Under the pieces are notes generated by a model. That model was not told where the DNA came from and ran no database searches. It saw only the letters and a program-made list of their open reading frames with translations. Made by a program: the position numbers and the translations under genes. Positions 1 to 64,000 of a stretch of DNA of 64,000 bases are shown piece by piece. The first letter of the stretch is position 1. Each line of letters starts with the position of its first letter. The DNA comes from Cyanobacteriota bacterium (GTDB lineage Bacteria > Cyanobacteriota > Cyanobacteriia > Thermostichales > Thermostichaceae): NCBI GenBank assembly GCA_033764955.1, contig JANRIL010000048.1:64001-128000 (forward strand). The letters run 5' to 3'.

Positions 1-63
1 CTATTCTGAAGAGCAAATCAACAAAAATTCACACTTGCATCGCACAGCCGAAAGGATCAGCTT

Positions 64-462
64 ATGGTGGGTATTCTCAGACGCTTATTTAACCGACCGC
101 AGAAGGAGCAAAAAGCCGAGCCAATGGCCGATCCTCAACCCAAGACCAAGGATCCCAAAGCAGCTTTTTTCTTAGCACCCGATGAGGCCAAAAGTTTAGG
201 CAATATTGACTACATGCGAACTCCCCGCCTGATCAAGCGGACATTTGTGTCGTTGGGAACTAAAGAAGAGTTTGAAGTGGTGCAGCAGGTGTCGGCCTTA
301 GAAGCCATTGTCTTAAGTGAGGAGTCCGCTCCCGCCACCCCAGAGGGATCCCCAGTCGTCTCGCAGACCAATTCCCCGTCGGTCTCACCTCAGCGCCGCT
401 CCACCAGCTCTGATCTGGATAAGTTCCGCACGATGGCACGGGATCTCAAGAAAAAAACCTAG
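64..462 (+). CDS. conserved cyanobacterial hypothetical protein
   Basis: 132-aa ORF; FFLxxDEAKSLGNIDYMR and C-terminal DKFRTMARDL motifs resemble a cyanobacterial hypothetical family (recalled, not searched). Confidence 0.65.
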   Translation: MVGILRRLFNRPQKEQKAEPMADPQPKTKDPKAAFFLAPDEAKSLGNIDYMRTPRLIKRTFVSLGTKEEFEVVQQVSALEAIVLSEESAPATPEGSPVVSQTNSPSVSPQRRSTSSDLDKFRTMARDLKKKT

Positions 463-1163
463 ACCCTTGCTTGAGCAGAAATACCCAGAATTGGCAACAG
501 TTCCCCCAGCTCATCAATCAAATGGGTATGGGGGTGGGGTTGTAGCGCCTGACGGTCATGGGATCCATTGGTGATGCCAATCACATAGGCACACCCTGCT
601 GCGGATCCCTGCTCCAGATCAGAAGGGGTATCCCCCACTTTGGCCACCTGCATGACCGATTCCACCCCTGTGCGGCGCATCGCTTCCCAAATCATGTCTG
701 GGTAAGGACGACCTCTAGGCACTTCATCACTGGTCACACTGGCATCTATCACCCCACCTGCCAACCAACCCAGCCGCTTGAGGAGGGTATCGGCGGTCAA
801 TCGATCAAACCCAGTATCGAGAGCAACGCGGATCCCTTGCTGACGGAGAGATTCAAACACCTGTGAGGCGTGATCTTTTTCCGCTACGCTGGGCGAGGTT
901 TCATAAAAGTGCAGAATTGCCTGCCGATAAAGCTCATGCACCTGCCTCACCTGCTCTTGGCTGATGGGATGGTCAGGGGATCCATATTTTTCCAAGAGCA
1001 TCTGAACCGCCAATGGCTTGGGATAACCCATCACGGGATTGGTATCTTGCAGACCAATGACTAGACCAATTTGGGCAAAGGCGCGGATCAGGGCTTGACT
1101 GACATCGTGATTATCATGAACCGTTGTCCCTGCCATATCAAAAACAACCAGTTGAATTGTCAT
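459..1163 (-). CDS. HAD-superfamily phosphonatase-like hydrolase
   Basis: LVVFDMAGTTV motif I, GRPYPDMI, KVGDTPSDL motif IV; start moved to MTIQL (1163). Confidence 0.85.
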   Translation of the reverse strand: MTIQLVVFDMAGTTVHDNHDVSQALIRAFAQIGLVIGLQDTNPVMGYPKPLAVQMLLEKYGSPDHPISQEQVRQVHELYRQAILHFYETSPSVAEKDHASQVFESLRQQGIRVALDTGFDRLTADTLLKRLGWLAGGVIDASVTSDEVPRGRPYPDMIWEAMRRTGVESVMQVAKVGDTPSDLEQGSAAGCAYVIGITNGSHDRQALQPHPHTHLIDELGELLPILGISAQARV

Positions 1164-1353
1164 ACCAACTCCCCAAACAAACTGAACCATTAAGCATCCA
1201 CAGATTCAAGAGTAATGGATCCCTGAATTAAATTTTCATGAAAGTGGCCTTAAAAAGTCATTGAGTCTAGAGATAAGCTCAATAGATTTTGTAGACAAAT
1301 CAATCCTTGCCACATGATAATTTGTTTTTGTTCCTGGCAAGCCAACTTGATTC

Positions 1354-1560
1354 TCAATACAACCCTTCCCTCAACCATTCAATACAATAGAAACACTTGG
1401 TAAACCAGCTTTTGAGTTGAGCCTGATCAATCAAGTTAATGGCTATCTCAATAAACTTTTGCAGACCTCTTGCTATCCTAGTCTTACGCTTACAAATCAG
1501 GATCTTAAGTTGTGACCACATCATTTCTATCAGATCAAACAATATCCTTAGACAACGGAT
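1354..1560 (-). pseudogene. IS630-family transposase C-terminal remnant
   Basis: DLIEMMWSQLK...IAINLIDQAQLKSWFTKCFYC matches the PIExxWSxLK...WFxHCCY end of IS630 transposases; upstream part is decayed and AT-rich. Confidence 0.7.
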
Positions 1561-1717
1561 TGGAAGGTTAGTCAGAAAAACTCTATCCTTTTCCAAAAAG
1601 TTGGAGAATTTTATTGGGAGAATCTTCAACTTCTTGTATCACTACGATTTAGCATTACTTGAATGCAACATTACTTGGGGCTAGTGCAGATTTATCCTTT
1701 TAGATCTCTGCTATTTA

Positions 1718-3214
1718 CTAATACTCACTTAAAAGAGCCTCCACAAACTCATAGCTAGAAAATGGCCTGAGATCTTCCAACCCTTCTCCTGCTCCAATAA
1801 AGCGGATAGGCAACCCCATTTGTTGAGTGATAGCGAAGGCAATTCCCCCCTTGGCGGTACTATCCAGTTTAGTTAAAACAACCCCACTTAATTGAGCAGC
1901 TTGAGCAAATACTTCGGCCTGCCGCAGCCCATTTTGTCCGAGGGTGGCATCCAGAACTAATAGAGATTCTACAGTAGTATCGGGAGCTTTTTTGTCAATA
2001 ATCCGGCGGATTTTGGTCAATTCCTCCATCAGATTTTTCTTGTTTTGCAGACGACCAGCAGTATCAATCAGCAATAATTCCGTTTGTCGGGCTTGAGCCG
2101 CGCTGATGGCGTCATAGACAACAGCAGCGGGATCCGTATTTTGTCCAGGGTTGGCAATCACCTCTACACCGGAGCGATCCCCCCAAATTTTGAGTTGTTC
2201 TACGGCGGCGGCTCGAAAGGTATCAGCGGCGGCAATCAGAGATCGGTAGCCAGATTTTTGGGCGACATGAGCAATTTTGCCAATAGTGGTGGTTTTGCCT
2301 GCTCCATTCACGCCCACAATCAGCCAAATGTTGAGGCTATCACGGGTGGGAGCAAAGGTGGGATCCCCAATCTCAAGCATCTGGCGCATCTGTTCCTTCA
2401 GATACTTGACGGCTGCTTCGGGGGGGAGGGTTTCCCGCCGCATCCGCTCTTGCAGGGCAGCGATGACGCGATCCGTGGCGTTGACCCCCACATCGGACTG
2501 CAAGAGAAGGGTTTCGATCTCCTCGACGGCATCCGCATCAATCGGCCCACGTCCAACGAGAGCTTTCAGTTGATTGATCAGGTTGAGGCGGGTTTTGCCC
2601 AATCCTTGCCGCAGTTTTTGTAGCCAGGTAATTTCTTCTACCGAGATTTCTTCGGCTTTTCGCCCTTGAGCCGCCAAGATCTCGGCTGACCAACGGAATC
2701 CGGCATCAAAGGCAAGCTGGGTGGTGGGATCCTCTGGGGTTGGCGGAGGTGGAGGGGGGGGGTCGGGGATAGCGGTGGCTTCCAGTTTCTCTAGCCGCTC
2801 GGTTGCCTTAGCCGCCAAATCAAAAAAGGTTGGCGCGTTGGGGGATCCCTCAGAGAGAGAGACGGCTGAGGGGAGCGGCTCTAGGGGATCCAATGCTTGC
2901 TGGTTGTCTACTAGCGCCTCAATCGGCTGAGACTCAATTTCAGTTTCGGGGATGACAGCAGGCGGATCGGCAGGCGGGATCCCGATGTCTTGTGGGGGGG
3001 TATCGGGGGGGGCAGAAGTGGGAAGAGCGGTTTCTGCCGCCATCTGCTGAGCTTTTACATTGGCAAAGGCAGCCTTGGCGTAGGCTAGTAAATCAGCCGG
3101 TTCAGCGGGGGCAGCCTCAGCCGTAGAAGCGGTTGGTTCCGGTTCGGCAGGCGGTGGCTGAGAAGGTGGAGGAGTTTCTTTAGCAAAGCGACGGCGAAAC
3201 CAATCAAATGTCAT
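1718..3214 (-). CDS. ftsY: signal recognition particle receptor FtsY
   Basis: GVNGAGKTTT, DTFRAAA, DTAGR and TKLD motifs; Pro/acidic N-terminal region; likely start MTFDWFRRR. Confidence 0.97.
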   Translation of the reverse strand: MTFDWFRRRFAKETPPPSQPPPAEPEPTASTAEAAPAEPADLLAYAKAAFANVKAQQMAAETALPTSAPPDTPPQDIGIPPADPPAVIPETEIESQPIEALVDNQQALDPLEPLPSAVSLSEGSPNAPTFFDLAAKATERLEKLEATAIPDPPPPPPPTPEDPTTQLAFDAGFRWSAEILAAQGRKAEEISVEEITWLQKLRQGLGKTRLNLINQLKALVGRGPIDADAVEEIETLLLQSDVGVNATDRVIAALQERMRRETLPPEAAVKYLKEQMRQMLEIGDPTFAPTRDSLNIWLIVGVNGAGKTTTIGKIAHVAQKSGYRSLIAAADTFRAAAVEQLKIWGDRSGVEVIANPGQNTDPAAVVYDAISAAQARQTELLLIDTAGRLQNKKNLMEELTKIRRIIDKKAPDTTVESLLVLDATLGQNGLRQAEVFAQAAQLSGVVLTKLDSTAKGGIAFAITQQMGLPIRFIGAGEGLEDLRPFSSYEFVEALLSEY

Positions 3215-3379
3215 GCTGCTTTCTCCCCATCCGCACACATTACTGCCCATCATCCGCCCCTAGAGCGGACTCTCGCAACTACGATAACGTTATTTTGACC
3301 CTGACTTGGTGTTATCGCTGCTATCACCACATGATCAGCTACCCCTATCCGTCACAGAGATCCCAGGGATAGGGCGGGC

Positions 3380-3772
3380 TTAACGTTTGGTCGAGGGAGA
3401 GAGCAATTTTTGGGAGAGCAAGGTTTGTAGGGTTTGGCGCAACACGCCCAGGCCATCCGCTTTTTCCAGGCAGGCATCGGCTTGAGTGACAGAGCGTTTT
3501 AGATCGTCATCGGCAAAAGCAGACACTAAAACCAACAGAGGAGGATTGGCTAGGGCTTGCCGCAGGTGGCAAATCACTTGATATCCATCATGAAACCGAT
3601 GGAAGCGAGAGGCAAAAAGGGCATAGTCAACCATCGCCAGATCAAACGATTCCACTTGGTTGATAAATTCGCAGGTATCTTCAAAAGTTTTAACCGAAAA
3701 TATATCGCTCAGGGCTAACTCAACCGCACTACACCAAGCACGAGAATCGTCAAGTACAGCAACTTTATGCAT
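3380..3772 (-). CDS. single-domain response regulator (CheY-like)
   Basis: VAVLDD, DLAMVD phospho-acceptor, LVLVSA, LEK motifs. Confidence 0.8.
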   Translation of the reverse strand: MHKVAVLDDSRAWCSAVELALSDIFSVKTFEDTCEFINQVESFDLAMVDYALFASRFHRFHDGYQVICHLRQALANPPLLVLVSAFADDDLKRSVTQADACLEKADGLGVLRQTLQTLLSQKLLSPSTKR

Positions 3773-4333
3773 GATTCACCCTTGTTCTCTCTAAATTGGC
3801 AGATTCTTGAGCTTCTCTTGGTTTCGATCATTGATATCTTAGAGGGAGCCGAAACCCCAGGTCTCATCAAACCTTTCACAAATACTGCTGAAAAAAGTAT
3901 TTTTCTCAGACAATATGGTCAAAGTGCAAAGCTTTGCCCTTAAATTTTGATCTTTAAAAGTTTGATCATTACGATCTGATTCAAAAATAAACACAGCTAA
4001 GCTAGCATGACTAACTTGCGAAGGGACTAGTAAAATTATCGATCTTTCGGTTCTCTAGCCATCCTCCAGACGAGGCAGGCTAGCGCCCCTAGCAATGGTG
4101 AGAATGTCAGCTACATCGCCACGGTTTGATGGATCCCTTTCCATGCGGATTTTCTGCTCCTCCCCATTCGGGTTAGGTGACTATTCAATATGTGAGGTCT
4201 TCAGTATCTAACGAGTATCAAATTTTATGTCTGATCTCAGTCACACGGAAGATGGCCTATCCGTCACGCTCTTGATGTCCTGTCCTTGGCAGGTGACAAT
4301 AGAAAAATCCTTAAATTCATGATCCTCCCTCCT

Positions 4334-5038
4334 GTGAATCCTGTTCGTACCGTTTCTGCCACCAAAGCCGCTTTTTTTGGGGCTTATGCTCGTCCCATCA
4401 ACTCTGTGTATCGTCGCGTGATTGAGGAGTTGCTCGTTGAACTCCATCTGGTGACGGTGAATGCTCAGTTTGTTTACGATCCGTTTTTTGCCCTAGGCTT
4501 GGTAACGGTCTACGACGCACTTATGGAGGGCTACCAGCCTTCTGATCAGCGGGATCCCATTTATCAGGCGCTCTGCAAATCCCTGCAACTAAAACCAGAG
4601 GTTTTGCGGCAGGACGCCCAAACCCTACTCGATCTCCTGCGCTCCGCCGATCCGCAGCAACGGTTATCCCTGCTTACCCTTCGCAACGACGCGATGGATG
4701 TGGGAGGGATCCGCAGCATTTTGGAACGGATGCGTTCTGGCTCCTATGCCTACAGCCGCATTTTGGGGATTGGCTTGTTTACCTGCTATGACCTGCTTCA
4801 GCAGGCTCTGAACCGCGAAAGTGAATCGCGCCTTGAGCCGTTTGTGACCGAGATGGCTATCCCCCTTGGTTTTAGTGGGGAACGGGTGAAGCGAGATCTG
4901 GAACTCTATCGCAATAGCCTAGAGCGCATGAAGCAAGCCCGTGCTGTCGTAGAGGAAATGGTGAAAGCAGCCCGTCGACAGCAAGAACGCCGCCAAACCG
5001 TTTTGGCTCAGCCGGAGGGCGGCAAAGCCCAAGCTTAA
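4334..5038 (+). CDS. psb29: photosystem II biogenesis protein Psb29/THF1
   Basis: RTVSATK, RPINSVYRRVIEELLVELHL, YSRILGIGL, RDLELYRNSLE; likely GTG start at 4334. Confidence 0.93.
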   Translation: MNPVRTVSATKAAFFGAYARPINSVYRRVIEELLVELHLVTVNAQFVYDPFFALGLVTVYDALMEGYQPSDQRDPIYQALCKSLQLKPEVLRQDAQTLLDLLRSADPQQRLSLLTLRNDAMDVGGIRSILERMRSGSYAYSRILGIGLFTCYDLLQQALNRESESRLEPFVTEMAIPLGFSGERVKRDLELYRNSLERMKQARAVVEEMVKAARRQQERRQTVLAQPEGGKAQA

Positions 5039-5064
5039 GCATAAATAAGCCCAATATAAATGCG

Positions 5065-5418
5065 ATGGCGGTTGCATCTTCTCTCTGGATCCTCATGACC
5101 ACAGTAGCCACCTCAGATCAGGCGGAGCGCTTAGCCACTGCCCTCGTGGAGGAAGAATGGGTGGCCTGTGCCCAGATTTTGCCGTCGATGCAGTCAATTT
5201 ATCGCTGGCAGGGATCCCTAGAGCGTTCTTCCGAACAGTTGATCCTTTTGAAAACGACCGCCGCCGCTTATGTGGGTGTTGAGCAGCGATTGCGGCAACT
5301 GCATCCCTATCAAGAGCCAGAAATTCTGGCGATTCCTGCCAGTGCCGTTAGTTCTAGCTATTTGGCCTGGGTTCTGGAACAAACCGCTTCTCGACAGGGA
5401 TCCCCCCCCTCTGGGTAG
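5065..5418 (+). CDS. cutA: divalent-cation tolerance protein CutA
   Basis: ACAQI, SIYRWQG, LKTT, HPYQEPEI, YLAWV. Confidence 0.92.
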   Translation: MAVASSLWILMTTVATSDQAERLATALVEEEWVACAQILPSMQSIYRWQGSLERSSEQLILLKTTAAAYVGVEQRLRQLHPYQEPEILAIPASAVSSSYLAWVLEQTASRQGSPPSG

Positions 5419-5433
5419 CGTGAGGTGGAATGG

Positions 5434-6603
5434 TCACCGAAAGGGTTGCCAGGAGGGATCCCAACGCTCAGCCACCTGTTGTGTGATCAGTCGAACATAG
5501 GCTGACCAATCTTGTGCTGCCAGATCCGGTGGTGCAAGGAGCGTAATATGACCTAGTTTACGCCCTGGCCGCGAGATTGATTTGCCATACCAATGGAGAT
5601 GAGCCTGGGGTAGAGCAGCCAGAGCCTGCCGTTGCTGAGGATAATCCGACTCGGCGTTTTCAAAACCAAGCAGATTGACCATTACCGCCCCCAAACAGGT
5701 GAGGTGGGGATCCCCTAGAGGTAGGTCGCCGATGGCACGCAGATGTTGGGCAAATTGGGAGGTGGCGCAGGCATCCAGGGTATAGTGCCCGGAGTTGTGG
5801 GTGCGCGGAGATATTTCATTGACCAGTAATTTGTCCTGTTCGGTGAGAAATAGCTCCAGTCCAAACAGCCCCACCACATCCAGGTGTTCCAGGATGGTTT
5901 GTAGTATGGCCTTAGCCACGCTTTCCACCGAGGGCGGGATAGCCGCCGGAGCTACCACCCAACGGCAGACTTGATTTTGCTGGATCGTCTCCACCACCGG
6001 ATAGAGAGCGATCTCCCCCCTAGCGGAACGCGCCCCCACGATAGCCAGTTCTCGCTGAAAGGGAATGTAGGCTTCCAGCAGGAGGGGTTGGGATCCCATC
6101 TGATGGAGGATTTTCTGTAATGACTCAGGATCCCCAGCCATTTGAGTGCCCAAGCCGTCATAACCATGTCGTCGCGCCTTGACCACCAAGGGAAATCCGC
6201 CCAAGTCGGCAATTTGTTGGGGGGTGGGGGGATGGGAAATGGCGAGGCAGGGGGGAGTGGGCAACCCCAGGTGTTGCAAAAACAACCGTTGTTGATATTT
6301 GTCCAACACAGGACTCAGCGCCGCCAGGGAAGGACGAAAGCAAACCCCCTGGGTGGCTAATTTTTGCAAAGCACTCACATCCACAAATTCATTTTCAAAG
6401 GTAATCACCTCCACCTGTTCGGCTAGGCGCATGGTGGCCTCCGCATCCTGAAGGGATCCCCAAACCACTCCGCTGGCAACCCCGACCGCCGGGTCATGGG
6501 GATGGGGGGTCTGGATCCAGATCTGGATCCCCAGTTCTTGACCAGCGAGCGCCAACAGTTGAGCCAGTTGACCGCCGCCTATCACCCCGACTCGCCTTAG
6601 CAT
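5434..6603 (-). CDS. purK: 5-(carboxyamino)imidazole ribonucleotide synthase
   Basis: GVIGGGQL, ITFENE, GYDGLG, NEISPRTHNSGH, YGK..RPGRKLGH. Confidence 0.96.
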   Translation of the reverse strand: MLRRVGVIGGGQLAQLLALAGQELGIQIWIQTPHPHDPAVGVASGVVWGSLQDAEATMRLAEQVEVITFENEFVDVSALQKLATQGVCFRPSLAALSPVLDKYQQRLFLQHLGLPTPPCLAISHPPTPQQIADLGGFPLVVKARRHGYDGLGTQMAGDPESLQKILHQMGSQPLLLEAYIPFQRELAIVGARSARGEIALYPVVETIQQNQVCRWVVAPAAIPPSVESVAKAILQTILEHLDVVGLFGLELFLTEQDKLLVNEISPRTHNSGHYTLDACATSQFAQHLRAIGDLPLGDPHLTCLGAVMVNLLGFENAESDYPQQRQALAALPQAHLHWYGKSISRPGRKLGHITLLAPPDLAAQDWSAYVRLITQQVAERWDPSWQPFR

Positions 6604-6780
6604 GATATCGCCCAAACCCATGACGTGAAACGAGCATAGAGCAGGCAGAGACAACTGACCAGAGGGAAGCCTCCCCCTTTCACTCCGCCTGTTGGAAGAT
6701 CGGGCAGGGATATCCTATCCTTATTGGAGACAACCGCTCCGATCCATAGAAAATTTGTACCCAATTAGGCTACTTTTCAG

Positions 6781-7497
6781 ATGGCAGAAAAAAATAATCC
6801 CATTCAAAAAATTAGTTATTTTGACGAGGGGTATCGCGCCCAAAAATTTGCTCAACTGCATCAAAAAAAGGATGTTTTCTTTGTGCAGGTTGGTGGCATG
6901 GATGGCAAGCAGTTTGATCCCATTTATCCTGCTGTCCAAAGGTATGGCTGGTCCGGCTTAATTGTGGAGCCATTGCCTGATTTATACGCCCTCCTTTGTC
7001 AAACCTATCAACCCTATCCTCAAATTATTTTGGAAGCCTGCGCTATCACGGAAAGCTCAGGTTGGGTGACTATGCATCGCATTCCCTTAGCCATTGTAGA
7101 AGATGGATCCCTACCGGATTGGACAACGGGAATTGCATCGGTGCGAGAGGATGAGAATCGCTTAGGAGGTATCCGCAAAGATAGTCTTCTGTATGAGAAA
7201 ATCCAACCCTATTTGGTTCAGGAACAGGTGGTAGGGCTAACGCTTGCTGAGCTGTTGGTCAAGCATCATGTTAAACAAATGGATGTCTTACAGATTGATG
7301 CTGAGGGCATGGACTACCATATTTTGAAGCAGCTTGACTTTTCAACCTATCAACCCTATCTAATCAACCTAGAATTTGCGAATTTACCCGAGTCAGAACA
7401 ACTGGCTACCCTTGATTTATTGGAGCAGCATGGCTATCGTTATCGCTGTGAAGCAGGACATGGGTTAGATTTATTGGCCGAGCGCTTGCTAGAATAG
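6781..7497 (+). CDS. FkbM-family methyltransferase
   Basis: FVQVGGMDG..FDP, GLIVEP, LQIDAEGMD motifs. Confidence 0.88.
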   Translation: MAEKNNPIQKISYFDEGYRAQKFAQLHQKKDVFFVQVGGMDGKQFDPIYPAVQRYGWSGLIVEPLPDLYALLCQTYQPYPQIILEACAITESSGWVTMHRIPLAIVEDGSLPDWTTGIASVREDENRLGGIRKDSLLYEKIQPYLVQEQVVGLTLAELLVKHHVKQMDVLQIDAEGMDYHILKQLDFSTYQPYLINLEFANLPESEQLATLDLLEQHGYRYRCEAGHGLDLLAERLLE

Positions 7498-7630
7498 CTA
7501 ACTAGGATCATCGTTGTCGCCGGAGCTATTTGCTGGCAGACTACAAAAAGAGGGCTTCACACCTGTCTTGGTATGAGTTCTTACTGTTTTTTATCCTAAT
7601 CTTTACCCGTTAATTACAGGGAGTTAAATT

Positions 7631-7816
7631 GTGGAATTTCCTGAACTTAAAGCTCTTGTAGAACGCGCTCTAGAAGATAAACAGCTAACCCGATATGAAC
7701 AACGACAAATTATGATGGCAGTGGTGGATGACAAAACAATTTCACCGGAAGAGCATGAATTGCTCGAATCGATTGTGGAAAAGATTTCTAGCGGCGAGAT
7801 CAAGGCTGTTGATTAG
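7631..7816 (+). CDS. small hypothetical protein
   Basis: 61 aa, GTG start after an AGGGAG RBS; ALEDKQLT / DDKTISPEE paired-helix pattern seen in small cyanobacterial proteins. Confidence 0.7.
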   Translation: MEFPELKALVERALEDKQLTRYEQRQIMMAVVDDKTISPEEHELLESIVEKISSGEIKAVD

Positions 7817-7865
7817 CAACATCATTCCATAGACATATTCTTGGCTGGCAAGGATTCTTAGGTCT

Positions 7866-9065
7866 CTACTTTGTCCTAAGTTCTCTCCTAACGTCGGTAA
7901 CTCGCCAACTAAGGTGCAGATTGAGATAAAAGTTCCAAAACATGACTGTGGCAATAGCCAACAGGTTTGCCAACAAATAGTGAATACCCAACCCATCCGT
8001 TAACATAATCAGGAGTAGCGAGTTAATTCCTAAACCCAGCAAGCAGATTACGTTAAATTTCACCAACCGTTTCAGCCGATTATGGGATCCCGGTTGTTTA
8101 CGGGTAATATCTCGGAATGTCCAGAGATCATTCCACAAGAAGTTGTTGAGGATAGCACACTCTGCTGCCACCAATTTACTGGCTACTAGGCCAAATCCCC
8201 AGCCCGTCGCATCATGCAATAGGTAGAGCAAGCTCATGTCCACCAAAACCCCTGAGCAGCCCACTAATCCGAAGCGCAGAAATCGCAGGATAGGCCAAAG
8301 AGAGAGCCGTAAATAGAGAAGATGCTGGAGATAGTGCCCATAAACCTGTAAAGAAATTTTGCTTTCCCCTTCCTGTCGTTCTTGAAAGACGTAACCCACT
8401 TCGCTAATCTGGCTGATGCTGCCCCGCCCCAACACTTCAATCAATATTTTGTAGCCAAAGGGATAGAGATCTCTCCCCGCAATCGCTGTCCGCCGCACTA
8501 AAAAAAATCCACTTAAGGGATCCGTCACCCGCCCTAGGATCCCTGGCAAAAGAATCAAACCAATTAACTGTGCCCCCCGCGAAATGATCCGCCGCTCAAC
8601 ACTCCATTGACTGACCCCACCCCCTTCCACATGGCGACTGGCAACCGCCAGATCGGATCCTGCCTGCATAGCTGCCACTAGATCTAGCAAGACATGGGGA
8701 GGATGCTGCAAATCTCCATCGATGACTCCCAAAACCTGCCCCCGCGCCAGTTGCCACCCTTGTAAGACAGCAGTCGCCAGTCCCCGGTCTCCCTGACGAC
8801 GCAGTACACGCAAGGCCGGATACTCTGCTCGTAAAAATTCGGCAACTTGCCATGTTTGATCCGGGCTGTCATCATCCACCACCACCAACTCATATTGATT
8901 GGCAAGAATAGGATCTAACAACTGACTAAGCTGGGCAATCAGGGGTTTCAGATTATGCGCTTCGTTATAAGTAGGAATGACCAACGACAAGAACAAGGGA
9001 TCCCCCGTCGCCAAAGACAAAGCTGGCACCCGATAGGCGCGCATTCCCCAATTTTGCGACATCAT
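7866..9065 (-). CDS. GT2 (dolichol-phosphate mannosyltransferase-like) fused to a GtrA flippase domain
   Basis: VIPTYNE, VVDDDSPD, DGDLQHPP, DPLSGFF; C-terminal RFGLVG..GVLVD..NNFLWNDLWTF GtrA domain. Confidence 0.92.
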   Translation of the reverse strand: MMSQNWGMRAYRVPALSLATGDPLFLSLVIPTYNEAHNLKPLIAQLSQLLDPILANQYELVVVDDDSPDQTWQVAEFLRAEYPALRVLRRQGDRGLATAVLQGWQLARGQVLGVIDGDLQHPPHVLLDLVAAMQAGSDLAVASRHVEGGGVSQWSVERRIISRGAQLIGLILLPGILGRVTDPLSGFFLVRRTAIAGRDLYPFGYKILIEVLGRGSISQISEVGYVFQERQEGESKISLQVYGHYLQHLLYLRLSLWPILRFLRFGLVGCSGVLVDMSLLYLLHDATGWGFGLVASKLVAAECAILNNFLWNDLWTFRDITRKQPGSHNRLKRLVKFNVICLLGLGINSLLLIMLTDGLGIHYLLANLLAIATVMFWNFYLNLHLSWRVTDVRRELRTK

Positions 9066-9137
9066 ACTCCTCACACCCACAACACATCAATCTGCACAAC
9101 CCTACCAGAGAATAGGAGTAAACGCAGAAAAACAGGA

Positions 9138-10304
9138 TTATTTTATCGAGAATTGTCGCCATGCTGAACTGAACAAATAGGCGATAACTTGAGAACGATA
9201 CGGCAAATTCCAAATCACTCGTAAGAACTCTATCCAATCCGGTTTAGCAAAATCAGCTTGGCAAGGGTAATTGGCACAGTAGTAGTGATAAGCCACTTGA
9301 TAGTTTTTTATATTTAGGCTAAGAACCCGAATGGGTTTAGAGGGATGCATCATACCCCATAGTAAAGCCGTCTGTTGCCAGGATATTTTTATCTTTGAAA
9401 TAGAATGAACAACTAAATCATATTCTGGCTGTTGAGCAAGATATTCGGGTAAAAGGTTATGCAGAAACTTTAAGCCAACTTGCAACGATAGCAAAGTATG
9501 GGAGCAGGTTGCTATTTGGATTAACTCGTGCCAGTTAATAGATTCAGAATGAGCAAAAATCATGCAAGCATCTGCAATCCATCGTAGAGGTGGAACATCA
9601 TTCCATGCCAATCCATGTGAGATAACATGTAATAGCAAATCTATTTTATTGAGAGTTTGAATTTCCCTCCCTTGGAAGTAAGCTGTTTTTGCTCTTTGCC
9701 AAGGATCATAACCGGGAAACAGAAACCAATGTAGATCAATCTCATAACCATATTGATTATGAAATGCTATAGAACCAAACCGATATTGAATCATATCCTT
9801 AGGAGTTTCGTTTATTCGATTCATGATTTCCGGATATTTAATATGCCAGCCAGCATTTAACAAAATATTGATAGCCAGAGTAATAGAATTAGATGGAATC
9901 AAGATATCAATATCCTGCATCGGACGAAAGCAAGGGCTAGAGTAAAAACCATCTGCCACTAGGGAAAATCCCTTAAGAAACAGTATGGGTATACCTTGAT
10001 GTTCCATTACGTCAATAACTTGTTGAGCAAAATAAAATAGGAGTTGATTACTAAAAGAAGCTTTACGGCGGATGCCTCTTAATTTCTGAGTTAAATCATC
10101 CCGAATGGAACAACTTTCAAGGTTATATGATAAAAGTGGAATTAATTTCAAACTACCTGCATCAAGGTTGTCAATGCTTTCATATTGACGCCATGTTGTC
10201 CAGGCTGACCCTACTTGTTTGGGATCCCTTGATAGTGCTGCCGTCAAGAGAAGCTTCTGGCTAGAATTGGGCAGGCTGTTACCTTGATAATTTCTAGTTT
10301 TCAT
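9138..10304 (-). CDS. nucleotidyltransferase family protein (NTP_transf_5-like)
   Basis: LFLKG...RPMQDIDILI, EIDLHW, LLLHVISHG, RWIADA motifs. Confidence 0.88.
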   Translation of the reverse strand: MKTRNYQGNSLPNSSQKLLLTAALSRDPKQVGSAWTTWRQYESIDNLDAGSLKLIPLLSYNLESCSIRDDLTQKLRGIRRKASFSNQLLFYFAQQVIDVMEHQGIPILFLKGFSLVADGFYSSPCFRPMQDIDILIPSNSITLAINILLNAGWHIKYPEIMNRINETPKDMIQYRFGSIAFHNQYGYEIDLHWFLFPGYDPWQRAKTAYFQGREIQTLNKIDLLLHVISHGLAWNDVPPLRWIADACMIFAHSESINWHELIQIATCSHTLLSLQVGLKFLHNLLPEYLAQQPEYDLVVHSISKIKISWQQTALLWGMMHPSKPIRVLSLNIKNYQVAYHYYCANYPCQADFAKPDWIEFLRVIWNLPYRSQVIAYLFSSAWRQFSIK

Positions 10305-10992
10305 GCCAACCTCGCCGCCGATCTAAGATCTTTTTGAGGATTCCTGGAAAATATTTTGGGGCAGGATCTCGTCGGCACAAGTTATTCTGATGCACCCGCC
10401 GCAACAGAACAGTTTGAGGCAACATCATTTCAACAAGTTTTTGGTCTTGAGCACGGGCATACCAATCCATAAAAAATCCACTATCAAAATCACCTATCTT
10501 CTCAAAAGAACAACGGTTGATCAGCATTGCCCCTCGTAGATAGCCACAGACAGGTTGCTCGTTAACTTTTAGTTTAGAACGCTCCTGTTCACTTAGATCT
10601 GGGCTAATAAATTGCTGTACATGACCAAAAACCATATCAACGTCTGGATTCTTCTGCATGGCATCTATTTGTGCAGATAGCTTTCGAGGCAGCCAAATAT
10701 CATCAGCATCGATAAAAGCTAAATAATTTCCCTGAGCCAGACGGATCCCTTGTTTAAGAGCTTCGGAGGCGCTATCTTTTGACTCCCAACATCCCTGCTT
10801 AACATAGTGAACAGGTTCTCCAAATGATTGAACAATAGAAGCAGATTGATCTGTAGAAAAATCATCAACAACAATAACCTCTAAAACAGGATAATCCTGA
10901 TCAAGAATAGATTGTATAGCATCACGAATATAAAGCTCACCATTATACATGGGTATAACAACACTAACTTGGAATAGGTTGGATAAGTGCAT
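10294..10992 (-). CDS. glycosyltransferase family 2
   Basis: SVVIPMYNGE, VVDDFSTD, AFIDADDIW. Confidence 0.92.
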   Translation of the reverse strand: MHLSNLFQVSVVIPMYNGELYIRDAIQSILDQDYPVLEVIVVDDFSTDQSASIVQSFGEPVHYVKQGCWESKDSASEALKQGIRLAQGNYLAFIDADDIWLPRKLSAQIDAMQKNPDVDMVFGHVQQFISPDLSEQERSKLKVNEQPVCGYLRGAMLINRCSFEKIGDFDSGFFMDWYARAQDQKLVEMMLPQTVLLRRVHQNNLCRRDPAPKYFPGILKKILDRRRGWHEN

Positions 10993-11030
10993 ATCTAAAG
11001 TTCACAACTAAGATGTGGTGAGAGGTTCAG

Positions 11031-11924
11031 TTAATTCAACCAGCTTGATAGATCAGTTTGTATCAAATCCTGAAGATGAAGAATGTCATCACGAAAATAT
11101 TCAGTAAGTTCTCCTCTCATATCCAAATCTAGGGGAGGAATGGTTTGTTTGGGTAAATAATGAGATAGGCGGAGAGGCCATTGTACATAAGGTTCAAGTT
11201 CAGGGTTAAACATTGTTCTTCCATGAATGAATACAAAAGCTTTTCTGTATAAGAGGTTACCAAAAAGAATTTGACCTAAGAGAGGAAACTTGGGGATCCA
11301 GCCCGGATTTGAGTGAGGAAACTTTATGTCAAAAGATGAGATTGATAGAAAGGAAAAGATTTTTTCAAGAATTGCAACTTGTTTTTCTTGAACGTGTGTG
11401 GTTAAATCCTCAAATAAAATGGGCAAAACTTGGTCTTTATCAAAAAGATTGTAATATCGTTTGAGGCAACTGAAGTACATGCCTCGTGCTCTATAATTAA
11501 AAGGACCCGCCTCTGAGCTATTCTTCATCGCCAAATAGAAATCTAAACCAGACTCTCTACCTAAACGAACTTCATGGTTAAAGTGAGCATAAGCCCGATC
11601 AACAGGATGACGAAGAGTAGCTAGAAGTTTCACCTGAGGGATGAGTTTATTAATGCGCTGGGGAGCGTTAGGGCAAGAAAGATATGCAGTTGTTGCTTCT
11701 CCACATAGCTGACCCTCTTTAGCCTCCTCAAAAAACTGACTATACTTTCTCACTTCTGGGGTAGACATTAGATTATGATTTTGCCAGCATGGTAAGTCTT
11801 TATTAAAAAATCGAAGCTCCTTAATTTGACTCATATAAATATCGGGATGTTGGGCAAGAAAGTGGTATAGGGATGAACTGCCTGCTTTATGTGCACCAAT
11901 AACTAACAGATTCGGCAGTTTCAT
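11031..11924 (-). CDS. sulfotransferase (heparan-sulfate N/3-O-sulfotransferase-like fold)
   Basis: 5'-PSB loop IGAHKAGSSSL, GEATTAY, 3'-PB motif LRHPVDRAYA. Confidence 0.9.
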   Translation of the reverse strand: MKLPNLLVIGAHKAGSSSLYHFLAQHPDIYMSQIKELRFFNKDLPCWQNHNLMSTPEVRKYSQFFEEAKEGQLCGEATTAYLSCPNAPQRINKLIPQVKLLATLRHPVDRAYAHFNHEVRLGRESGLDFYLAMKNSSEAGPFNYRARGMYFSCLKRYYNLFDKDQVLPILFEDLTTHVQEKQVAILEKIFSFLSISSFDIKFPHSNPGWIPKFPLLGQILFGNLLYRKAFVFIHGRTMFNPELEPYVQWPLRLSHYLPKQTIPPLDLDMRGELTEYFRDDILHLQDLIQTDLSSWLN

Positions 11925-13066
11925 GGAAATCCTTCTCCGTCCAATTGCTGATAAATGCGGCTAAAAGTGCTAGCACAACGATCTAAACTGAATATTTCTA
12001 TGGAGCGGCGACGGGCTGCTAGACCCATATTTTCTGCAATTTGTGGATGCTCAAGCAGATGAATAACTGAGGATACTAACCCTTGCTGATCATCTCGCTC
12101 AATCAGTAAGCCCGTTTCATTGTCCACAACAATTTCTGGGATCCCACCATCTCGCGTGGCAACAATTGGTCTTGCCATCTGAGCTGCTTGCAGAGCCACA
12201 AGACCAAAAGGTTCATTCCAACGAGAGGGCATTAAAATTATGCTAACAGAGTTTAGCAATGCGGCTACCTTATCTTTTTCAACCCATCCTAAAAATTTAA
12301 CTTGGTTGCTAATCTCTAAAGCCTCAACAAGATCAACTAAAGCAGGCATTTCTGGTCCACCGCCTGCAATGATCAGTTGACAATCTGGAATTTTTTTTAA
12401 AATTGAGGGCATAGCTTTTATTGCTAAATCAAATCCTTTATGTGGAACAATACGACCCAAACATAATAGCTTAGGGGGACTAAAAGTAATTGTTTCGGGG
12501 ATAGCATCAGGAATATAAAGACCATTATAGACAAGTTCAGCCTTATGAGAGATTTCGGGGAAAACCGCTAAAAAATCCTTCATGAGTGATTCTGATACGG
12601 CAGTTATTCGCTGAGCTTTACTTAAAACCTTTGTAATTATGGACTCCGAGTTGATTGTAATTTCAGGGTGAAAAATTGGATTAAGTGGTGAATGAAGAGA
12701 ATAAAGAATAGGTATATCCTTGATTTTTGACATCCTTATTATTCTTTCAAAAAAGAATATACTTGGAGATTGAGTATTAACATGTAAGATATTAGGATTA
12801 AACTTAACGATGATCTCACAAATTATTGTAATTAGATCTTTCATTCTCTTGAGATCATGATCATCGAGGATTTTACGAAATGGGAAACGATGTACGGAAA
12901 GATTAGTATTGGTGCTGTCTGGAAGATCTGATTTACGAACTTTGTTGGAGGTAATAACGCAAAACTGATGCCCCTGTTGACAGAGGTAAGTGATCAGATC
13001 AGATGATAGGATCTCAACTCCTCCAATGTCTGGGAAAAATTGCTCGGACCAGTAAAGCACTTTCAT
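11921..13066 (-). CDS. glycosyltransferase family 4
   Basis: IGGVE, GRIVPHKG, EPFGLVALQA, GGIPEIV. Confidence 0.92.
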   Translation of the reverse strand: MKVLYWSEQFFPDIGGVEILSSDLITYLCQQGHQFCVITSNKVRKSDLPDSTNTNLSVHRFPFRKILDDHDLKRMKDLITIICEIIVKFNPNILHVNTQSPSIFFFERIIRMSKIKDIPILYSLHSPLNPIFHPEITINSESIITKVLSKAQRITAVSESLMKDFLAVFPEISHKAELVYNGLYIPDAIPETITFSPPKLLCLGRIVPHKGFDLAIKAMPSILKKIPDCQLIIAGGGPEMPALVDLVEALEISNQVKFLGWVEKDKVAALLNSVSIILMPSRWNEPFGLVALQAAQMARPIVATRDGGIPEIVVDNETGLLIERDDQQGLVSSVIHLLEHPQIAENMGLAARRRSIEIFSLDRCASTFSRIYQQLDGEGFP

Positions 13067-13068
13067 AG

Positions 13069-14181
13069 CTAACTTAATAATAAATCAAAAACACACTGGT
13101 AAACTGCTTTTAGATCCTGCCCAACCTTAAACTGATAAACAGGCAACTGCTTAACTAGCTTACCTATACTTGTGAAAGTCCAATCCCTTGATCCGGCTAA
13201 GGATGTTAGAATTCTTAAGGTGCTAGGGGCTAGGGTACGGATCCCTTGAGTCGGGCTAGCAAGTATTAGCTGACTAGAATGACTATCCACGATTTGTGGC
13301 ATCAGTATAGCTTTAATTGGTAATGAAGGCATAACTCTCTCAGGGGTATGTTGTGCAGTGAATAACACTGCTTTCTCGTGATCCCAAAAAGAGAAAGAAG
13401 GTAGCGGTTGATCCAATCTTTCAAAGAGTTTTTGACTGTTAAGAGAAAGTTTTCCTGTGTTGTATAAGCTAAAAACTCTTGGATCAGGTTCTAATGAAAC
13501 CATACAAAAATCATCACTGATATAGTTCATACCCTGATGCCAGCAAGCTAAGGCAGTGGTTGACTTACCAGCTCCACCATCTCCTACAATTAAAATACAG
13601 CTCTGTGAAGTGCCAACTGCCGCAGCGTGCAAAAAAAACAACTGTTTCCTTTCTAGCCACCAGAGCAGTATCCTAACAAGCGGTGCAGCTCTTTCATAAC
13701 TAATATCATAATTCTCAAAATCATGGATGCTTTCCATCCAAAATATGCCCTGCTGAGAGCGGAAATCTAAGATATTGATGACTTTAGGTTGAGTGCCAAT
13801 TGTTACTTTAATGTGATCTTTACAATTGTTCGCAACTTGTCCCGCACTCCAATAGTCAGCATGAGAAATTCCCAGGCTAGGTATAGCCATATTTGTTGAG
13901 TGGGCATCCCAGATAAAAATGGTCAAGGCAGGCTGACTTGACTGGGATGAGCTTTCTTGATCCGATGGTTTCCATGATAGATGGGCAAAAGCAGGTGTGA
14001 GGCAGTCAACCAATGATGAACCAATAAAGTTTAACTGAATATGGTAGCCAGCTATTAAGTAGTTTTTTACCGTTATGTCAGAAATGTCCCTGATTTTTTG
14101 AAATTGCTCAGTGACTGCCCAATATACTTTATGACTAGGGTCATATTCTGACATAATCAATTTTTGGTTACGATCGGCCAC
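13069..14181 (-). CDS. HPr-kinase-like serine/threonine kinase
   Basis: FLHAAAV..ILIVGDGGAGKSTT Walker A and YISDD, the HprK C-terminal domain signature; start could be 14154. Confidence 0.85.
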   Translation of the reverse strand: MADRNQKLIMSEYDPSHKVYWAVTEQFQKIRDISDITVKNYLIAGYHIQLNFIGSSLVDCLTPAFAHLSWKPSDQESSSQSSQPALTIFIWDAHSTNMAIPSLGISHADYWSAGQVANNCKDHIKVTIGTQPKVINILDFRSQQGIFWMESIHDFENYDISYERAAPLVRILLWWLERKQLFFLHAAAVGTSQSCILIVGDGGAGKSTTALACWHQGMNYISDDFCMVSLEPDPRVFSLYNTGKLSLNSQKLFERLDQPLPSFSFWDHEKAVLFTAQHTPERVMPSLPIKAILMPQIVDSHSSQLILASPTQGIRTLAPSTLRILTSLAGSRDWTFTSIGKLVKQLPVYQFKVGQDLKAVYQCVFDLLLS

Positions 14182-14594
14182 CCATCCTCGCCAACCTCAT
14201 GAATGGGATCAAGGACAAGTAGATGCTGCATGTCAGCATAGCATTCTAACTTTGGAGCCTCGTAGACGATTTTTGTAGTTTCAGTAGTGGTAAGATTAGT
14301 AGCTAGTTCATCTGAAAGGCTATCTTTCATGATAATAAGTTGATACTCGTGTAGATGATCCAAAAATGTTTTTACATCAGAAGCAAACCCAAGTGGAGGA
14401 TCCCTGAAAACCTGGGGTATTTTACTAATGAGTTCATCCAGTGATATTCCCTCTTCCAGAAATCTCCAAATTTGTGTTCCTGACTGATTCAGACTAAAAT
14501 AAAGACCTGTTTCTAGATAAACAACAATAACTTCATCTCCGAAGTCTTCATAGCTGATTGCGGTGGAATTAATGAGCACAGTTTTGACATCCAT
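14157..14594 (-). CDS. PqqD-family / RiPP recognition element protein with C-terminal extension
   Basis: EVIVVYLETGLYFSLNQSGTQIWRFL..DVKTFLDHLHEYQLI is the PqqD/RRE pattern; tail YEAPKLECYADMQHLLVLDPIHEVGEDGWP. Confidence 0.87.
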   Translation of the reverse strand: MDVKTVLINSTAISYEDFGDEVIVVYLETGLYFSLNQSGTQIWRFLEEGISLDELISKIPQVFRDPPLGFASDVKTFLDHLHEYQLIIMKDSLSDELATNLTTTETTKIVYEAPKLECYADMQHLLVLDPIHEVGEDGWPIVTKN

Positions 14595-15137
14595 ATTTCT
14601 TGAGCTTAGTAAAAACGGAGCATCATTAATCCTTTATTAGCTTCTTGCAGGCGCTAGCGTGGTGAGCAATTTCTGAATGACTTCGCTTGCTTATGGCAAT
14701 GTATATTCAGTAAAACTCGGAAGAAGTCAATATCCTACAAACACTAATACCTCAGATGATCAATAGATGCAACCGTCTTGAACCAATAAAATTTGAACAA
14801 GGTGAATATGCAGAAGCACATCGTGCCAATAGGTGAGTTTCTTTTAATCTCGATGACACCTCTGTTCAGAATCTTGAGAGGTTCCAATAGTTCTGAAGCT
14901 CCTGGTAGACTTACGTTTAAGCTTCTTGAACAGGTAGTTGAGGATGATCAAGGGTTAGTTGGTTGGCTAGGAGAAGAATGTCGAGGGCAACCTACCCTAG
15001 TAGCTCCCCCTATAATCCCCTTCCCTGGCTAGTTTTCTGGCATTCGGTCATCAAACTAGCTGACATTCTTACCAATCTGCTCTAATCTAGCGGACAGCCC
15101 ACGTTTCACAAAACGCTAGGAACAAAGGATCGGGATT

Positions 15138-16289
15138 ATGGCAGAAGGGGAGTACAAGCCGGGGTTAGAGGGGGTGCCTGCTACTAGCTCGAACATCAGT
15201 TTTGTGGATGGGCAAGTCGGATTGTTGGAATATCGCGGGATCCCGATTACCGAACTCACCACCCATAGTACCTTTTTAGAAACGGCGCATCTGCTGATCT
15301 ATGATCACCTACCCACTCAGACCGATCTGGAAGAATTTGAACAGGCTATTGTTGGGCATCGTCGCGTCAAGTACCGAATCATCGACATGATCAAATCCTT
15401 TCCTGAATCTGGTCACCCGATGGACGCCTTGCAAACCTGTGTGGCTGCCTTGGGTTTATTTTATCCGATTCAAGAATATTCCCATGATTATGTATTTGGC
15501 ACCGTAACTCGCCTGCTAGCCAAAGTTCCCACTTTAGTGGCTGCCTTTCATCAAATGCGGCAAGGCAACGATCCGATTCCTCCCCGCGATGATCTGGATC
15601 ATTCCGCTAATTTTCTCTATATGCTTTCGGGGCAAGTTCCGGATCCGGCACTGTCTAAAATTTTTGATACCTGCTTGATCATGCACGCCGAACATACGGT
15701 GAATGCCTCCACCTTTGCTTTATTGGTGACGGCTTCCACATTAGCCAATCCTTATAGCGCGATTGCTTCTGCCATTGGCACCCTCTCTGGACAATTGCAT
15801 GGGGGTGCCAATGAACAGGTGATGGTGATGCTGCGACAAATTGGTTCGGTAGAAAATGTTCGCCCCTTTATTGAGGAGAAACTAGCTAAAAAACAAAAGA
15901 TTATGGGGATTGGCCATCGGGTCTACAAAGTTAAAGATCCGCGAGCGATCATTCTACAAAAGTTTGCGGAAGCGATGTTCACCGGCAAGGAACATAGCAA
16001 ATTTTATGACATTGCTTTAGAGGTGGAAAAGGTCTGTGAGGAATTGGTGGGAGCCAAAGGCATTTATCCCAACGTCGATTTTTATTCCGGTTTGGTCTAT
16101 GCCAAGTTAGGGATCCCGGAGGATTTGTTTACCCCTGTATTTGCTATTTCGCGGGTGGCTGGATGGTTAGCCCATTGGCGGGAGCAGCTCTCCGATAACC
16201 GTCTTTTCCGCCCTACCCAGGTTTATACCGGATTGCGGGATCAATCTTATGTTCCCTTGGCAGAGCGGGTTTATCCGACTTCGGCATGA
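15138..16289 (+). CDS. gltA: citrate synthase
   Basis: GLEGV, HAEHTVNAST, LHGGANE, GIGHRVYK..DPR, PNVDFYSG. Confidence 0.97.
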   Translation: MAEGEYKPGLEGVPATSSNISFVDGQVGLLEYRGIPITELTTHSTFLETAHLLIYDHLPTQTDLEEFEQAIVGHRRVKYRIIDMIKSFPESGHPMDALQTCVAALGLFYPIQEYSHDYVFGTVTRLLAKVPTLVAAFHQMRQGNDPIPPRDDLDHSANFLYMLSGQVPDPALSKIFDTCLIMHAEHTVNASTFALLVTASTLANPYSAIASAIGTLSGQLHGGANEQVMVMLRQIGSVENVRPFIEEKLAKKQKIMGIGHRVYKVKDPRAIILQKFAEAMFTGKEHSKFYDIALEVEKVCEELVGAKGIYPNVDFYSGLVYAKLGIPEDLFTPVFAISRVAGWLAHWREQLSDNRLFRPTQVYTGLRDQSYVPLAERVYPTSA

Positions 16290-17038
16290 TCTGGCTGATT
16301 GGGGGAACCCAAGAAAGTAGGGCAATTGCTCATCTGCTGGATGGGGCAGCTTATCCCTGGGTTGTCACCGTCACAACCCCCACGGCTACTCGACTTTATC
16401 AAGGGTGTAAGGGATCCCTTTGGGTGGGATGTTTGGATACCCAATCGCTGGATAAGTTTTTGCTCCAATACTCTATCCAATGGATTGTAGATGCCTCCCA
16501 CCCCTTTGCTACCCAAATTTCCCAGTTGGCTATCCAAGCGGCTCAGCACCATCAGTTGCCCTATTTGCGGTTTGAACGACCCTACTTACCCGTTAACTCG
16601 CAGGTGGAGGTTGTTCCCGATTGGCCAGCCCTTTTGCAGGATGATTATTTATGTCACCGACGTATTTTATTAACCGTTGGCGTGAAGGCTTTGCCCTATT
16701 TTTTGCCCTGGTTAATCGCTAGTCAATTTTGGGCGAGAATCCTGCCTTCCTCTCTAGGGCAAGCCATGGCGATGGGGTTCTCAAGGGAACAGTTGATTCC
16801 TTTGCGGCTACCCCTTACACTGACTCAAGAAATCGACCTCTGGCGGGACTTAGCAGTTGATACCGTTATCACAAAATCATCGGGAGAAAGTGGAGGACTT
16901 GCCATTAAACAGGCGGCAGCCACTCAACTGGGGGTGAGATTATTAGTAGTTGAACGCCCTCCCTTGCTATACCCTCAACAAACTTCCAAATTCGATACTG
17001 TTTTAGCTTTTTGTCGGGATCCCTTTTCATTCACTTAG
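16286..17038 (+). CDS. cobK: cobalt-precorrin-6A / precorrin-6A reductase
   Basis: IWLIGGTQES, VDASHPFA, YLRFERP, TKSSG; 4-nt overlap with gltA. Confidence 0.92.
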   Translation: MIWLIGGTQESRAIAHLLDGAAYPWVVTVTTPTATRLYQGCKGSLWVGCLDTQSLDKFLLQYSIQWIVDASHPFATQISQLAIQAAQHHQLPYLRFERPYLPVNSQVEVVPDWPALLQDDYLCHRRILLTVGVKALPYFLPWLIASQFWARILPSSLGQAMAMGFSREQLIPLRLPLTLTQEIDLWRDLAVDTVITKSSGESGGLAIKQAAATQLGVRLLVVERPPLLYPQQTSKFDTVLAFCRDPFSFT

Positions 17039-17120
17039 CAATTTCCCTCCACCTCGATGGATCAAGCGATACCCTGGAGGGGTAAACTTTTGTAGCTGCT
17101 GGGTGTCGAGTTTAACTGCC

Positions 17121-18515
17121 ATGAGAGAAAAACCCTTGCGAGTTGTGATCGTTCGCCACGGTGAAAGCACCTTCAATATCGAAAAACGCATCCAGGGGCG
17201 CTCCGATCAGGCGGTGCTGACGAATCACGGCCAAACCCAAGCCCAAGCGGTCGCCCAAGCTCTCGCTCCGCTGCCTATTCATCTGGCCTTCAGTAGCCCC
17301 CTGCAACGGGCGCAGCGAACCGCCCAGATCATCCTGGCGGAACGTGACGGCATCCCTTTCGTCAGCACCGATCTCTTGCGGGAGATTGATCTGACGGCCT
17401 GGGAGGGATTGACTTTTGCCGAGGTCAAGCAAAAATTTCCAGAGGATCATCAACGCTGGCGCTACCATCCCCATTTGCTGTCTCTCCACCAACGCTATCC
17501 GGTGGTCGATCTCTGGCAACAGGCTCAAGACTTTTGGACTTATCTTGGGCAGGAAATGGAGAAGATCTCGCCTAATGGGGATGAAGAGTCGGATCCGTCC
17601 CCCATGACCATTTTGGTTGTCGGACACAGTGGCATCAACCGCGCCTTGATCGGGGCAAGCACGGGCATTCATTGCCAGCACTACCACCGCTTCGGGCAGG
17701 ATAACTGTGCCCTATCAATTCTGAACTTTCCCCACGGTTTAAACCATCCCGCCCAGTTAGAGTCCCTCAACCTCACCCATCATTTAGGGGATCCCTTGCC
17801 CCAATCAAAAGGGGGATTGCGTTTGCTGTTAGTGCGCCACGGGGAGACTCAGTGGAACCGTGAACAACGCTTTCAGGGACAAAAAGATATCCCCCTCAAT
17901 GCCACCGGAGAGGAGCAGGCGCAGCAAGTCGGCGCTTTTTTGGCATCCCAGTCCATTGATCTGGCTTTTTCTAGCCCTTTGTTGCGCCCTTGGGCAACCG
18001 CTATGGCCATTTGCCAGCAACATGCTAGCCAGTTGGGATCCCCCTTAGATCTGGTGCCTTTGCCCGATTTACAAGAAATCTGTCATGGAGAGTGGGAGGG
18101 CAAACTGCAAAGGGAGATTGAAGCGGAATATCCTGGGCTACTGGAACAATGGCAGCAGGCTCCCGCGACGGTGGATATGCCCTGCGGAGAAAATCTGCAA
18201 CAGGTTTGGCAACGCGCTCAACAAGCCTGGAATACCATCTTGGAAAAGTCGGCTCAAACCCTAGCCAACCCATCAGCGGAGAGTCCCCATCTGACTACGC
18301 TGGTGGTCGCCCACGATGCCATCAACAAAGCAATTCTCTGTCAGCTTTTTGATCGTTCCCCAGAAGCGTTTTGGCTATTTAAGCAAGGGAATGGGGCCGT
18401 CACAGTGATTGACTATCCTGAAGGGGCAGAAGGGTTTCCTGTCCTGCGTTGCCTGAATATCACCAGTCATCTAACGGGGGGAGTCTTAGACAGCACCGCT
18501 GCCGGAGCCTTATAA
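17121..18515 (+). CDS. tandem-domain histidine phosphatase (phosphoglycerate mutase family)
   Basis: two RHGE motifs, each followed by SSPL and a GH/AH catalytic His. Confidence 0.9.
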   Translation: MREKPLRVVIVRHGESTFNIEKRIQGRSDQAVLTNHGQTQAQAVAQALAPLPIHLAFSSPLQRAQRTAQIILAERDGIPFVSTDLLREIDLTAWEGLTFAEVKQKFPEDHQRWRYHPHLLSLHQRYPVVDLWQQAQDFWTYLGQEMEKISPNGDEESDPSPMTILVVGHSGINRALIGASTGIHCQHYHRFGQDNCALSILNFPHGLNHPAQLESLNLTHHLGDPLPQSKGGLRLLLVRHGETQWNREQRFQGQKDIPLNATGEEQAQQVGAFLASQSIDLAFSSPLLRPWATAMAICQQHASQLGSPLDLVPLPDLQEICHGEWEGKLQREIEAEYPGLLEQWQQAPATVDMPCGENLQQVWQRAQQAWNTILEKSAQTLANPSAESPHLTTLVVAHDAINKAILCQLFDRSPEAFWLFKQGNGAVTVIDYPEGAEGFPVLRCLNITSHLTGGVLDSTAAGAL

Positions 18516-18548
18516 GATTTTTTCGAGGAGCGAGCAGCCAACCATCTC

Positions 18549-19210
18549 TCAATCGGATCCCAAATGACCCAGCGCGGCGATGACTTGCTTGGGCAAATCC
18601 AATGGGGATCCCGAATTATCAATCACCCGATCCGCTTGGGGAATTTTTTGGCTGAGGGGCCACTGACTGAGCAGACGGTTCTGAAGATCGGCTGGCGAGA
18701 GATCAGGATCCCGTTTTTGCAAGCGCTCTCGCTGTTGGGCTGCCGTACAGATAACCAACCAAATTTCGTTGACCAAATCAGTCATATTGGCTTCAAAAAG
18801 TAGTGGGATCATCAAGCAAACGGTTGGGGCGCTAGCATAATGGTTCAAAAAAAAAACAACTCCTGTCGGACAACGGGATGAATTTGCTCCTCCAACCAAC
18901 GGCGCTGTTCAGGATTAGCAAAAATGGTTTGCCCCAAAGCGCGGCGATTTAGGGATCCCTGCTCATCAAGAATCTCAGTGCCAAAATGCTGGATCACCCG
19001 TTGCTCAATCAGGGATCCGCGGGTGAGTGCCTGTCGCGCCAATTGATCCGCATCCGCCAAGGGGATCCCTTGCTGCCGAAGCAACTGGGCGACGGTTGAT
19101 TTGCCCGTAGCAATGCCTCCGGTTAACCCAATGATCCGTTGGGGAGCGGGTTGTTTCGACAACCATTCAGAGGATTTCAAGGGGGCAGTTAAGGAGGTGC
19201 TATCCACCAT
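18549..19210 (-). CDS. coaE: dephospho-CoA kinase, split by a frameshift at a 10-nt homopolymer (18847-18856)
   Basis: N-half has IGLTGGIATGKST and IHPVVR; C-half has IPLLFE, SQWPL and ADRVIDNSG in another frame; the junction is at the A10 run. Confidence 0.9.
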
Positions 19211-19230
19211 CCCTTGCCAATCGACGGATT

Positions 19231-19866
19231 TCATTTGCTTTCTGAACCCGATAAAGCTGTCGTTATTCCCAGACCAATATACACACCACCTGCAAAATAG
19301 CGCTGACCCTTCAAAAAACGCTGATTTTTCTGGAACCAATGGCCAACCGATCCAGCCAATAGGGCATAGATTCCATCGCTGATCGTTGCCAACAATACAA
19401 ACAAGCCCCCCAAAAATAACATCTGCAAGGTAACATTCCCTTTGGAAATATCGATAAATTGTGGGAGAAAAGCAAAAAAGAAGAAAGCGGTTTTTGGATT
19501 CAATAGATTGACAATGACACCCTGCCAGAAGATTTGCAGCAAGCTGGCTCGCCCAGCCATTTTCTCCCGCTGTGCGTCTTCACGGGACAACAGTTTATGA
19601 ATGCCCAGGAAAATCAGATAAGCTGCGCCCAGGTACTTGACAATATTGAAGGCTAATGCCGATGACAATAGCAGGGCTGAAACACCGCAGGCTGCCGCCG
19701 CCACATGAAACAGAGTACCCAACTCCAAACCCAGAACCGAAGCAAAGCCAGCCATTCTTCCTTGATTGACGCTACGGGCAATAATATAGAGAACAGCCGG
19801 CCCAGGAGTTAAAAGAAGGACTAAAGAAGCGGCGATAAACAAGTATATTTGGGGGAGTTCCGGCAT
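19231..19866 (-). CDS. LysE/RhtB family translocator
   Basis: TPGP, KYLGAAYL, NLLNPK..FFFAFLPQF. Confidence 0.92.
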   Translation of the reverse strand: MPELPQIYLFIAASLVLLLTPGPAVLYIIARSVNQGRMAGFASVLGLELGTLFHVAAAACGVSALLLSSALAFNIVKYLGAAYLIFLGIHKLLSREDAQREKMAGRASLLQIFWQGVIVNLLNPKTAFFFFAFLPQFIDISKGNVTLQMLFLGGLFVLLATISDGIYALLAGSVGHWFQKNQRFLKGQRYFAGGVYIGLGITTALSGSESK

Positions 19867-19982
19867 TGAGTCTCTCCGTTCCAGCATGAATAGTTATTCA
19901 CTTTATCTCAAAAGACAACCATGACGAGAATCCCTCATGAATGGTATAGAAGTATGACCATTTCCATCCTCCTCAACCCCTG

Positions 19983-20930
19983 ATGAATGCCTCCTCCTCC
20001 AGCCTGCCCGTCGGACTCTTCATCAGCCAATTTTTGCGAGAACGGGAACGGGATTTAGCCAAAGCCAGCCGACGCACCTACCAGATGGCCTTGACTCAGT
20101 TTGCCGCCACCTGTGAACTGCCACTGGATCAAATTCAACCTCTGCATATTCAGGCTTTTTTGAATAGTTTGAAAGGACGACCCTTCAAAAACAAAGCGGG
20201 ATCCCTGATTTATCCTCCGGCTTCCCCTGCCACCTACAACCTGAAGCGGCTGGCTCTCCAGCAATTTTTTGAGTGGGCGCAGGCTCGCGGATATTGCCAG
20301 CCTCCCTTGCCCACCCAGGTTATTCGCGCCGCCCGCCTCCCCCCCCGCTTGCCCAAAGATCTGGATCGGCTCTTGCTGCAACGAGTGCTAACCCGCGCCC
20401 AAAGCCATTCACTGCGTTATACCGCCTTGTTGCGGGTCATGTTGGAATGCGGTCTTCGCGCTCAGGAATTATTGGATTTAACAGTGCAGGACTTTCAGCA
20501 ATCTCCCGAAGGATCAACTTTAGATATCCGTTCGGGTAAGGGCAGCAAACCTCGCTCGGTGGCCGTGGGGGATCCCTTAGCCGATCTGCTCCGCGACTAT
20601 CTTCAGCAGGAACGCGGACTCTCTGCCCCTACGGATCCTTTGTTTGTCTCCCAATCTCGCTGCGCCGACTATCAGGGCAAACCCCTCACCTATGACGGGC
20701 TGCGTCACATTGTTTTGAAGCTCACCGAAGCAGAACCTGGGCAGCAAACCCCCCACCAATTCCGCCATAGTTTTGCCACCCTGCTCTTGGATCATGGGGT
20801 TGCCCCTGAGCATATTCAACATCTGCTGGGTCATACCACCGCTGCTATGACCATGCGCTATACGCAACGCGCCAACCTGCGGGCGGCGATTGCCCGTTCC
20901 CGTGAAGTCTTGGATCAAGGACTGATCTAG
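19983..20930 (+). CDS. tyrosine recombinase (XerC/XerD-like)
   Basis: complete catalytic set: GLRAQE, GKGSK, HQFRH, LLGH, TMRY; N-terminal SAM-like region. Confidence 0.9.
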   Translation: MNASSSSLPVGLFISQFLRERERDLAKASRRTYQMALTQFAATCELPLDQIQPLHIQAFLNSLKGRPFKNKAGSLIYPPASPATYNLKRLALQQFFEWAQARGYCQPPLPTQVIRAARLPPRLPKDLDRLLLQRVLTRAQSHSLRYTALLRVMLECGLRAQELLDLTVQDFQQSPEGSTLDIRSGKGSKPRSVAVGDPLADLLRDYLQQERGLSAPTDPLFVSQSRCADYQGKPLTYDGLRHIVLKLTEAEPGQQTPHQFRHSFATLLLDHGVAPEHIQHLLGHTTAAMTMRYTQRANLRAAIARSREVLDQGLI

Positions 20931-20949
20931 GCAAAAAAGGGATCCCTCC

Positions 20950-21768
20950 TCAAAAAATATCTTGGTTGAGCAGTTTGGAGAGCCGCTCCAAGCCCTTCTT
21001 GACCTGGCGAGAGACGGTGACAGCACTGATGCCCATCCGCTCGGCGGTTTCTTTTTGGGTCAGATCATACAAAAAGACAAACTCCAGGATGGTGCGGGTG
21101 CGCTGTTCCATCTTTTCGAGAGCCTGCCGCAGCCGCAACACATCCTCCTGGGCTAGCTGAAAACTGCGATACTGACTGTCGGGTACGAGATCTCCCAGAG
21201 AAACACTATCTTCATCCACCTGAATGGGGGCATCCAGGCTGAGCAGCAGGCTATTTTGTTGAGCCAGTTGCATTTCCCTCCATTCTGCTTCACTCAGATC
21301 GAGAGCCTGACGAACTTCCGCTTCCGAGGGGGGACGACCCAATTCTTGCCGAAGCTGGACAATGGTTTTTTTGACTTGACGGTGCAGAGCCGCCCAACGG
21401 CGCGGGATCCGCATGGTCGGACTCTTATCCCGCAGATAGTGTTGAATCTCCCCACGGATGTAGGGCATGGCGAAGGAGCTAAAGGCCAGCCCGCGGGAAA
21501 TATCGAATCGTTCAATCGCTTGAATCAACCCCAGGCAGCCTATTTGCAGCAAGTCATCATACCCCTCGTTGCATTGATTGCGCCAGTGATGCGCCTCTTT
21601 CCGCACTAACCCCAAATTTAACTCCACCAGGCGGTTGCGTAGGGTCGGAGAGGGCTGCTTCTGGTAAAGCCGCAGTAACTCAGCCGTTTTGGTTTTGATG
21701 TCGGCAGGGGGATCCATCACCTTTCCTGAAAGTGAGTGAGGGTCAAGTTCTCGGTCAGAAGCAAGCAT
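20950..21768 (-). CDS. sigF: group 3 RNA polymerase sigma factor SigF
   Basis: RNRLVELNLGLVRKEAHHW, AFSSFAMPYIRGEIQHYLRDK, SFQLAQED, DLTQKETAE. Confidence 0.93.
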   Translation of the reverse strand: MLASDRELDPHSLSGKVMDPPADIKTKTAELLRLYQKQPSPTLRNRLVELNLGLVRKEAHHWRNQCNEGYDDLLQIGCLGLIQAIERFDISRGLAFSSFAMPYIRGEIQHYLRDKSPTMRIPRRWAALHRQVKKTIVQLRQELGRPPSEAEVRQALDLSEAEWREMQLAQQNSLLLSLDAPIQVDEDSVSLGDLVPDSQYRSFQLAQEDVLRLRQALEKMEQRTRTILEFVFLYDLTQKETAERMGISAVTVSRQVKKGLERLSKLLNQDIF

Positions 21769-22070
21769 AGTCTCTCAACATCAAACCTCGACAGAAGCAA
21801 GGGGCTATTGCTGGTGACCCCACCATCTTGCTTCATCATAAAGTTAGCCCTAGGGGTTTAGGAAGTTAACAAGATCACACCCGATGGGGGCAAGGCTGCC
21901 CCTGCCATCGCTGCCTTTAGTCTGGCGACTCTTTTTCCTGGTGGACAAGCGCATCCCTACGGAAAAATTTCATCTCAACCGCGCCGATTGGGCAAAGAGG
22001 CATCCGTAAAGCTTGGGATCCCTTGCCAGAAGTGGCTAATCTAGAGCAAAGTCTGTCGTCTGGGTTGGCT

Positions 22071-22658
22071 ATGTCCCTGCTGGATCGCTCCTTGTTGATG
22101 GAATCGGAGTTGTTTTATGAAGATGCCCTCTGCTGGTTGGGTCGTCCCCAGGAAGTCTATCGCCTGCTGAGTGAGGCCGTTTTCCCCAGTGTTTCCACCT
22201 GGGTGCGGGGGGATGTGGATAGCCACTCCTTTAATCATTGGCAGCCGGAGGACTTACGGACATTTCTCTATCCGGTGGTGATGCTGGGGGACAACGAAAC
22301 GGCAGTTTTAAGCTGCGAAGCAATGTTGCTCTGTGGCATTGGTAATTATTACAACCCTTGCGATGTGGCGATTGTTGTGTTTGTGCAACAACCAGAGGAG
22401 TTATTCAGTCAACTGATGCAGCGAATTCGGCGAGCCGAATCGACGATTTGCCGTGGACCAGATGTACGGATGTTGTCAGAACAGGTGAATTTAGCCAAGA
22501 AAGGGCAGGACTATATCAATACTAAATATGTGGTCTGGCCCTATGCCCTTTCCAGTGCCGCCCAAGACACCTTGATCAAACAGGGATTATCCATTATCCA
22601 GCTTTCCCCCGCTGATACTTCCCGTCCGTTTGCCTTGACTAGCCCATTTTCCCGCTAA
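22071..22658 (+). CDS. hypothetical protein
   Basis: about 195-aa ORF filling the intergenic gap, divergent from sigF; no motif recognised. Confidence 0.6.
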   Translation: MSLLDRSLLMESELFYEDALCWLGRPQEVYRLLSEAVFPSVSTWVRGDVDSHSFNHWQPEDLRTFLYPVVMLGDNETAVLSCEAMLLCGIGNYYNPCDVAIVVFVQQPEELFSQLMQRIRRAESTICRGPDVRMLSEQVNLAKKGQDYINTKYVVWPYALSSAAQDTLIKQGLSIIQLSPADTSRPFALTSPFSR

Positions 22659-22681
22659 AGCAAGCGGAGGGCTGTTTATGC

Positions 22682-23239
22682 TTAAAGCTGCCAGAGATAA
22701 ATGGGATACGTGTTGATGACATCAGCCACCCCAGTCGTCCGCGTGGGGAGCCAATCTCCCAAATCAAAGGAGTGGGTGACGATTCGACTGCCAGGGCGTA
22801 ATTGGGAGCGCAGTCTCTCCCGTAGGGCAAGTTGAGTTCGGGGTAACAAATAGAGGGTAACCACCGTTGCTACGCTCAGGTCAACCGTCCGCAAATCAGC
22901 CTGCCAAAAACTCACCTGCTCCGCTACCCCTGCCTGCACTGCCTCTGCCTGAGCGATCTCGATCAGCTTGGGATCCCGCTCGATCCCCACGGCCTTGGCT
23001 CCACGGCGGGCGGCGGCGATGACAATCCGACCATCTCCACAACCCAAATCATACAGGCAATCAGCGGCGGAAACCTCCGCCAGATCAAGCATGGCCTCAA
23101 TCACCATTGGCAGGCTACGCACATAGGGAGCAAGGGTTTCTCCCACTAATTCCTGGTTGCTGGGGGCGGCAGCAACGGGATCCCTTCGTCGCTGGGGGGA
23201 CTGCCGTTGCGGGAGATTTTTGCCAAATCCGCGACCCAT
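22682..23239 (-). CDS. class I SAM-dependent methyltransferase
   Basis: APYV, YDLGCGDGRIVI, ATVVTLYL, GSRIVTHSF. Confidence 0.9.
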   Translation of the reverse strand: MGRGFGKNLPQRQSPQRRRDPVAAAPSNQELVGETLAPYVRSLPMVIEAMLDLAEVSAADCLYDLGCGDGRIVIAAARRGAKAVGIERDPKLIEIAQAEAVQAGVAEQVSFWQADLRTVDLSVATVVTLYLLPRTQLALRERLRSQLRPGSRIVTHSFDLGDWLPTRTTGVADVINTYPIYLWQL

Positions 23240-23394
23240 GAGAAGGGATCCTTGCTACAAAATGCTGGCCATTCAATCCAATTTTAAGATCCAATAGTAG
23301 GGGATCGGTTGCTCTCTCTTATTCCTGATGATTAGGCGTAGCCGTAGGCAATGGCTTCCTCTACACTGAAGGGGAGTTATCCCTTGCGTAGCCC

Positions 23395-24039
23395 ATGGTT
23401 CAGGTTTTTCAGCAGGCCTATAGCTATGCGGCTAGCCATTCCGATAGTTTATGGTTAGCCCTCCTTCAGCATCTACAACTGGTGGCTGTGCCTTTAGGGA
23501 TTGGCTTAGGACTTGGCCTGCCTTTGGGGTTATTGAGTGCCCGCTCGCAAGTCGCCTCTGCCCTTTTGATGAATGGGTTTAATACCCTACGGGTGATTCC
23601 CAGCTTAGCGATTTTATTTTTGGCGATCCCTTACTTTGGCCTCACTTTTACCTCCTCCATCCTAGCCTTGACCCTGCTGGTCATACCCCCTATTTTAATT
23701 AGCACCGATGTTGCCTTTCGCACAATTGAACCCGCGATTCGGGAGGCCGCTTTTGGCTTAGGAATGACTTCTCAACAGGTGCTTAGGCAAGTTGAGATTC
23801 CTTTAGCGCTACCCATTGTGATTGCAGGGATTAAAACCGCCACGATTGAAGTGATTGCTAGTGCTACGCTGGCTGCTTTTATTGGGGGAGGAGGACTGGG
23901 AACTTTTATTACCTTGGGGTTTGCCCTTTATGACAATGCCATTCTATTGGTGGGGGCAATTCCTGTAGCAATCTTAGCCATGACTGCGGAAATAGGATTA
24001 TCTGCTCTGCAAAAAGCGGTGCAACCTCCGACAGCTTGA
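23395..24039 (+). CDS. osmoprotectant (glycine betaine/proline) ABC transporter permease
   Basis: IPSLA, EAAFGLGMT EAA loop, ATLAAFIGGGGLG. Confidence 0.88.
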   Translation: MVQVFQQAYSYAASHSDSLWLALLQHLQLVAVPLGIGLGLGLPLGLLSARSQVASALLMNGFNTLRVIPSLAILFLAIPYFGLTFTSSILALTLLVIPPILISTDVAFRTIEPAIREAAFGLGMTSQQVLRQVEIPLALPIVIAGIKTATIEVIASATLAAFIGGGGLGTFITLGFALYDNAILLVGAIPVAILAMTAEIGLSALQKAVQPPTA

Positions 24040-24317
24040 TATATCCCTATCTTGGCTTGAATTGGGGTTGGAACCCGTGGCTGCTCCCTCGGTTGTTACC
24101 AAGGCAGTTGGTTCTCCCATCACAAACAAGATCAAATGATGGTAGTGTCGTAGGGCTAGGGGTTCTCAAGAGGATCCCTATACTTAGCGTTTGAGTGGCT
24201 TGCTAAACTGTCTTGCTAGCCGTGTGGATCCCATTGGGGAGAATACTACTCTCACAAGGGATTTTTGCAAGATGTTGATGGCCAAACCCCCCTGAATATG
24301 AGAGGTTTCAGCAGATC

Positions 24318-25361
24318 ATGAGCACGAAAACCCCCACCCAAAACCCATCCGCTCAGTTGTTGAGCATTGACTTGGGACGTACCTCCACCAAGGCTTGCAT
24401 TAGCCGTCAGCCCGAAGATGTTGTATTGATTCCTGCCAATGTTGCCCACCTCTCTGTGGAAGAAGTTCGGCGGGGGGGATTTGCTTTTCGTCCCTCGGAT
24501 CCGCTACTCGATATTTGGTTGGAATATCAAGGCAAAGGATATGCCATTGGTCAATTAGCCGCCGATTTTGGTGCCAATTTGGGGGTAGGACAATCCAAAG
24601 TTGCCGATGCTCTGATCAAAGTTTTTGCCTGTATTGGCAATTTTGATCTCAAGCAAGATCTGCTGGTGGTGTTAGGGATCCCCTATCTTTCACAAGAACA
24701 GTTTGACAAAGAAAAAGAAGAAATTACTAGCCTATTACAAGGCCCCCATGTGATGGCTTTTCGTGGTCAAGATCGAGCCGTAGCTATCCAACAGGTGTGG
24801 GTGATGCCAGAGGGGTATGGCAGCCTGATTTGGTGTGAAGGACAGAAGAAAGACTATTTCAGCAATTTATCGGTGGCCGTGATTGATATTGGACATCAAA
24901 CCACAGATTTCTTAATGGTGGATCGCTTTCGTTTTGCCAGGGGAATTTCGATGAGTGAATCCTTTGGTATGAATGAATTTTATGTGCAGGTGGCCGAGAA
25001 AATTCCGGGGGCGGATAGTCAGTCCCTTTCCTTAATTGAAGGGGTGAATCGTCCTCAAGGCAAGCGCTTTTATCGTCCACGGGGAGCAACCAAACCGACT
25101 CCTTTGGATGATATCCTGCCGGAGCTGCGCAAAAAATTTGCCCGCGAACTGTCTCAACGACTGTTGGCTTGGCTGCCGGAACGAGCCACCGATGTGATTG
25201 TGACGGGGGGAGGAGGTGAATTCTTTTGGGACGATCTGCGGCCTTTGTTGGAGGAAGCTGCCCTCACCCCGCACTTAGCGGAACACTCCCGCACCGCTAA
25301 CGCCCTGGGGCAATATATCTATGGAGAAGTGCAATTATCATCGGTGGGAAATACCCCCTAA
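24318..25361 (+). CDS. ParM/StbA-family actin-like ATPase
   Basis: SIDLGRTSTK (phosphate 1), VMPEG, VIDIGHQTTD (phosphate 2), VTGGG (adenosine), ANALG. Confidence 0.9.
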   Translation: MSTKTPTQNPSAQLLSIDLGRTSTKACISRQPEDVVLIPANVAHLSVEEVRRGGFAFRPSDPLLDIWLEYQGKGYAIGQLAADFGANLGVGQSKVADALIKVFACIGNFDLKQDLLVVLGIPYLSQEQFDKEKEEITSLLQGPHVMAFRGQDRAVAIQQVWVMPEGYGSLIWCEGQKKDYFSNLSVAVIDIGHQTTDFLMVDRFRFARGISMSESFGMNEFYVQVAEKIPGADSQSLSLIEGVNRPQGKRFYRPRGATKPTPLDDILPELRKKFARELSQRLLAWLPERATDVIVTGGGGEFFWDDLRPLLEEAALTPHLAEHSRTANALGQYIYGEVQLSSVGNTP

Positions 25362-25415
25362 TGGAGGGAGCATGGAGCTATTCGAGCGCAGCCTATTGAG
25401 CCAGGGATAGAAGTT

Positions 25416-25883
25416 ATGGCTACCACCAAAAAAATTACGGTGTCGTTTAGCTCTGCTGATGATCTGGAGTTATTAGAACGGATTGAGTTGCAGGTGGGAT
25501 CCCTATCCTCTGGCAATTTCAGTGAGTTATGCAAACAGGCTTTACGGGCTTTTTTGGCCTCTACTCCTCCAGCCACCTTGCCTGGGGAGGACTCCGCCGT
25601 TGGGAGAGCTGAGAGTGACGCGGTTGTGAATGAAGTTGTTTTGGCGGATCCGGCCATCGCCATCATGCAACAGCAACTCATAGCTCTCGACGAACGCCTG
25701 AGAAGCTTGGAGTCTGGGCAACAACGCCTACCCAAATTAGAAAAAGAACTGAGTAAGCTTGCCCAGGCTGTGCAAGCCCTGCGAGAACCCTCGGTAGAGG
25801 CTCCCCAGCCCACTCCAGCTAAGCCTGACTACAGTCGGGATCCATTGTTATCCCGGTTAGGCCCCCTTTTGGAAAGTTTTTAG
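25416..25883 (+). CDS. ParR-like partner protein
   Basis: directly downstream of the parM-like gene; ribbon-helix-helix-like N-terminus (KKITVSF..FSELCKQAL), coiled coil, amphipathic C-terminus DPLLSRLGPLLESF. Confidence 0.7.
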   Translation: MATTKKITVSFSSADDLELLERIELQVGSLSSGNFSELCKQALRAFLASTPPATLPGEDSAVGRAESDAVVNEVVLADPAIAIMQQQLIALDERLRSLESGQQRLPKLEKELSKLAQAVQALREPSVEAPQPTPAKPDYSRDPLLSRLGPLLESF

Positions 25884-25996
25884 CCTGGGGAATGAAGCTG
25901 ATAGCCACGGGATCCCCCCATCGTGGGGGACACTCTCCCTGAGGTTTCCGGGTATGTTGACAATATAGAAAAAGCATTCTCAGGAACCCATTTTTT

Positions 25997-26299
25997 ATGA
26001 ATTCCAAGCCTCGCTTGTCGGTTCAGCCTGATCAATTTTTGACTGCTCCTGCTTTAGCAAAATCTCATGCTCATCGCTTGGCTTTGGTCTCTGGAAAAGC
26101 TTCGGGATCCCCTATTGGTTCCTTCTCCCTCTCGGTTCAAGCATGGCGGATCGGCTGGCAACAAACTCAGCAATTCTTCCTCAAGCTTTGGCAAAAGCCT
26201 GCCCACCGCTCTCAACGGGAAAAAAATATGATCAAAGGACTGTTGGCACTCGCTGGAGCCGTCCTGATGGTGGATGTTGTTCTAGCCAGTGTCCTATAG
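25997..26299 (+). CDS. hypothetical protein with C-terminal transmembrane helix
   Basis: 100-aa ATG ORF ending in a hydrophobic helix. Confidence 0.5.
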   Translation: MNSKPRLSVQPDQFLTAPALAKSHAHRLALVSGKASGSPIGSFSLSVQAWRIGWQQTQQFFLKLWQKPAHRSQREKNMIKGLLALAGAVLMVDVVLASVL

Positions 26300-26351
26300 A
26301 GCTTTCTAGATGGGTTGATAGCGGTCTGGGTTCGTCCTACAAAACGACTGG

Positions 26352-27611
26352 CTAGCGACCTTTCACCATGTTGGCTCGGCGCACCACCGCATCCAGCGTC
26401 ACCGCCATCAACAAAACCAACCCTTGTACCAGGTTTTTGACCCCTTGATCTTGGTTAAGTAGGGTAAGGCCATTCTCCAGGCTGCCGATCACGAGGGATC
26501 CCAAAATCACCGCCCAAACCGAGCCGCGCCCCCCAAACAGGCTGACCCCGCCGATCACCGCAGCGGCAATGGCATTGAGTAACAGGGTGGGATCAATCTG
26601 GGACGCAACGGCGGTAGCACGGGAGGCGGCTAAAATGCCTCCCACCGCGGCGAGGGTGGAGGCAATGGCAAAGATGGCCAAACGGATCCCCACCACATTG
26701 ATGCCGACTCGACGAGCCGCTTCAGCATTTCCTCCCACAGCATAGATGTGCCGACCAAAACTTGTGCGGGTGGTAATCAGCCAAAACAGGATGATAATGG
26801 CCATCATGATGGCAAAGGAGAGGGGAACTCCCTGATACTGAGCCAGCAGATACAGCAGGGATCCCACCACCACTATTAAGCTTGCCAGTTGAAGAGTCAG
26901 CTCTAGGCGGCTGCGGGTTTTCAGCCCCAAGCTGTCACGACTGAGATGATTGCCAATTAAAGCTGCCGCATACAACCCCACCGCCACCACGGGAAGGCCA
27001 ATGCCATAAATGGGATCCAAAAAGATGCCGGATCCCCCTAGGACACGGATAGTTTCGGCTCGAATAATCAGAGTGGTTTGGGGAGCAAGCACCAATAGCA
27101 CCAATCCGGCATAGGCAATGCTGCCCGCCAAGGTCACAATAAAAGAGGGAACTCGTAGAATCGCAATAAAAAAGCCATTCAACAGACCCATCAGCGTGCC
27201 CGACAAAATGCCCACCCCAATCGCCAAGACAGGTGGCCACGCCAACCGTTCTGATAAAACTGCCATAATCGCGGCACAAGCGCTGGAGACAGCCGCCAGC
27301 GATAAATCAATTTCTCCCAGTAACAAGACCATGACGGCAGCCACGGCCAAAACACCAATCCGCACAATTTGCAGGAGCAGATTCGAGAGATTGCGTGGAT
27401 CCAAAAACACCCCATCCGTAGCAATTTGAAAGTAAATCACAATGGCAATCAGGGTGAGAATAACAGGAATAAACCCTAAATCTAAGCGAATCAAATCTTT
27501 GAAGGTTAGGGGTTTAGCTTCGATAGGAACGGTACCTGCCAACCCCTGGAGAGGAGGAGTAGCAGGGGTAGGAGGAGAAGAGTCGGAAGGGGAAGGAAGC
27601 GTTTCACTCAT
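26352..27611 (-). CDS. sugar (xylose-type) ABC transporter permease
   Basis: GEIDLS, VPSFIVTL, FGRHIYAVGGN, AVIGGVSLFGG. Confidence 0.92.
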   Translation of the reverse strand: MSETLPSPSDSSPPTPATPPLQGLAGTVPIEAKPLTFKDLIRLDLGFIPVILTLIAIVIYFQIATDGVFLDPRNLSNLLLQIVRIGVLAVAAVMVLLLGEIDLSLAAVSSACAAIMAVLSERLAWPPVLAIGVGILSGTLMGLLNGFFIAILRVPSFIVTLAGSIAYAGLVLLVLAPQTTLIIRAETIRVLGGSGIFLDPIYGIGLPVVAVGLYAAALIGNHLSRDSLGLKTRSRLELTLQLASLIVVVGSLLYLLAQYQGVPLSFAIMMAIIILFWLITTRTSFGRHIYAVGGNAEAARRVGINVVGIRLAIFAIASTLAAVGGILAASRATAVASQIDPTLLLNAIAAAVIGGVSLFGGRGSVWAVILGSLVIGSLENGLTLLNQDQGVKNLVQGLVLLMAVTLDAVVRRANMVKGR

Positions 27612-27713
27612 GGCTAAATAAAGTTCTGAAACCCTCAATCACGATAAGAACTAATGCTAAAGATTTGGCAACAACGATCCGTCAATGCCTTGCCTTGGCA
27701 TCGACAAGGGATC

Positions 27714-28523
27714 CTAGGCCGCTACATCCCCCACTTCCGGTTCGGGATCCCCGCCGGAGGCTCCGGTGATGGCCGCCACAATTTGTTCGGAGGTTGTGGT
27801 TTGGATATCAAAAGTGGCAACCCGCCGCCCCAAACGCATCACGGTTACTCGATCCACCACCTCAAACACATCGTGTAAGTTGTGGGAGATCACCACCACT
27901 GCCAATCCCTGCTCTCGCAAGCGTTTGATTAGGTTCAAGACTTGGCGAGTTTGCGCGACCCCAAGGGCGGCTGTCGGTTCATCCAAGAGCACCACCTTAG
28001 GATCCCGTAGGATAGTTTTGGCAACGGCAATCGACTGTCGTTGTCCACCACTGAGAGCAGCCACCGGTAAGCGCACCGAGCGAATTTTTACGTCGAGTTT
28101 TTGCAGCACTTCTAGTGTGCGTCGCTCCATCTCGTTCTCATTGAGTGGTTCTAGCAACCACGGGATCCAGGATCGCTTAGCTTCTCGTCCCAAATAAAGG
28201 TTGGCCACCACATCGAGGTTGTCGCAGAGAGCCAAATCTTGATAGACAGTCTCAATGCCGTGGCGAGTGGCCTCTTGGGGGGTATGAAACGTAACGGGTT
28301 TGCCCTCAATCAGGATTTGACCTTCATCCGGTTGATAGGCTCCCGACATGACCTTAATTAGAGTGGATTTTCCAGCACCATTATCCCCCACCAGACCCAC
28401 CACTTCTCCGCCAGAAACCTCAAAATCGACATTGTTGAGGGCTTGAATGGCTCCAAAGCTTTTGGAGATGCCCCGCAAAGCCAAACGGGGGGGAGGGGAT
28501 CCTTGCGTGATATGACTGACCAT
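27714..28523 (-). CDS. sugar ABC transporter ATP-binding protein
   Basis: GDNGAGKST, VYQDLAL, LSGGQRQ, LLDEPTAALG; start MVSH (28523). Confidence 0.93.
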   Translation of the reverse strand: MVSHITQGSPPPRLALRGISKSFGAIQALNNVDFEVSGGEVVGLVGDNGAGKSTLIKVMSGAYQPDEGQILIEGKPVTFHTPQEATRHGIETVYQDLALCDNLDVVANLYLGREAKRSWIPWLLEPLNENEMERRTLEVLQKLDVKIRSVRLPVAALSGGQRQSIAVAKTILRDPKVVLLDEPTAALGVAQTRQVLNLIKRLREQGLAVVVISHNLHDVFEVVDRVTVMRLGRRVATFDIQTTTSEQIVAAITGASGGDPEPEVGDVAA

Positions 28524-28669
28524 AGCCGTGTGATGACCTACCTTGTGTTGCGCTTTTTTGGGAGCTTTGGCTAAGAGATCCCCAGCCCAGGGCTGACGAG
28601 ACTGAACCAGTCGATCCCAGCCCAGTTTGCGTGAGTCGGGATCCCTCAAGCCAGTTCTGGGCAGCACCC

Positions 28670-29776
28670 TTATGGGCACAACCCCGCCGTACCGGAGGGC
28701 AAGCCTTTGCAGACCTCCTCCAGACTGACAAATCCGTCCTTAATCACCGTATCGGCCACATTATCCTTGGTGACGGTAACAGGAGAGAGGAGTAGCGAGG
28801 GGATTTCGACTCCATTGCGGTTTTTCACCCTGGTGGTGGCAATTTTACTGGTATCTTCTCCCTTGACCAGAGCGACCACCAGATCAACCGTAGCCTGGGC
28901 TTCGGCTGGGATCGGCTTGTAAACCGTCATGCCTTGATCGCCGGTCAAAATATTTTGGATGCCAGCCACCGTAGCGTCTTGCCCTGTCACCAAGACCTTG
29001 CCATTCAATTGCTGGGCACGCAATGCCGCAATCACACTATTGGCCATTCCATCATTAGCCACATAGGCAATCTGCACGTCATTTTTCTCTTTGGTGAGGG
29101 CACCCTCCATATTGGCTTGGGCTGTGGCATTGTTCCAGTCGGGGGTGTATTGGTCATAGACAATATCGATTTCCCCCTGATCGGCAAGGGGTTGTAGCTT
29201 GCTGATGGCTCCTTCGCGGAAAAGAATGGCGTTGTTATCGGTTTGGGATCCGTTGATCATCACCAGCTTGTCACCTTTTTGATAGTTGCTGGCAATCCAC
29301 TCCCCTTGCAACTCACCCACCTTGAAATTGTCAAACGAGACATAAAAAGCCAGATCATCTGACTGAATCAGACGGTCATAGGAGATCACGGGTACACCAC
29401 TGGCTTTGGCCTGGGAGACGATGGCTCCCGCCGCATCGGAATCTTTTGGATCCAAGATCATGATGCAGGCTCCCTTCGCCAGAGCCGCTTCTGCTTGATT
29501 TTGTTGGGTGGCGGCATTGTTGTTGGCATTGGCATAGGAAATGGTGACCTCAGGTAAAGCCGCCTTTAGTCCTGCTTCTAGCAAGGGACGGTCATAGGCT
29601 TCATAACGCGCTGAGGAATCACTTTCTGGCAACAAAATGGCAATGTTATTACAGCCTTTTGCTTTTTCAAATCCATCCAGGGTTTGACTGTAAGCCTGTG
29701 TCATCCAGCCCATCCCTATTGACATACAGGCTAGCCCGCTCATCGAAAGCAATTGCCCTACTTTTTTCACGAACAT
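28670..29776 (-). CDS. sugar ABC transporter substrate-binding protein (XylF/ChvE-like)
   Basis: signal peptide, ISYDRLI, YVSFDN, ANDGMA, TGQDA, TVYKP. Confidence 0.9.
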   Translation of the reverse strand: MFVKKVGQLLSMSGLACMSIGMGWMTQAYSQTLDGFEKAKGCNNIAILLPESDSSARYEAYDRPLLEAGLKAALPEVTISYANANNNAATQQNQAEAALAKGACIMILDPKDSDAAGAIVSQAKASGVPVISYDRLIQSDDLAFYVSFDNFKVGELQGEWIASNYQKGDKLVMINGSQTDNNAILFREGAISKLQPLADQGEIDIVYDQYTPDWNNATAQANMEGALTKEKNDVQIAYVANDGMANSVIAALRAQQLNGKVLVTGQDATVAGIQNILTGDQGMTVYKPIPAEAQATVDLVVALVKGEDTSKIATTRVKNRNGVEIPSLLLSPVTVTKDNVADTVIKDGFVSLEEVCKGLPSGTAGLCP

Positions 29777-30116
29777 TTCTGTTCTTCCTTAAAACAAAGA
29801 ATCCAACTCAACAAAAATAACAAATTGGGATCCCTTTACCCAATAAGCATTCTCAGAGTTATGTGGAAAAATTTATAGCAAAAAACAAAACTATAAGCCA
29901 ACCAGATAAAAACCCAGATCAAGCAAACAAAAGTTAAACGCCCAAGGAGGGACATCTAAATATCTTCATAAAGAATTCTAAACATTTTTGGTTACCACTT
30001 ATTTTTTATTCTAAGAGAATTTGATGTCCAAAATTACCAAATATTTACGTAAGTGTAGATAACCGACTACAGCTATCCCCCTACATCCCTGATATGACCA
30101 ATCCCCAGCCACCAAC

Positions 30117-30150
30117 GCAAAAGGCGTAGGGATCCCTGTCCTTACGCCTT
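30117..30150 (-). terminator. intrinsic terminator after tal
   Basis: 12-bp stem AAGGCGTAGGGA / TCCTTACGCCTT (1 mismatch) followed by Ts on the minus strand. Confidence 0.6.
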
Positions 30151-30225
30151 ACTTAACGATTCTGGTGATGCTCAGACCCTCCTGAGCAGGAGCAACGGGG
30201 TCAGGGTTCTAGCCTGTTAGTGGGC

Positions 30226-31398
30226 TTAGCGTAGATAAACCGCCGCCCCCAACCCCACCAACATTTCTTCGGGCGTGATTTTGCCATCTTTGTTGACATC
30301 AAGGGCATCAAACACCAGATCCACCCCCATCCATTCCTCGCGGGTGATAAAGCCGTCGCCATCCAGGTCATAGACCCGAAAGACATCTTGAGCGGCATGG
30401 GTGATCAGATCGGATCCCTCCAGTTTGGCAAGGCGAGCCTCCAGCAAACTCTCTAAAGCCACCAATGCTTTAGAAAAGCCGTTGATCCCCTCCTCTAGCT
30501 TGTCGCTGGCCATCCGATCCTCAGCGTGCATCCGATCAAAGGTGGCCTTGTCCATGAGCAGTTTCTCCATCTCCATCGCTTGGGCTTTGCTGGGATCCAA
30601 TCGGCGAGGCAGATCTCCAGTGGCTTGTTGTAGCTCATTCAGTAGCGCAGGTGAGATGGTCAGCAGATCACAGCCCGCCAACTCGGTAATTTCGCCCATA
30701 TTGCGGAAGCTTGCCCCCATCACCTCGGTTTTGAAGCCAAATTTGCGGAAGTAGTTATAAATGCGCGTCACCGACAGTACCCCCGGATCTTCATGAGGAG
30801 GATAGCTATCCCGACCCGTCTCTTTTTTATACCAATCCAAAATTCTGCCCACAAAGGGGGAAATCAGCGTCACCCCTGCTTCGGCGCAGGCAATCGCTTG
30901 GTGCAGTCCAAACAGGAGGGTGAGATTGCAGTGGATCCCCTCTTTCTCTAGGATCTCAGCGGCACGGATCCCTTCCCAGGTAGAGGCGATTTTGATCAAG
31001 ACGCGGTTGGGATCCGCTCCAGCCGCCTTGTATTGCTCAATCAGATAGTGGGCTTTGGCAACAGTAGCCTCAGTGTCGTAGGAAAGTCGGGCATCCACTT
31101 CGGTGGAAACACGCCCCGGCACAATATCCAAAATGCGTAGTCCAAAAGCAACCGCCAGTTGATCAATTGCCCGTGAAACCACCTCCTTGCGCTCCGCCAA
31201 GGATCCCACTTCCTGTCTGGATTGCCGTAGGGTTTGATCGACAATCTCTTGGTATTGCTCCATTTGGGCGGCTGCCGTAATCAAGGAGGGATTGGTGGTG
31301 GCATCCCGTGGCTTGAAGGTTTCGATAGCCTTGATGTCTCCCGTATCAGCCACCACGACGGTCATCTCACGCAGTTGGTCGAGCAGGCTTTTGGTCAT
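30226..31398 (-). CDS. tal: transaldolase with C-terminal EF-hand pair
   Basis: [47 protein letters not shown] and [14 protein letters not shown]-hands. Confidence 0.97.
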
Positions 31399-32017
31399 AT
31401 CCGGCGCTCCTTCAGAAATCCGCTTCCTCCCTACTTTGCCGTAACTCAGCTTGGGAAGGGCAAGATCAGTTATTTGTCTTAAGGTCTAGGTTTTTAAGTC
31501 AGCGCAAGGCAAGCAGCCTCTCTCGAACCCAGGAGATTTTTTACAAATCCCTCAGAAAATACTGGCAACTTCCTCAGAAAATATCCAGAAAATAGTGGCA
31601 GGGTCAGTCCCCCGCCCATTGGGGATCCCTACCCCCTGACCCTGAAGACAACCCAAAAGAGAGATCCATTTCTCGATAAAAGTGCTATTGTGTGATTCTA
31701 GACACAAATCTCGATACAAATCTTTATAGGGTCGAGCCGGATCCGACCACTCCCCTTCTGCCTGTTGGCAACTGAATTTTGCACTTTCTTCTAGCATTTT
31801 GTCCTCTATCGGTTTCATGGTAACTATGACTCTGATTGCTCTTTTTGTGTTTTTGCTGATTTTGGTCGTTGGCAATCTCCACGCCCAAATGGACTAGCCC
31901 CTTCTTTCTCTGGATCCCTGCTGAGGCTTTTGCTCCAATCTTGCTCTGAGATTGTTGCTGTTGATTAGGTTACTAATTCTCAACCAAGCATTCCTTCCAG
32001 CCCCTTACCATCCTGAA

Positions 32018-34723
32018 TCATCCCTGGGTGGATTGTAGTTGGGAAAGGGGGAAATGGCTCTGGACGTAAGCCTCAGCATCCGACAGAGAAGTCAGTTCGC
32101 CGTCGAGAGCTTTTTTTTGCACCGCATTGAGAATAGTCTCAAAATGACGGCCAGGGCGATATCCCATTTGCTGAAGGTGATGACCATTCAAGAGGGGTTT
32201 GCGCCGCCGCCAATCCTGCAAATAGCTCCATAGCAAGCGACGAGTTGGGGTTTGCCCGTTTACGGCTAGGAAAAGAACCTCCTCTAGGGATAGTCCATTC
32301 AGATAGGCGGTGATTTGGCTAATAGGCGTGGTGGAAGTCAACATTTCTAAAGCCGTTTTTCGTAACTCAGGCAAACGGGCTAATCGTTCAATGCTGGAGT
32401 AAGGCAAATGGAGGCGGCTGGCAATCTCAGAGGCTGTTGGCAGGGCACTCAGCCATTGCTCCAGGCGGAGCTGCCAAATCTCCTGTCGCCCCAATTCGGG
32501 ATAATGGCGGGCAAAATGATAGACCCAATAGCCAATTCGTTTAACCTGCTTGGCGGTCTCTGGCGACCAACCCAGATCGGGATGAATACAGCGGAGCGCC
32601 GACCATGCCGCCAATTGTTCGAGAGCTAACGGCCAGTGGGTTGATCTCAAAATATAGGCCAGCTCTTGTTTGAGGCGATCTCCACCCACCGCATCATGCA
32701 GGCCGCTAGTGATGGCCAGTTGAAGGTAGCCGACGGTTTGCGGCTCCACCCGAAAGCCCAAGCGAGTGGCAAAGCGAACCGCTCGATAGATGCGGGTGGG
32801 ATCCTCCACGAAACTGTTGGCATGGAGCACCCGAATCACCCCCTGCTGCAAATCTTCTAAACCCCCAAAAAAATCCAGCAGTTGACCTTGCCGCTCTCCA
32901 TTCAGTTGCAGAGCCAGGGCATTGATGCTGAAATCGCGGCGGTAGAGATCCTGCTGAATGGATCCCATCGTCACTTCGGGCGGGGAGGCGGGATAGGGGT
33001 AAAATTCGGTGCGGGCACTGGCAATATCCATTTCGATGCCCGTCGGCCAAAGCAAGGTTGTGGTTTGAAATTTGCCATAGATGTGCAGCTTGGTTTCTGG
33101 AAAATGCTGGTGTAGCGCCTTTCCCAACTTGACCCCCCAGCCCTGGAGTTGGGCTTCCCCTGGTAGTAGCGGGTAGGGGCCATCCACCACCAGATCTAAG
33201 TCATCCGTGGAGCGATTCAGCAGCAAATCCCGCACTGCCCCCCCCACCAGATAAAGATGGATCCCCATTTGATCGGCAATTTGGGTGGCTTGCTCCACTA
33301 TTTTTTGGTGCAGAGCAGACAGACGAGTTAGGGGAAGGGCAAGGGGACAGGTTTCGGAGGAGGTGGCAGCGGTGGGGGAAAATCGTGGCGGCAGAGGGGA
33401 AGGAATGGCGTGCAGGTGGCGCAGCAGATCGGTACGGGTCACGATCCCCACCAGATGCCCATGAGCTATCACAGGCAGACGACCAATATCCCACTTGACC
33501 ATGAGGTTTTGGATCTCAGGCAGTGTGGTTTCCGGTTGAATGGTTTTGACCTGACTGGTCATATAGCCCTTGACTGGGGCATGACCAAAACCGTGGTGAA
33601 GGGCGATATCCAGATCGCGGCGGGAGATCACACCTACCCATTCGGCCTGCTCATTAACAACAACCAAACCCGAATGTCCGTAGCGCAACAAGACTCGTGC
33701 GGCCTCGGCCACAGTGGTTTCTGGGCGAATGGTTCGCACCGGAGCTGACATAAGATCTGCTGCCGTCAAGGGGCGTGGGATCCGCGACAGGATTGACTGC
33801 AAGAGGGTTTCCGCCCATTGGTGGGGATCCGGAAGGGCTGGGGGTGGCTTGAGGGTAGCGGCGGCAGCACGCGCATGACCCCCTCCCCCCCAAGGCTGCA
33901 TGAGGGTGTGGAGTTGAGCAAACTCATGGCGAGACCGCCCAATCAGACTACTGCGTTCTCCCTGCCGTGCCACCACGATCAGCACATCCAATTGCAGCAG
34001 ATCCAGCCAATGCATAACCAAACCCGCCAGCCCAGGGGTAAAGCTGGGCAAGTCGAGACCCCAACTAGCCAGCCGATACCCAGACCGCTCCTTGACCGGG
34101 ATCTTTTGCAGTCCTTGTGTCAACAAATCCTGTAAAAACGGCGATAAACCCTCCTCAAGATAATGTTCCAACGCCTCCATCGGGATCCCCTGCTGCATCA
34201 GCCACGCCAACGCCTGAGCATCCCGTGCGGTACTGGTTCCGAAGGTGAGGGATCCCGTATCAGCATGGATCCCCAAGGCCAAAGCCAAGACATGAACAGA
34301 ACTGACTCCTTGACCCCCTGCTTGCAGCTTTTCGGTGATCAGGGTGCAGGTGGATCCGACAGGCTCCAGACAAACCAGATGGGGAGGCTTGCCCAGCAGG
34401 GTAGAAAGATCCCGACCTTCTGGTAACGGATGATGATCGTAAAGATGGATCTCCACATCGGGACGGGCTAACCAAGCGGCTGCCTTGCCCAGCCGCAGGG
34501 GATCATGACAATCCACCAGGATGAGGCGACGAATCAAGTTGGGATCCACTGCCCGCCACTCCAGTAGGGGATAAGCATCGCGGTGGATGGCCAAAAAATC
34601 GCTGACCGAACCGTGGGATCCACCGCTCAAGACGATCCGCGATCCGGGGTAGAGGAGAGAGGCTCCCACCGCCGCTCCGAGGGTATCGAAATCCGCCGCT
34701 AGGTGACAGAGAATAATGTCCAT
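32018..34723 (-). CDS. tRNA nucleotidyltransferase (DHH-CBS-PolyA_pol architecture, A-adding type)
   Basis: ADFD, DHH, GGGH, two CBS domains, VGGAVRD, DLDL, ARTE, DLYRRDFSINA, EDPTR. Confidence 0.92.
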   Translation of the reverse strand: MDIILCHLAADFDTLGAAVGASLLYPGSRIVLSGGSHGSVSDFLAIHRDAYPLLEWRAVDPNLIRRLILVDCHDPLRLGKAAAWLARPDVEIHLYDHHPLPEGRDLSTLLGKPPHLVCLEPVGSTCTLITEKLQAGGQGVSSVHVLALALGIHADTGSLTFGTSTARDAQALAWLMQQGIPMEALEHYLEEGLSPFLQDLLTQGLQKIPVKERSGYRLASWGLDLPSFTPGLAGLVMHWLDLLQLDVLIVVARQGERSSLIGRSRHEFAQLHTLMQPWGGGGHARAAAATLKPPPALPDPHQWAETLLQSILSRIPRPLTAADLMSAPVRTIRPETTVAEAARVLLRYGHSGLVVVNEQAEWVGVISRRDLDIALHHGFGHAPVKGYMTSQVKTIQPETTLPEIQNLMVKWDIGRLPVIAHGHLVGIVTRTDLLRHLHAIPSPLPPRFSPTAATSSETCPLALPLTRLSALHQKIVEQATQIADQMGIHLYLVGGAVRDLLLNRSTDDLDLVVDGPYPLLPGEAQLQGWGVKLGKALHQHFPETKLHIYGKFQTTTLLWPTGIEMDIASARTEFYPYPASPPEVTMGSIQQDLYRRDFSINALALQLNGERQGQLLDFFGGLEDLQQGVIRVLHANSFVEDPTRIYRAVRFATRLGFRVEPQTVGYLQLAITSGLHDAVGGDRLKQELAYILRSTHWPLALEQLAAWSALRCIHPDLGWSPETAKQVKRIGYWVYHFARHYPELGRQEIWQLRLEQWLSALPTASEIASRLHLPYSSIERLARLPELRKTALEMLTSTTPISQITAYLNGLSLEEVLFLAVNGQTPTRRLLWSYLQDWRRRKPLLNGHHLQQMGYRPGRHFETILNAVQKKALDGELTSLSDAEAYVQSHFPLSQLQSTQG

Positions 34724-35149
34724 AAATTGGGTGAGGCCGCTTTCCTAGCTATAACAGACATCCAGGGATCCTCATCCACATCTGCACCGCCGGATTGGGA
34801 TTCTTGGCGCCAAACCTAACCAAAAGCCGATCATCCAAGCCATCAGCGCTCCTCCTCTCAGAAAAGAGCCGCACTTGCACAACAAACTTTACAATCCTTC
34901 TGGAAACAAGATAATCTGAAGGGGTAGAGAGATAAAATAGCTTAACATTCTTAAACAACCGACGAAGCAGGATACCAGCCAGCTAAAACCCAGCCCAGCC
35001 AAAGCGCAAGATTTTTCATCAAAAATCTGAACACTTTCGAGGGTTTACTGACGGATCCCAGCGGGTCAAGTTAAGATCAAAATCCTAAAGTTACCGTTTG
35101 CAGCTTGCGGGTTCCAAGTTAGCTGAAACTGAAAAACGAGGCAGAAGGC

Positions 35150-35287
35150 ATGGATTGGGTAGATCAGGTTCTAGAAAAGATTCGGGAATGGGTCGAGCGG
35201 GTAATTGACAGCCTGCTTGGGGATCCCCAGCCTCAGCCTGTGCCTATCCCCATTCCAGTCCGTGACCACACCCATCCCAAGCGATAA
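35150..35287 (+). CDS. small 45-aa protein (not in the ORF track)
   Basis: MDWVDQVLEKIREWVERVIDSLLGDPQPQPVPIPIPVRDHTHPKR; purine-rich RBS; downstream hairpin. Confidence 0.75.
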   Translation: MDWVDQVLEKIREWVERVIDSLLGDPQPQPVPIPIPVRDHTHPKR

Positions 35288-35334
35288 GACTCTTCCACTT
35301 TGACCTTTCTGGGGCTTATTGTTTTTTTGACTGC

Positions 35335-35360
35335 CTGAGCGCATACTGCTCAGCTTTTAT
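35335..35360 (+). terminator. putative intrinsic terminator after the small ORF
   Basis: CTGAGC-gcatact-GCTCAG followed by CTTTTAT. Confidence 0.4.
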
Positions 35361-35399
35361 GGTTAATAGATACTTGTCTAGACAGGTAGACCAGACATT

Positions 35400-35867
35400 G
35401 TGGCTAGTTTACTCCCAGACGATCCGCTCCATATCTTGGTGCTGCATGGCCCCAACCTCAACCTCCTAGGGATCCGCGAGGTGGGGGTCTATGGGCGGTT
35501 TACCCTGGCAGACATCAATCAGGCTCTCTTAGAACTGGCCGAACCGTTGCAGGTCAGGCTTAAAATTCTCCAGTCTAACCACGAAGGAGCGTTGGTGGAC
35601 GCCATCCATCAAGCTCTCACCAGCCAGCAGGGAATTTTGATCAATCCGGCGGCTTATACCCACACCAGCGTAGCCCTGCGAGATGCGATTGCTGGGGTAG
35701 CACTACCAACGGTGGAGGTTCATATCAGCAATGTGTATCGCCGCGAATCCTTCCGTCACCACTCTTGGATTGCTCCGGTAGCGGTTGGGCAAATTAGTGG
35801 CTTTGGTCTAGCCAGCTATACCCTGGGATTGCGAGCTTTGGTGGAGTATTTGCGCCAACCCGCCTAA
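35400..35867 (+). CDS. aroQ: type II 3-dehydroquinate dehydratase
   Basis: [36 protein letters not shown]. Confidence 0.97.
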
Positions 35868-35922
35868 ACAAGCCAAGGATTTTTTGCCATCCTGATAAAA
35901 ATGTTGCTGGCAAGATGTGCAT

Positions 35923-36228
35923 ATGCTGAGCCGATGGTTAGGGATCCTGCTGCTGGCGGGCGGAATGCCACTGGGATCCCCTGTGTGGGCGCAACCCCCC
36001 GCTTCCCCCCTTCCTGCTCAGCCGGAGTTGACCCCGGAGCAAGTGTTGCAGGCTTGTGCCACTGATCAAGCCGACCAACTGCCTAACCCGTTTAGCGATG
36101 TTTCTCCCCAAGATTGGGCTTATCAAGCCGTCCTAACCCTGTACTACTGTGGAGCGTACCGAGGGGCTATTCCCCCCGCCGACTATCAGCGCTTTTGGCA
36201 AGAAAAGTCTGCCGGATCCCCAGGCTAA
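35923..36228 (+). CDS. secreted S-layer homology domain protein
   Basis: signal peptide; FSDVSPQDWAYQAV..L SLH motif. Confidence 0.8.
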   Translation: MLSRWLGILLLAGGMPLGSPVWAQPPASPLPAQPELTPEQVLQACATDQADQLPNPFSDVSPQDWAYQAVLTLYYCGAYRGAIPPADYQRFWQEKSAGSPG

Positions 36229-36284
36229 GGTAGGATCTGCCCTAGCCACCCCTGCTGATCAGCAGGTTCCAGGAAAACCAAGCT

Positions 36285-36923
36285 ATGCCTGAACCACAGG
36301 ATCCGTTACCGGATCTATCACCCGACGGGGAACTCCTCATCCAGCTAGGGGATCCCGCGTTGGCCGATCCAGCCGATCACGAGGAGTCCGAACGGCTGGA
36401 AGCGGATCTAGAGGAAGATCTTACGGGAGATGTGGACGTAGCTGTGACAGATTTGGGGGGACGGCAACGACAGATTACAGCTTCCCTTCCCATTGCTTCC
36501 CCTCCTGAGTCAATTTGGCAAGTATTGACAGACTATGAATGTTTGGCCGAATTTATTCCCAATCTGGTAGAGAGTGCAGTCGTGGGGGAAGAAGACGGCT
36601 GTAAGTTGGTTAGACAGGTGGGTCAACAGAAAGTGATGTTTGCTAAATTTTCAGCAACAGTAGTTCTTAAGTTAGAAGAAAAATATCCCAGCCAAATTGC
36701 TTTTTCTCAACACAAAGGTGATTTCAAGATTTTTGCCGGAAGTTGGGATTTAATCCCTAGTAAAACTCTGGCTACTCCCCTGACAAAACTCTCTTACACC
36801 CTGAAAGTCTTGCCACCCCGTCATCTGCCTGTGAACTGGGTGGAGCGAAGACTACGTCGGGATCTGAGTGTAAATTTGCTTGCTATTCGTGAGCGGGTAG
36901 AAAATATTGTCAAACAACCCTAA
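36285..36923 (+). CDS. SRPBCC / polyketide cyclase family protein
   Basis: WQVLTDYE.LAEFIPNL, GDFKIFAGSW. Confidence 0.85.
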   Translation: MPEPQDPLPDLSPDGELLIQLGDPALADPADHEESERLEADLEEDLTGDVDVAVTDLGGRQRQITASLPIASPPESIWQVLTDYECLAEFIPNLVESAVVGEEDGCKLVRQVGQQKVMFAKFSATVVLKLEEKYPSQIAFSQHKGDFKIFAGSWDLIPSKTLATPLTKLSYTLKVLPPRHLPVNWVERRLRRDLSVNLLAIRERVENIVKQP

Positions 36924-36988
36924 AGAGCCAAACTCAAGCACAAGAAGAGCATCTACAGAATTATGGATACAGCCCTACCCTTGATTGG

Positions 36989-38038
36989 TTAAGTCTGGTT
37001 CGCAAAAACCTGATATTTCACCTGATCCACAGACAGTTGGACGCGGCTACCCACCGCTAGCGATCGACAGGAGCGAACATGTAACTCTCGACCTGTCCCG
37101 GTAGCCAAACAATAGGCATATTCTCGGCCTAAAAATTGCCGATCTCGGATCACTACCCGCCCATCGGGATCCGGCTGAAGGAGCAGATCTTCCTGGCGAA
37201 TCATCACTTCCCCCGACAAAACCGTGGCTTCCCCTTGAGCCGGAAAATTTCCCACCTCCGTCTGCCAATGGGATCCCTGCCAGGTAGCGGGCAAAAAATT
37301 GGCTTGTGTGACAAACTCGGCCACAAAGCGGCTAGTGGGTTGCCAATAAATATTCTCAGGAGAATCCAACTGCTCGATCCGTCCGTCACTCATCACGGCT
37401 ACCCAGTCCGAGATCGCCAGTGCCTCTTCTTGATCGTGGGTCACAAAAATTCCTGAGGTTCCGGTTTGTTTTAATACCTTGCGAATCTCTTCCCGTAGAT
37501 AAAGCCGCACCTGCACATCCAAATTACTAAGAGGTTCATCTAGCAAAATAACCGCCGGATGGGGAGCGAGGGCGCGGGCTAAGGCTACCCGTTGCTGTTG
37601 TCCACCGGAAAGCTCATGGGGATAGCGCTTATCCAACCCCTGCAAAGCCACCAATTCCAGGACTTCGTGAATCCGTTTTTGCCGCCTCTTGGTCTCTGTT
37701 TGGCGAGTAGTAAGGCCAAAGCCAACATTTTCGGCTACCGTGAGATGCGGAAATAGGGCAAAATCTTGAAACACCAGCCCCACATCGCGGCGTTCCGGCG
37801 GGATCCAGATACCCACTCCCGCCACCTGCTGATCTCCCAAACAGATTCTGCCGGTTTGCGGCTGTTCAAAGCCAGCAATCAGTCGCAACAGTGTCGTCTT
37901 GCCACAGCCAGATGGCCCTAGCAAACCCAATAGATCTCCTTTAGGCAGTTGAAAAGAAACATCAGCAACAGCAGGCTTACCTTGGGACGAAAACCACTTA
38001 CTCACGCCAGCTAGTTCAACAACAGCCCCCTGCAACAT
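36989..38038 (-). CDS. futC: Fe3+ ABC transporter ATP-binding protein (FutC-like)
   Basis: GPSGCGKTT, PPERR.VG.VFQDFALFPHL, LSGGQQQR, C-terminal TOBE-like domain. Confidence 0.75.
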   Translation of the reverse strand: MLQGAVVELAGVSKWFSSQGKPAVADVSFQLPKGDLLGLLGPSGCGKTTLLRLIAGFEQPQTGRICLGDQQVAGVGIWIPPERRDVGLVFQDFALFPHLTVAENVGFGLTTRQTETKRRQKRIHEVLELVALQGLDKRYPHELSGGQQQRVALARALAPHPAVILLDEPLSNLDVQVRLYLREEIRKVLKQTGTSGIFVTHDQEEALAISDWVAVMSDGRIEQLDSPENIYWQPTSRFVAEFVTQANFLPATWQGSHWQTEVGNFPAQGEATVLSGEVMIRQEDLLLQPDPDGRVVIRDRQFLGREYAYCLATGTGRELHVRSCRSLAVGSRVQLSVDQVKYQVFANQT

Positions 38039-38059
38039 GCCTCTGCTCAAGTCCTTTTC

Positions 38060-38078
38060 CTAAGACTAATTTGCAACT
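38060..38078 (-). promoter_or_regulatory. possible Fur box upstream of futC
   Basis: minus strand TTGCAAAT-T-AGTCTTAG resembles a TTGAGAAT-N-ATTCTCAA Fur-type palindrome; context fits. Confidence 0.35.
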
Positions 38079-38207
38079 ATAGGCTCACTATAGCAACCGA
38101 AGCGGATCCCTGAAAAGCCGCGATTAGGTGTTCTAGGCTACCCAACGATCTCGATGGATGGTGCTTGCCTAGCAGGAGTTGGCTGCCGACGGTTGTTGGC
38201 CTGATAA

Positions 38208-39254
<1,047 letters not shown>

Positions 39255-39295
39255 CCTTTTGTAGTGCCTCCCCCAGAAAAACCCCAGAAAAAACA

Positions 39296-39325
39296 GGGAT
39301 CCCTCCGAGGATGGATAGGGATCCC
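39296..39325. terminator. hairpin between convergent genes, built from two GGGATCCC octamers
   Basis: GGGATCCCT...AGGGATCCC inverted repeat between hemB and the repeat-protein gene. Confidence 0.35.
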
Positions 39326-39379
39326 ATTGTGGATGATTGTCGTGGATGACTAAGTAACTAACCTCTCAACCAAACGTGG

Positions 39380-39835
39380 TTAAGAAAACTTAATGGGGCT
39401 AACTTCCACGGGGCGATTATCCAAAATAGAATGGGCAATTTTCCAAGTGGTAGCTTCCACTGGACGGTTTTGGAAGGTACTGGCAATCTTAAAGGGATTG
39501 GCTCCCACCGGACGATTCTCATTCATGCTGGCTATTTTGAAAACTCCAGCGGTGATGGGACGGTTATCGGAGGTAATCTCAACAATCTTTAGGATACCTG
39601 CCCCAATTGGACGATCCCCCATCATGGCCACGACTTTGAAGCTCCCTGTGGCTAGCGGACGCTCCCCAAAACTAGCCGAAGGAGTTGGGCTGACGGCTGT
39701 TCCCTGGGATCCACTCCCTGAGGGAGTCTCGGCTGGGGTTGGCATTAGATTTAGACCACTATGGCTGATTGGCTTATCGGTGGCATTCTCCTCAACTTTT
39801 GATTGACCATTAGTACTGGTACGGCTAGCAGGCAT
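39380..39835 (-). CDS. hypothetical protein with six tandem RP-motif repeats
   Basis: (E/D/N)RP(L/I/V)x4(F/L/W/I)K units of 16-17 aa; start MPASR. Confidence 0.8.
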   Translation of the reverse strand: MPASRTSTNGQSKVEENATDKPISHSGLNLMPTPAETPSGSGSQGTAVSPTPSASFGERPLATGSFKVVAMMGDRPIGAGILKIVEITSDNRPITAGVFKIASMNENRPVGANPFKIASTFQNRPVEATTWKIAHSILDNRPVEVSPIKFS

Positions 39836-40011
39836 AAGGGATCCTTCCGACAAGAAGCGGCTTCTGAACAAATCTTTAATTATAATTATAAATCCTGATC
39901 TATCAAAAACACGGATGTAAACAAAAAGCCACGAGGTGACCGGGATTAAAGGGTTGGATGGCTCAAGTTGAGCGGGAATAGGGGAAAGATTGGAACGGGT
40001 CTGTCATATCT

Positions 40012-40440
40012 CTATCCTAGCGCTTTTAGAAAAGTTTCCATCTGATCGGGGAGGAGATGCTGCCAGGGGGAAGGGTCAGTCAAGTTGTAGACCCAAAACT
40101 CCCGACAATCTTCCCGAAACAAAACAATAAAGGCGTTTACTCCTAAGGCTGCCGCCACCTGACGAGCTGCTTTTGCCTGGAGATCTCGACTTTCAAAACG
40201 GTCAATGATAGCAGCCAAATAAGCTGGGGTAACGAGTTTATCATGATCTACCCGCGTTACTTCCATGACCCCAACTGGAATCAATTCACCCTCTCGATAA
40301 CGCCACTCAATAAAATCAACATCGATCATTAACAACTTGCGATCGAGGGTGCGATGCCAATCGGAATAAGGTTTAACTCTCCATTCACTATCATGTCGTT
40401 GATAGGCTTTGGCTCCACTTTCGGTTTGAGATTTGTTCAT
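40012..40440 (-). CDS. hypothetical protein, possible PD-(D/E)XK-like fold
   Basis: YSDWHRTL..MIDVDFIEWR..VGVMEVT..Q..A pattern. Confidence 0.75.
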   Translation of the reverse strand: MNKSQTESGAKAYQRHDSEWRVKPYSDWHRTLDRKLLMIDVDFIEWRYREGELIPVGVMEVTRVDHDKLVTPAYLAAIIDRFESRDLQAKAARQVAAALGVNAFIVLFREDCREFWVYNLTDPSPWQHLLPDQMETFLKALG

Positions 40441-40561
40441 CCTGCTTGGGGAGAAATCTTTACTTCGTTATCCCATTCTTTATCGTAATCGATTCTTGAG
40501 CCTAGTAGATTATTGATTCTAAATGGCATGGATCCCCACACTAAACATTAGCAGGAGTCAT

Positions 40562-41332
40562 TTATCTCGCCCAGTGAATGATATAGCGCTCTAGTGTAGC
40601 AAAAAAACTATAGAGAATAACCCCCATTGCAGAAAGAACCAGCAGTCCAGAGAATGCTAAAGCTACTTCAAACTGAGAACTAGCAGTCAGAATAACAAAC
40701 CCTAATCCGCCGTTAGAAGCAACGGTTTCCGAAATCACAGATCCAATAAAAGCAGATGAAATAGCAATTTTTAATGAGGCAAATAGATAGGGCATTGAGT
40801 GCGGCAATCCGACTTTGACAAAAATTTCCCAGGGAGAGGCTCCCAGTGACTTTAAGACATCTCGCATTTCTGGTTCAACCGTGTCTAATCCCACCGCAAC
40901 ATTGACCGCAATTGGGAAGAAGGCCAACAAAAAAGCGGTGAGAATGGCTGGAACAGCCCCTACCCCAAACCAAAGCGCCATCAACGGCACGAGAGCCACT
41001 TTGGGAATCGTATTAAAACCCACCAATAGAGGGTAAAGGATAGCATAGGCAATTTTTGAGAAGCCAATCCAAAATCCAAGCAGCAATCCCAGAGCCAAAG
41101 CTAAAACAAAACCAACTACCGTTGTCATAAGGGTTTGCAAGGCATGTTTGATTAAGATTTGACCGGAGGAAAACAAAGCCACTATCACCGCCGAGGGAGC
41201 AGGCAAAATAAAGTTAGGAATGGAAAATAATCGAACAATAATTTCCCACAAAATAAATAGAATCAAGGTAGTGATTGTCGGCAAAATGATAGCCGATTGC
41301 TTAGATTGCATCCATTTTTTAAGGGAACTCAT
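40562..41332 (-). CDS. NitT/TauT-family ABC transporter permease
   Basis: LPAPS, PKVALVPL, FFPI, SLGAS EAA loop; start MSSLKK. Confidence 0.9.
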   Translation of the reverse strand: MSSLKKWMQSKQSAIILPTITTLILFILWEIIVRLFSIPNFILPAPSAVIVALFSSGQILIKHALQTLMTTVVGFVLALALGLLLGFWIGFSKIAYAILYPLLVGFNTIPKVALVPLMALWFGVGAVPAILTAFLLAFFPIAVNVAVGLDTVEPEMRDVLKSLGASPWEIFVKVGLPHSMPYLFASLKIAISSAFIGSVISETVASNGGLGFVILTASSQFEVALAFSGLLVLSAMGVILYSFFATLERYIIHWAR

Positions 41333-41423
41333 AGCCAGTTTTTCCTGAAAGTTATGAGGGTGACCTACACAAATTAAATTATAGATATTAACCCAAGAGA
41401 AAGACAAAAAATAATGGGTACAG

Positions 41424-42260
41424 TTAATAGCTGCGATGAATATGCTTGCGAACTTCCGCAACAAAGTGATAAAATTCATCCGTTAAGCACATTTCCAGGG
41501 TGCGTGGGCGGGGCAAATTTACCCGTAACCGGAGGACAATCTGACTAGGACGGGGACTCATCACATAGATTGTATCGGAGAGAAAAACGGCTTCTTGCAA
41601 ATCATGGGTGACCAAAATACTAGTACAGCCGGTGCGTTGCCACAATCGCTGAAGCATCACCCACATATCCTCCCGTGTGAAGGCATCCAAAGCTCCAAAG
41701 GGTTCATCAAGCAGGAGCAACTCCGGCTGGTGAATAAGTGCTCGACAGAGAGAAGCCCGCTGTCTCATGCCCCCCGATAATTGCCAGGGATAATATTTTT
41801 GAAATCCATCCAGACCAACAGTAGCCAGTAATTCCTGAGCAGCCGTGATATGCTCTGGTAGTTTCTGCCGAAAGGTTTGTTTATAGGGTTGGACGATTTC
41901 TAGAGGCAATAATACATTTTGAAGGGTATTTCGCCAGGGCAATAAAACCGGATTTTGAAAGGCAATCCCTACGCTATTCAGGGATCCTTGAATGGGCTGA
42001 GAGCGAAACAACAGTTGACCCATCTCGACAGGGGTGAGTCCAGCCACCATCCGTAGTAGAGAGGTTTTGCCACAGCCACTTGGCCCAACAATCGAAATGA
42101 ATTCAGAATGACGCAGAGAAAAAGAAACCCCTTGAATAATCGATAGAGATTGCCCATTTTGTTGAAATTGAAGAGCAACATCCCGAAATTCTAAAACTTG
42201 GTTGTCGGAAGTATTTTCAGAAGCAGTGGATGGAAAAGAATGCGCCTGAGTTTCTGTCAT
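41424..42260 (-). CDS. NitT/TauT-family ABC transporter ATP-binding protein
   Basis: GPSGCGKT, FQNPVLLPWR, LSGGMRQR, DEPFGALD, THDLQEAV. Confidence 0.92.
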   Translation of the reverse strand: MTETQAHSFPSTASENTSDNQVLEFRDVALQFQQNGQSLSIIQGVSFSLRHSEFISIVGPSGCGKTSLLRMVAGLTPVEMGQLLFRSQPIQGSLNSVGIAFQNPVLLPWRNTLQNVLLPLEIVQPYKQTFRQKLPEHITAAQELLATVGLDGFQKYYPWQLSGGMRQRASLCRALIHQPELLLLDEPFGALDAFTREDMWVMLQRLWQRTGCTSILVTHDLQEAVFLSDTIYVMSPRPSQIVLRLRVNLPRPRTLEMCLTDEFYHFVAEVRKHIHRSY

Positions 42261-42315
42261 GTCTGCCCATCAGTTGGGTGAAGAAGTTTTTGGGGAATAC
42301 CCATAACCATGCTGT

Positions 42316-42358
42316 AGACTAGCGCAAGCGAATCCTGAGTCATCGTAGCCTCAGATAC
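42316..42358 (-). promoter_or_regulatory. putative NtcA-activated promoter
   Basis: GTA-N8-TAC at 42345-42358 (minus strand tGTATCTGAGGCTAC), 23-nt spacer, then TAGTCT (TAN3T -10) at 42321-42316. Confidence 0.55.
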
Positions 42359-42525
42359 ATAGAAAATTGTTTTTTTGCGCTAATGATTGCTAACGAGAAA
42401 AGATTTCCTTAGGAACCAGTTGGTCAGGGATCCCCCACTGCATCAACCAGAGAGATTAAGGATTTCTGGAGTGGTAGGGGATCCCTGCCAGGATCTACTA
42501 CTCTAGGGTCTGGATAGCATCATGA

Positions 42526-43815
<1,290 letters not shown>

Positions 43816-43881
43816 AATCCTGCAGAAATCCTCCATAAAAAACTGGCTATGGGGAGAGCAACCAGGTCAGACCGCTTCTTC

Positions 43882-44448
43882 TCAAAGCTCGATCACCGTC
43901 ACCACAGGTTTAGGGATCCCACCAGGGGGCAGGATCGCCTCCTGCATGTTTGTGCCTGCCAATTCGGTGGCTTGCAGCTTAGCGGTGCTGAGATCCACCT
44001 GACTCAAATTGGCTCCGGTCAGATTGGCGCTGATTAGATCGGCTTCTGCCAAAATTGCCCCCTGCAAAAGGGCTTTGACCAAATCGGCTCGTTGTAAGTT
44101 GGCTTTGGTCAGGTTGGCCTGTTGTAAATCTGCCTCCGTCAGGGTAGCCCAACTCAGGTTGCTCAGTTCTAGGTTGGTGCCCCGCAAAGTAGCACAGTTG
44201 AGGCTGGCTCGTCGGAGATCCGCTTGGCTGAGGTTAGCTTGGGTCAAGTTGGTTTCGATGAGGATGGAGCGCCGCAGATTTGCTCCCGTTAGGTTCGCTC
44301 CCGTTAGGTTCGCTCCGGCTAAGTTGGCACGATGCAAATTGGCTCCGCTCAGATTCGCCCCTGACAAATTGGCACGCCGCAAATCCACAAGCGTAAACTC
44401 TCTCTCTCCGGCAGCATAAGCTTCTAACAGTTGAGCAGGGGTGATCAT
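43882..44448 (-). CDS. pentapeptide repeat protein
   Basis: YAAGEREF N-cap followed by tandem A(N/D)Lxx repeats. Confidence 0.93.
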   Translation of the reverse strand: MITPAQLLEAYAAGEREFTLVDLRRANLSGANLSGANLHRANLAGANLTGANLTGANLRRSILIETNLTQANLSQADLRRASLNCATLRGTNLELSNLSWATLTEADLQQANLTKANLQRADLVKALLQGAILAEADLISANLTGANLSQVDLSTAKLQATELAGTNMQEAILPPGGIPKPVVTVIEL

Positions 44449-44682
44449 AAGTTAGGCTCCGTGATAGGCAGTGGCGTGGGGTACTGACGTAGTGATTTAC
44501 CTTTACTTTGACCTAAAGAAGGGTTGGGATCCGAACCCCCTTAGCTTTGTTTAACAGAAACATGGCAGCACCATAAAATTCCCAGGGTTGGAGCCGGATC
44601 TGGGCAGGAGGGGAGCCAGTCACCCTCACCCTGTGATCCCTCTCAACTGCGCCTCTAGGAATCCATGACTCAATAAGTGTAG

Positions 44683-44934
44683 ATGAGTCCCTGGAGAAAG
44701 CAAGTGACGAAAAGCCTAACTTCCCAACCCCTCCAATCCTTGGTAGAAACCATTGCCTGCACTGGATCGTTGACCTATCAACAGGAACGGCAAATTGAAT
44801 GTTTGTTGGTTACCCACCAGTTTGATGAGAGTGATTTGAGTGCCCTCGATCGCTTGATCGAGCTGCTATTTGCCGGAGAAGTGGTTTCTGAATCCGATTA
44901 TCGGCAAGCCCGGCGTCAGTGGCGGGTTGCGTAG
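44683..44934 (+). CDS. small hypothetical protein
   Basis: LVETI..GSLTYQQERQI..DLSALDRLIELL pattern of small cyanobacterial proteins. Confidence 0.65.
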   Translation: MSPWRKQVTKSLTSQPLQSLVETIACTGSLTYQQERQIECLLVTHQFDESDLSALDRLIELLFAGEVVSESDYRQARRQWRVA

Positions 44935-45051
44935 ACCCACTTGATCCCTCAAGTTTAGCGCCCCCATCCACAATGAGAATGGCATAATCGAGCCAAGCCC
45001 TCACCAGCCAGGGATCCTTTCCCCACATTCCCCCACGCCTGGAGTCTCCCC

Positions 45052-45498
45052 ATGACGGATCCTCACACCCCAACCGATACACCGCTAGATACCCAAAAAG
45101 CGGTAACCACCCTCAAGGTCGTCTTAGGGGCAGCTTGGGCAGATGGGCGCTTACAGCCGGAAGAGATTCCCTCCCTGCGAGAGGTGATTATGGATTTGGG
45201 GCTTCAGGATCACCCCGAAATTCGCCAATGGATCCAAACCCCTGTTTCGCCCAGTGACTACCGCCGTTCTTTTCAGGAGTACCTTAATTGCCACCCGACG
45301 GTAGCAGAACGAGAGTATTTGTTGAAGGTGGTGACTCGGCTAATTTACGCCGATGATGAAGTATCGGTGGAAGAAGCCTATATTTTGGATGGTCTCCGCA
45401 CCATGGTGGAGCAAGTCCAGCCCGATGCCGCCGGCGGGATCCCCTTTGCCGAATTTCAAGCCCTATTTGGACGGCTGATAGGAGTTTTATCCCGCTAG
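45052..45498 (+). CDS. TerB-family protein
   Basis: GAAWADGRLQPEE and LIYADDEVSVEE paired motifs. Confidence 0.82.
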   Translation: MTDPHTPTDTPLDTQKAVTTLKVVLGAAWADGRLQPEEIPSLREVIMDLGLQDHPEIRQWIQTPVSPSDYRRSFQEYLNCHPTVAEREYLLKVVTRLIYADDEVSVEEAYILDGLRTMVEQVQPDAAGGIPFAEFQALFGRLIGVLSR

Positions 45499-45568
45499 AG
45501 AGGGGATCCCCAGCTCAGGACAAGAAGATGGTAAGTTGAGGACTGTCGAAGCGCAACTTCCCAAGGTT

Positions 45569-46333
45569 ATGGCGGCACTACAAGCCCTGATTTTTGATGT
45601 GGATGGCACACTAGCCGATACCGAACGGGATGGGCATCGCTTGGCGTTTAATCAGGCGTTTGCGGAGGCGGGGTTAGACTGGCAATGGTCAATCCCTCTC
45701 TACGGTGAGTTGTTAGCGGTGACTGGAGGCAAGGAACGCATCCAATTTTTTATCGATCGCTACCAACCCTCCTTTTCTCCCCCCGCCGATGGGAAAGCCT
45801 TTATCGCTGGGCTGCACGCCGCCAAGACACGCATCTACACAGAGTTATTGGCAACAGGCGGGATCCCCTTGCGTCCGGGGGTGCGGCGGTTCTTGCAGGA
45901 AGCCTATACCCAAGGGCTGCGGCTGGCGATTGCCACCACCACCACGCCCGCTAATGTGACGGCACTTTTGCAAAGTGTTTTGCCGGATGGGCTGACCTGG
46001 TTTGAGGTGATTGGGGCGGGAGACATTGTGCCTGCCAAAAAACCGGCTCCCGATATTTATCTTTATGTGTTGGAGCAAATGGGCTTGCAGGCGCGAGACT
46101 GCCTAGCTTTTGAAGACTCGGCCAATGGCCTGATCTCTGCTCAGCAGGCGGGACTCACCACCATCGTTACCGTGAATGACTATACCCAAGAGCAAGACTT
46201 TGGCGGAGCCGCCTTGGTGCTCGATCATCTAGGGGATCCCCATCTGCCCTTCCGTCGTCTGGCTGGGGATCCTGGGCAAACCACTTATTTGGATGTGTCC
46301 CTAGCTCGTCAAATCCATCAGCAATTTGCCTAG
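45569..46333 (+). CDS. cbbY: CbbY-like HAD hydrolase
   Basis: LIFDVDGTLADTERDGHR.AFN, GGKER, KKPAPDIY, FEDSANG. Confidence 0.85.
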   Translation: MAALQALIFDVDGTLADTERDGHRLAFNQAFAEAGLDWQWSIPLYGELLAVTGGKERIQFFIDRYQPSFSPPADGKAFIAGLHAAKTRIYTELLATGGIPLRPGVRRFLQEAYTQGLRLAIATTTTPANVTALLQSVLPDGLTWFEVIGAGDIVPAKKPAPDIYLYVLEQMGLQARDCLAFEDSANGLISAQQAGLTTIVTVNDYTQEQDFGGAALVLDHLGDPHLPFRRLAGDPGQTTYLDVSLARQIHQQFA

Positions 46334-46335
46334 GC

Positions 46336-47193
46336 ATGAGGATCCCCTTTCACCCCCTGAAAACCCGCCTCTTGGCTCACCTAGAGCAGGTGGCACGACC
46401 ACGGGATCCCTATTGGTCACCTCATGAACATAAGCGGGTACAGCACTATATTCGGCAGACATGGCAGATCTATGGTCAGGTGGAGAGCCATGAGTTTCGC
46501 TATTATGATCAGACTCACCACAATCTGGTTTTGGCCTTGCCTGCCGGCAATTCCTATGGCTATCCCCCCATTGTGATTGGGGCGCACTACGATGCCGTAC
46601 CCGCCTGCCCCGGAGCCGACGATAATGCCACAGGAATAGCCGCTCTGCTAGAACTAGCAGGGTTCTTTGCCACCCATCCAGCTCGCCATCCCATTTGGCT
46701 GGTGGCGTTTGATCTGGAAGAATATGGTCTGTTGGGCAGCCAAGCCTATGCTCAACACCTGAAACGACAACAACAACCCCTGCGCCTCATGCTTTCTCTG
46801 GAAATGTTGGGGTATTGTAACCAATCCACGGGATCCCAGCACTACCCTCACCCACTTTTGCAGCGGCTCTATCCTGACCAGGGAAATTTTATTGGCTTGA
46901 TTGGCAACCTGCCCACCCTGCCGGACTTGCTCCATCTGCAACGGTCACTCCAGCACGTGGGGATCCCTTGCCAGTGGTTACCGACATGGGATCGGGGACG
47001 GATACTAGCCGATATTCGAGCCAGTGATCATGCCCCTTTTTGGGACGCGGGCTATCGGGCCGTGATGGTGACGGATACCGCCCATCTGCGTAACCCCCAT
47101 TACCACCTGTCCAGCGACCGCATAGATACACTGGACATGGATTTTTTTACAGGTATTTGTCAGGGAATTGCCCAAGGATTGCATGATCTCTAG
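46336..47193 (+). CDS. M28 family peptidase
   Basis: GAHYD, PGADDNATG, FDLEE, SDH, NPHYH..D. Confidence 0.9.
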   Translation: MRIPFHPLKTRLLAHLEQVARPRDPYWSPHEHKRVQHYIRQTWQIYGQVESHEFRYYDQTHHNLVLALPAGNSYGYPPIVIGAHYDAVPACPGADDNATGIAALLELAGFFATHPARHPIWLVAFDLEEYGLLGSQAYAQHLKRQQQPLRLMLSLEMLGYCNQSTGSQHYPHPLLQRLYPDQGNFIGLIGNLPTLPDLLHLQRSLQHVGIPCQWLPTWDRGRILADIRASDHAPFWDAGYRAVMVTDTAHLRNPHYHLSSDRIDTLDMDFFTGICQGIAQGLHDL

Positions 47194-47412
47194 AGCTTTC
47201 CAGAATTGGTAACCCTCTCAAACCAGAATGTTCCTCTGGCAGGGAGTGGTTGCTGATCAAGGAAGGGCACGACACAATAACAAATAGATTGGTCATCCTT
47301 GGGGTCAGTCAAGGGGTTAGCACTCTTGCGGCTAGTCAGCGCAAAAAAGCAAGTCTTTCCCACTTTTTGTGCCCTGAGATCTTCCTACTCACCTCATTTG
47401 TCTGCCTTCATT

Positions 47413-47997
47413 ATGTTGAATCATTTTCGTGATCGTTATCCTATGGGCAGCATCATCAGTGATTTGCTTCGGGTTGAAGAAGGGATTTATATTGTCAAAG
47501 TGCAAATTTTGTTGAATAACAGCGTCCTGGCTTCGGGTTTAGCGGGATCTACGACGGTGGAAGAAGCCGAAGATGCTGCGTTGCAGCGTGCCCTCACCCA
47601 CGCTGGGCTAAGTGCCTCGCCGGTAACGCCCCCCGAAACTAAGCCCTCTCCCCCCTTCGCTGCTCTCAATGTGGATGCTACTCCCCTCTTGCCGGATAAT
47701 GGGATCCCGACCAGTTGGGCGATGCCGACAAAACCTGAGGTGGCGATACCTGCCCCTCCTGAGTTGTTAAGCCGATTACCCGAACCCCTCACAGAGCCAG
47801 AGGATCTCTCAGAAATTATTGCTCAGTCGGACGTAGAGCTACAGCGAATTGGCTGGGGACCAAAAGAAGGCCGTGAATTTTTAGAATCTCGGTTTCACAA
47901 AAAATCTCGGCATCAACTCAACGAGATGGAATTACGAGAGTTTTTACGCCATCTCAAGCAACAGCCCTCCCGACCTAAGCAAGAAACTCCTTTTTAG
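47413..47997 (+). CDS. conserved cyanobacterial hypothetical protein
   Basis: FRDRYPMGSIISDL..GLAG..VEEAED.A..RAL; Pro-rich linker; C-terminal DVELQRIGW..GREFL..KKSR domain. Confidence 0.75.
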   Translation: MLNHFRDRYPMGSIISDLLRVEEGIYIVKVQILLNNSVLASGLAGSTTVEEAEDAALQRALTHAGLSASPVTPPETKPSPPFAALNVDATPLLPDNGIPTSWAMPTKPEVAIPAPPELLSRLPEPLTEPEDLSEIIAQSDVELQRIGWGPKEGREFLESRFHKKSRHQLNEMELREFLRHLKQQPSRPKQETPF

Positions 47998-48018
47998 AGC
48001 AGGATAGGAGCACAGCTA

Positions 48019-48507
48019 TTACTGAAATTCAAAAGTAAGTTGATGGGTTTCTTGCAGATCAACAGTGGTGTGATCCACTAGATTGGTATCGGTTAGTTCT
48101 AAGTTATAAAAATCAATAAAAGCGGGTTCGGCAAACAGTGGCCCCGCATGCCATGTTTCGAGATGAAGCTTGACAAAGCAATCCCCAGCGATCCGAAATC
48201 CCACAATCTGATCGGGATCCAACTGAGGAGAGGGGGGAGCCACCGCCAGCAACCAAGGCTGAGCATGTAGGGATCCCAGGCATTGGGTACAACGACGATG
48301 CTGAGTGATGCGGTCAAATCGCCGCCCTCTCGCCCCTAAACGCATCAAATAAAAACGAGGGGATCCCTTATCTAGCACGAGCTGGGCATCGTGCTGATCA
48401 AAAGCTTTGCCATCTGGCTGCGGATAGATCACCTGTCCATAGGCGGCGAAGGCAGCACTAGATAGTGATTGGGTCAGCAATGGGCGAAGGGTAAGAGCCA
48501 CAAACAA
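48019..48507 (-). CDS. ureidoglycolate lyase/hydrolase family protein
   Basis: FAAYGQVI, ITQH..CTQCL, LH..TWHAGP, FYNLE..DTN. Confidence 0.82.
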   Translation of the reverse strand: MFVALTLRPLLTQSLSSAAFAAYGQVIYPQPDGKAFDQHDAQLVLDKGSPRFYLMRLGARGRRFDRITQHRRCTQCLGSLHAQPWLLAVAPPSPQLDPDQIVGFRIAGDCFVKLHLETWHAGPLFAEPAFIDFYNLELTDTNLVDHTTVDLQETHQLTFEFQ

Positions 48508-48539
48508 ATCCTATAAAATCCTCAGGTCTGTCACCAATT

Positions 48540-48625
48540 CGATAACAGCAAAACGCAGCGGCGGTAGATCACTTTTTAACCCCACCAGCAGCTCTCATCC
48601 ATCGGCTGCATTTGAATGGTTAGCC
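48540..48625. repeat. attC-like site 1 (degenerate)
   Basis: cgaTAAC ... GTTAgcc ends with inner ACGCAGC/GCTGCAT arms; 86 bp; direct-repeat homolog of site 2. Confidence 0.6.
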
Positions 48626-48684
48626 TTCTGCAAGCATCTCATCGCGCAATACGTTCGAGTTTTTCACGAACAACTCTGCGTAAC

Positions 48685-48825
48685 GTTAACACCGATCGTG
48701 GCACACCATTCCTCATTAAATAGTAATTGGCAGATCATCCAATAAAACAGACACCACATTAGCAAAGTCAATACCATGTTTACGGAGATTGGCTCCTGCC
48801 TTGTCTCAATTTTATTGGTAAACAT
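48685..48825 (-). pseudogene. BrnT-family toxin pseudogene
   Basis: alternative frame reads YQ*N*DKAGANLRKHGIDFANVVSVLLDDLPITI, then after a frameshift FNEEWCATIG; matches the BrnT signature W..K...N..KHGIDF. Confidence 0.75.
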
Positions 48826-48988
48826 CTCAATTATCGTATGCACACCTGAACATACCACCAAGAGCAAGATCTGTTAACTGCATTTGCTCTACAATTTCCC
48901 CAAAAAGCTATCTAGGAGAGGTTTGAGAGCAACTTAGCTCTGCCGCTAACAGACAATCCTCATGAACAGCCCCAACCAAGAACTTGAG

Positions 48989-49075
48989 GGCTAACGTTGC
49001 CCATCAGCCGCCGCTAGTAACCTTGAATGCTCAACAGATAGGCTTGCGCCGATCGGGTGCATGGACGTATTAGAC
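48989..49075 (-). repeat. attC-like site 2
   Basis: minus strand: R'' GTCTAAT, 5 bp, L'' CATGCACC ... L' GCTGATG, 6 bp, R' GTTAGCC; canonical attC spacing with an extra base in L''. Confidence 0.7.
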
Positions 49076-49090
49076 AATAGGGATACATTG

Positions 49091-49110
49091 TTATATCAGA
49101 TATGATATAA
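49091..49110. promoter_or_regulatory. putative toxin-antitoxin operator
   Basis: perfect 8-bp inverted repeat TTATATCA-gata-TGATATAA 7 nt upstream of the toxin ATG. Confidence 0.65.
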
Positions 49111-49117
49111 GCACACT

Positions 49118-49459
49118 ATGGGAGATCAAAGTAAACCTTTAGCTTGGCTGCACGGTGAGGTTAAGACTCCACCTTTCAGTCAGGAAGCGCGGATAGAAGC
49201 AGGTTTCCTGCTTAGGCAATTACAGGAAGGTGAAGCACTTGGACTACCACATTCGCGTCCTATGCCAAGTATAGGAATTCACTGTCATGAACTGCGTATT
49301 CGAGATGGAGATAAAAATTGGAGGATCCTTTATCGGATTGATGACGATGCAATCTTGATTCTTGAGGTTTTTAACAAAACAACGAGATCAACGTCTAAAA
49401 GCATAATTGAGACTTGCAAAAAGCGTTTTGGTAAATACAATATTGACCAACAGGAGTAA
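49118..49459 (+). CDS. RelE/ParE-superfamily toxin (Gp49/HigB-like)
   Basis: KTPPFS..AR.EAG.LLR.LQ.G, PHSRPMP.IG..CHELRI, WRI.YR, F.KTT. Confidence 0.9.
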   Translation: MGDQSKPLAWLHGEVKTPPFSQEARIEAGFLLRQLQEGEALGLPHSRPMPSIGIHCHELRIRDGDKNWRILYRIDDDAILILEVFNKTTRSTSKSIIETCKKRFGKYNIDQQE

Positions 49460-49463
49460 AATA

Positions 49464-49778
49464 ATGAAACCAGTCAAGAAAGAATATTTAGAATCTAAAG
49501 GCTGGAAAATTGGGACAGTTTCAGATTTTTTAGAGTTAACATCGGAAGAAACTATCTTTGTTGAAATCAAGTTAGCTCTCAGCCGCAGCTTAAAGGATAG
49601 GCGGCAAAAAATGATGACTCAAGCTGAACTCGCTTCTAAGATTGGCTCCAGTCAACCTCGGATTGCCAAGGCGGAAAATGGTGATGATTCGGTGTCCATC
49701 GAACTATTAATTCGGGCAATGTTGGCAACAGGTGCAACTCCTAAAGATATTGGACAGATTATTGCTAGTGTCGGTTAG
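49464..49778 (+). CDS. XRE-family HTH antitoxin
   Basis: GWKIG...DFL; MTQAELA..IGSSQPRIAKAE; AGGAG RBS; toxin-first gene order. Confidence 0.9.
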   Translation: MKPVKKEYLESKGWKIGTVSDFLELTSEETIFVEIKLALSRSLKDRRQKMMTQAELASKIGSSQPRIAKAENGDDSVSIELLIRAMLATGATPKDIGQIIASVG

Positions 49779-49997
49779 TAACATTCACACTAGATTTAGT
49801 TGATCCAGCACATGGTTCCGAAAGGCTTCTAGCCTACCATTCATTGCTTTGCCAGTGCTTGAAAATAACGTTTTCTAAGTTTTTCATCTCTGACTCTATC
49901 ATTGCTATCGGATTAAACTCCGGCGAGTATGGTGGCAGATACTCTACTCTTGCTCCCATTGATTCTATCAATTCCTTGATTTCTGCTCGATAGCCCA

Positions 49998-52900
49998 CTA
50001 TTCCGTCTGGCTGAGCTGTGTCAGGGCAACCAAATCTCGATACCGCACTTTCTTGACCATTGTCTTTAGAGAAATGGTCAGATGTTCATGCTCCCCAGGG
50101 ATCCCTGCTAGCAGTTGGTTAATTTTTTTGCTGTTGAGCTTGGTGGCGGCTTCATGCAATTCCTGAATCCAATCGCGGGGCATCACAGCTAGATCTTGAG
50201 AGGTCAGTTCACGGGCTGTAGAGGCAACAGCGCTAGGGGAAGGAGGCGCACTTTCCGTAACAAATTGTACGCCAAGATGCTGGCTTAACTTGTCAAAAAT
50301 CATCGACTCTCGAAAGGGTTTTCCAACAAAATCATCACAGCCATTGGCTAAAATGGTGGCTCGATCTTGCTCAAAGGCACTCGCCGTCAGGGCAATAATT
50401 TTGGTGGAACGGGATCCCAAGTGAGCTTTGATGTAACGGGTAGCCTCATTCCCATCCATGACGGGCATCTGAATGTCCATCCAGATCAAATGCGGATCCC
50501 AAGCTTGCCAGATATCGATGGCCTCTTGCCCATTGCTGGCGGTTTTAATCTGGTTCAATCCAACTAGTCTCAACAGTTCGGCCAAAACCTGCTGATTTTC
50601 CGGTCTATCATCCACGATTAAGAGGCGATAGGAGGGCTGCCCAGCCACTAACCCGATCACCTTGGGTTGGGATCCCGTATCTTGGATTTGAGCAGGTTCC
50701 GCTCGTCTGGCTTGAATAGGAAAGGAAAAGGTGGTGCCTTGTCCCTTTTGGCTGGTGACGTGAATATCACCGCCCATCAATTTGACAAATTCTCGGCTAA
50801 TAGCCAAGCCTAAACCTGTGCCTTCACTGACTTTTTTGCTGGTATCGGTTTGCACAAAAGCCTGGAAAAGCATCGACAATTCTTCAGGTGTCATGCCCAT
50901 GCCCGTATCCACCACCGCAAATTGAATGGTACAGGGATCCCCCTTAGCCAGTTGCCGAACCTGAAGGGTAACGCCACCCGCTTTCGTAAACTTGATGGCA
51001 TTACCGATCAAGTTAATCAAAACCTGTCGGAGTTTATTTTCATCAGTGATCAGTGCTGTTGGCAATTGGGGATCGAGATCAAAGGTAAGATAGATATTTT
51101 TGGCTTTTGCCCGCACATTCAACATTTCCTGTAGAGTTTTGAGCATTGTTAACAAATCAAAAGCTGACTCTTGCAGAACAATTTTGCCCGCTTCAATTTT
51201 GGCCATATCAAGAACACTGTTAATCAGGTTGAGCAGATGTTCTCCACTACGGTTAATAGTAGCTACGGTATCTTTTTGTTTGTCAGTTAGATGGGGATCC
51301 CGTGAGAGCAATTGACTAAACCCAAGAATAGCGTTGAGAGGAGTTCGCAGTTCATGGCTCATGTTGGCTAAGAATGTACTCTTTGCTTTGTTGGCAGCTT
51401 CCGCCACTTCGCGTGCCTGCTGTTGAATCTGCTCAGCTTTTTTGAGTTCCGTGATGTCCGTTCCAATGGTTAAAACACAGGCTTGATCCTCCCCAGGGAT
51501 TTGCATGGGGCGCTTGATCCACTGCAAGAACCGTCCCTCTCCTTGCTGGTTAACCTGATTTTCTTCTGCAGATCTCAGTTCTTGTCCAGTTGATAAAACT
51601 TGCTGATTTTCCAGAATTACTTGCTGCCAAACTTCCGCCAGCAGATGCTCGGATTCAAGAGAATTGATCAAGTGGTTACGATTAAGTCCATAAAATTGAG
51701 CATAGGCTAGATTAGCTAAGATAGTTCGATTTTGTCTGTCTCTAACTACAATGAGATCCGGTGATGTATCCAGAAGGGTCACCAAAAATTCTCGCTGCTG
51801 TCGAATTGATTCTTCTATTTTCTTGCGAGCAGTAATATCTTCTAGAATACCCAGACTAAGCTGAGGGGATCCCTGTTGATCGTTAATCAGTGCAACCGTC
51901 AATCGTGTCCAAATAGTTTGTTTATCTTTGCGAACACAGCGTTTTTCCAGTTGATAATAGTTTCTTTTTCCAGCGATCAAATCGTTCCACAAAACTTCTT
52001 CCGCCAAAACATCATCAGGATGAGTATAGTGATGAAAATGAATTGGCATTAACTCATCGACGGAATAGCCTAGGAGCTGGGCTAAAAAGGGGTTGACACG
52101 CAGAGTTTTTCCATCCAGGGTATCAAGAGTAATACCCATGGGGGCATTTTCAAAGATGCCACGAAACTGGGCTTCACTCTCCGCTAAAGCCGCTTCAGCC
52201 TGCTTGCGGCGGGTGATATCCATCCCAATCATCAACACACAGGGTTCACCCGTGGCGGGTAAGATGATGCGCCGCTTTACCCATTGCACCCACTGTTCCT
52301 TTCCCGCCGCATCCCAATGGCATTCTTCAGGGGTTTGAACATCTTCACCCGATACAATAACTTGGCGAGTTTCCAGCAACCATTTCCGCCAATCTTCAGC
52401 ACTAAACGCTTCAGAGGTATCTCCTAAAGAATCTTGCACTGTCTTGCCAAAGAAATTAGCTGCTGTTTGATTGATTAAAACAGTATGGTTATCCCAATTT
52501 TTTACAACAATTAGATCCGGCGAGGTATCAATCAATCGATTTAGAAATGTTTGCTGATCGTGAATGGATTTTTCAGTTATTTTGCGCTCGGTAACATCCG
52601 TATGGGATCCCACCAGTCGTTTTGGGTTACCCAACTCATCTCGATGGGTAATTTTGGCACGAGACAATATCCAGCGATACGATCCATCACGATGACGCAT
52701 TCTCACTTCAAAATTAAGGGCAGAACTTTCCCCCCTTAAATGAGCAAAAACTTTACTAAGTGCACCATCAATATCTTCAGGGTGTACTAGATTTTCCCAG
52801 GAAGAAAAGAGATTAGGAATTTCTTCATCACTATACCCCAGCATTGATTTCCACTGTGGAGAAAAATACACATCATTAGTCTCTAAGTCCCAATCCCAAA

Positions 52901-55226
52901 TGCCTTCGTTAATGCTGGCCGTAACCAGTTGAAAACGGGCTTCACTGGCAATAAGAGCTTGTTCCGCAACCTTAGAAGCTGTGATGTCCAACGAGACACC
53001 TGAGAGTTGAACAGCTTTACCAAATTCATTGCGTTTATAGTCTCCTATGCTAATCAACCAATGCACACTTTGATCTGGCCAAACCACCCGATACTCCACA
53101 CAATACTGGGATCCATTTTGCAGTGCTTGATCTTGAGCCTGACTGATTTTCTGATGATCCTCAGGGTGCACACATTGCAAAAAACTTTCAAAATTTACTT
53201 CCTTGGTAGGTGGAATTCCCAGGAGAGCCGCCATTTCTGGTGACCATGATTCTGTTCCTGTTTCTATATCCCAGTCCCAAACCCCCATATGGGCAGCTTG
53301 TAGAGCCAAACTGAGTTTGACCTGCTGATCAATCAACGCCATTTCTGCCTGCCGACGTGCCTGACCAGAACTCATGATCTCACCAGCCGTTTTGGCAAAA
53401 TCAATATCATTGTCCATCCATTCCTGGGGAGATTTTAGTCGTTCCAGAGCTAAAATACCTCTTAATTCCCCTTGATAATGTAAGGGGATATAGAGAATCG
53501 ATTGAATGCCGAGATTATGCCATTCACTATAATTAAATTGGGAAGACTGAGATGAGCTGGGTTCTGTATTATCGACACGAACAATTTGCTGTTGCTGCAT
53601 TTGTCGAAGAATACGTCCGAAACTCACGAGCGATTGATTTTGAGATTGTTCCAATGAAGAAGGGATCCCTGGCTCCGTCCATTCATAGCTTTCTCGAATT
53701 AAACCCTCTTTATTGACATAGACAAATAAGCGAGAGCGATCCGCTTGAATGAACTCAGCAATCTGCTGCAAACTCCCCTGAATAGCTAATTCTAGGTTCT
53801 GTTCTACAAATAAACGAGCGATCCGGCTCAACCGTTTGCTGGCTTCAGTTTGGCGGGTTAAAGCCCTAGTACGCCGCTGTACTCGACTCTCTAATTCGGC
53901 ATTATTGGCTTCCAGTTTTACAAAAGACTGTCGAAGCTGGAGAGCCATCTCATTAAACGACATTGCCAGCAGATCAAACTCTTCAATTCGCTGAGAAGGT
54001 AAGGGTTGCTGCCACTGAGCTGCTGCCATCTTGTGAGTCATTTGACTGATTAAACGGATGGGACGGGTAATCCAATGAGAGGTGGTCATTCCTAATGCGG
54101 TAGCCAACAAGAAAGCAAAGAGACAAAGCGCAAGCGTAATATAGCTATTGCGTTGAATATGTTCAGTAAAATCGGCCTGGGGGATTAAAATCACCACTAG
54201 CCAATCAATCCCTTTGTTGTCTTGAAAGGGGCTGATATGCAAGTAATATCGCTCTTGATCAATCCATAGTTGATGGTGTTGAGATTGACGGATTTTTTCG
54301 AGAGTGGGGTAGTTTTTTTTCAGAAATTGAGCAGCTTCACGGATCCTTAAGTTCCCACTCGATTCGGCTGTCAACCGTTCTAGGGCAAGCCCCAATTTCA
54401 AAACCACTGGATCTGGAGTAGAAATCGCCACTAATAAACCCGAAGGCTCCATGATAAATAGGCTGCCCGATCGCCCAATCGAAAGGCGGCTGAGAAATTT
54501 TTGAATACCCGATAAATGTAGATCACTGCCTGTTACGGCCAATAGTTTTCCTTGGTTGTCATATACAGGTCGAGCTGCCGTAATAGTCAACTCCTGCTCC
54601 AGGAAACTGGGATAAATTTCACTCCAAATAGGGCTTTTTGCTTGTAGTGCTGATTGATACCAGGGGCGTTGACGAGGATCAAAAGGTTGTTCTGAAGTGA
54701 GGACAATATTTTGCCGTTTTCCCTGTGGATCCACACTCCAACGGTTGAGTCGATTATTACCATTATCGGATCCCGCACTGGAAATAACAGGCTTTCCTTC
54801 TAAATAAGTCGCTCCCCGATGGTGACCGTTAGGTTGCCCAATAAAAATAGAATTAACCTGATTAAAATACTGAAGCTGTGTCAGTAGATAGCGATCGGAC
54901 AATGGAATATTTTGCAGATCAAGGGATCCCAATTGCAGTTGTTGAGCATTCAGGTCATTGACTAAGAGTGGATCTGCCACATAATCTTGTAACTGATCAA
55001 GGGTATATTCGGCAATTTCTTCTTGCAGTTGTTCAGCTAAATCATTGATGGCTAACTGTCCATTGCGAAAGGAAATATAGCCGACGACCCCTACCACTAG
55101 AGTAATTTGCGCCATGAAAGGAAGTACCACCACCCACGATAACGGGATCCGCCCTTTGACCATTCCAGCGATTGGCGGGGCACCGGGTAACTTTTTGGGT
55201 AAATTTTTAGGTGCAGCGCTAGCCAT
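49998..55226 (-). CDS. hybrid sensor histidine kinase (Cache, HAMP, GAF, five PAS, HisKA, HATPase, receiver)
   Basis: FDPRQRPWY Cache motif; FLANMSHELRTPLN; NLIGNAIKFT; GTGLGL; VDD..WMDIQMP receiver. Confidence 0.93.
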   Translation of the reverse strand: MASAAPKNLPKKLPGAPPIAGMVKGRIPLSWVVVLPFMAQITLVVGVVGYISFRNGQLAINDLAEQLQEEIAEYTLDQLQDYVADPLLVNDLNAQQLQLGSLDLQNIPLSDRYLLTQLQYFNQVNSIFIGQPNGHHRGATYLEGKPVISSAGSDNGNNRLNRWSVDPQGKRQNIVLTSEQPFDPRQRPWYQSALQAKSPIWSEIYPSFLEQELTITAARPVYDNQGKLLAVTGSDLHLSGIQKFLSRLSIGRSGSLFIMEPSGLLVAISTPDPVVLKLGLALERLTAESSGNLRIREAAQFLKKNYPTLEKIRQSQHHQLWIDQERYYLHISPFQDNKGIDWLVVILIPQADFTEHIQRNSYITLALCLFAFLLATALGMTTSHWITRPIRLISQMTHKMAAAQWQQPLPSQRIEEFDLLAMSFNEMALQLRQSFVKLEANNAELESRVQRRTRALTRQTEASKRLSRIARLFVEQNLELAIQGSLQQIAEFIQADRSRLFVYVNKEGLIRESYEWTEPGIPSSLEQSQNQSLVSFGRILRQMQQQQIVRVDNTEPSSSQSSQFNYSEWHNLGIQSILYIPLHYQGELRGILALERLKSPQEWMDNDIDFAKTAGEIMSSGQARRQAEMALIDQQVKLSLALQAAHMGVWDWDIETGTESWSPEMAALLGIPPTKEVNFESFLQCVHPEDHQKISQAQDQALQNGSQYCVEYRVVWPDQSVHWLISIGDYKRNEFGKAVQLSGVSLDITASKVAEQALIASEARFQLVTASINEGIWDWDLETNDVYFSPQWKSMLGYSDEEIPNLFSSWENLVHPEDIDGALSKVFAHLRGESSALNFEVRMRHRDGSYRWILSRAKITHRDELGNPKRLVGSHTDVTERKITEKSIHDQQTFLNRLIDTSPDLIVVKNWDNHTVLINQTAANFFGKTVQDSLGDTSEAFSAEDWRKWLLETRQVIVSGEDVQTPEECHWDAAGKEQWVQWVKRRIILPATGEPCVLMIGMDITRRKQAEAALAESEAQFRGIFENAPMGITLDTLDGKTLRVNPFLAQLLGYSVDELMPIHFHHYTHPDDVLAEEVLWNDLIAGKRNYYQLEKRCVRKDKQTIWTRLTVALINDQQGSPQLSLGILEDITARKKIEESIRQQREFLVTLLDTSPDLIVVRDRQNRTILANLAYAQFYGLNRNHLINSLESEHLLAEVWQQVILENQQVLSTGQELRSAEENQVNQQGEGRFLQWIKRPMQIPGEDQACVLTIGTDITELKKAEQIQQQAREVAEAANKAKSTFLANMSHELRTPLNAILGFSQLLSRDPHLTDKQKDTVATINRSGEHLLNLINSVLDMAKIEAGKIVLQESAFDLLTMLKTLQEMLNVRAKAKNIYLTFDLDPQLPTALITDENKLRQVLINLIGNAIKFTKAGGVTLQVRQLAKGDPCTIQFAVVDTGMGMTPEELSMLFQAFVQTDTSKKVSEGTGLGLAISREFVKLMGGDIHVTSQKGQGTTFSFPIQARRAEPAQIQDTGSQPKVIGLVAGQPSYRLLIVDDRPENQQVLAELLRLVGLNQIKTASNGQEAIDIWQAWDPHLIWMDIQMPVMDGNEATRYIKAHLGSRSTKIIALTASAFEQDRATILANGCDDFVGKPFRESMIFDKLSQHLGVQFVTESAPPSPSAVASTARELTSQDLAVMPRDWIQELHEAATKLNSKKINQLLAGIPGEHEHLTISLKTMVKKVRYRDLVALTQLSQTE

Positions 55227-55355
55227 AATCCAGGGATCCCCAGGGGTTTGCTAGCAGTATGCCTCAGAAATCTTGAGGTTGAAATCCATCCTGGACGTTC
55301 CTAACTCAACTCGATCCTGAAGGTGATCACCATCGATAGTAGATTGGATAGTCTG

Positions 55356-56399
55356 ATGACAACAGTTACCGTTGGCCAAACCTCCCCCAACCTTTATTGG
55401 ATCCCGCTTGTGACGGCTGCTTTTGATCTGGGAGCACCACGGCAGGCTCAGCTTCTTGACGGCGGGTTAATTCAACAAACCTGGCGATTACAAACCGAGC
55501 GAGGAGTTTTTATTGCTCAAAAGTTACATCCCATTTTTGATGAACGGGTCACTCAGGATGGGCAAATCATTGCAACCTTTCTCCGCCAACAGGGTCTACC
55601 CACCCCCACCTACCTGCTGACAACCACTGGCGAACTCCATACCCACCTACAGGAGGATCCCGTCACCTCGGTTCTCTGGCGGGTGATGAACTGTCTACCT
55701 GGAATCAGTTATCCAAAACCGCCCCACATTGGTTATCTGGAACAAGCCGGAGCCACCACCGCCCAACTGCATCACCTACTGGCTCAACTGGACTATCAGC
55801 CACAATTTCAAATTCCTCATTTTCATGACACCCCCTATATCTGGCAACAACTCCGTCAGCAATCTATCCCTCCAGAAATTGCCCCAGAAGCTGATTTTTT
55901 GCTCTCCAGCGTGCCTAGCCTCTTCATAGAAGGGATCCCTAGCCAACTGATTCACGGCGATCTCAAATTTTCTAATTTCCTGTTTGATGCCGCCGGACGG
56001 GTAAGCGGGCTTTTGGATTTTGATACCGTTATGCGCCATCATCTCTATCTGGAATTGGGGGATGCCCTGCGCTCCTGGACTACCCAGCAATCCCAGATGC
56101 ATCTGCCCGCCCTTGTTGCCAGCCTCAAGGGTTATCAACAGGCTGCTAGTGCCACCACTACTGGAAAAGACTTAGATCAGCAGTTGATTGTGCAGGGTCT
56201 CAAGTTGATCACCCTAGAGCTAGCCATGCGCTTTTTGCAGGATTATTTTGATGACTACTATTGGGCTTGGGATCCCGGCCAATATCCCGACCGAAAATCC
56301 CACAATTTAGCCCGTTGTCGCCAACAAATTGCCCTTTTTCAAGATATCGTCCGCCAAGAATCGAGTATCTATCAAGCTCTGGCTCAATTAAAATATTGA
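55356..56399 (+). CDS. aminoglycoside phosphotransferase / choline kinase-like family protein
   Basis: GLIQQT, IHGDLKFSN Brenner motif, LLDFDT. Confidence 0.87.
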   Translation: MTTVTVGQTSPNLYWIPLVTAAFDLGAPRQAQLLDGGLIQQTWRLQTERGVFIAQKLHPIFDERVTQDGQIIATFLRQQGLPTPTYLLTTTGELHTHLQEDPVTSVLWRVMNCLPGISYPKPPHIGYLEQAGATTAQLHHLLAQLDYQPQFQIPHFHDTPYIWQQLRQQSIPPEIAPEADFLLSSVPSLFIEGIPSQLIHGDLKFSNFLFDAAGRVSGLLDFDTVMRHHLYLELGDALRSWTTQQSQMHLPALVASLKGYQQAASATTTGKDLDQQLIVQGLKLITLELAMRFLQDYFDDYYWAWDPGQYPDRKSHNLARCRQQIALFQDIVRQESSIYQALAQLKY

Positions 56400-56536
56400 G
56401 CTGCTTCATGCGGTAGAAGTTCGTTTTTTTCATCCACGTCAAGATAAGTGGAACGAGCATTTTCAAGTGAATGTTGAATCTGGTGAAATGGCAGACAGGA
56501 GTCTTTGTGGGTGTGGTGACGGTAGAGTATCTAGAA

Positions 56537-56775
56537 GTCAACAACCCCACCCACAAGGGTATAGGGCTTGTGATTCAAGTTCCCATCTCTGGGTAGACCA
56601 CAATAGGCACATTGACTGATGCCCTGAGCTTTAGAAAATCCTCACGAATATTCACCGCAGCGTTGTAATCTCCATGACACTCATACCCACACTTCTTACA
56701 CCGAAATTCAGCCTGAGACGGGCGATTCCCTCGCTCAATATGTCCGCATTGGCTGCATTTTTGCGCTGAATTGAG
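56537..56775 (-). mobile_element. IS200/IS605-family tnpB 3' remnant with right end
   Basis: QKCSQCG...FRCKKCG...DYNAAVNI (zinc ribbon plus RuvC-III); right-end hairpin CAAGCCCTATACCC-TTGT-GGGTGGGGTTGTTGAC. Confidence 0.85.
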
Positions 56776-56888
56776 GACTGCTGCCCACCGCTGATGGGAG
56801 GGGATCCGCCAATCACAAAACCCCATTGATTATTCAATCACTAGAACGGTGAGGGATCCCTTTTCTAGGAAGGTTTACCTGATGATGT

Positions 56889-57299
56889 TTATGCTTTGTG
56901 GAGAACCTGTTTGAAAAGTTGCCCCAAGGTTTTGACCAAACCGGGAGCGGCATCCGGTCTGACCTGAATTTGTTCCAACAATTCATGAAAATCAGCCATC
57001 AGAGATTGCTCAGCGGCACTAATCTGACTGTCTGCCATGATCAAATTGTGGATTGAAGCGGAGAGTTGGGAGCGTTGATCAAGGGTAGCCCCAGCCAGAT
57101 AATCGACAATCCAGCGTTCTGTCTCTGGCAAAGGCACAGGATGATTGAGCAAAGACTGTAGCTCCAGGTTGTCTGCCAAATGATTTTGTCGCAACAATCC
57201 CCGCAAATACTGTTGTTCCACAGGTGCGAGGGTGTCATCCACCCAGGCTGCCCCAATCACAATTTTCAGCAATAACAGTTGGCGATTGTGTGCATCCAT
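56889..57299 (-). CDS. TerB-family protein
   Basis: LKIVIGAAWVDD.L..E and LIMADSQISAAE; paralog of 45052-45498. Confidence 0.8.
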   Translation of the reverse strand: MDAHNRQLLLLKIVIGAAWVDDTLAPVEQQYLRGLLRQNHLADNLELQSLLNHPVPLPETERWIVDYLAGATLDQRSQLSASIHNLIMADSQISAAEQSLMADFHELLEQIQVRPDAAPGLVKTLGQLFKQVLHKA

Positions 57300-57468
57300 A
57301 GTGGGTCAGGGGGAGAGGGATCCCACAATCTCTAGCCTTGTAGGTTGGCTGAGTCGGTCGGGTTGGGATGAGAGAACCTTAGCATTGTCCCGTGGAAAGT
57401 TGATAGCGTGTTAGCAGATCCTCCGGGATTCTGGTTTTTGTCTGGCTCAGTAATAACGGCATCAGTCT

Positions 57469-58479
57469 ATGTCAGTGGCGGTTTTGGTTGAGCATTTACA
57501 CAAGCGTTACGGCGAAGCGGTAGCGGTGGCGGATGTATCTTTTGCCGTAGAAACGGGGGAGATCTTTGGTTTGTTAGGGCCAAATGGAGCAGGCAAAACC
57601 ACCACCCTGCACTGTCTTTGCACCCTGCAACGGGCGGACGCAGGGACAATCCTAGTGGGCGGGATCCCGGTCAATCAACAGCCGCGTGTCGTTCGCCAAA
57701 AACTGGGGTTTGTCGCTCAGGAGGTGGCTCTGGATAAAGTGTTAACGGGGCGAGAGTTGCTGCAACTACAAGCGGATCTCTATCATCTGCCCCGTGCGGT
57801 CGCCAAGTCGCGCATTGCCGAAGTTCTGAAATTGTTGGATTTGACGGAGCGGGCGGATGATCTGACGGGCATTTATTCGGGAGGATTACGCAAACGGTTG
57901 GATCTGGCGGCGGGCTTGCTGCATCAACCGCAGGTTTTGGTGCTGGATGAACCCACGGTGGGGCTGGATATTCAAAGCCGTCTGACCATCTGGAATTTTC
58001 TGCGGCAACTCAAGCAGATGGGCGTTACGGTGTTGATCACCAGTCACTATCTGGAAGAGATAGATATGTTAGCGGATCGCTTGGCGATTATCGATAAAGG
58101 ACGGGTGATTGCCCAGGGATCCCCAGCCCAACTCAAGGCAGAAGTCGGGGGGGATCGGTTGACGCTGAGAATTCAGGAGTTTACTCCCCTTGACCAGGCG
58201 AATCAGGCCGCCACTCTCCTCCAATCCCTGGATTTTGTGCAAAAGATTGTGATCAATCCCGCCCAGGGAAATGCTCTAAACCTTGTGGTCAAAGCGGGGG
58301 GAGGGATCCCGCAGGTGCAGGCCCACCTTGATTCCGTCGGGCTGCCCATCTTCAGCATCAGTCAGTCTCGCCCCAGCTTGGATGATGTCTATTTGGCGGC
58401 CACCGGACAAACCTTAATGGATGCCGAATTAGCCGCAGCAGAAGCCAGTGGCAAAGGCAAATCGAAAAAGTCACCCTGA
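57469..58479 (+). CDS. ABC-2 type exporter ATP-binding protein (DrrA-like)
   Basis: GPNGAGKTT, YSGGLRKRLDLA, LDEPTVGLD, TSHYLEE, PSLDDVYL. Confidence 0.9.
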   Translation: MSVAVLVEHLHKRYGEAVAVADVSFAVETGEIFGLLGPNGAGKTTTLHCLCTLQRADAGTILVGGIPVNQQPRVVRQKLGFVAQEVALDKVLTGRELLQLQADLYHLPRAVAKSRIAEVLKLLDLTERADDLTGIYSGGLRKRLDLAAGLLHQPQVLVLDEPTVGLDIQSRLTIWNFLRQLKQMGVTVLITSHYLEEIDMLADRLAIIDKGRVIAQGSPAQLKAEVGGDRLTLRIQEFTPLDQANQAATLLQSLDFVQKIVINPAQGNALNLVVKAGGGIPQVQAHLDSVGLPIFSISQSRPSLDDVYLAATGQTLMDAELAAAEASGKGKSKKSP

Positions 58480-58524
58480 AAGATTGGCTTATAGAGAACT
58501 TGACCCGTTTGGGGATCCCTAAAA

Positions 58525-60327
58525 ATGATGAGAATGGCTAACCCGATCGGGACTTCTGACCAGCAAGCCCACCACCAGATCCCAGCCCTGTGGCGAATGT
58601 TGCACTATTTGCGACCCTATCGGCAAGAGATCCCTTGGGCCCTGACCCTGGTGGCGATGGGGGCTTTTACCCAGTCCCTTGGCCCTTTTTTAATTGGTTG
58701 GTCGGTGGATCACCTGATTGGGCAAGGGCGTCTTTGGGGCTTGCTCAGCATGATGGTGGCGCTTGCGGCCATCTATATCGCTGGGATTGTAGCGATTCGG
58801 GGGCAAATTCTGCGGGTGGGATCCCTGATGCAACGCCTGTTAACCGCGATGCGCCAAGATCTTTTTCAGAAAATCCAAAGCCTGCCCCTGAGTTATTTTG
58901 ACCGGAGTGAATCGGGCGATGTGATGAGTCGTCTCCTCAACGATGTCAGTGTGGTCAACCAAACCTTTGGGCAGGGGGTGGCGCAAATGCTGGGCAACCT
59001 GTTTAGCTTGGTGGGCATTGTTATCGCCATGTTCGCCATTAACCTGCAACTGGGCATTGTCAGTAATTTTGTTGTGCCTGTGATGATCGTCACTACGGGG
59101 CTTTTTTCTCGGTGGGCACGCAGCCGCTTTCGGGTAACCCGCCAGACCATCGGAGATCTTTCCGTCCGCATTGAAGAAGATTTGGGCAGTGTGCGGGAGG
59201 CACAAGCCTTTAACCGTGTGCAACTGAACATTGATGAATTTAAGCGACTGAATGCAGCCAACCGTGATGCCAACGTCGAAGCCGTCAAAATTACCTCGGC
59301 GTTTTTGCCCTCCATTGACTTTCTCAATACCCTCGCCACCGGAGCTGTCTTAGCCTATGGCGGCTATCTCACCGTATCGGGATCCGCCACCGTCGGTACC
59401 GTGACGGCTTTTTTGCTCTATGTTCAACAGTTTTTCCGCCCCATTCAAATTATCAGTCAATTTTATACCCAGGCTCAGTCGGCGTTGGCGGGAGCCGAGC
59501 GCATCTTTCGTCTCTTGGATGAACCTGCCGCCCTTCAGGACGATCCACAGGCGATAGAACTGCCCCCCATCACCGGAGCGGTTACGTTGGCAGGGGTCTC
59601 CTTCGGTTATCAACCGGATCAGATGATCCTCAAACAGGTCAGTCTCGAAGCAAAACCTGGGCAAATGATCGCTCTCGTCGGGCCAACCGGAGCCGGGAAA
59701 AGCACAATTATCAGCCTGATCCTACGGTTTTATGATGTCCTGGAAGGCTCGGTTCAAGTGGATGGCTATGATGTGCGAACCGTCACCCAGGCCAGTCTAC
59801 GGCGGCAAATTGGTATGGTGCTACAAGATAACCTGTTGTTCAATACCACCGTCGCCGAAAATATCGCCTTTGGCAAACCCACCGCCAGTCAAGCGGAGAT
59901 CGAAGCCGCCGCCCAAGTGGCGAATGTGCATGAATTTATCACCCAGTTACCGGAGGGATATGCCACCGTCTTGGGGGAACGGGGATCCCATCTCAGCCAG
60001 GGACAACGACAACTGATCAGCATCGCCAGAGCGGTCTTAGTGGATCCGCGCATCCTGATTTTGGATGAAGCCACCAGCAGTCTGGACACCCGCACCGAAA
60101 GCCTTGTGCAGGAAGCCCTGGCTCGTTTGTGGGTGAACCGCACCAGTTTTGTGATTGCCCACCGCCTCAGCACTGTGGCTCGTGCCGATCAGGTTTTGGT
60201 GATTCAACAGGGGGAAATTGTGGAACGGGGATCCCATCAAGAATTGTTGGAACATCAAGGGGTTTATGCCAATCTTTATGCCCTGCAACTGGGATCCGTT
60301 AATACCTCCACACTGGCTGTTTTATGA
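58525..60327 (+). CDS. ABC exporter, fused permease/ATPase
   Basis: six-TM domain; GPTGAGKST, LSQGQRQ, LDEATS, IAHRLST. Confidence 0.93.
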   Translation: MMRMANPIGTSDQQAHHQIPALWRMLHYLRPYRQEIPWALTLVAMGAFTQSLGPFLIGWSVDHLIGQGRLWGLLSMMVALAAIYIAGIVAIRGQILRVGSLMQRLLTAMRQDLFQKIQSLPLSYFDRSESGDVMSRLLNDVSVVNQTFGQGVAQMLGNLFSLVGIVIAMFAINLQLGIVSNFVVPVMIVTTGLFSRWARSRFRVTRQTIGDLSVRIEEDLGSVREAQAFNRVQLNIDEFKRLNAANRDANVEAVKITSAFLPSIDFLNTLATGAVLAYGGYLTVSGSATVGTVTAFLLYVQQFFRPIQIISQFYTQAQSALAGAERIFRLLDEPAALQDDPQAIELPPITGAVTLAGVSFGYQPDQMILKQVSLEAKPGQMIALVGPTGAGKSTIISLILRFYDVLEGSVQVDGYDVRTVTQASLRRQIGMVLQDNLLFNTTVAENIAFGKPTASQAEIEAAAQVANVHEFITQLPEGYATVLGERGSHLSQGQRQLISIARAVLVDPRILILDEATSSLDTRTESLVQEALARLWVNRTSFVIAHRLSTVARADQVLVIQQGEIVERGSHQELLEHQGVYANLYALQLGSVNTSTLAVL

Positions 60328-60414
60328 GAGAGCTATTTTGGCGAACAGACCCTCTTGTGATAAAACCTAGGCATTAAAGCTTGTTGGTTCTTCCCCACCC
60401 CCGGAGTTGCTGCT

Positions 60415-61482
60415 ATGCAGAATCGTCTACCCAGCTATCTAGCAACCTATCTGGGGTTGATCCTGACCTTTTGCCTGTTGGTAACGGGGTGCGGAGGATC
60501 CCCAACCGGCGTAGCCAATAGCCCCTTCTCGGACAACATTGCCCCGACAAGTCTAGAAGTGGATCCCAAAGCCAATCCCTCCGCCTACAACATTCAAGTT
60601 CGCTTCCCTGACAACAGCCTGAGTGCGGGTCAGCAACAAATTTTTACAGAAGCCGCCGCTAAATGGGAAACCATCATCACGGGCGATCTACCGGATGTGC
60701 GGTTTATTCGACGGCGGGGAGCGGGGGGCTGTGTTGCCCGCTTTACGGCTCAGGTTGTGGATGATATTTTGATCGACGCCACAGCTCCCAGTATTGATGG
60801 CGTGGGCGGGATCCTGGGGCAAGCTGGCCCCTGTTATCTGCGTAACGACAGCCAGTTAACCATCTACGGCATCATGGAGTTTGACAGTGCGGATTTGGCC
60901 AACCTGCAATCGACCGGATATTTAGATGCCGTGATTCTGCACGAAATGGGGCATGTGTTAGGTCTGGGCACACTGTGGGATACCTTTGGTCTCTTGGAAG
61001 GCAGTGAACCTTTTCCAGTCATTCAACCCACGCCGAATCCTTCTCCCTCCCCCGGTTACAACCCCCGCTACATTGGAGCCTCCGGTGTAGCTCAATACAA
61101 AATCCTGAGTGGGCCGGATGACGATATTCCTGTGGAAGATTGTGAAGATCTGCCGGATGCCCAAAGATCTACCTGTGGAGCGGGGACACGGGATGGTCAC
61201 TGGAAGGAATCGATTTTTGATAACGAATTGATGACCGGATATCTCAATGCCGCCAATGGGGGATCCCGTCCCCTGAGCATCATATCGGCGGGTCATTTTG
61301 CTGATATGGGCTATCAGGTGAATGTAGGAGCGGCAGATGATTATAGTTTGCCAGACGCTAAGCTGGCTCGTCGCCGCGAGTGGGGATCCTGGTTGGCGCT
61401 CCCCTCCGACATCCTGCGCTTTCCCCTCACGCTGGTGGATCGGGACGGCAATGATGTGGGGATTTTAGATAGCCGCCGTTAA
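60415..61482 (+). CDS. leishmanolysin-like (M8) zinc metallopeptidase lipoprotein
   Basis: lipobox-like LVTGC; GGILGQAGP; HEMGHVLG; GHW.E; NELMTG Met-turn. Confidence 0.85.
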   Translation: MQNRLPSYLATYLGLILTFCLLVTGCGGSPTGVANSPFSDNIAPTSLEVDPKANPSAYNIQVRFPDNSLSAGQQQIFTEAAAKWETIITGDLPDVRFIRRRGAGGCVARFTAQVVDDILIDATAPSIDGVGGILGQAGPCYLRNDSQLTIYGIMEFDSADLANLQSTGYLDAVILHEMGHVLGLGTLWDTFGLLEGSEPFPVIQPTPNPSPSPGYNPRYIGASGVAQYKILSGPDDDIPVEDCEDLPDAQRSTCGAGTRDGHWKESIFDNELMTGYLNAANGGSRPLSIISAGHFADMGYQVNVGAADDYSLPDAKLARRREWGSWLALPSDILRFPLTLVDRDGNDVGILDSRR

Positions 61483-61558
61483 GCTGCTGCGGATTCCCTT
61501 TCCCTGGCGAGTCGGTGTTTAATAGCCAATACTAAGCTGTGAAGGGATCCCTTGCCGG

Positions 61559-62506
61559 ATGCGAGAACTCTACCCGCCCATTACGCCCTACCACCAATTC
61601 TCCCTAGCCGTCTCTGATCTACACACCCTCTATGTGGAGGAATGTGGGAATCCCCAGGGCAAGCCCGTGGTGTTTTTGCATGGAGGGCCAGGGGGGGGGA
61701 TCGATCCCATCTATCGGCAATACTTTGATCCTCAACAATGGCGGGTGATCCTATTTGATCAGCGGGGCTGTGGACGCAGCACTCCCCATGCCGAACTGAG
61801 GCAGAACACTACTTGGGATTTGGTGGCGGATATCGAGCGGATTCGAGAGCATTTAGGGATCCGACAGTGGGTAGTCTTTGGGGGCAGTTGGGGGAGTACA
61901 CTCGCTCTGGCCTACAGCCAAACCCATCCGGATCACTGCCGTGGGTTGATCCTGCGGGGGATCTTTTTGCTGAGACGAAAAGAGATTCAGTGGTTTTATC
62001 AGGAAGGAACCAGTTATGTCTATCCCGATGCCTGGGAAAAGTATCTGGAGCCGATTCCCCCAGAGGAACGCCAGGATCTCGTGGCAGCTTATTACCGCCG
62101 TTTGACCAGTGAGGATCCGGCTATTCGCCGCAGAGCGGCGCAGGCATGGTCAGTGTGGGAAGCCAGCACCAGCAAGCTGATCCCCAACCTTGATTTGATG
62201 GCTAAGTTTGCGGGGGAGGCATTTGCTGAAGCGTTTGCCCGCATTGAATGCCACTATTTCATGAACCACGGCTTTTTGGATCCCGATGATCAACTGCTCC
62301 GTCATGTGGAGCGGATCCGCCATATTCCAGGGGTGATCGTGCAGGGGCGCTATGACGTGGTTTGTCCGCCCGTTTCCGCCTGGGAACTGCATCGGGCATG
62401 GCCGGAGGCTGAGTTTCATCTGATCCCTGATGCCGGCCATTCTATGACCGAACCGGGCATTCGCAGTGCTTTGATCGAGGCCACCGATGCATTTATCAAT
62501 TTATAG
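61559..62506 (+). CDS. pip: proline iminopeptidase
   Basis: HGGPGGG, DQRGCGRS, GGSWGS, GRYD, DAGH. Confidence 0.95.
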   Translation: MRELYPPITPYHQFSLAVSDLHTLYVEECGNPQGKPVVFLHGGPGGGIDPIYRQYFDPQQWRVILFDQRGCGRSTPHAELRQNTTWDLVADIERIREHLGIRQWVVFGGSWGSTLALAYSQTHPDHCRGLILRGIFLLRRKEIQWFYQEGTSYVYPDAWEKYLEPIPPEERQDLVAAYYRRLTSEDPAIRRRAAQAWSVWEASTSKLIPNLDLMAKFAGEAFAEAFARIECHYFMNHGFLDPDDQLLRHVERIRHIPGVIVQGRYDVVCPPVSAWELHRAWPEAEFHLIPDAGHSMTEPGIRSALIEATDAFINL

Positions 62507-62537
62507 AGGTTATGAAGGGGCTTGCAAAAAGCTCAGC

Positions 62538-62700
62538 TTAGGATCCCGTCTGGATCGCTCCATCCTGCACCCGAATGAGGCGAGAAGCCTGTTTGGCAAC
62601 ATCTGCATCGTGGGTCACCAAAGCCAGGGTGATGCCTTGCTGATTGAGATCGGCAAGCAGTTGCATAACATCCGCCGAAGTCTGGCTATCCAGGGGTTTC
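62538..62700 (-). pseudogene. C-terminal fragment of a LolD/MacB-type ABC ATPase
   Basis: LDSQTS..VM.LL..LN..GIT..LVTHD..VA..A.R.I...DG.I present; Walker A and signature absent. Confidence 0.75.
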
Positions 62701-62789
62701 ATACTCCTCTGATCCTGAGGATTGTCTGCCAAAGACCGGATAACTCCAGTTAAGATGAGCAAAAGTATTAGTTTTCGGGTATTGCTACT

Positions 62790-63026
62790 ATGGTTGCCTT
62801 CTTTGAATTTCTCTGGTCTGCTTCAGCGGTTTTGTTGATTGTCTTGGTCTTGTTACATAGCCCAAAAGGGGATGGACTGGCGGGCATTGGCGGGCAAGCC
62901 CAGCTATTTTCCAGTGTCAAAAGTGCGGAGCAGAACCTCAACCGTTTCACCTGGACAGTAGCGACCCTATTTTTGGGGATCAGTGTTTTGCTGGGAGCAG
63001 GCTGGCTGACGAAAGCCGTCGGATAA
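62790..63026 (+). CDS. secG: preprotein translocase subunit SecG
   Basis: VLLHSPKGDGLAGIGGQAQLFSS.KSAE..LNR.TW. Confidence 0.95.
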   Translation: MVAFFEFLWSASAVLLIVLVLLHSPKGDGLAGIGGQAQLFSSVKSAEQNLNRFTWTVATLFLGISVLLGAGWLTKAVG

Positions 63027-63086
63027 CGTGCACGCTCAAAGCTGCCTAAATACAACCGAGTAAACCAGTAAGACAGGTTGGGGGAA

Positions 63087-63596
63087 ATGGATATAACAGC
63101 TCTCCTAGCTCAGGTATGGCGTTGGCTGCATAGTGGCTCTAGGGATCCCTTATCTACCCAATCCTCTATCCACCATTTGCCCCCTCATCTACGCCGTCAT
63201 TATCGAGAGCTAAAAGCCTACCAACGCACCTATCTAGCGGAACTCAACCAGTTGGAGAACAAAGTTCAGCGTAATCGAGCCTTGATGCAGGAGGCGGTTC
63301 GGCTGCGGGTACAATTTGCCCAGTCTGCTTCATTTGCCCAAAAAGCCGAGATGTTTGACCGCATTGTGGTTTTGCTTAACCAACAAGTGAAGGATATTCA
63401 CCAGTTAGCCGATCTCTACCGCAAAGTTTTATCCGATGTGGAGGCTCAACTGGGGTTGCTGACTTCCCCTCTTTTTGCCACGCTTGACCAAATCACTCTC
63501 AACTGGATCCCAGAGATTGAACAGATTCGTCACCAAATTCAGGCCATCGAAGCTGAGTTGGAAGAGCGGCAGGTGTTGATGGAACTTAACCCCTAG
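63087..63596 (+). CDS. hypothetical coiled-coil protein
   Basis: heptad-rich ORF of about 170 aa. Confidence 0.65.
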   Translation: MDITALLAQVWRWLHSGSRDPLSTQSSIHHLPPHLRRHYRELKAYQRTYLAELNQLENKVQRNRALMQEAVRLRVQFAQSASFAQKAEMFDRIVVLLNQQVKDIHQLADLYRKVLSDVEAQLGLLTSPLFATLDQITLNWIPEIEQIRHQIQAIEAELEERQVLMELNP

Positions 63597-63902
63597 CGAC
63601 AATACCCCAACATCCAAGGAAGTAGCCAAAACCATACCCTGAAAAGGATTTATCGTATCCACTCACGGTGGAAACTGCTGTATTTAGTATTTACCAGAGA
63701 TAGATTAAATAACATGGTTACAAAATGGATGAGAAGGCTAGTAAAAAAACTTTATCCTTAGCCATAACCGGAATTGTGGAGGTTTTTGCCGTGATATCCA
63801 GTTCCATACTGTCCGTTTCAGTCAACTTGTCTGCTTATACGAGAAGTCCTTTGAGCCTCTTCTCACAAGGGAAATAGACGTAACGAATGAGTTAGTCATA
63901 CA

Positions 63903-63974
63903 AGCTGGTGAAGGGATTTGAACCCCCGACCGGCTGATTACAAATCAGCTGCTCTACCCCTGAGCTACACCAGC
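63903..63974 (-). tRNA. tRNA-Thr(TGT)
   Basis: GCTGGTG acceptor stem, TAGCTCAG D arm, anticodon loop TT-TGT-AA, GTTCAAATC T loop; CCA not encoded. Confidence 0.95.
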
Positions 63975-64000
63975 AGAAGCATGAATGTAGGATAACAGTA

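Follow-up and report, generated by a model that had tools for sequence, protein, structure and literature searches.

The 64,000-nt stretch of cyanobacterial DNA analysed here (the window) encodes a set of enzymes whose relatives tailor lasso peptides, and so raises the question of what these enzymes act upon where no lasso cyclase and no free precursor peptide are apparent. Between 14594 and 9138 the minus strand carries six ORFs: an RRE protein of 145 aa with a C-terminal tail (RRE-tail; 14157..14594), an HprK-like P-loop kinase (13069..14154; 361 aa from the ATG at 14154), a GT4 glycosyltransferase (11921..13066; PF00534), a sulfotransferase (11031..11924; PF13469/PF00685), a short GT2 of 232 aa from a cassette-specific subfamily (10294..10992; PF00535) and a PsmN/LppN-like NTP_transf_5 enzyme of nucleotidyltransferase fold (9138..10304; PF14907). 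The Pfam matches are strong for Glycos_transf_1 (E 2e-39), Glycos_transf_2 (E 7e-30) and NTP_transf_5 (E 5.7e-36), with E 1e-8 for Sulfotransfer_3, and the kinase matches Hpr_kinase_C weakly, under the cut-off (E 3e-4). Gaps of 2 nt separate the RRE stop codon from the kinase ATG and the kinase from the GT4 gene, the GT4 and sulfotransferase genes overlap by 4 nt, 38 nt lie between the sulfotransferase and GT2 genes, and the GT2 and nucleotidyltransferase genes overlap by 11 nt. The six co-oriented, tightly coupled genes described in the initial annotation are thus borne out by ORFs, Pfam matches and junctions (2-38 nt or overlaps), as is their AT-richness, with GC3 values of 0.30-0.35 versus 0.47-0.58 for most flanking genes and a GC content over 9-15 kb of the window of 0.38-0.41 versus 0.515 for the genome. 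All of the genes are intact, and the cassette is a genuine, horizontally acquired six-gene operon of a widespread, unstudied family. In a kinase tree built by a quick method, the window kinase has a long branch and groups with a mixed set that includes cyanobacteria, and no donor can be named. Scanning the locus gave 12 promoter-like sites (18.6 expected) and 9 terminator-like sites (5.6 expected), nothing usable, and its repeats are short chance-level pairs that mark no insertion borders. A GT2-GtrA gene that had been grouped with the cassette is probably a host gene outside the unit, since it has a host-like GC3 (0.53) and no match at E<=1e-10 among the other cassette loci compared, outside the window.

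At E<=1e-30 the family comprises 1,578 clusters, and the set is conserved across phyla, in hosts that include cyanobacteria and Chloroflexota. Recurrence was counted in 33 non-redundant loci (raw set, 109 loci). The kinase and the cassette-specific GT2 are each present in 31 and the NTP_transf_5 enzyme in 28, and these, with the RRE-tail protein, are the core components. GT4 occurs in 14 loci, a peptide-type ABC exporter in 10 and the sulfotransferase in 2, the last an undercount from a small local HMM, as other sulfotransferase types are present in L015 and L042. All three are optional parts, and the initial placing of GT4 and the sulfotransferase in the core has to be given up. The window GT4 is accessory but of cassette type, with full-length relatives (32-40% identity) in other cassette loci. 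The window GT2 scores 264 bits against the cassette GT2 HMM, where the genome's second-ranking paralogue reaches 86; there are one to six GT2 copies per locus, with conserved C-terminal residues W177, R180 and R199-x-H201-x-x-N204. In the window nucleotidyltransferase D131-x-D133 is intact, and these two positions are conserved in 29 and 31 of 39 aligned rows and degenerate in some second copies.

Lasso components were sought in the locus, the genome and its relatives. The genome is 89% complete, so that absences there are not proven; within it, no lasso cyclase was found with PF00733 or a local AsnB/cyclase HMM, no B2 with PF13471 or a local B2 HMM, and no SipW. Two weak PF00733 matches were rejected as cyclases, the translations presumably being MnmA-like and LarE-like, as was the sole match of the AsnB/cyclase HMM, which begins like what we take to be GlmS. 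B2 and cyclase are absent from all 33 non-redundant loci, B2 is absent from all 109 raw loci, and an AsnB-like gene occurs in one of the latter (L039). B2 exceeds the cut-off in five of 32 carrier genomes, always on contigs other than that of the RRE. The window contains no CxxxCxxC ORF of at least 200 aa. The earlier reading of a set that lacks cyclase, B2 and radical SAM enzyme nearby, recurs as a unit and works without lasso macrocyclisation therefore holds, and the homologues do stay clustered. Its statement that there is no free precursor ORF was half right: none of the 148 small ORFs in the window is a credible leader-bearing peptide (three fit a loose motif, of which two overlap larger genes in antisense or in another reading frame and the third is about 9 kb away), but a precursor-like tail fused to the RRE had been overlooked.

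The PqqD match (PF05402, E 7.8e-14) covers residues 21-87, the RRE winged-helix domain (14334..14534). Profile matches are 69 bits for TbiB1, 54 for PbaB1, 34 for TfuB1, 30 for LppB and 17 for PqqD, the chain identities of structures 9x90 and 9x8z being taken from PMC13381572. The top Foldseek matches of the AF2 model are TbiB1-leader complexes, and by both measures the RRE is closest to TbiB1. This PqqD/lasso-B1-like domain is followed by a 20-residue linker, a built-in lasso-type RRE-binding motif of the form [Y/W]xxPx[L/V/I/A/F/Y] (Y111-x-x-P114-x-L116; 14247..14264) and a conserved core, D121-P140 (D-P-I-H-E-V-x-E-x-G-W-P; 14175..14234), a candidate acceptor or docking site. In the family alignment, [FYW]xxPx[hydrophobic] is in register in 127 of 133 rows, D121, H132, G138, W139 and P140 are invariant, and D129 is present in 132. 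Pairwise identity is 0.70 in the tail core versus 0.36 in the RRE and 0.37 in the kinase, the tail figure being inflated by profile selection, although a kinase-first search gave the same genomes. As read from the alignment, the tail is a precursor-like peptide, leader motif plus core, fused to the RRE, and because both are carried there, no separate precursor ORF is visible. Residues 111-120 are modelled with pLDDT 96 and a strand at 116-119, and the leader motif probably fills the cleft of its own RRE. The core is disordered (pLDDT about 59), also in a model of a natural 3xRRE-kinase fusion (pTM 0.76; residues 129-137, pLDDT <50), and a disordered core beside an ordered leader fits a substrate segment.

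The fusion is nearly universal, with 113 of 114 tail matches (108 loci) joined to an RRE; in the remaining one, an in-frame stop interrupts the linker. A search of the window's own genome gave no second tail copy. A search for free tail peptides of 30-71 aa gave 19 matches among 47 candidates; 18 were set aside because they look like pieces of the fused protein, from its C- or N-terminal end, and most of them lie on short contigs. Three free-tail-like matches are on long contigs (P0236, P0238, P0243), and rare free forms may exist. That these are orphan tailoring enzymes for a lasso peptide or free precursor whose gene lies elsewhere, or remnants of a decayed lasso cluster, would agree with the affinity of the RRE to lasso B1 proteins and with an incomplete genome. 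This is nevertheless very improbable and largely refuted by the cleft probably occupied in cis, by a genome search that yielded neither a tail nor a leader peptide in free form, by the 27 of 32 carrier genomes that have no B2 over the cut-off and by genes that are intact and kept together across phyla. A real lasso locus in the comparison (L171) has a tail-less RRE adjoining B2 and a much weaker kinase score.

In the kinase, H176, Walker A (G191-K197) and D214-D215 are conserved (45 rows), and the catalytic motifs of the window copy are intact. The RRE-tail profile and the kinase profile pick out an identical set of 27 genomes among 401, with matching copy numbers, and the kinase is fused to RRE repeats in five proteins, so that a partnership between the two is strongly supported at the sequence level. 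The co-occurrence in Chloroflexota is close, not perfect: RRE-tail is found in 4 of 301 genomes and the kinase in 7, with three having both. Of the four kinase-only genomes, one has a frameshifted cassette with a tail, one a lasso locus and two weak kinases with no RRE. One Chloroflexota RRE-tail is close to the start of its contig and has no kinase within 12 kb, and a second copy in one genome adjoins NTase and GT2 genes with no kinase nearby. The predicted kinase/RRE-tail complex scores 0.57 (best control 0.00; contact agreement at least 84%; partner pLDDT 78). Among the reference pairs, 116 of the 157 solved ones pass the mark applied, as do 2 of the 215 mismatched ones, and scores at the mark but no higher than 0.60 came from only 18 solved pairs and from both mismatches; the model weakly suggests that the kinase binds the RRE-tail protein. 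No model places the core in the kinase active site.

We give an even chance to RRE-tail being a self-loaded precursor or carrier protein that is phospho-glycosylated. As a precursor fused to its own RRE, it would fill its leader cleft with the F/Y-x-x-P-x-L motif, as modelled, and offer the flexible, invariant core to the kinase. This reading is favoured by nineteen multi-RRE proteins, five of them kinase fusions, in which the leader-like motif is kept in 40 of 46 repeats and the core in one repeat per protein. The window core has no Ser, Thr or Tyr (none in 122-140), no such residue is conserved in the core across the 133 rows, and Ser and Thr are entirely absent after D121 in 23 of these. 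Position 120 is T or S in 113 rows and Ala in the window copy, and looks like a helix N-cap. Because the core has no conserved hydroxyl residue, phosphorylation would most plausibly be at His132 or Asp129. A His acceptor cannot be universal, as a related D-P-P subtype (L018, P0068, P0070, P0071) lacks the His and adjoins the same enzymes. By analogy with PsmN on pseudomycoidin, the phosphate would next be extended with a sugar chain by the NTP_transf_5 enzyme together with the short, dedicated GT2s, and the optional GT4, sulfotransferase, methyltransferase and redox enzymes would vary the glycan. Since the set has no peptidase, the product would probably stay a modified small protein, or the tail would be a reusable primer that passes the glycan on. 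A His or Asp acceptor would set this kinase apart from the HprK-type RiPP kinases characterised in the cited papers, all of which act on Ser (PMC13381572, PMC6993621), a residue not conserved in this core. The fuller proposal, a protease-free, RiPP-derived protein glycosylation in which the invariant His/Asp of the carrier is phosphorylated and extended to a phosphate-linked, sometimes sulfated oligosaccharide, is speculative. If true, it would add a new linkage (N- or acyl-phospho-glycosyl) and protein-primed glycan assembly, across a family of >1,500 sequence clusters.

The main rival, possible though doubtful, takes RRE-tail to be an adaptor that is not itself modified: the cis leader would lock the RRE in its bound, active state and the tail would serve as a dock at which the kinase and transferases are assembled or activated. 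The true substrate, on which we are equally hesitant, would then be another molecule, whether a host protein, a lipid or a cell-surface glycan, onto which phosphate, sugar and sulfate are placed. Variable cores are the rule in RiPPs, and the near invariance of this tail suits a docking interface equally well. A core with no conserved hydroxyl acceptor is also in keeping with an adaptor, as are glycosyltransferases that differ widely in number and type between loci, where sugar-nucleotide enzymes recur (NAD epimerase in 11 loci, SDR, gluconolactonase). The position of the core in the kinase fusions, with >600 residues between it and the C-terminus, likewise suits an adaptor. Against an adaptor, the core is disordered beside its own kinase in the fusion model, a leader directly followed by a conserved segment is the anatomy of a precursor, and among 82 non-redundant loci no other conserved substrate candidate and no polymerase, flippase or enzyme for a lipid carrier is seen in as many as 3, the exception being permease-like genes in 3 of the 82, which we take to be ABC-2. 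The cis leader may also simply stabilise the fold, as LppB is insoluble without leader (PMC13381572). The set may also serve a cell-surface glycoconjugate, the alternative raised in the initial annotation.

Precursor-like anatomy, together with a core that in single-domain proteins is followed by a median of 8 residues beyond P140 and an exporter in 10 of the 33 loci, would also fit a true RiPP, in which a housekeeping protease would free the modified tail for export as a short phospho-glycopeptide. Such release is conceivable, but we regard this as unlikely given the internal core of the kinase fusions, the exporter missing from the window locus and the lack of any dedicated leader peptidase: no peptidase family recurs in the cassette loci, B2 is absent from them, and SipW-type peptidase (TIGR02228; positive in 4 of 14 controls) exceeds the cut-off in none of the 32 carrier genomes. 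The sparse exporter also sits uneasily with the self-loaded carrier that we prefer. The best candidate for a remote cassette exporter (C11) was rejected, with host-like GC and unrelated neighbours.

HPr-rel-A cassettes are uncharacterised and combine an HprK-like kinase with a PqqD-like protein and a nucleotidyltransferase; we take TIGR04352 and TIGR04353 to describe their kinase and PqqD proteins. The present kinase scores 37.8 bits versus a TIGR04352 cut-off of 200, and the RRE has no TIGR04353 match at E<=0.1. The closest known system is that of the linear polyphosphorylated peptides (LPP) in Bacillota (lppA/K/B/S/D/N; Popov et al., Nat Commun 2026, PMC13381572), of which the cassette is not a member. 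In LPP, LppK polyphosphorylates without a cyclase. Like the cassette, LPP joins an RRE that is discrete and lasso-like to an HprK-like kinase and an NTP transferase, has no macrolactam cyclase, and shows a YxxP-type motif and glycosyltransferase-rich surroundings (PMC13381572). The LPP precursor (YxxPxVLxHQxIxFETxxS) is free, varies at its C-terminus and has its acceptor at Ser3; the window has no small ORF of this kind, and the cassette has its leader and an invariant, Ser-free core fused to the RRE. In LPP a SipW-like peptidase is obligatory and an MsbA-like pump belongs to the core, and LPP is confined to Bacillota; a dedicated GT2 is core only to the cassette. As a candidate new system, the cyclase-less RRE, HprK and NTP-transferase set is only partly new, since LPP already has one. 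According to PMC6993621, paeninodin and pseudomycoidin clusters (PadeK, PsmK, PsmN) share an HprK-family kinase with a DD metal site, an NTP_transf_5 enzyme with DxD and a B1-like RRE, and give a precedent for phosphate then hexose, PsmK adding phosphate and PsmN-dependent +162/+324 Da following; the cassette differs in having no cyclase, B2, free precursor or C-terminal Ser.

No title or abstract among those searched, mostly outside subscription papers, describes a leader and core of this kind fused to an RRE, and supplementary tables may list such RREs. A candidate acceptor encoded in the RRE itself would provide a defined substrate for a large orphan family. It bears on the function of NTP_transf_5 enzymes (LppN showed no activity and the role of PsmN is unresolved) and on why HprK/RRE/NTase sets sit among glycosyltransferases, and would show a route by which RiPP machinery is turned to protein or glycan modification. 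It would also explain how such clusters escape tools that hunt for precursors, since the precursor would lie inside a gene annotated 'PqqD family protein'. One carrier is in culture, Crinalium epipsammum PCC 9333, which has the cassette on plasmid pCRI9333.04.

The six co-oriented ORFs recognized in the initial annotation are all present on the minus strand (14594..9138) and have the expected Pfam families, encoding in order an RRE-tail protein (145 aa), an HprK-like kinase, a GT4, a sulfotransferase, a GT2 and an NTP_transf_5 nucleotidyltransferase (NTase). Their junctions are 2, 2, -4, 38 and -11 nt, and the kinase most likely starts at the ATG at 14154, 2 bases past the RRE stop. The reported AT-richness is real, with a GC content of 0.38-0.41 versus 0.515 for the genome; GC3 is 0.30-0.35 across all six genes and a full-length RRE-tail protein is present in 1 of 22 same-family genomes (60 relatives examined), which marks the block as an acquired island of patchy distribution. 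The GT2-GtrA gene previously listed as following the operon has, in contrast, a GC3 of 0.53 and so is probably a host gene. Judging by its gene content and the relatives identified, the host is a cyanobacterium. An FkbM methyltransferase gene (6781-7497, plus strand), one gene away from the cassette and intermediate in GC3 (0.43), may be linked to it. This gene contains an exact 17-nt direct repeat (7002-7018 and 7344-7360), and FkbM genes (about 25% identical) are also located inside the cassettes of three relatives (loci L022, L023 and L169). A tyrosine recombinase/integrase-like ORF (19983-20930, plus strand), called by eye, lies about 5 kb from the cassette.

The RRE of the operon was correctly assigned in the initial annotation, and a leader motif and core fused behind the PqqD domain had been overlooked. 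This domain spans only residues 21-87 and is followed, after a linker of 12-25 residues, by Y-x-x-P-x-L, which stays in register in 127 of the 133 relatives and is of the type bound by lasso RREs, as described in PMC13381572. Within the core (D121-P140), D121, H132, G138, W139 and P140 are invariant in all 133 relatives and D129 is present in 132. Over 45 paired loci, the tails show a pairwise identity of 0.70, compared with 0.36 between the RREs and 0.37 between the kinases. The top Foldseek matches of the RRE-tail protein are TbiB1-leader complexes, and its profile resembles lasso B1 proteins more closely than it does LppB. The leader motif is predicted to fill the RRE's own cleft, as residues 111-120 are ordered in the AlphaFold2 model (pLDDT 96; strand 116-119); the pLDDT of the core is about 59.

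A tail-only HMM gave 114 matches, 113 of them fused, in 108 loci that were themselves chosen via the full-length protein, and has a single match in the own genome. A lasso system or free precursor encoded at a remote site appears highly improbable. That no cyclase or B2 leader peptidase gene lies near the operon had been noted, and neither was found in the own genome (89% complete), which has one PqqD gene and one NTP_transf_5 gene; its PF00733 matches are weak and are presumably other ATP-pyrophosphatase-like proteins. In 32 carrier genomes, B2 exceeded the cut-off in 5, never on the RRE contig, SipW in none, and PF00733 matches occur in 12, on the RRE contig only in the one closed genome and then megabases away.

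There are 19 matches with two or three RRE repeats. A leader-like motif (loose pattern) is present in 40 of their 46 repeats and each protein retains the core in a single repeat; a twentieth core-pattern match overlaps a leader site and is discounted. Five of the 19 end in a kinase and have the core in the first repeat, and in a model of one such fusion (pTM 0.76) the leader strand of each repeat is ordered and the core has a pLDDT <50. The cis leader therefore completes the structure of each RRE, and the core has a separate function, required once per protein. The natural fusions of three self-leadered RRE repeats with an HprK-like kinase (P0078, P0082, P0084, P0085 and P0088; 780-850 aa) are good single-protein targets for self-modification work. 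Release of a peptide from the RRE-tail protein is improbable, since the core is internal in these fusions and the cassettes have no peptidase; no recurring peptidase family was found among the unassigned ORFs of the cassette loci.

Key motifs are intact in both enzymes, namely His176, Walker A and the DD pair in the kinase and D131-x-D133 in the NTase. The predicted kinase/RRE-tail complex (contacts agreeing at least 84%, partner pLDDT 78) scores 0.57, whereas the highest of the three controls scores 0.00. The mark is reached by 116 of 157 pairs with a solved structure and by 2 of 215 mismatched pairs, but the range up to 0.60 contains just 18 of the solved pairs along with both of the mismatched ones; this model weakly supports binding of the two proteins. 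The kinase would act on the tail and, by analogy with PsmK/PsmN of pseudomycoidin (PMC6993621), a sugar might be transferred onto the tail phosphate. There is no conserved Ser, Thr or Tyr in the core of the 133 relatives, the window copy has none at all, and 23 of the 133 have no Ser/Thr after D121. In the absence of such an acceptor, there are two main readings. Modification of the tail itself via unusual chemistry (phospho-His or acyl phosphate) has, in our judgment, roughly even chances; a tail that is a docking motif, with the substrate elsewhere, is the less likely of the two. His132, invariant in the main tail type, is missing from a D-P-P subtype with the same partners (L018), leaving Asp129 and Asp121 as the residues common to both tail types. 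This second subtype (L-A-L-D-P-P without His; L018 on G046:C24, P0068, P0070, P0071, P0089, P0094 and P0166) is found next to a divergent kinase of its own as well as three GT4 genes and one NTase, and both subtypes occur together in one genome.

At E<=1e-30, a profile from 73 relatives identified 1,578 clusters defined at 50% identity, the named carriers being Chloroflexota MAGs, a deltaproteobacterium, a Gaiellaceae MAG and a Crinalium epipsammum plasmid. The RRE-tail and kinase profiles mark the identical 27 of 401 genomes of the host's phylum, with equal copy numbers and even when the two genes are on separate contigs; 13 of the 27 are from one family and so not independent, and some of the 27 also contributed sequences to the kinase profile, but the absence of kinase-only genomes does not follow from this. 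Co-occurrence in 301 Chloroflexota genomes is close and imperfect. Annotation of 109 loci with local HMMs, collapsed at 70% RRE identity and with at least 3 kb kept on both sides, gave 33 non-redundant loci, of which 31 have the kinase, 31 a GT2, 28 NTP_transf_5, 14 a GT4, 10 an ABC exporter, 5 an SDR and 2 (an undercount) a sulfotransferase, which is an accessory gene; B2 and cyclase/AsnB were detected in none of the 33. The kinase is the next recognized gene after the RRE-tail in 54 of 68 loci with downstream sequence, and the cassette GT2s form a short, cassette-specific subfamily.

PMC13381572 describes linear polyphosphorylated peptide (LPP) clusters, frequently in capsule loci, in which an RRE, HprK and NTP transferase function without a cyclase. 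The cassette has the same set, also without a cyclase, and works like an LPP cluster, yet is not one, because the SipW-like peptidase, free Ser-bearing precursor and pump that LPP clusters require are all lacking. According to PMC12710340, 21% of PF05402 proteins exceed the length of a discrete RRE and have no further domain; the portion available contains no description of a fused leader, and no description of the tail was found in the open literature searched, main articles being covered. The cassette is real and conserved, apparently undescribed in that literature, and represents a new variation on the phospho(glyco)-RiPP toolkit; the hypothesis is open to a concrete, cheap test.

Several loci depart from the common organization. 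In L039, an asparagine-synthetase-like gene (919-2469) is located inside the cassette, the sole case in the 109 loci; its product starts with an N-terminal Cys, as does AsnB, and the 4.6 kb contig has no B2. Loci L016, L021, L022, L028, L029, L056 and L072 have two NTP_transf_5 genes or one copy with a degenerate DxD, the latter possibly a pseudo-enzyme partner. L031-L038, which come from small genomes of one family (f48) within the host's phylum, share a lineage-wide NTase-kinase-RRE-tail order followed by long GT runs; at its C-terminus the kinase (~500 aa) bears an additional, weakly RRE-like segment, and the tails have frequently lost the leader Pro and retain D-P-I-H-E. In the own genome, a CRISPR-Cas locus resembling type I-E and including an array (G000:C11:18822-28700) was called by eye.
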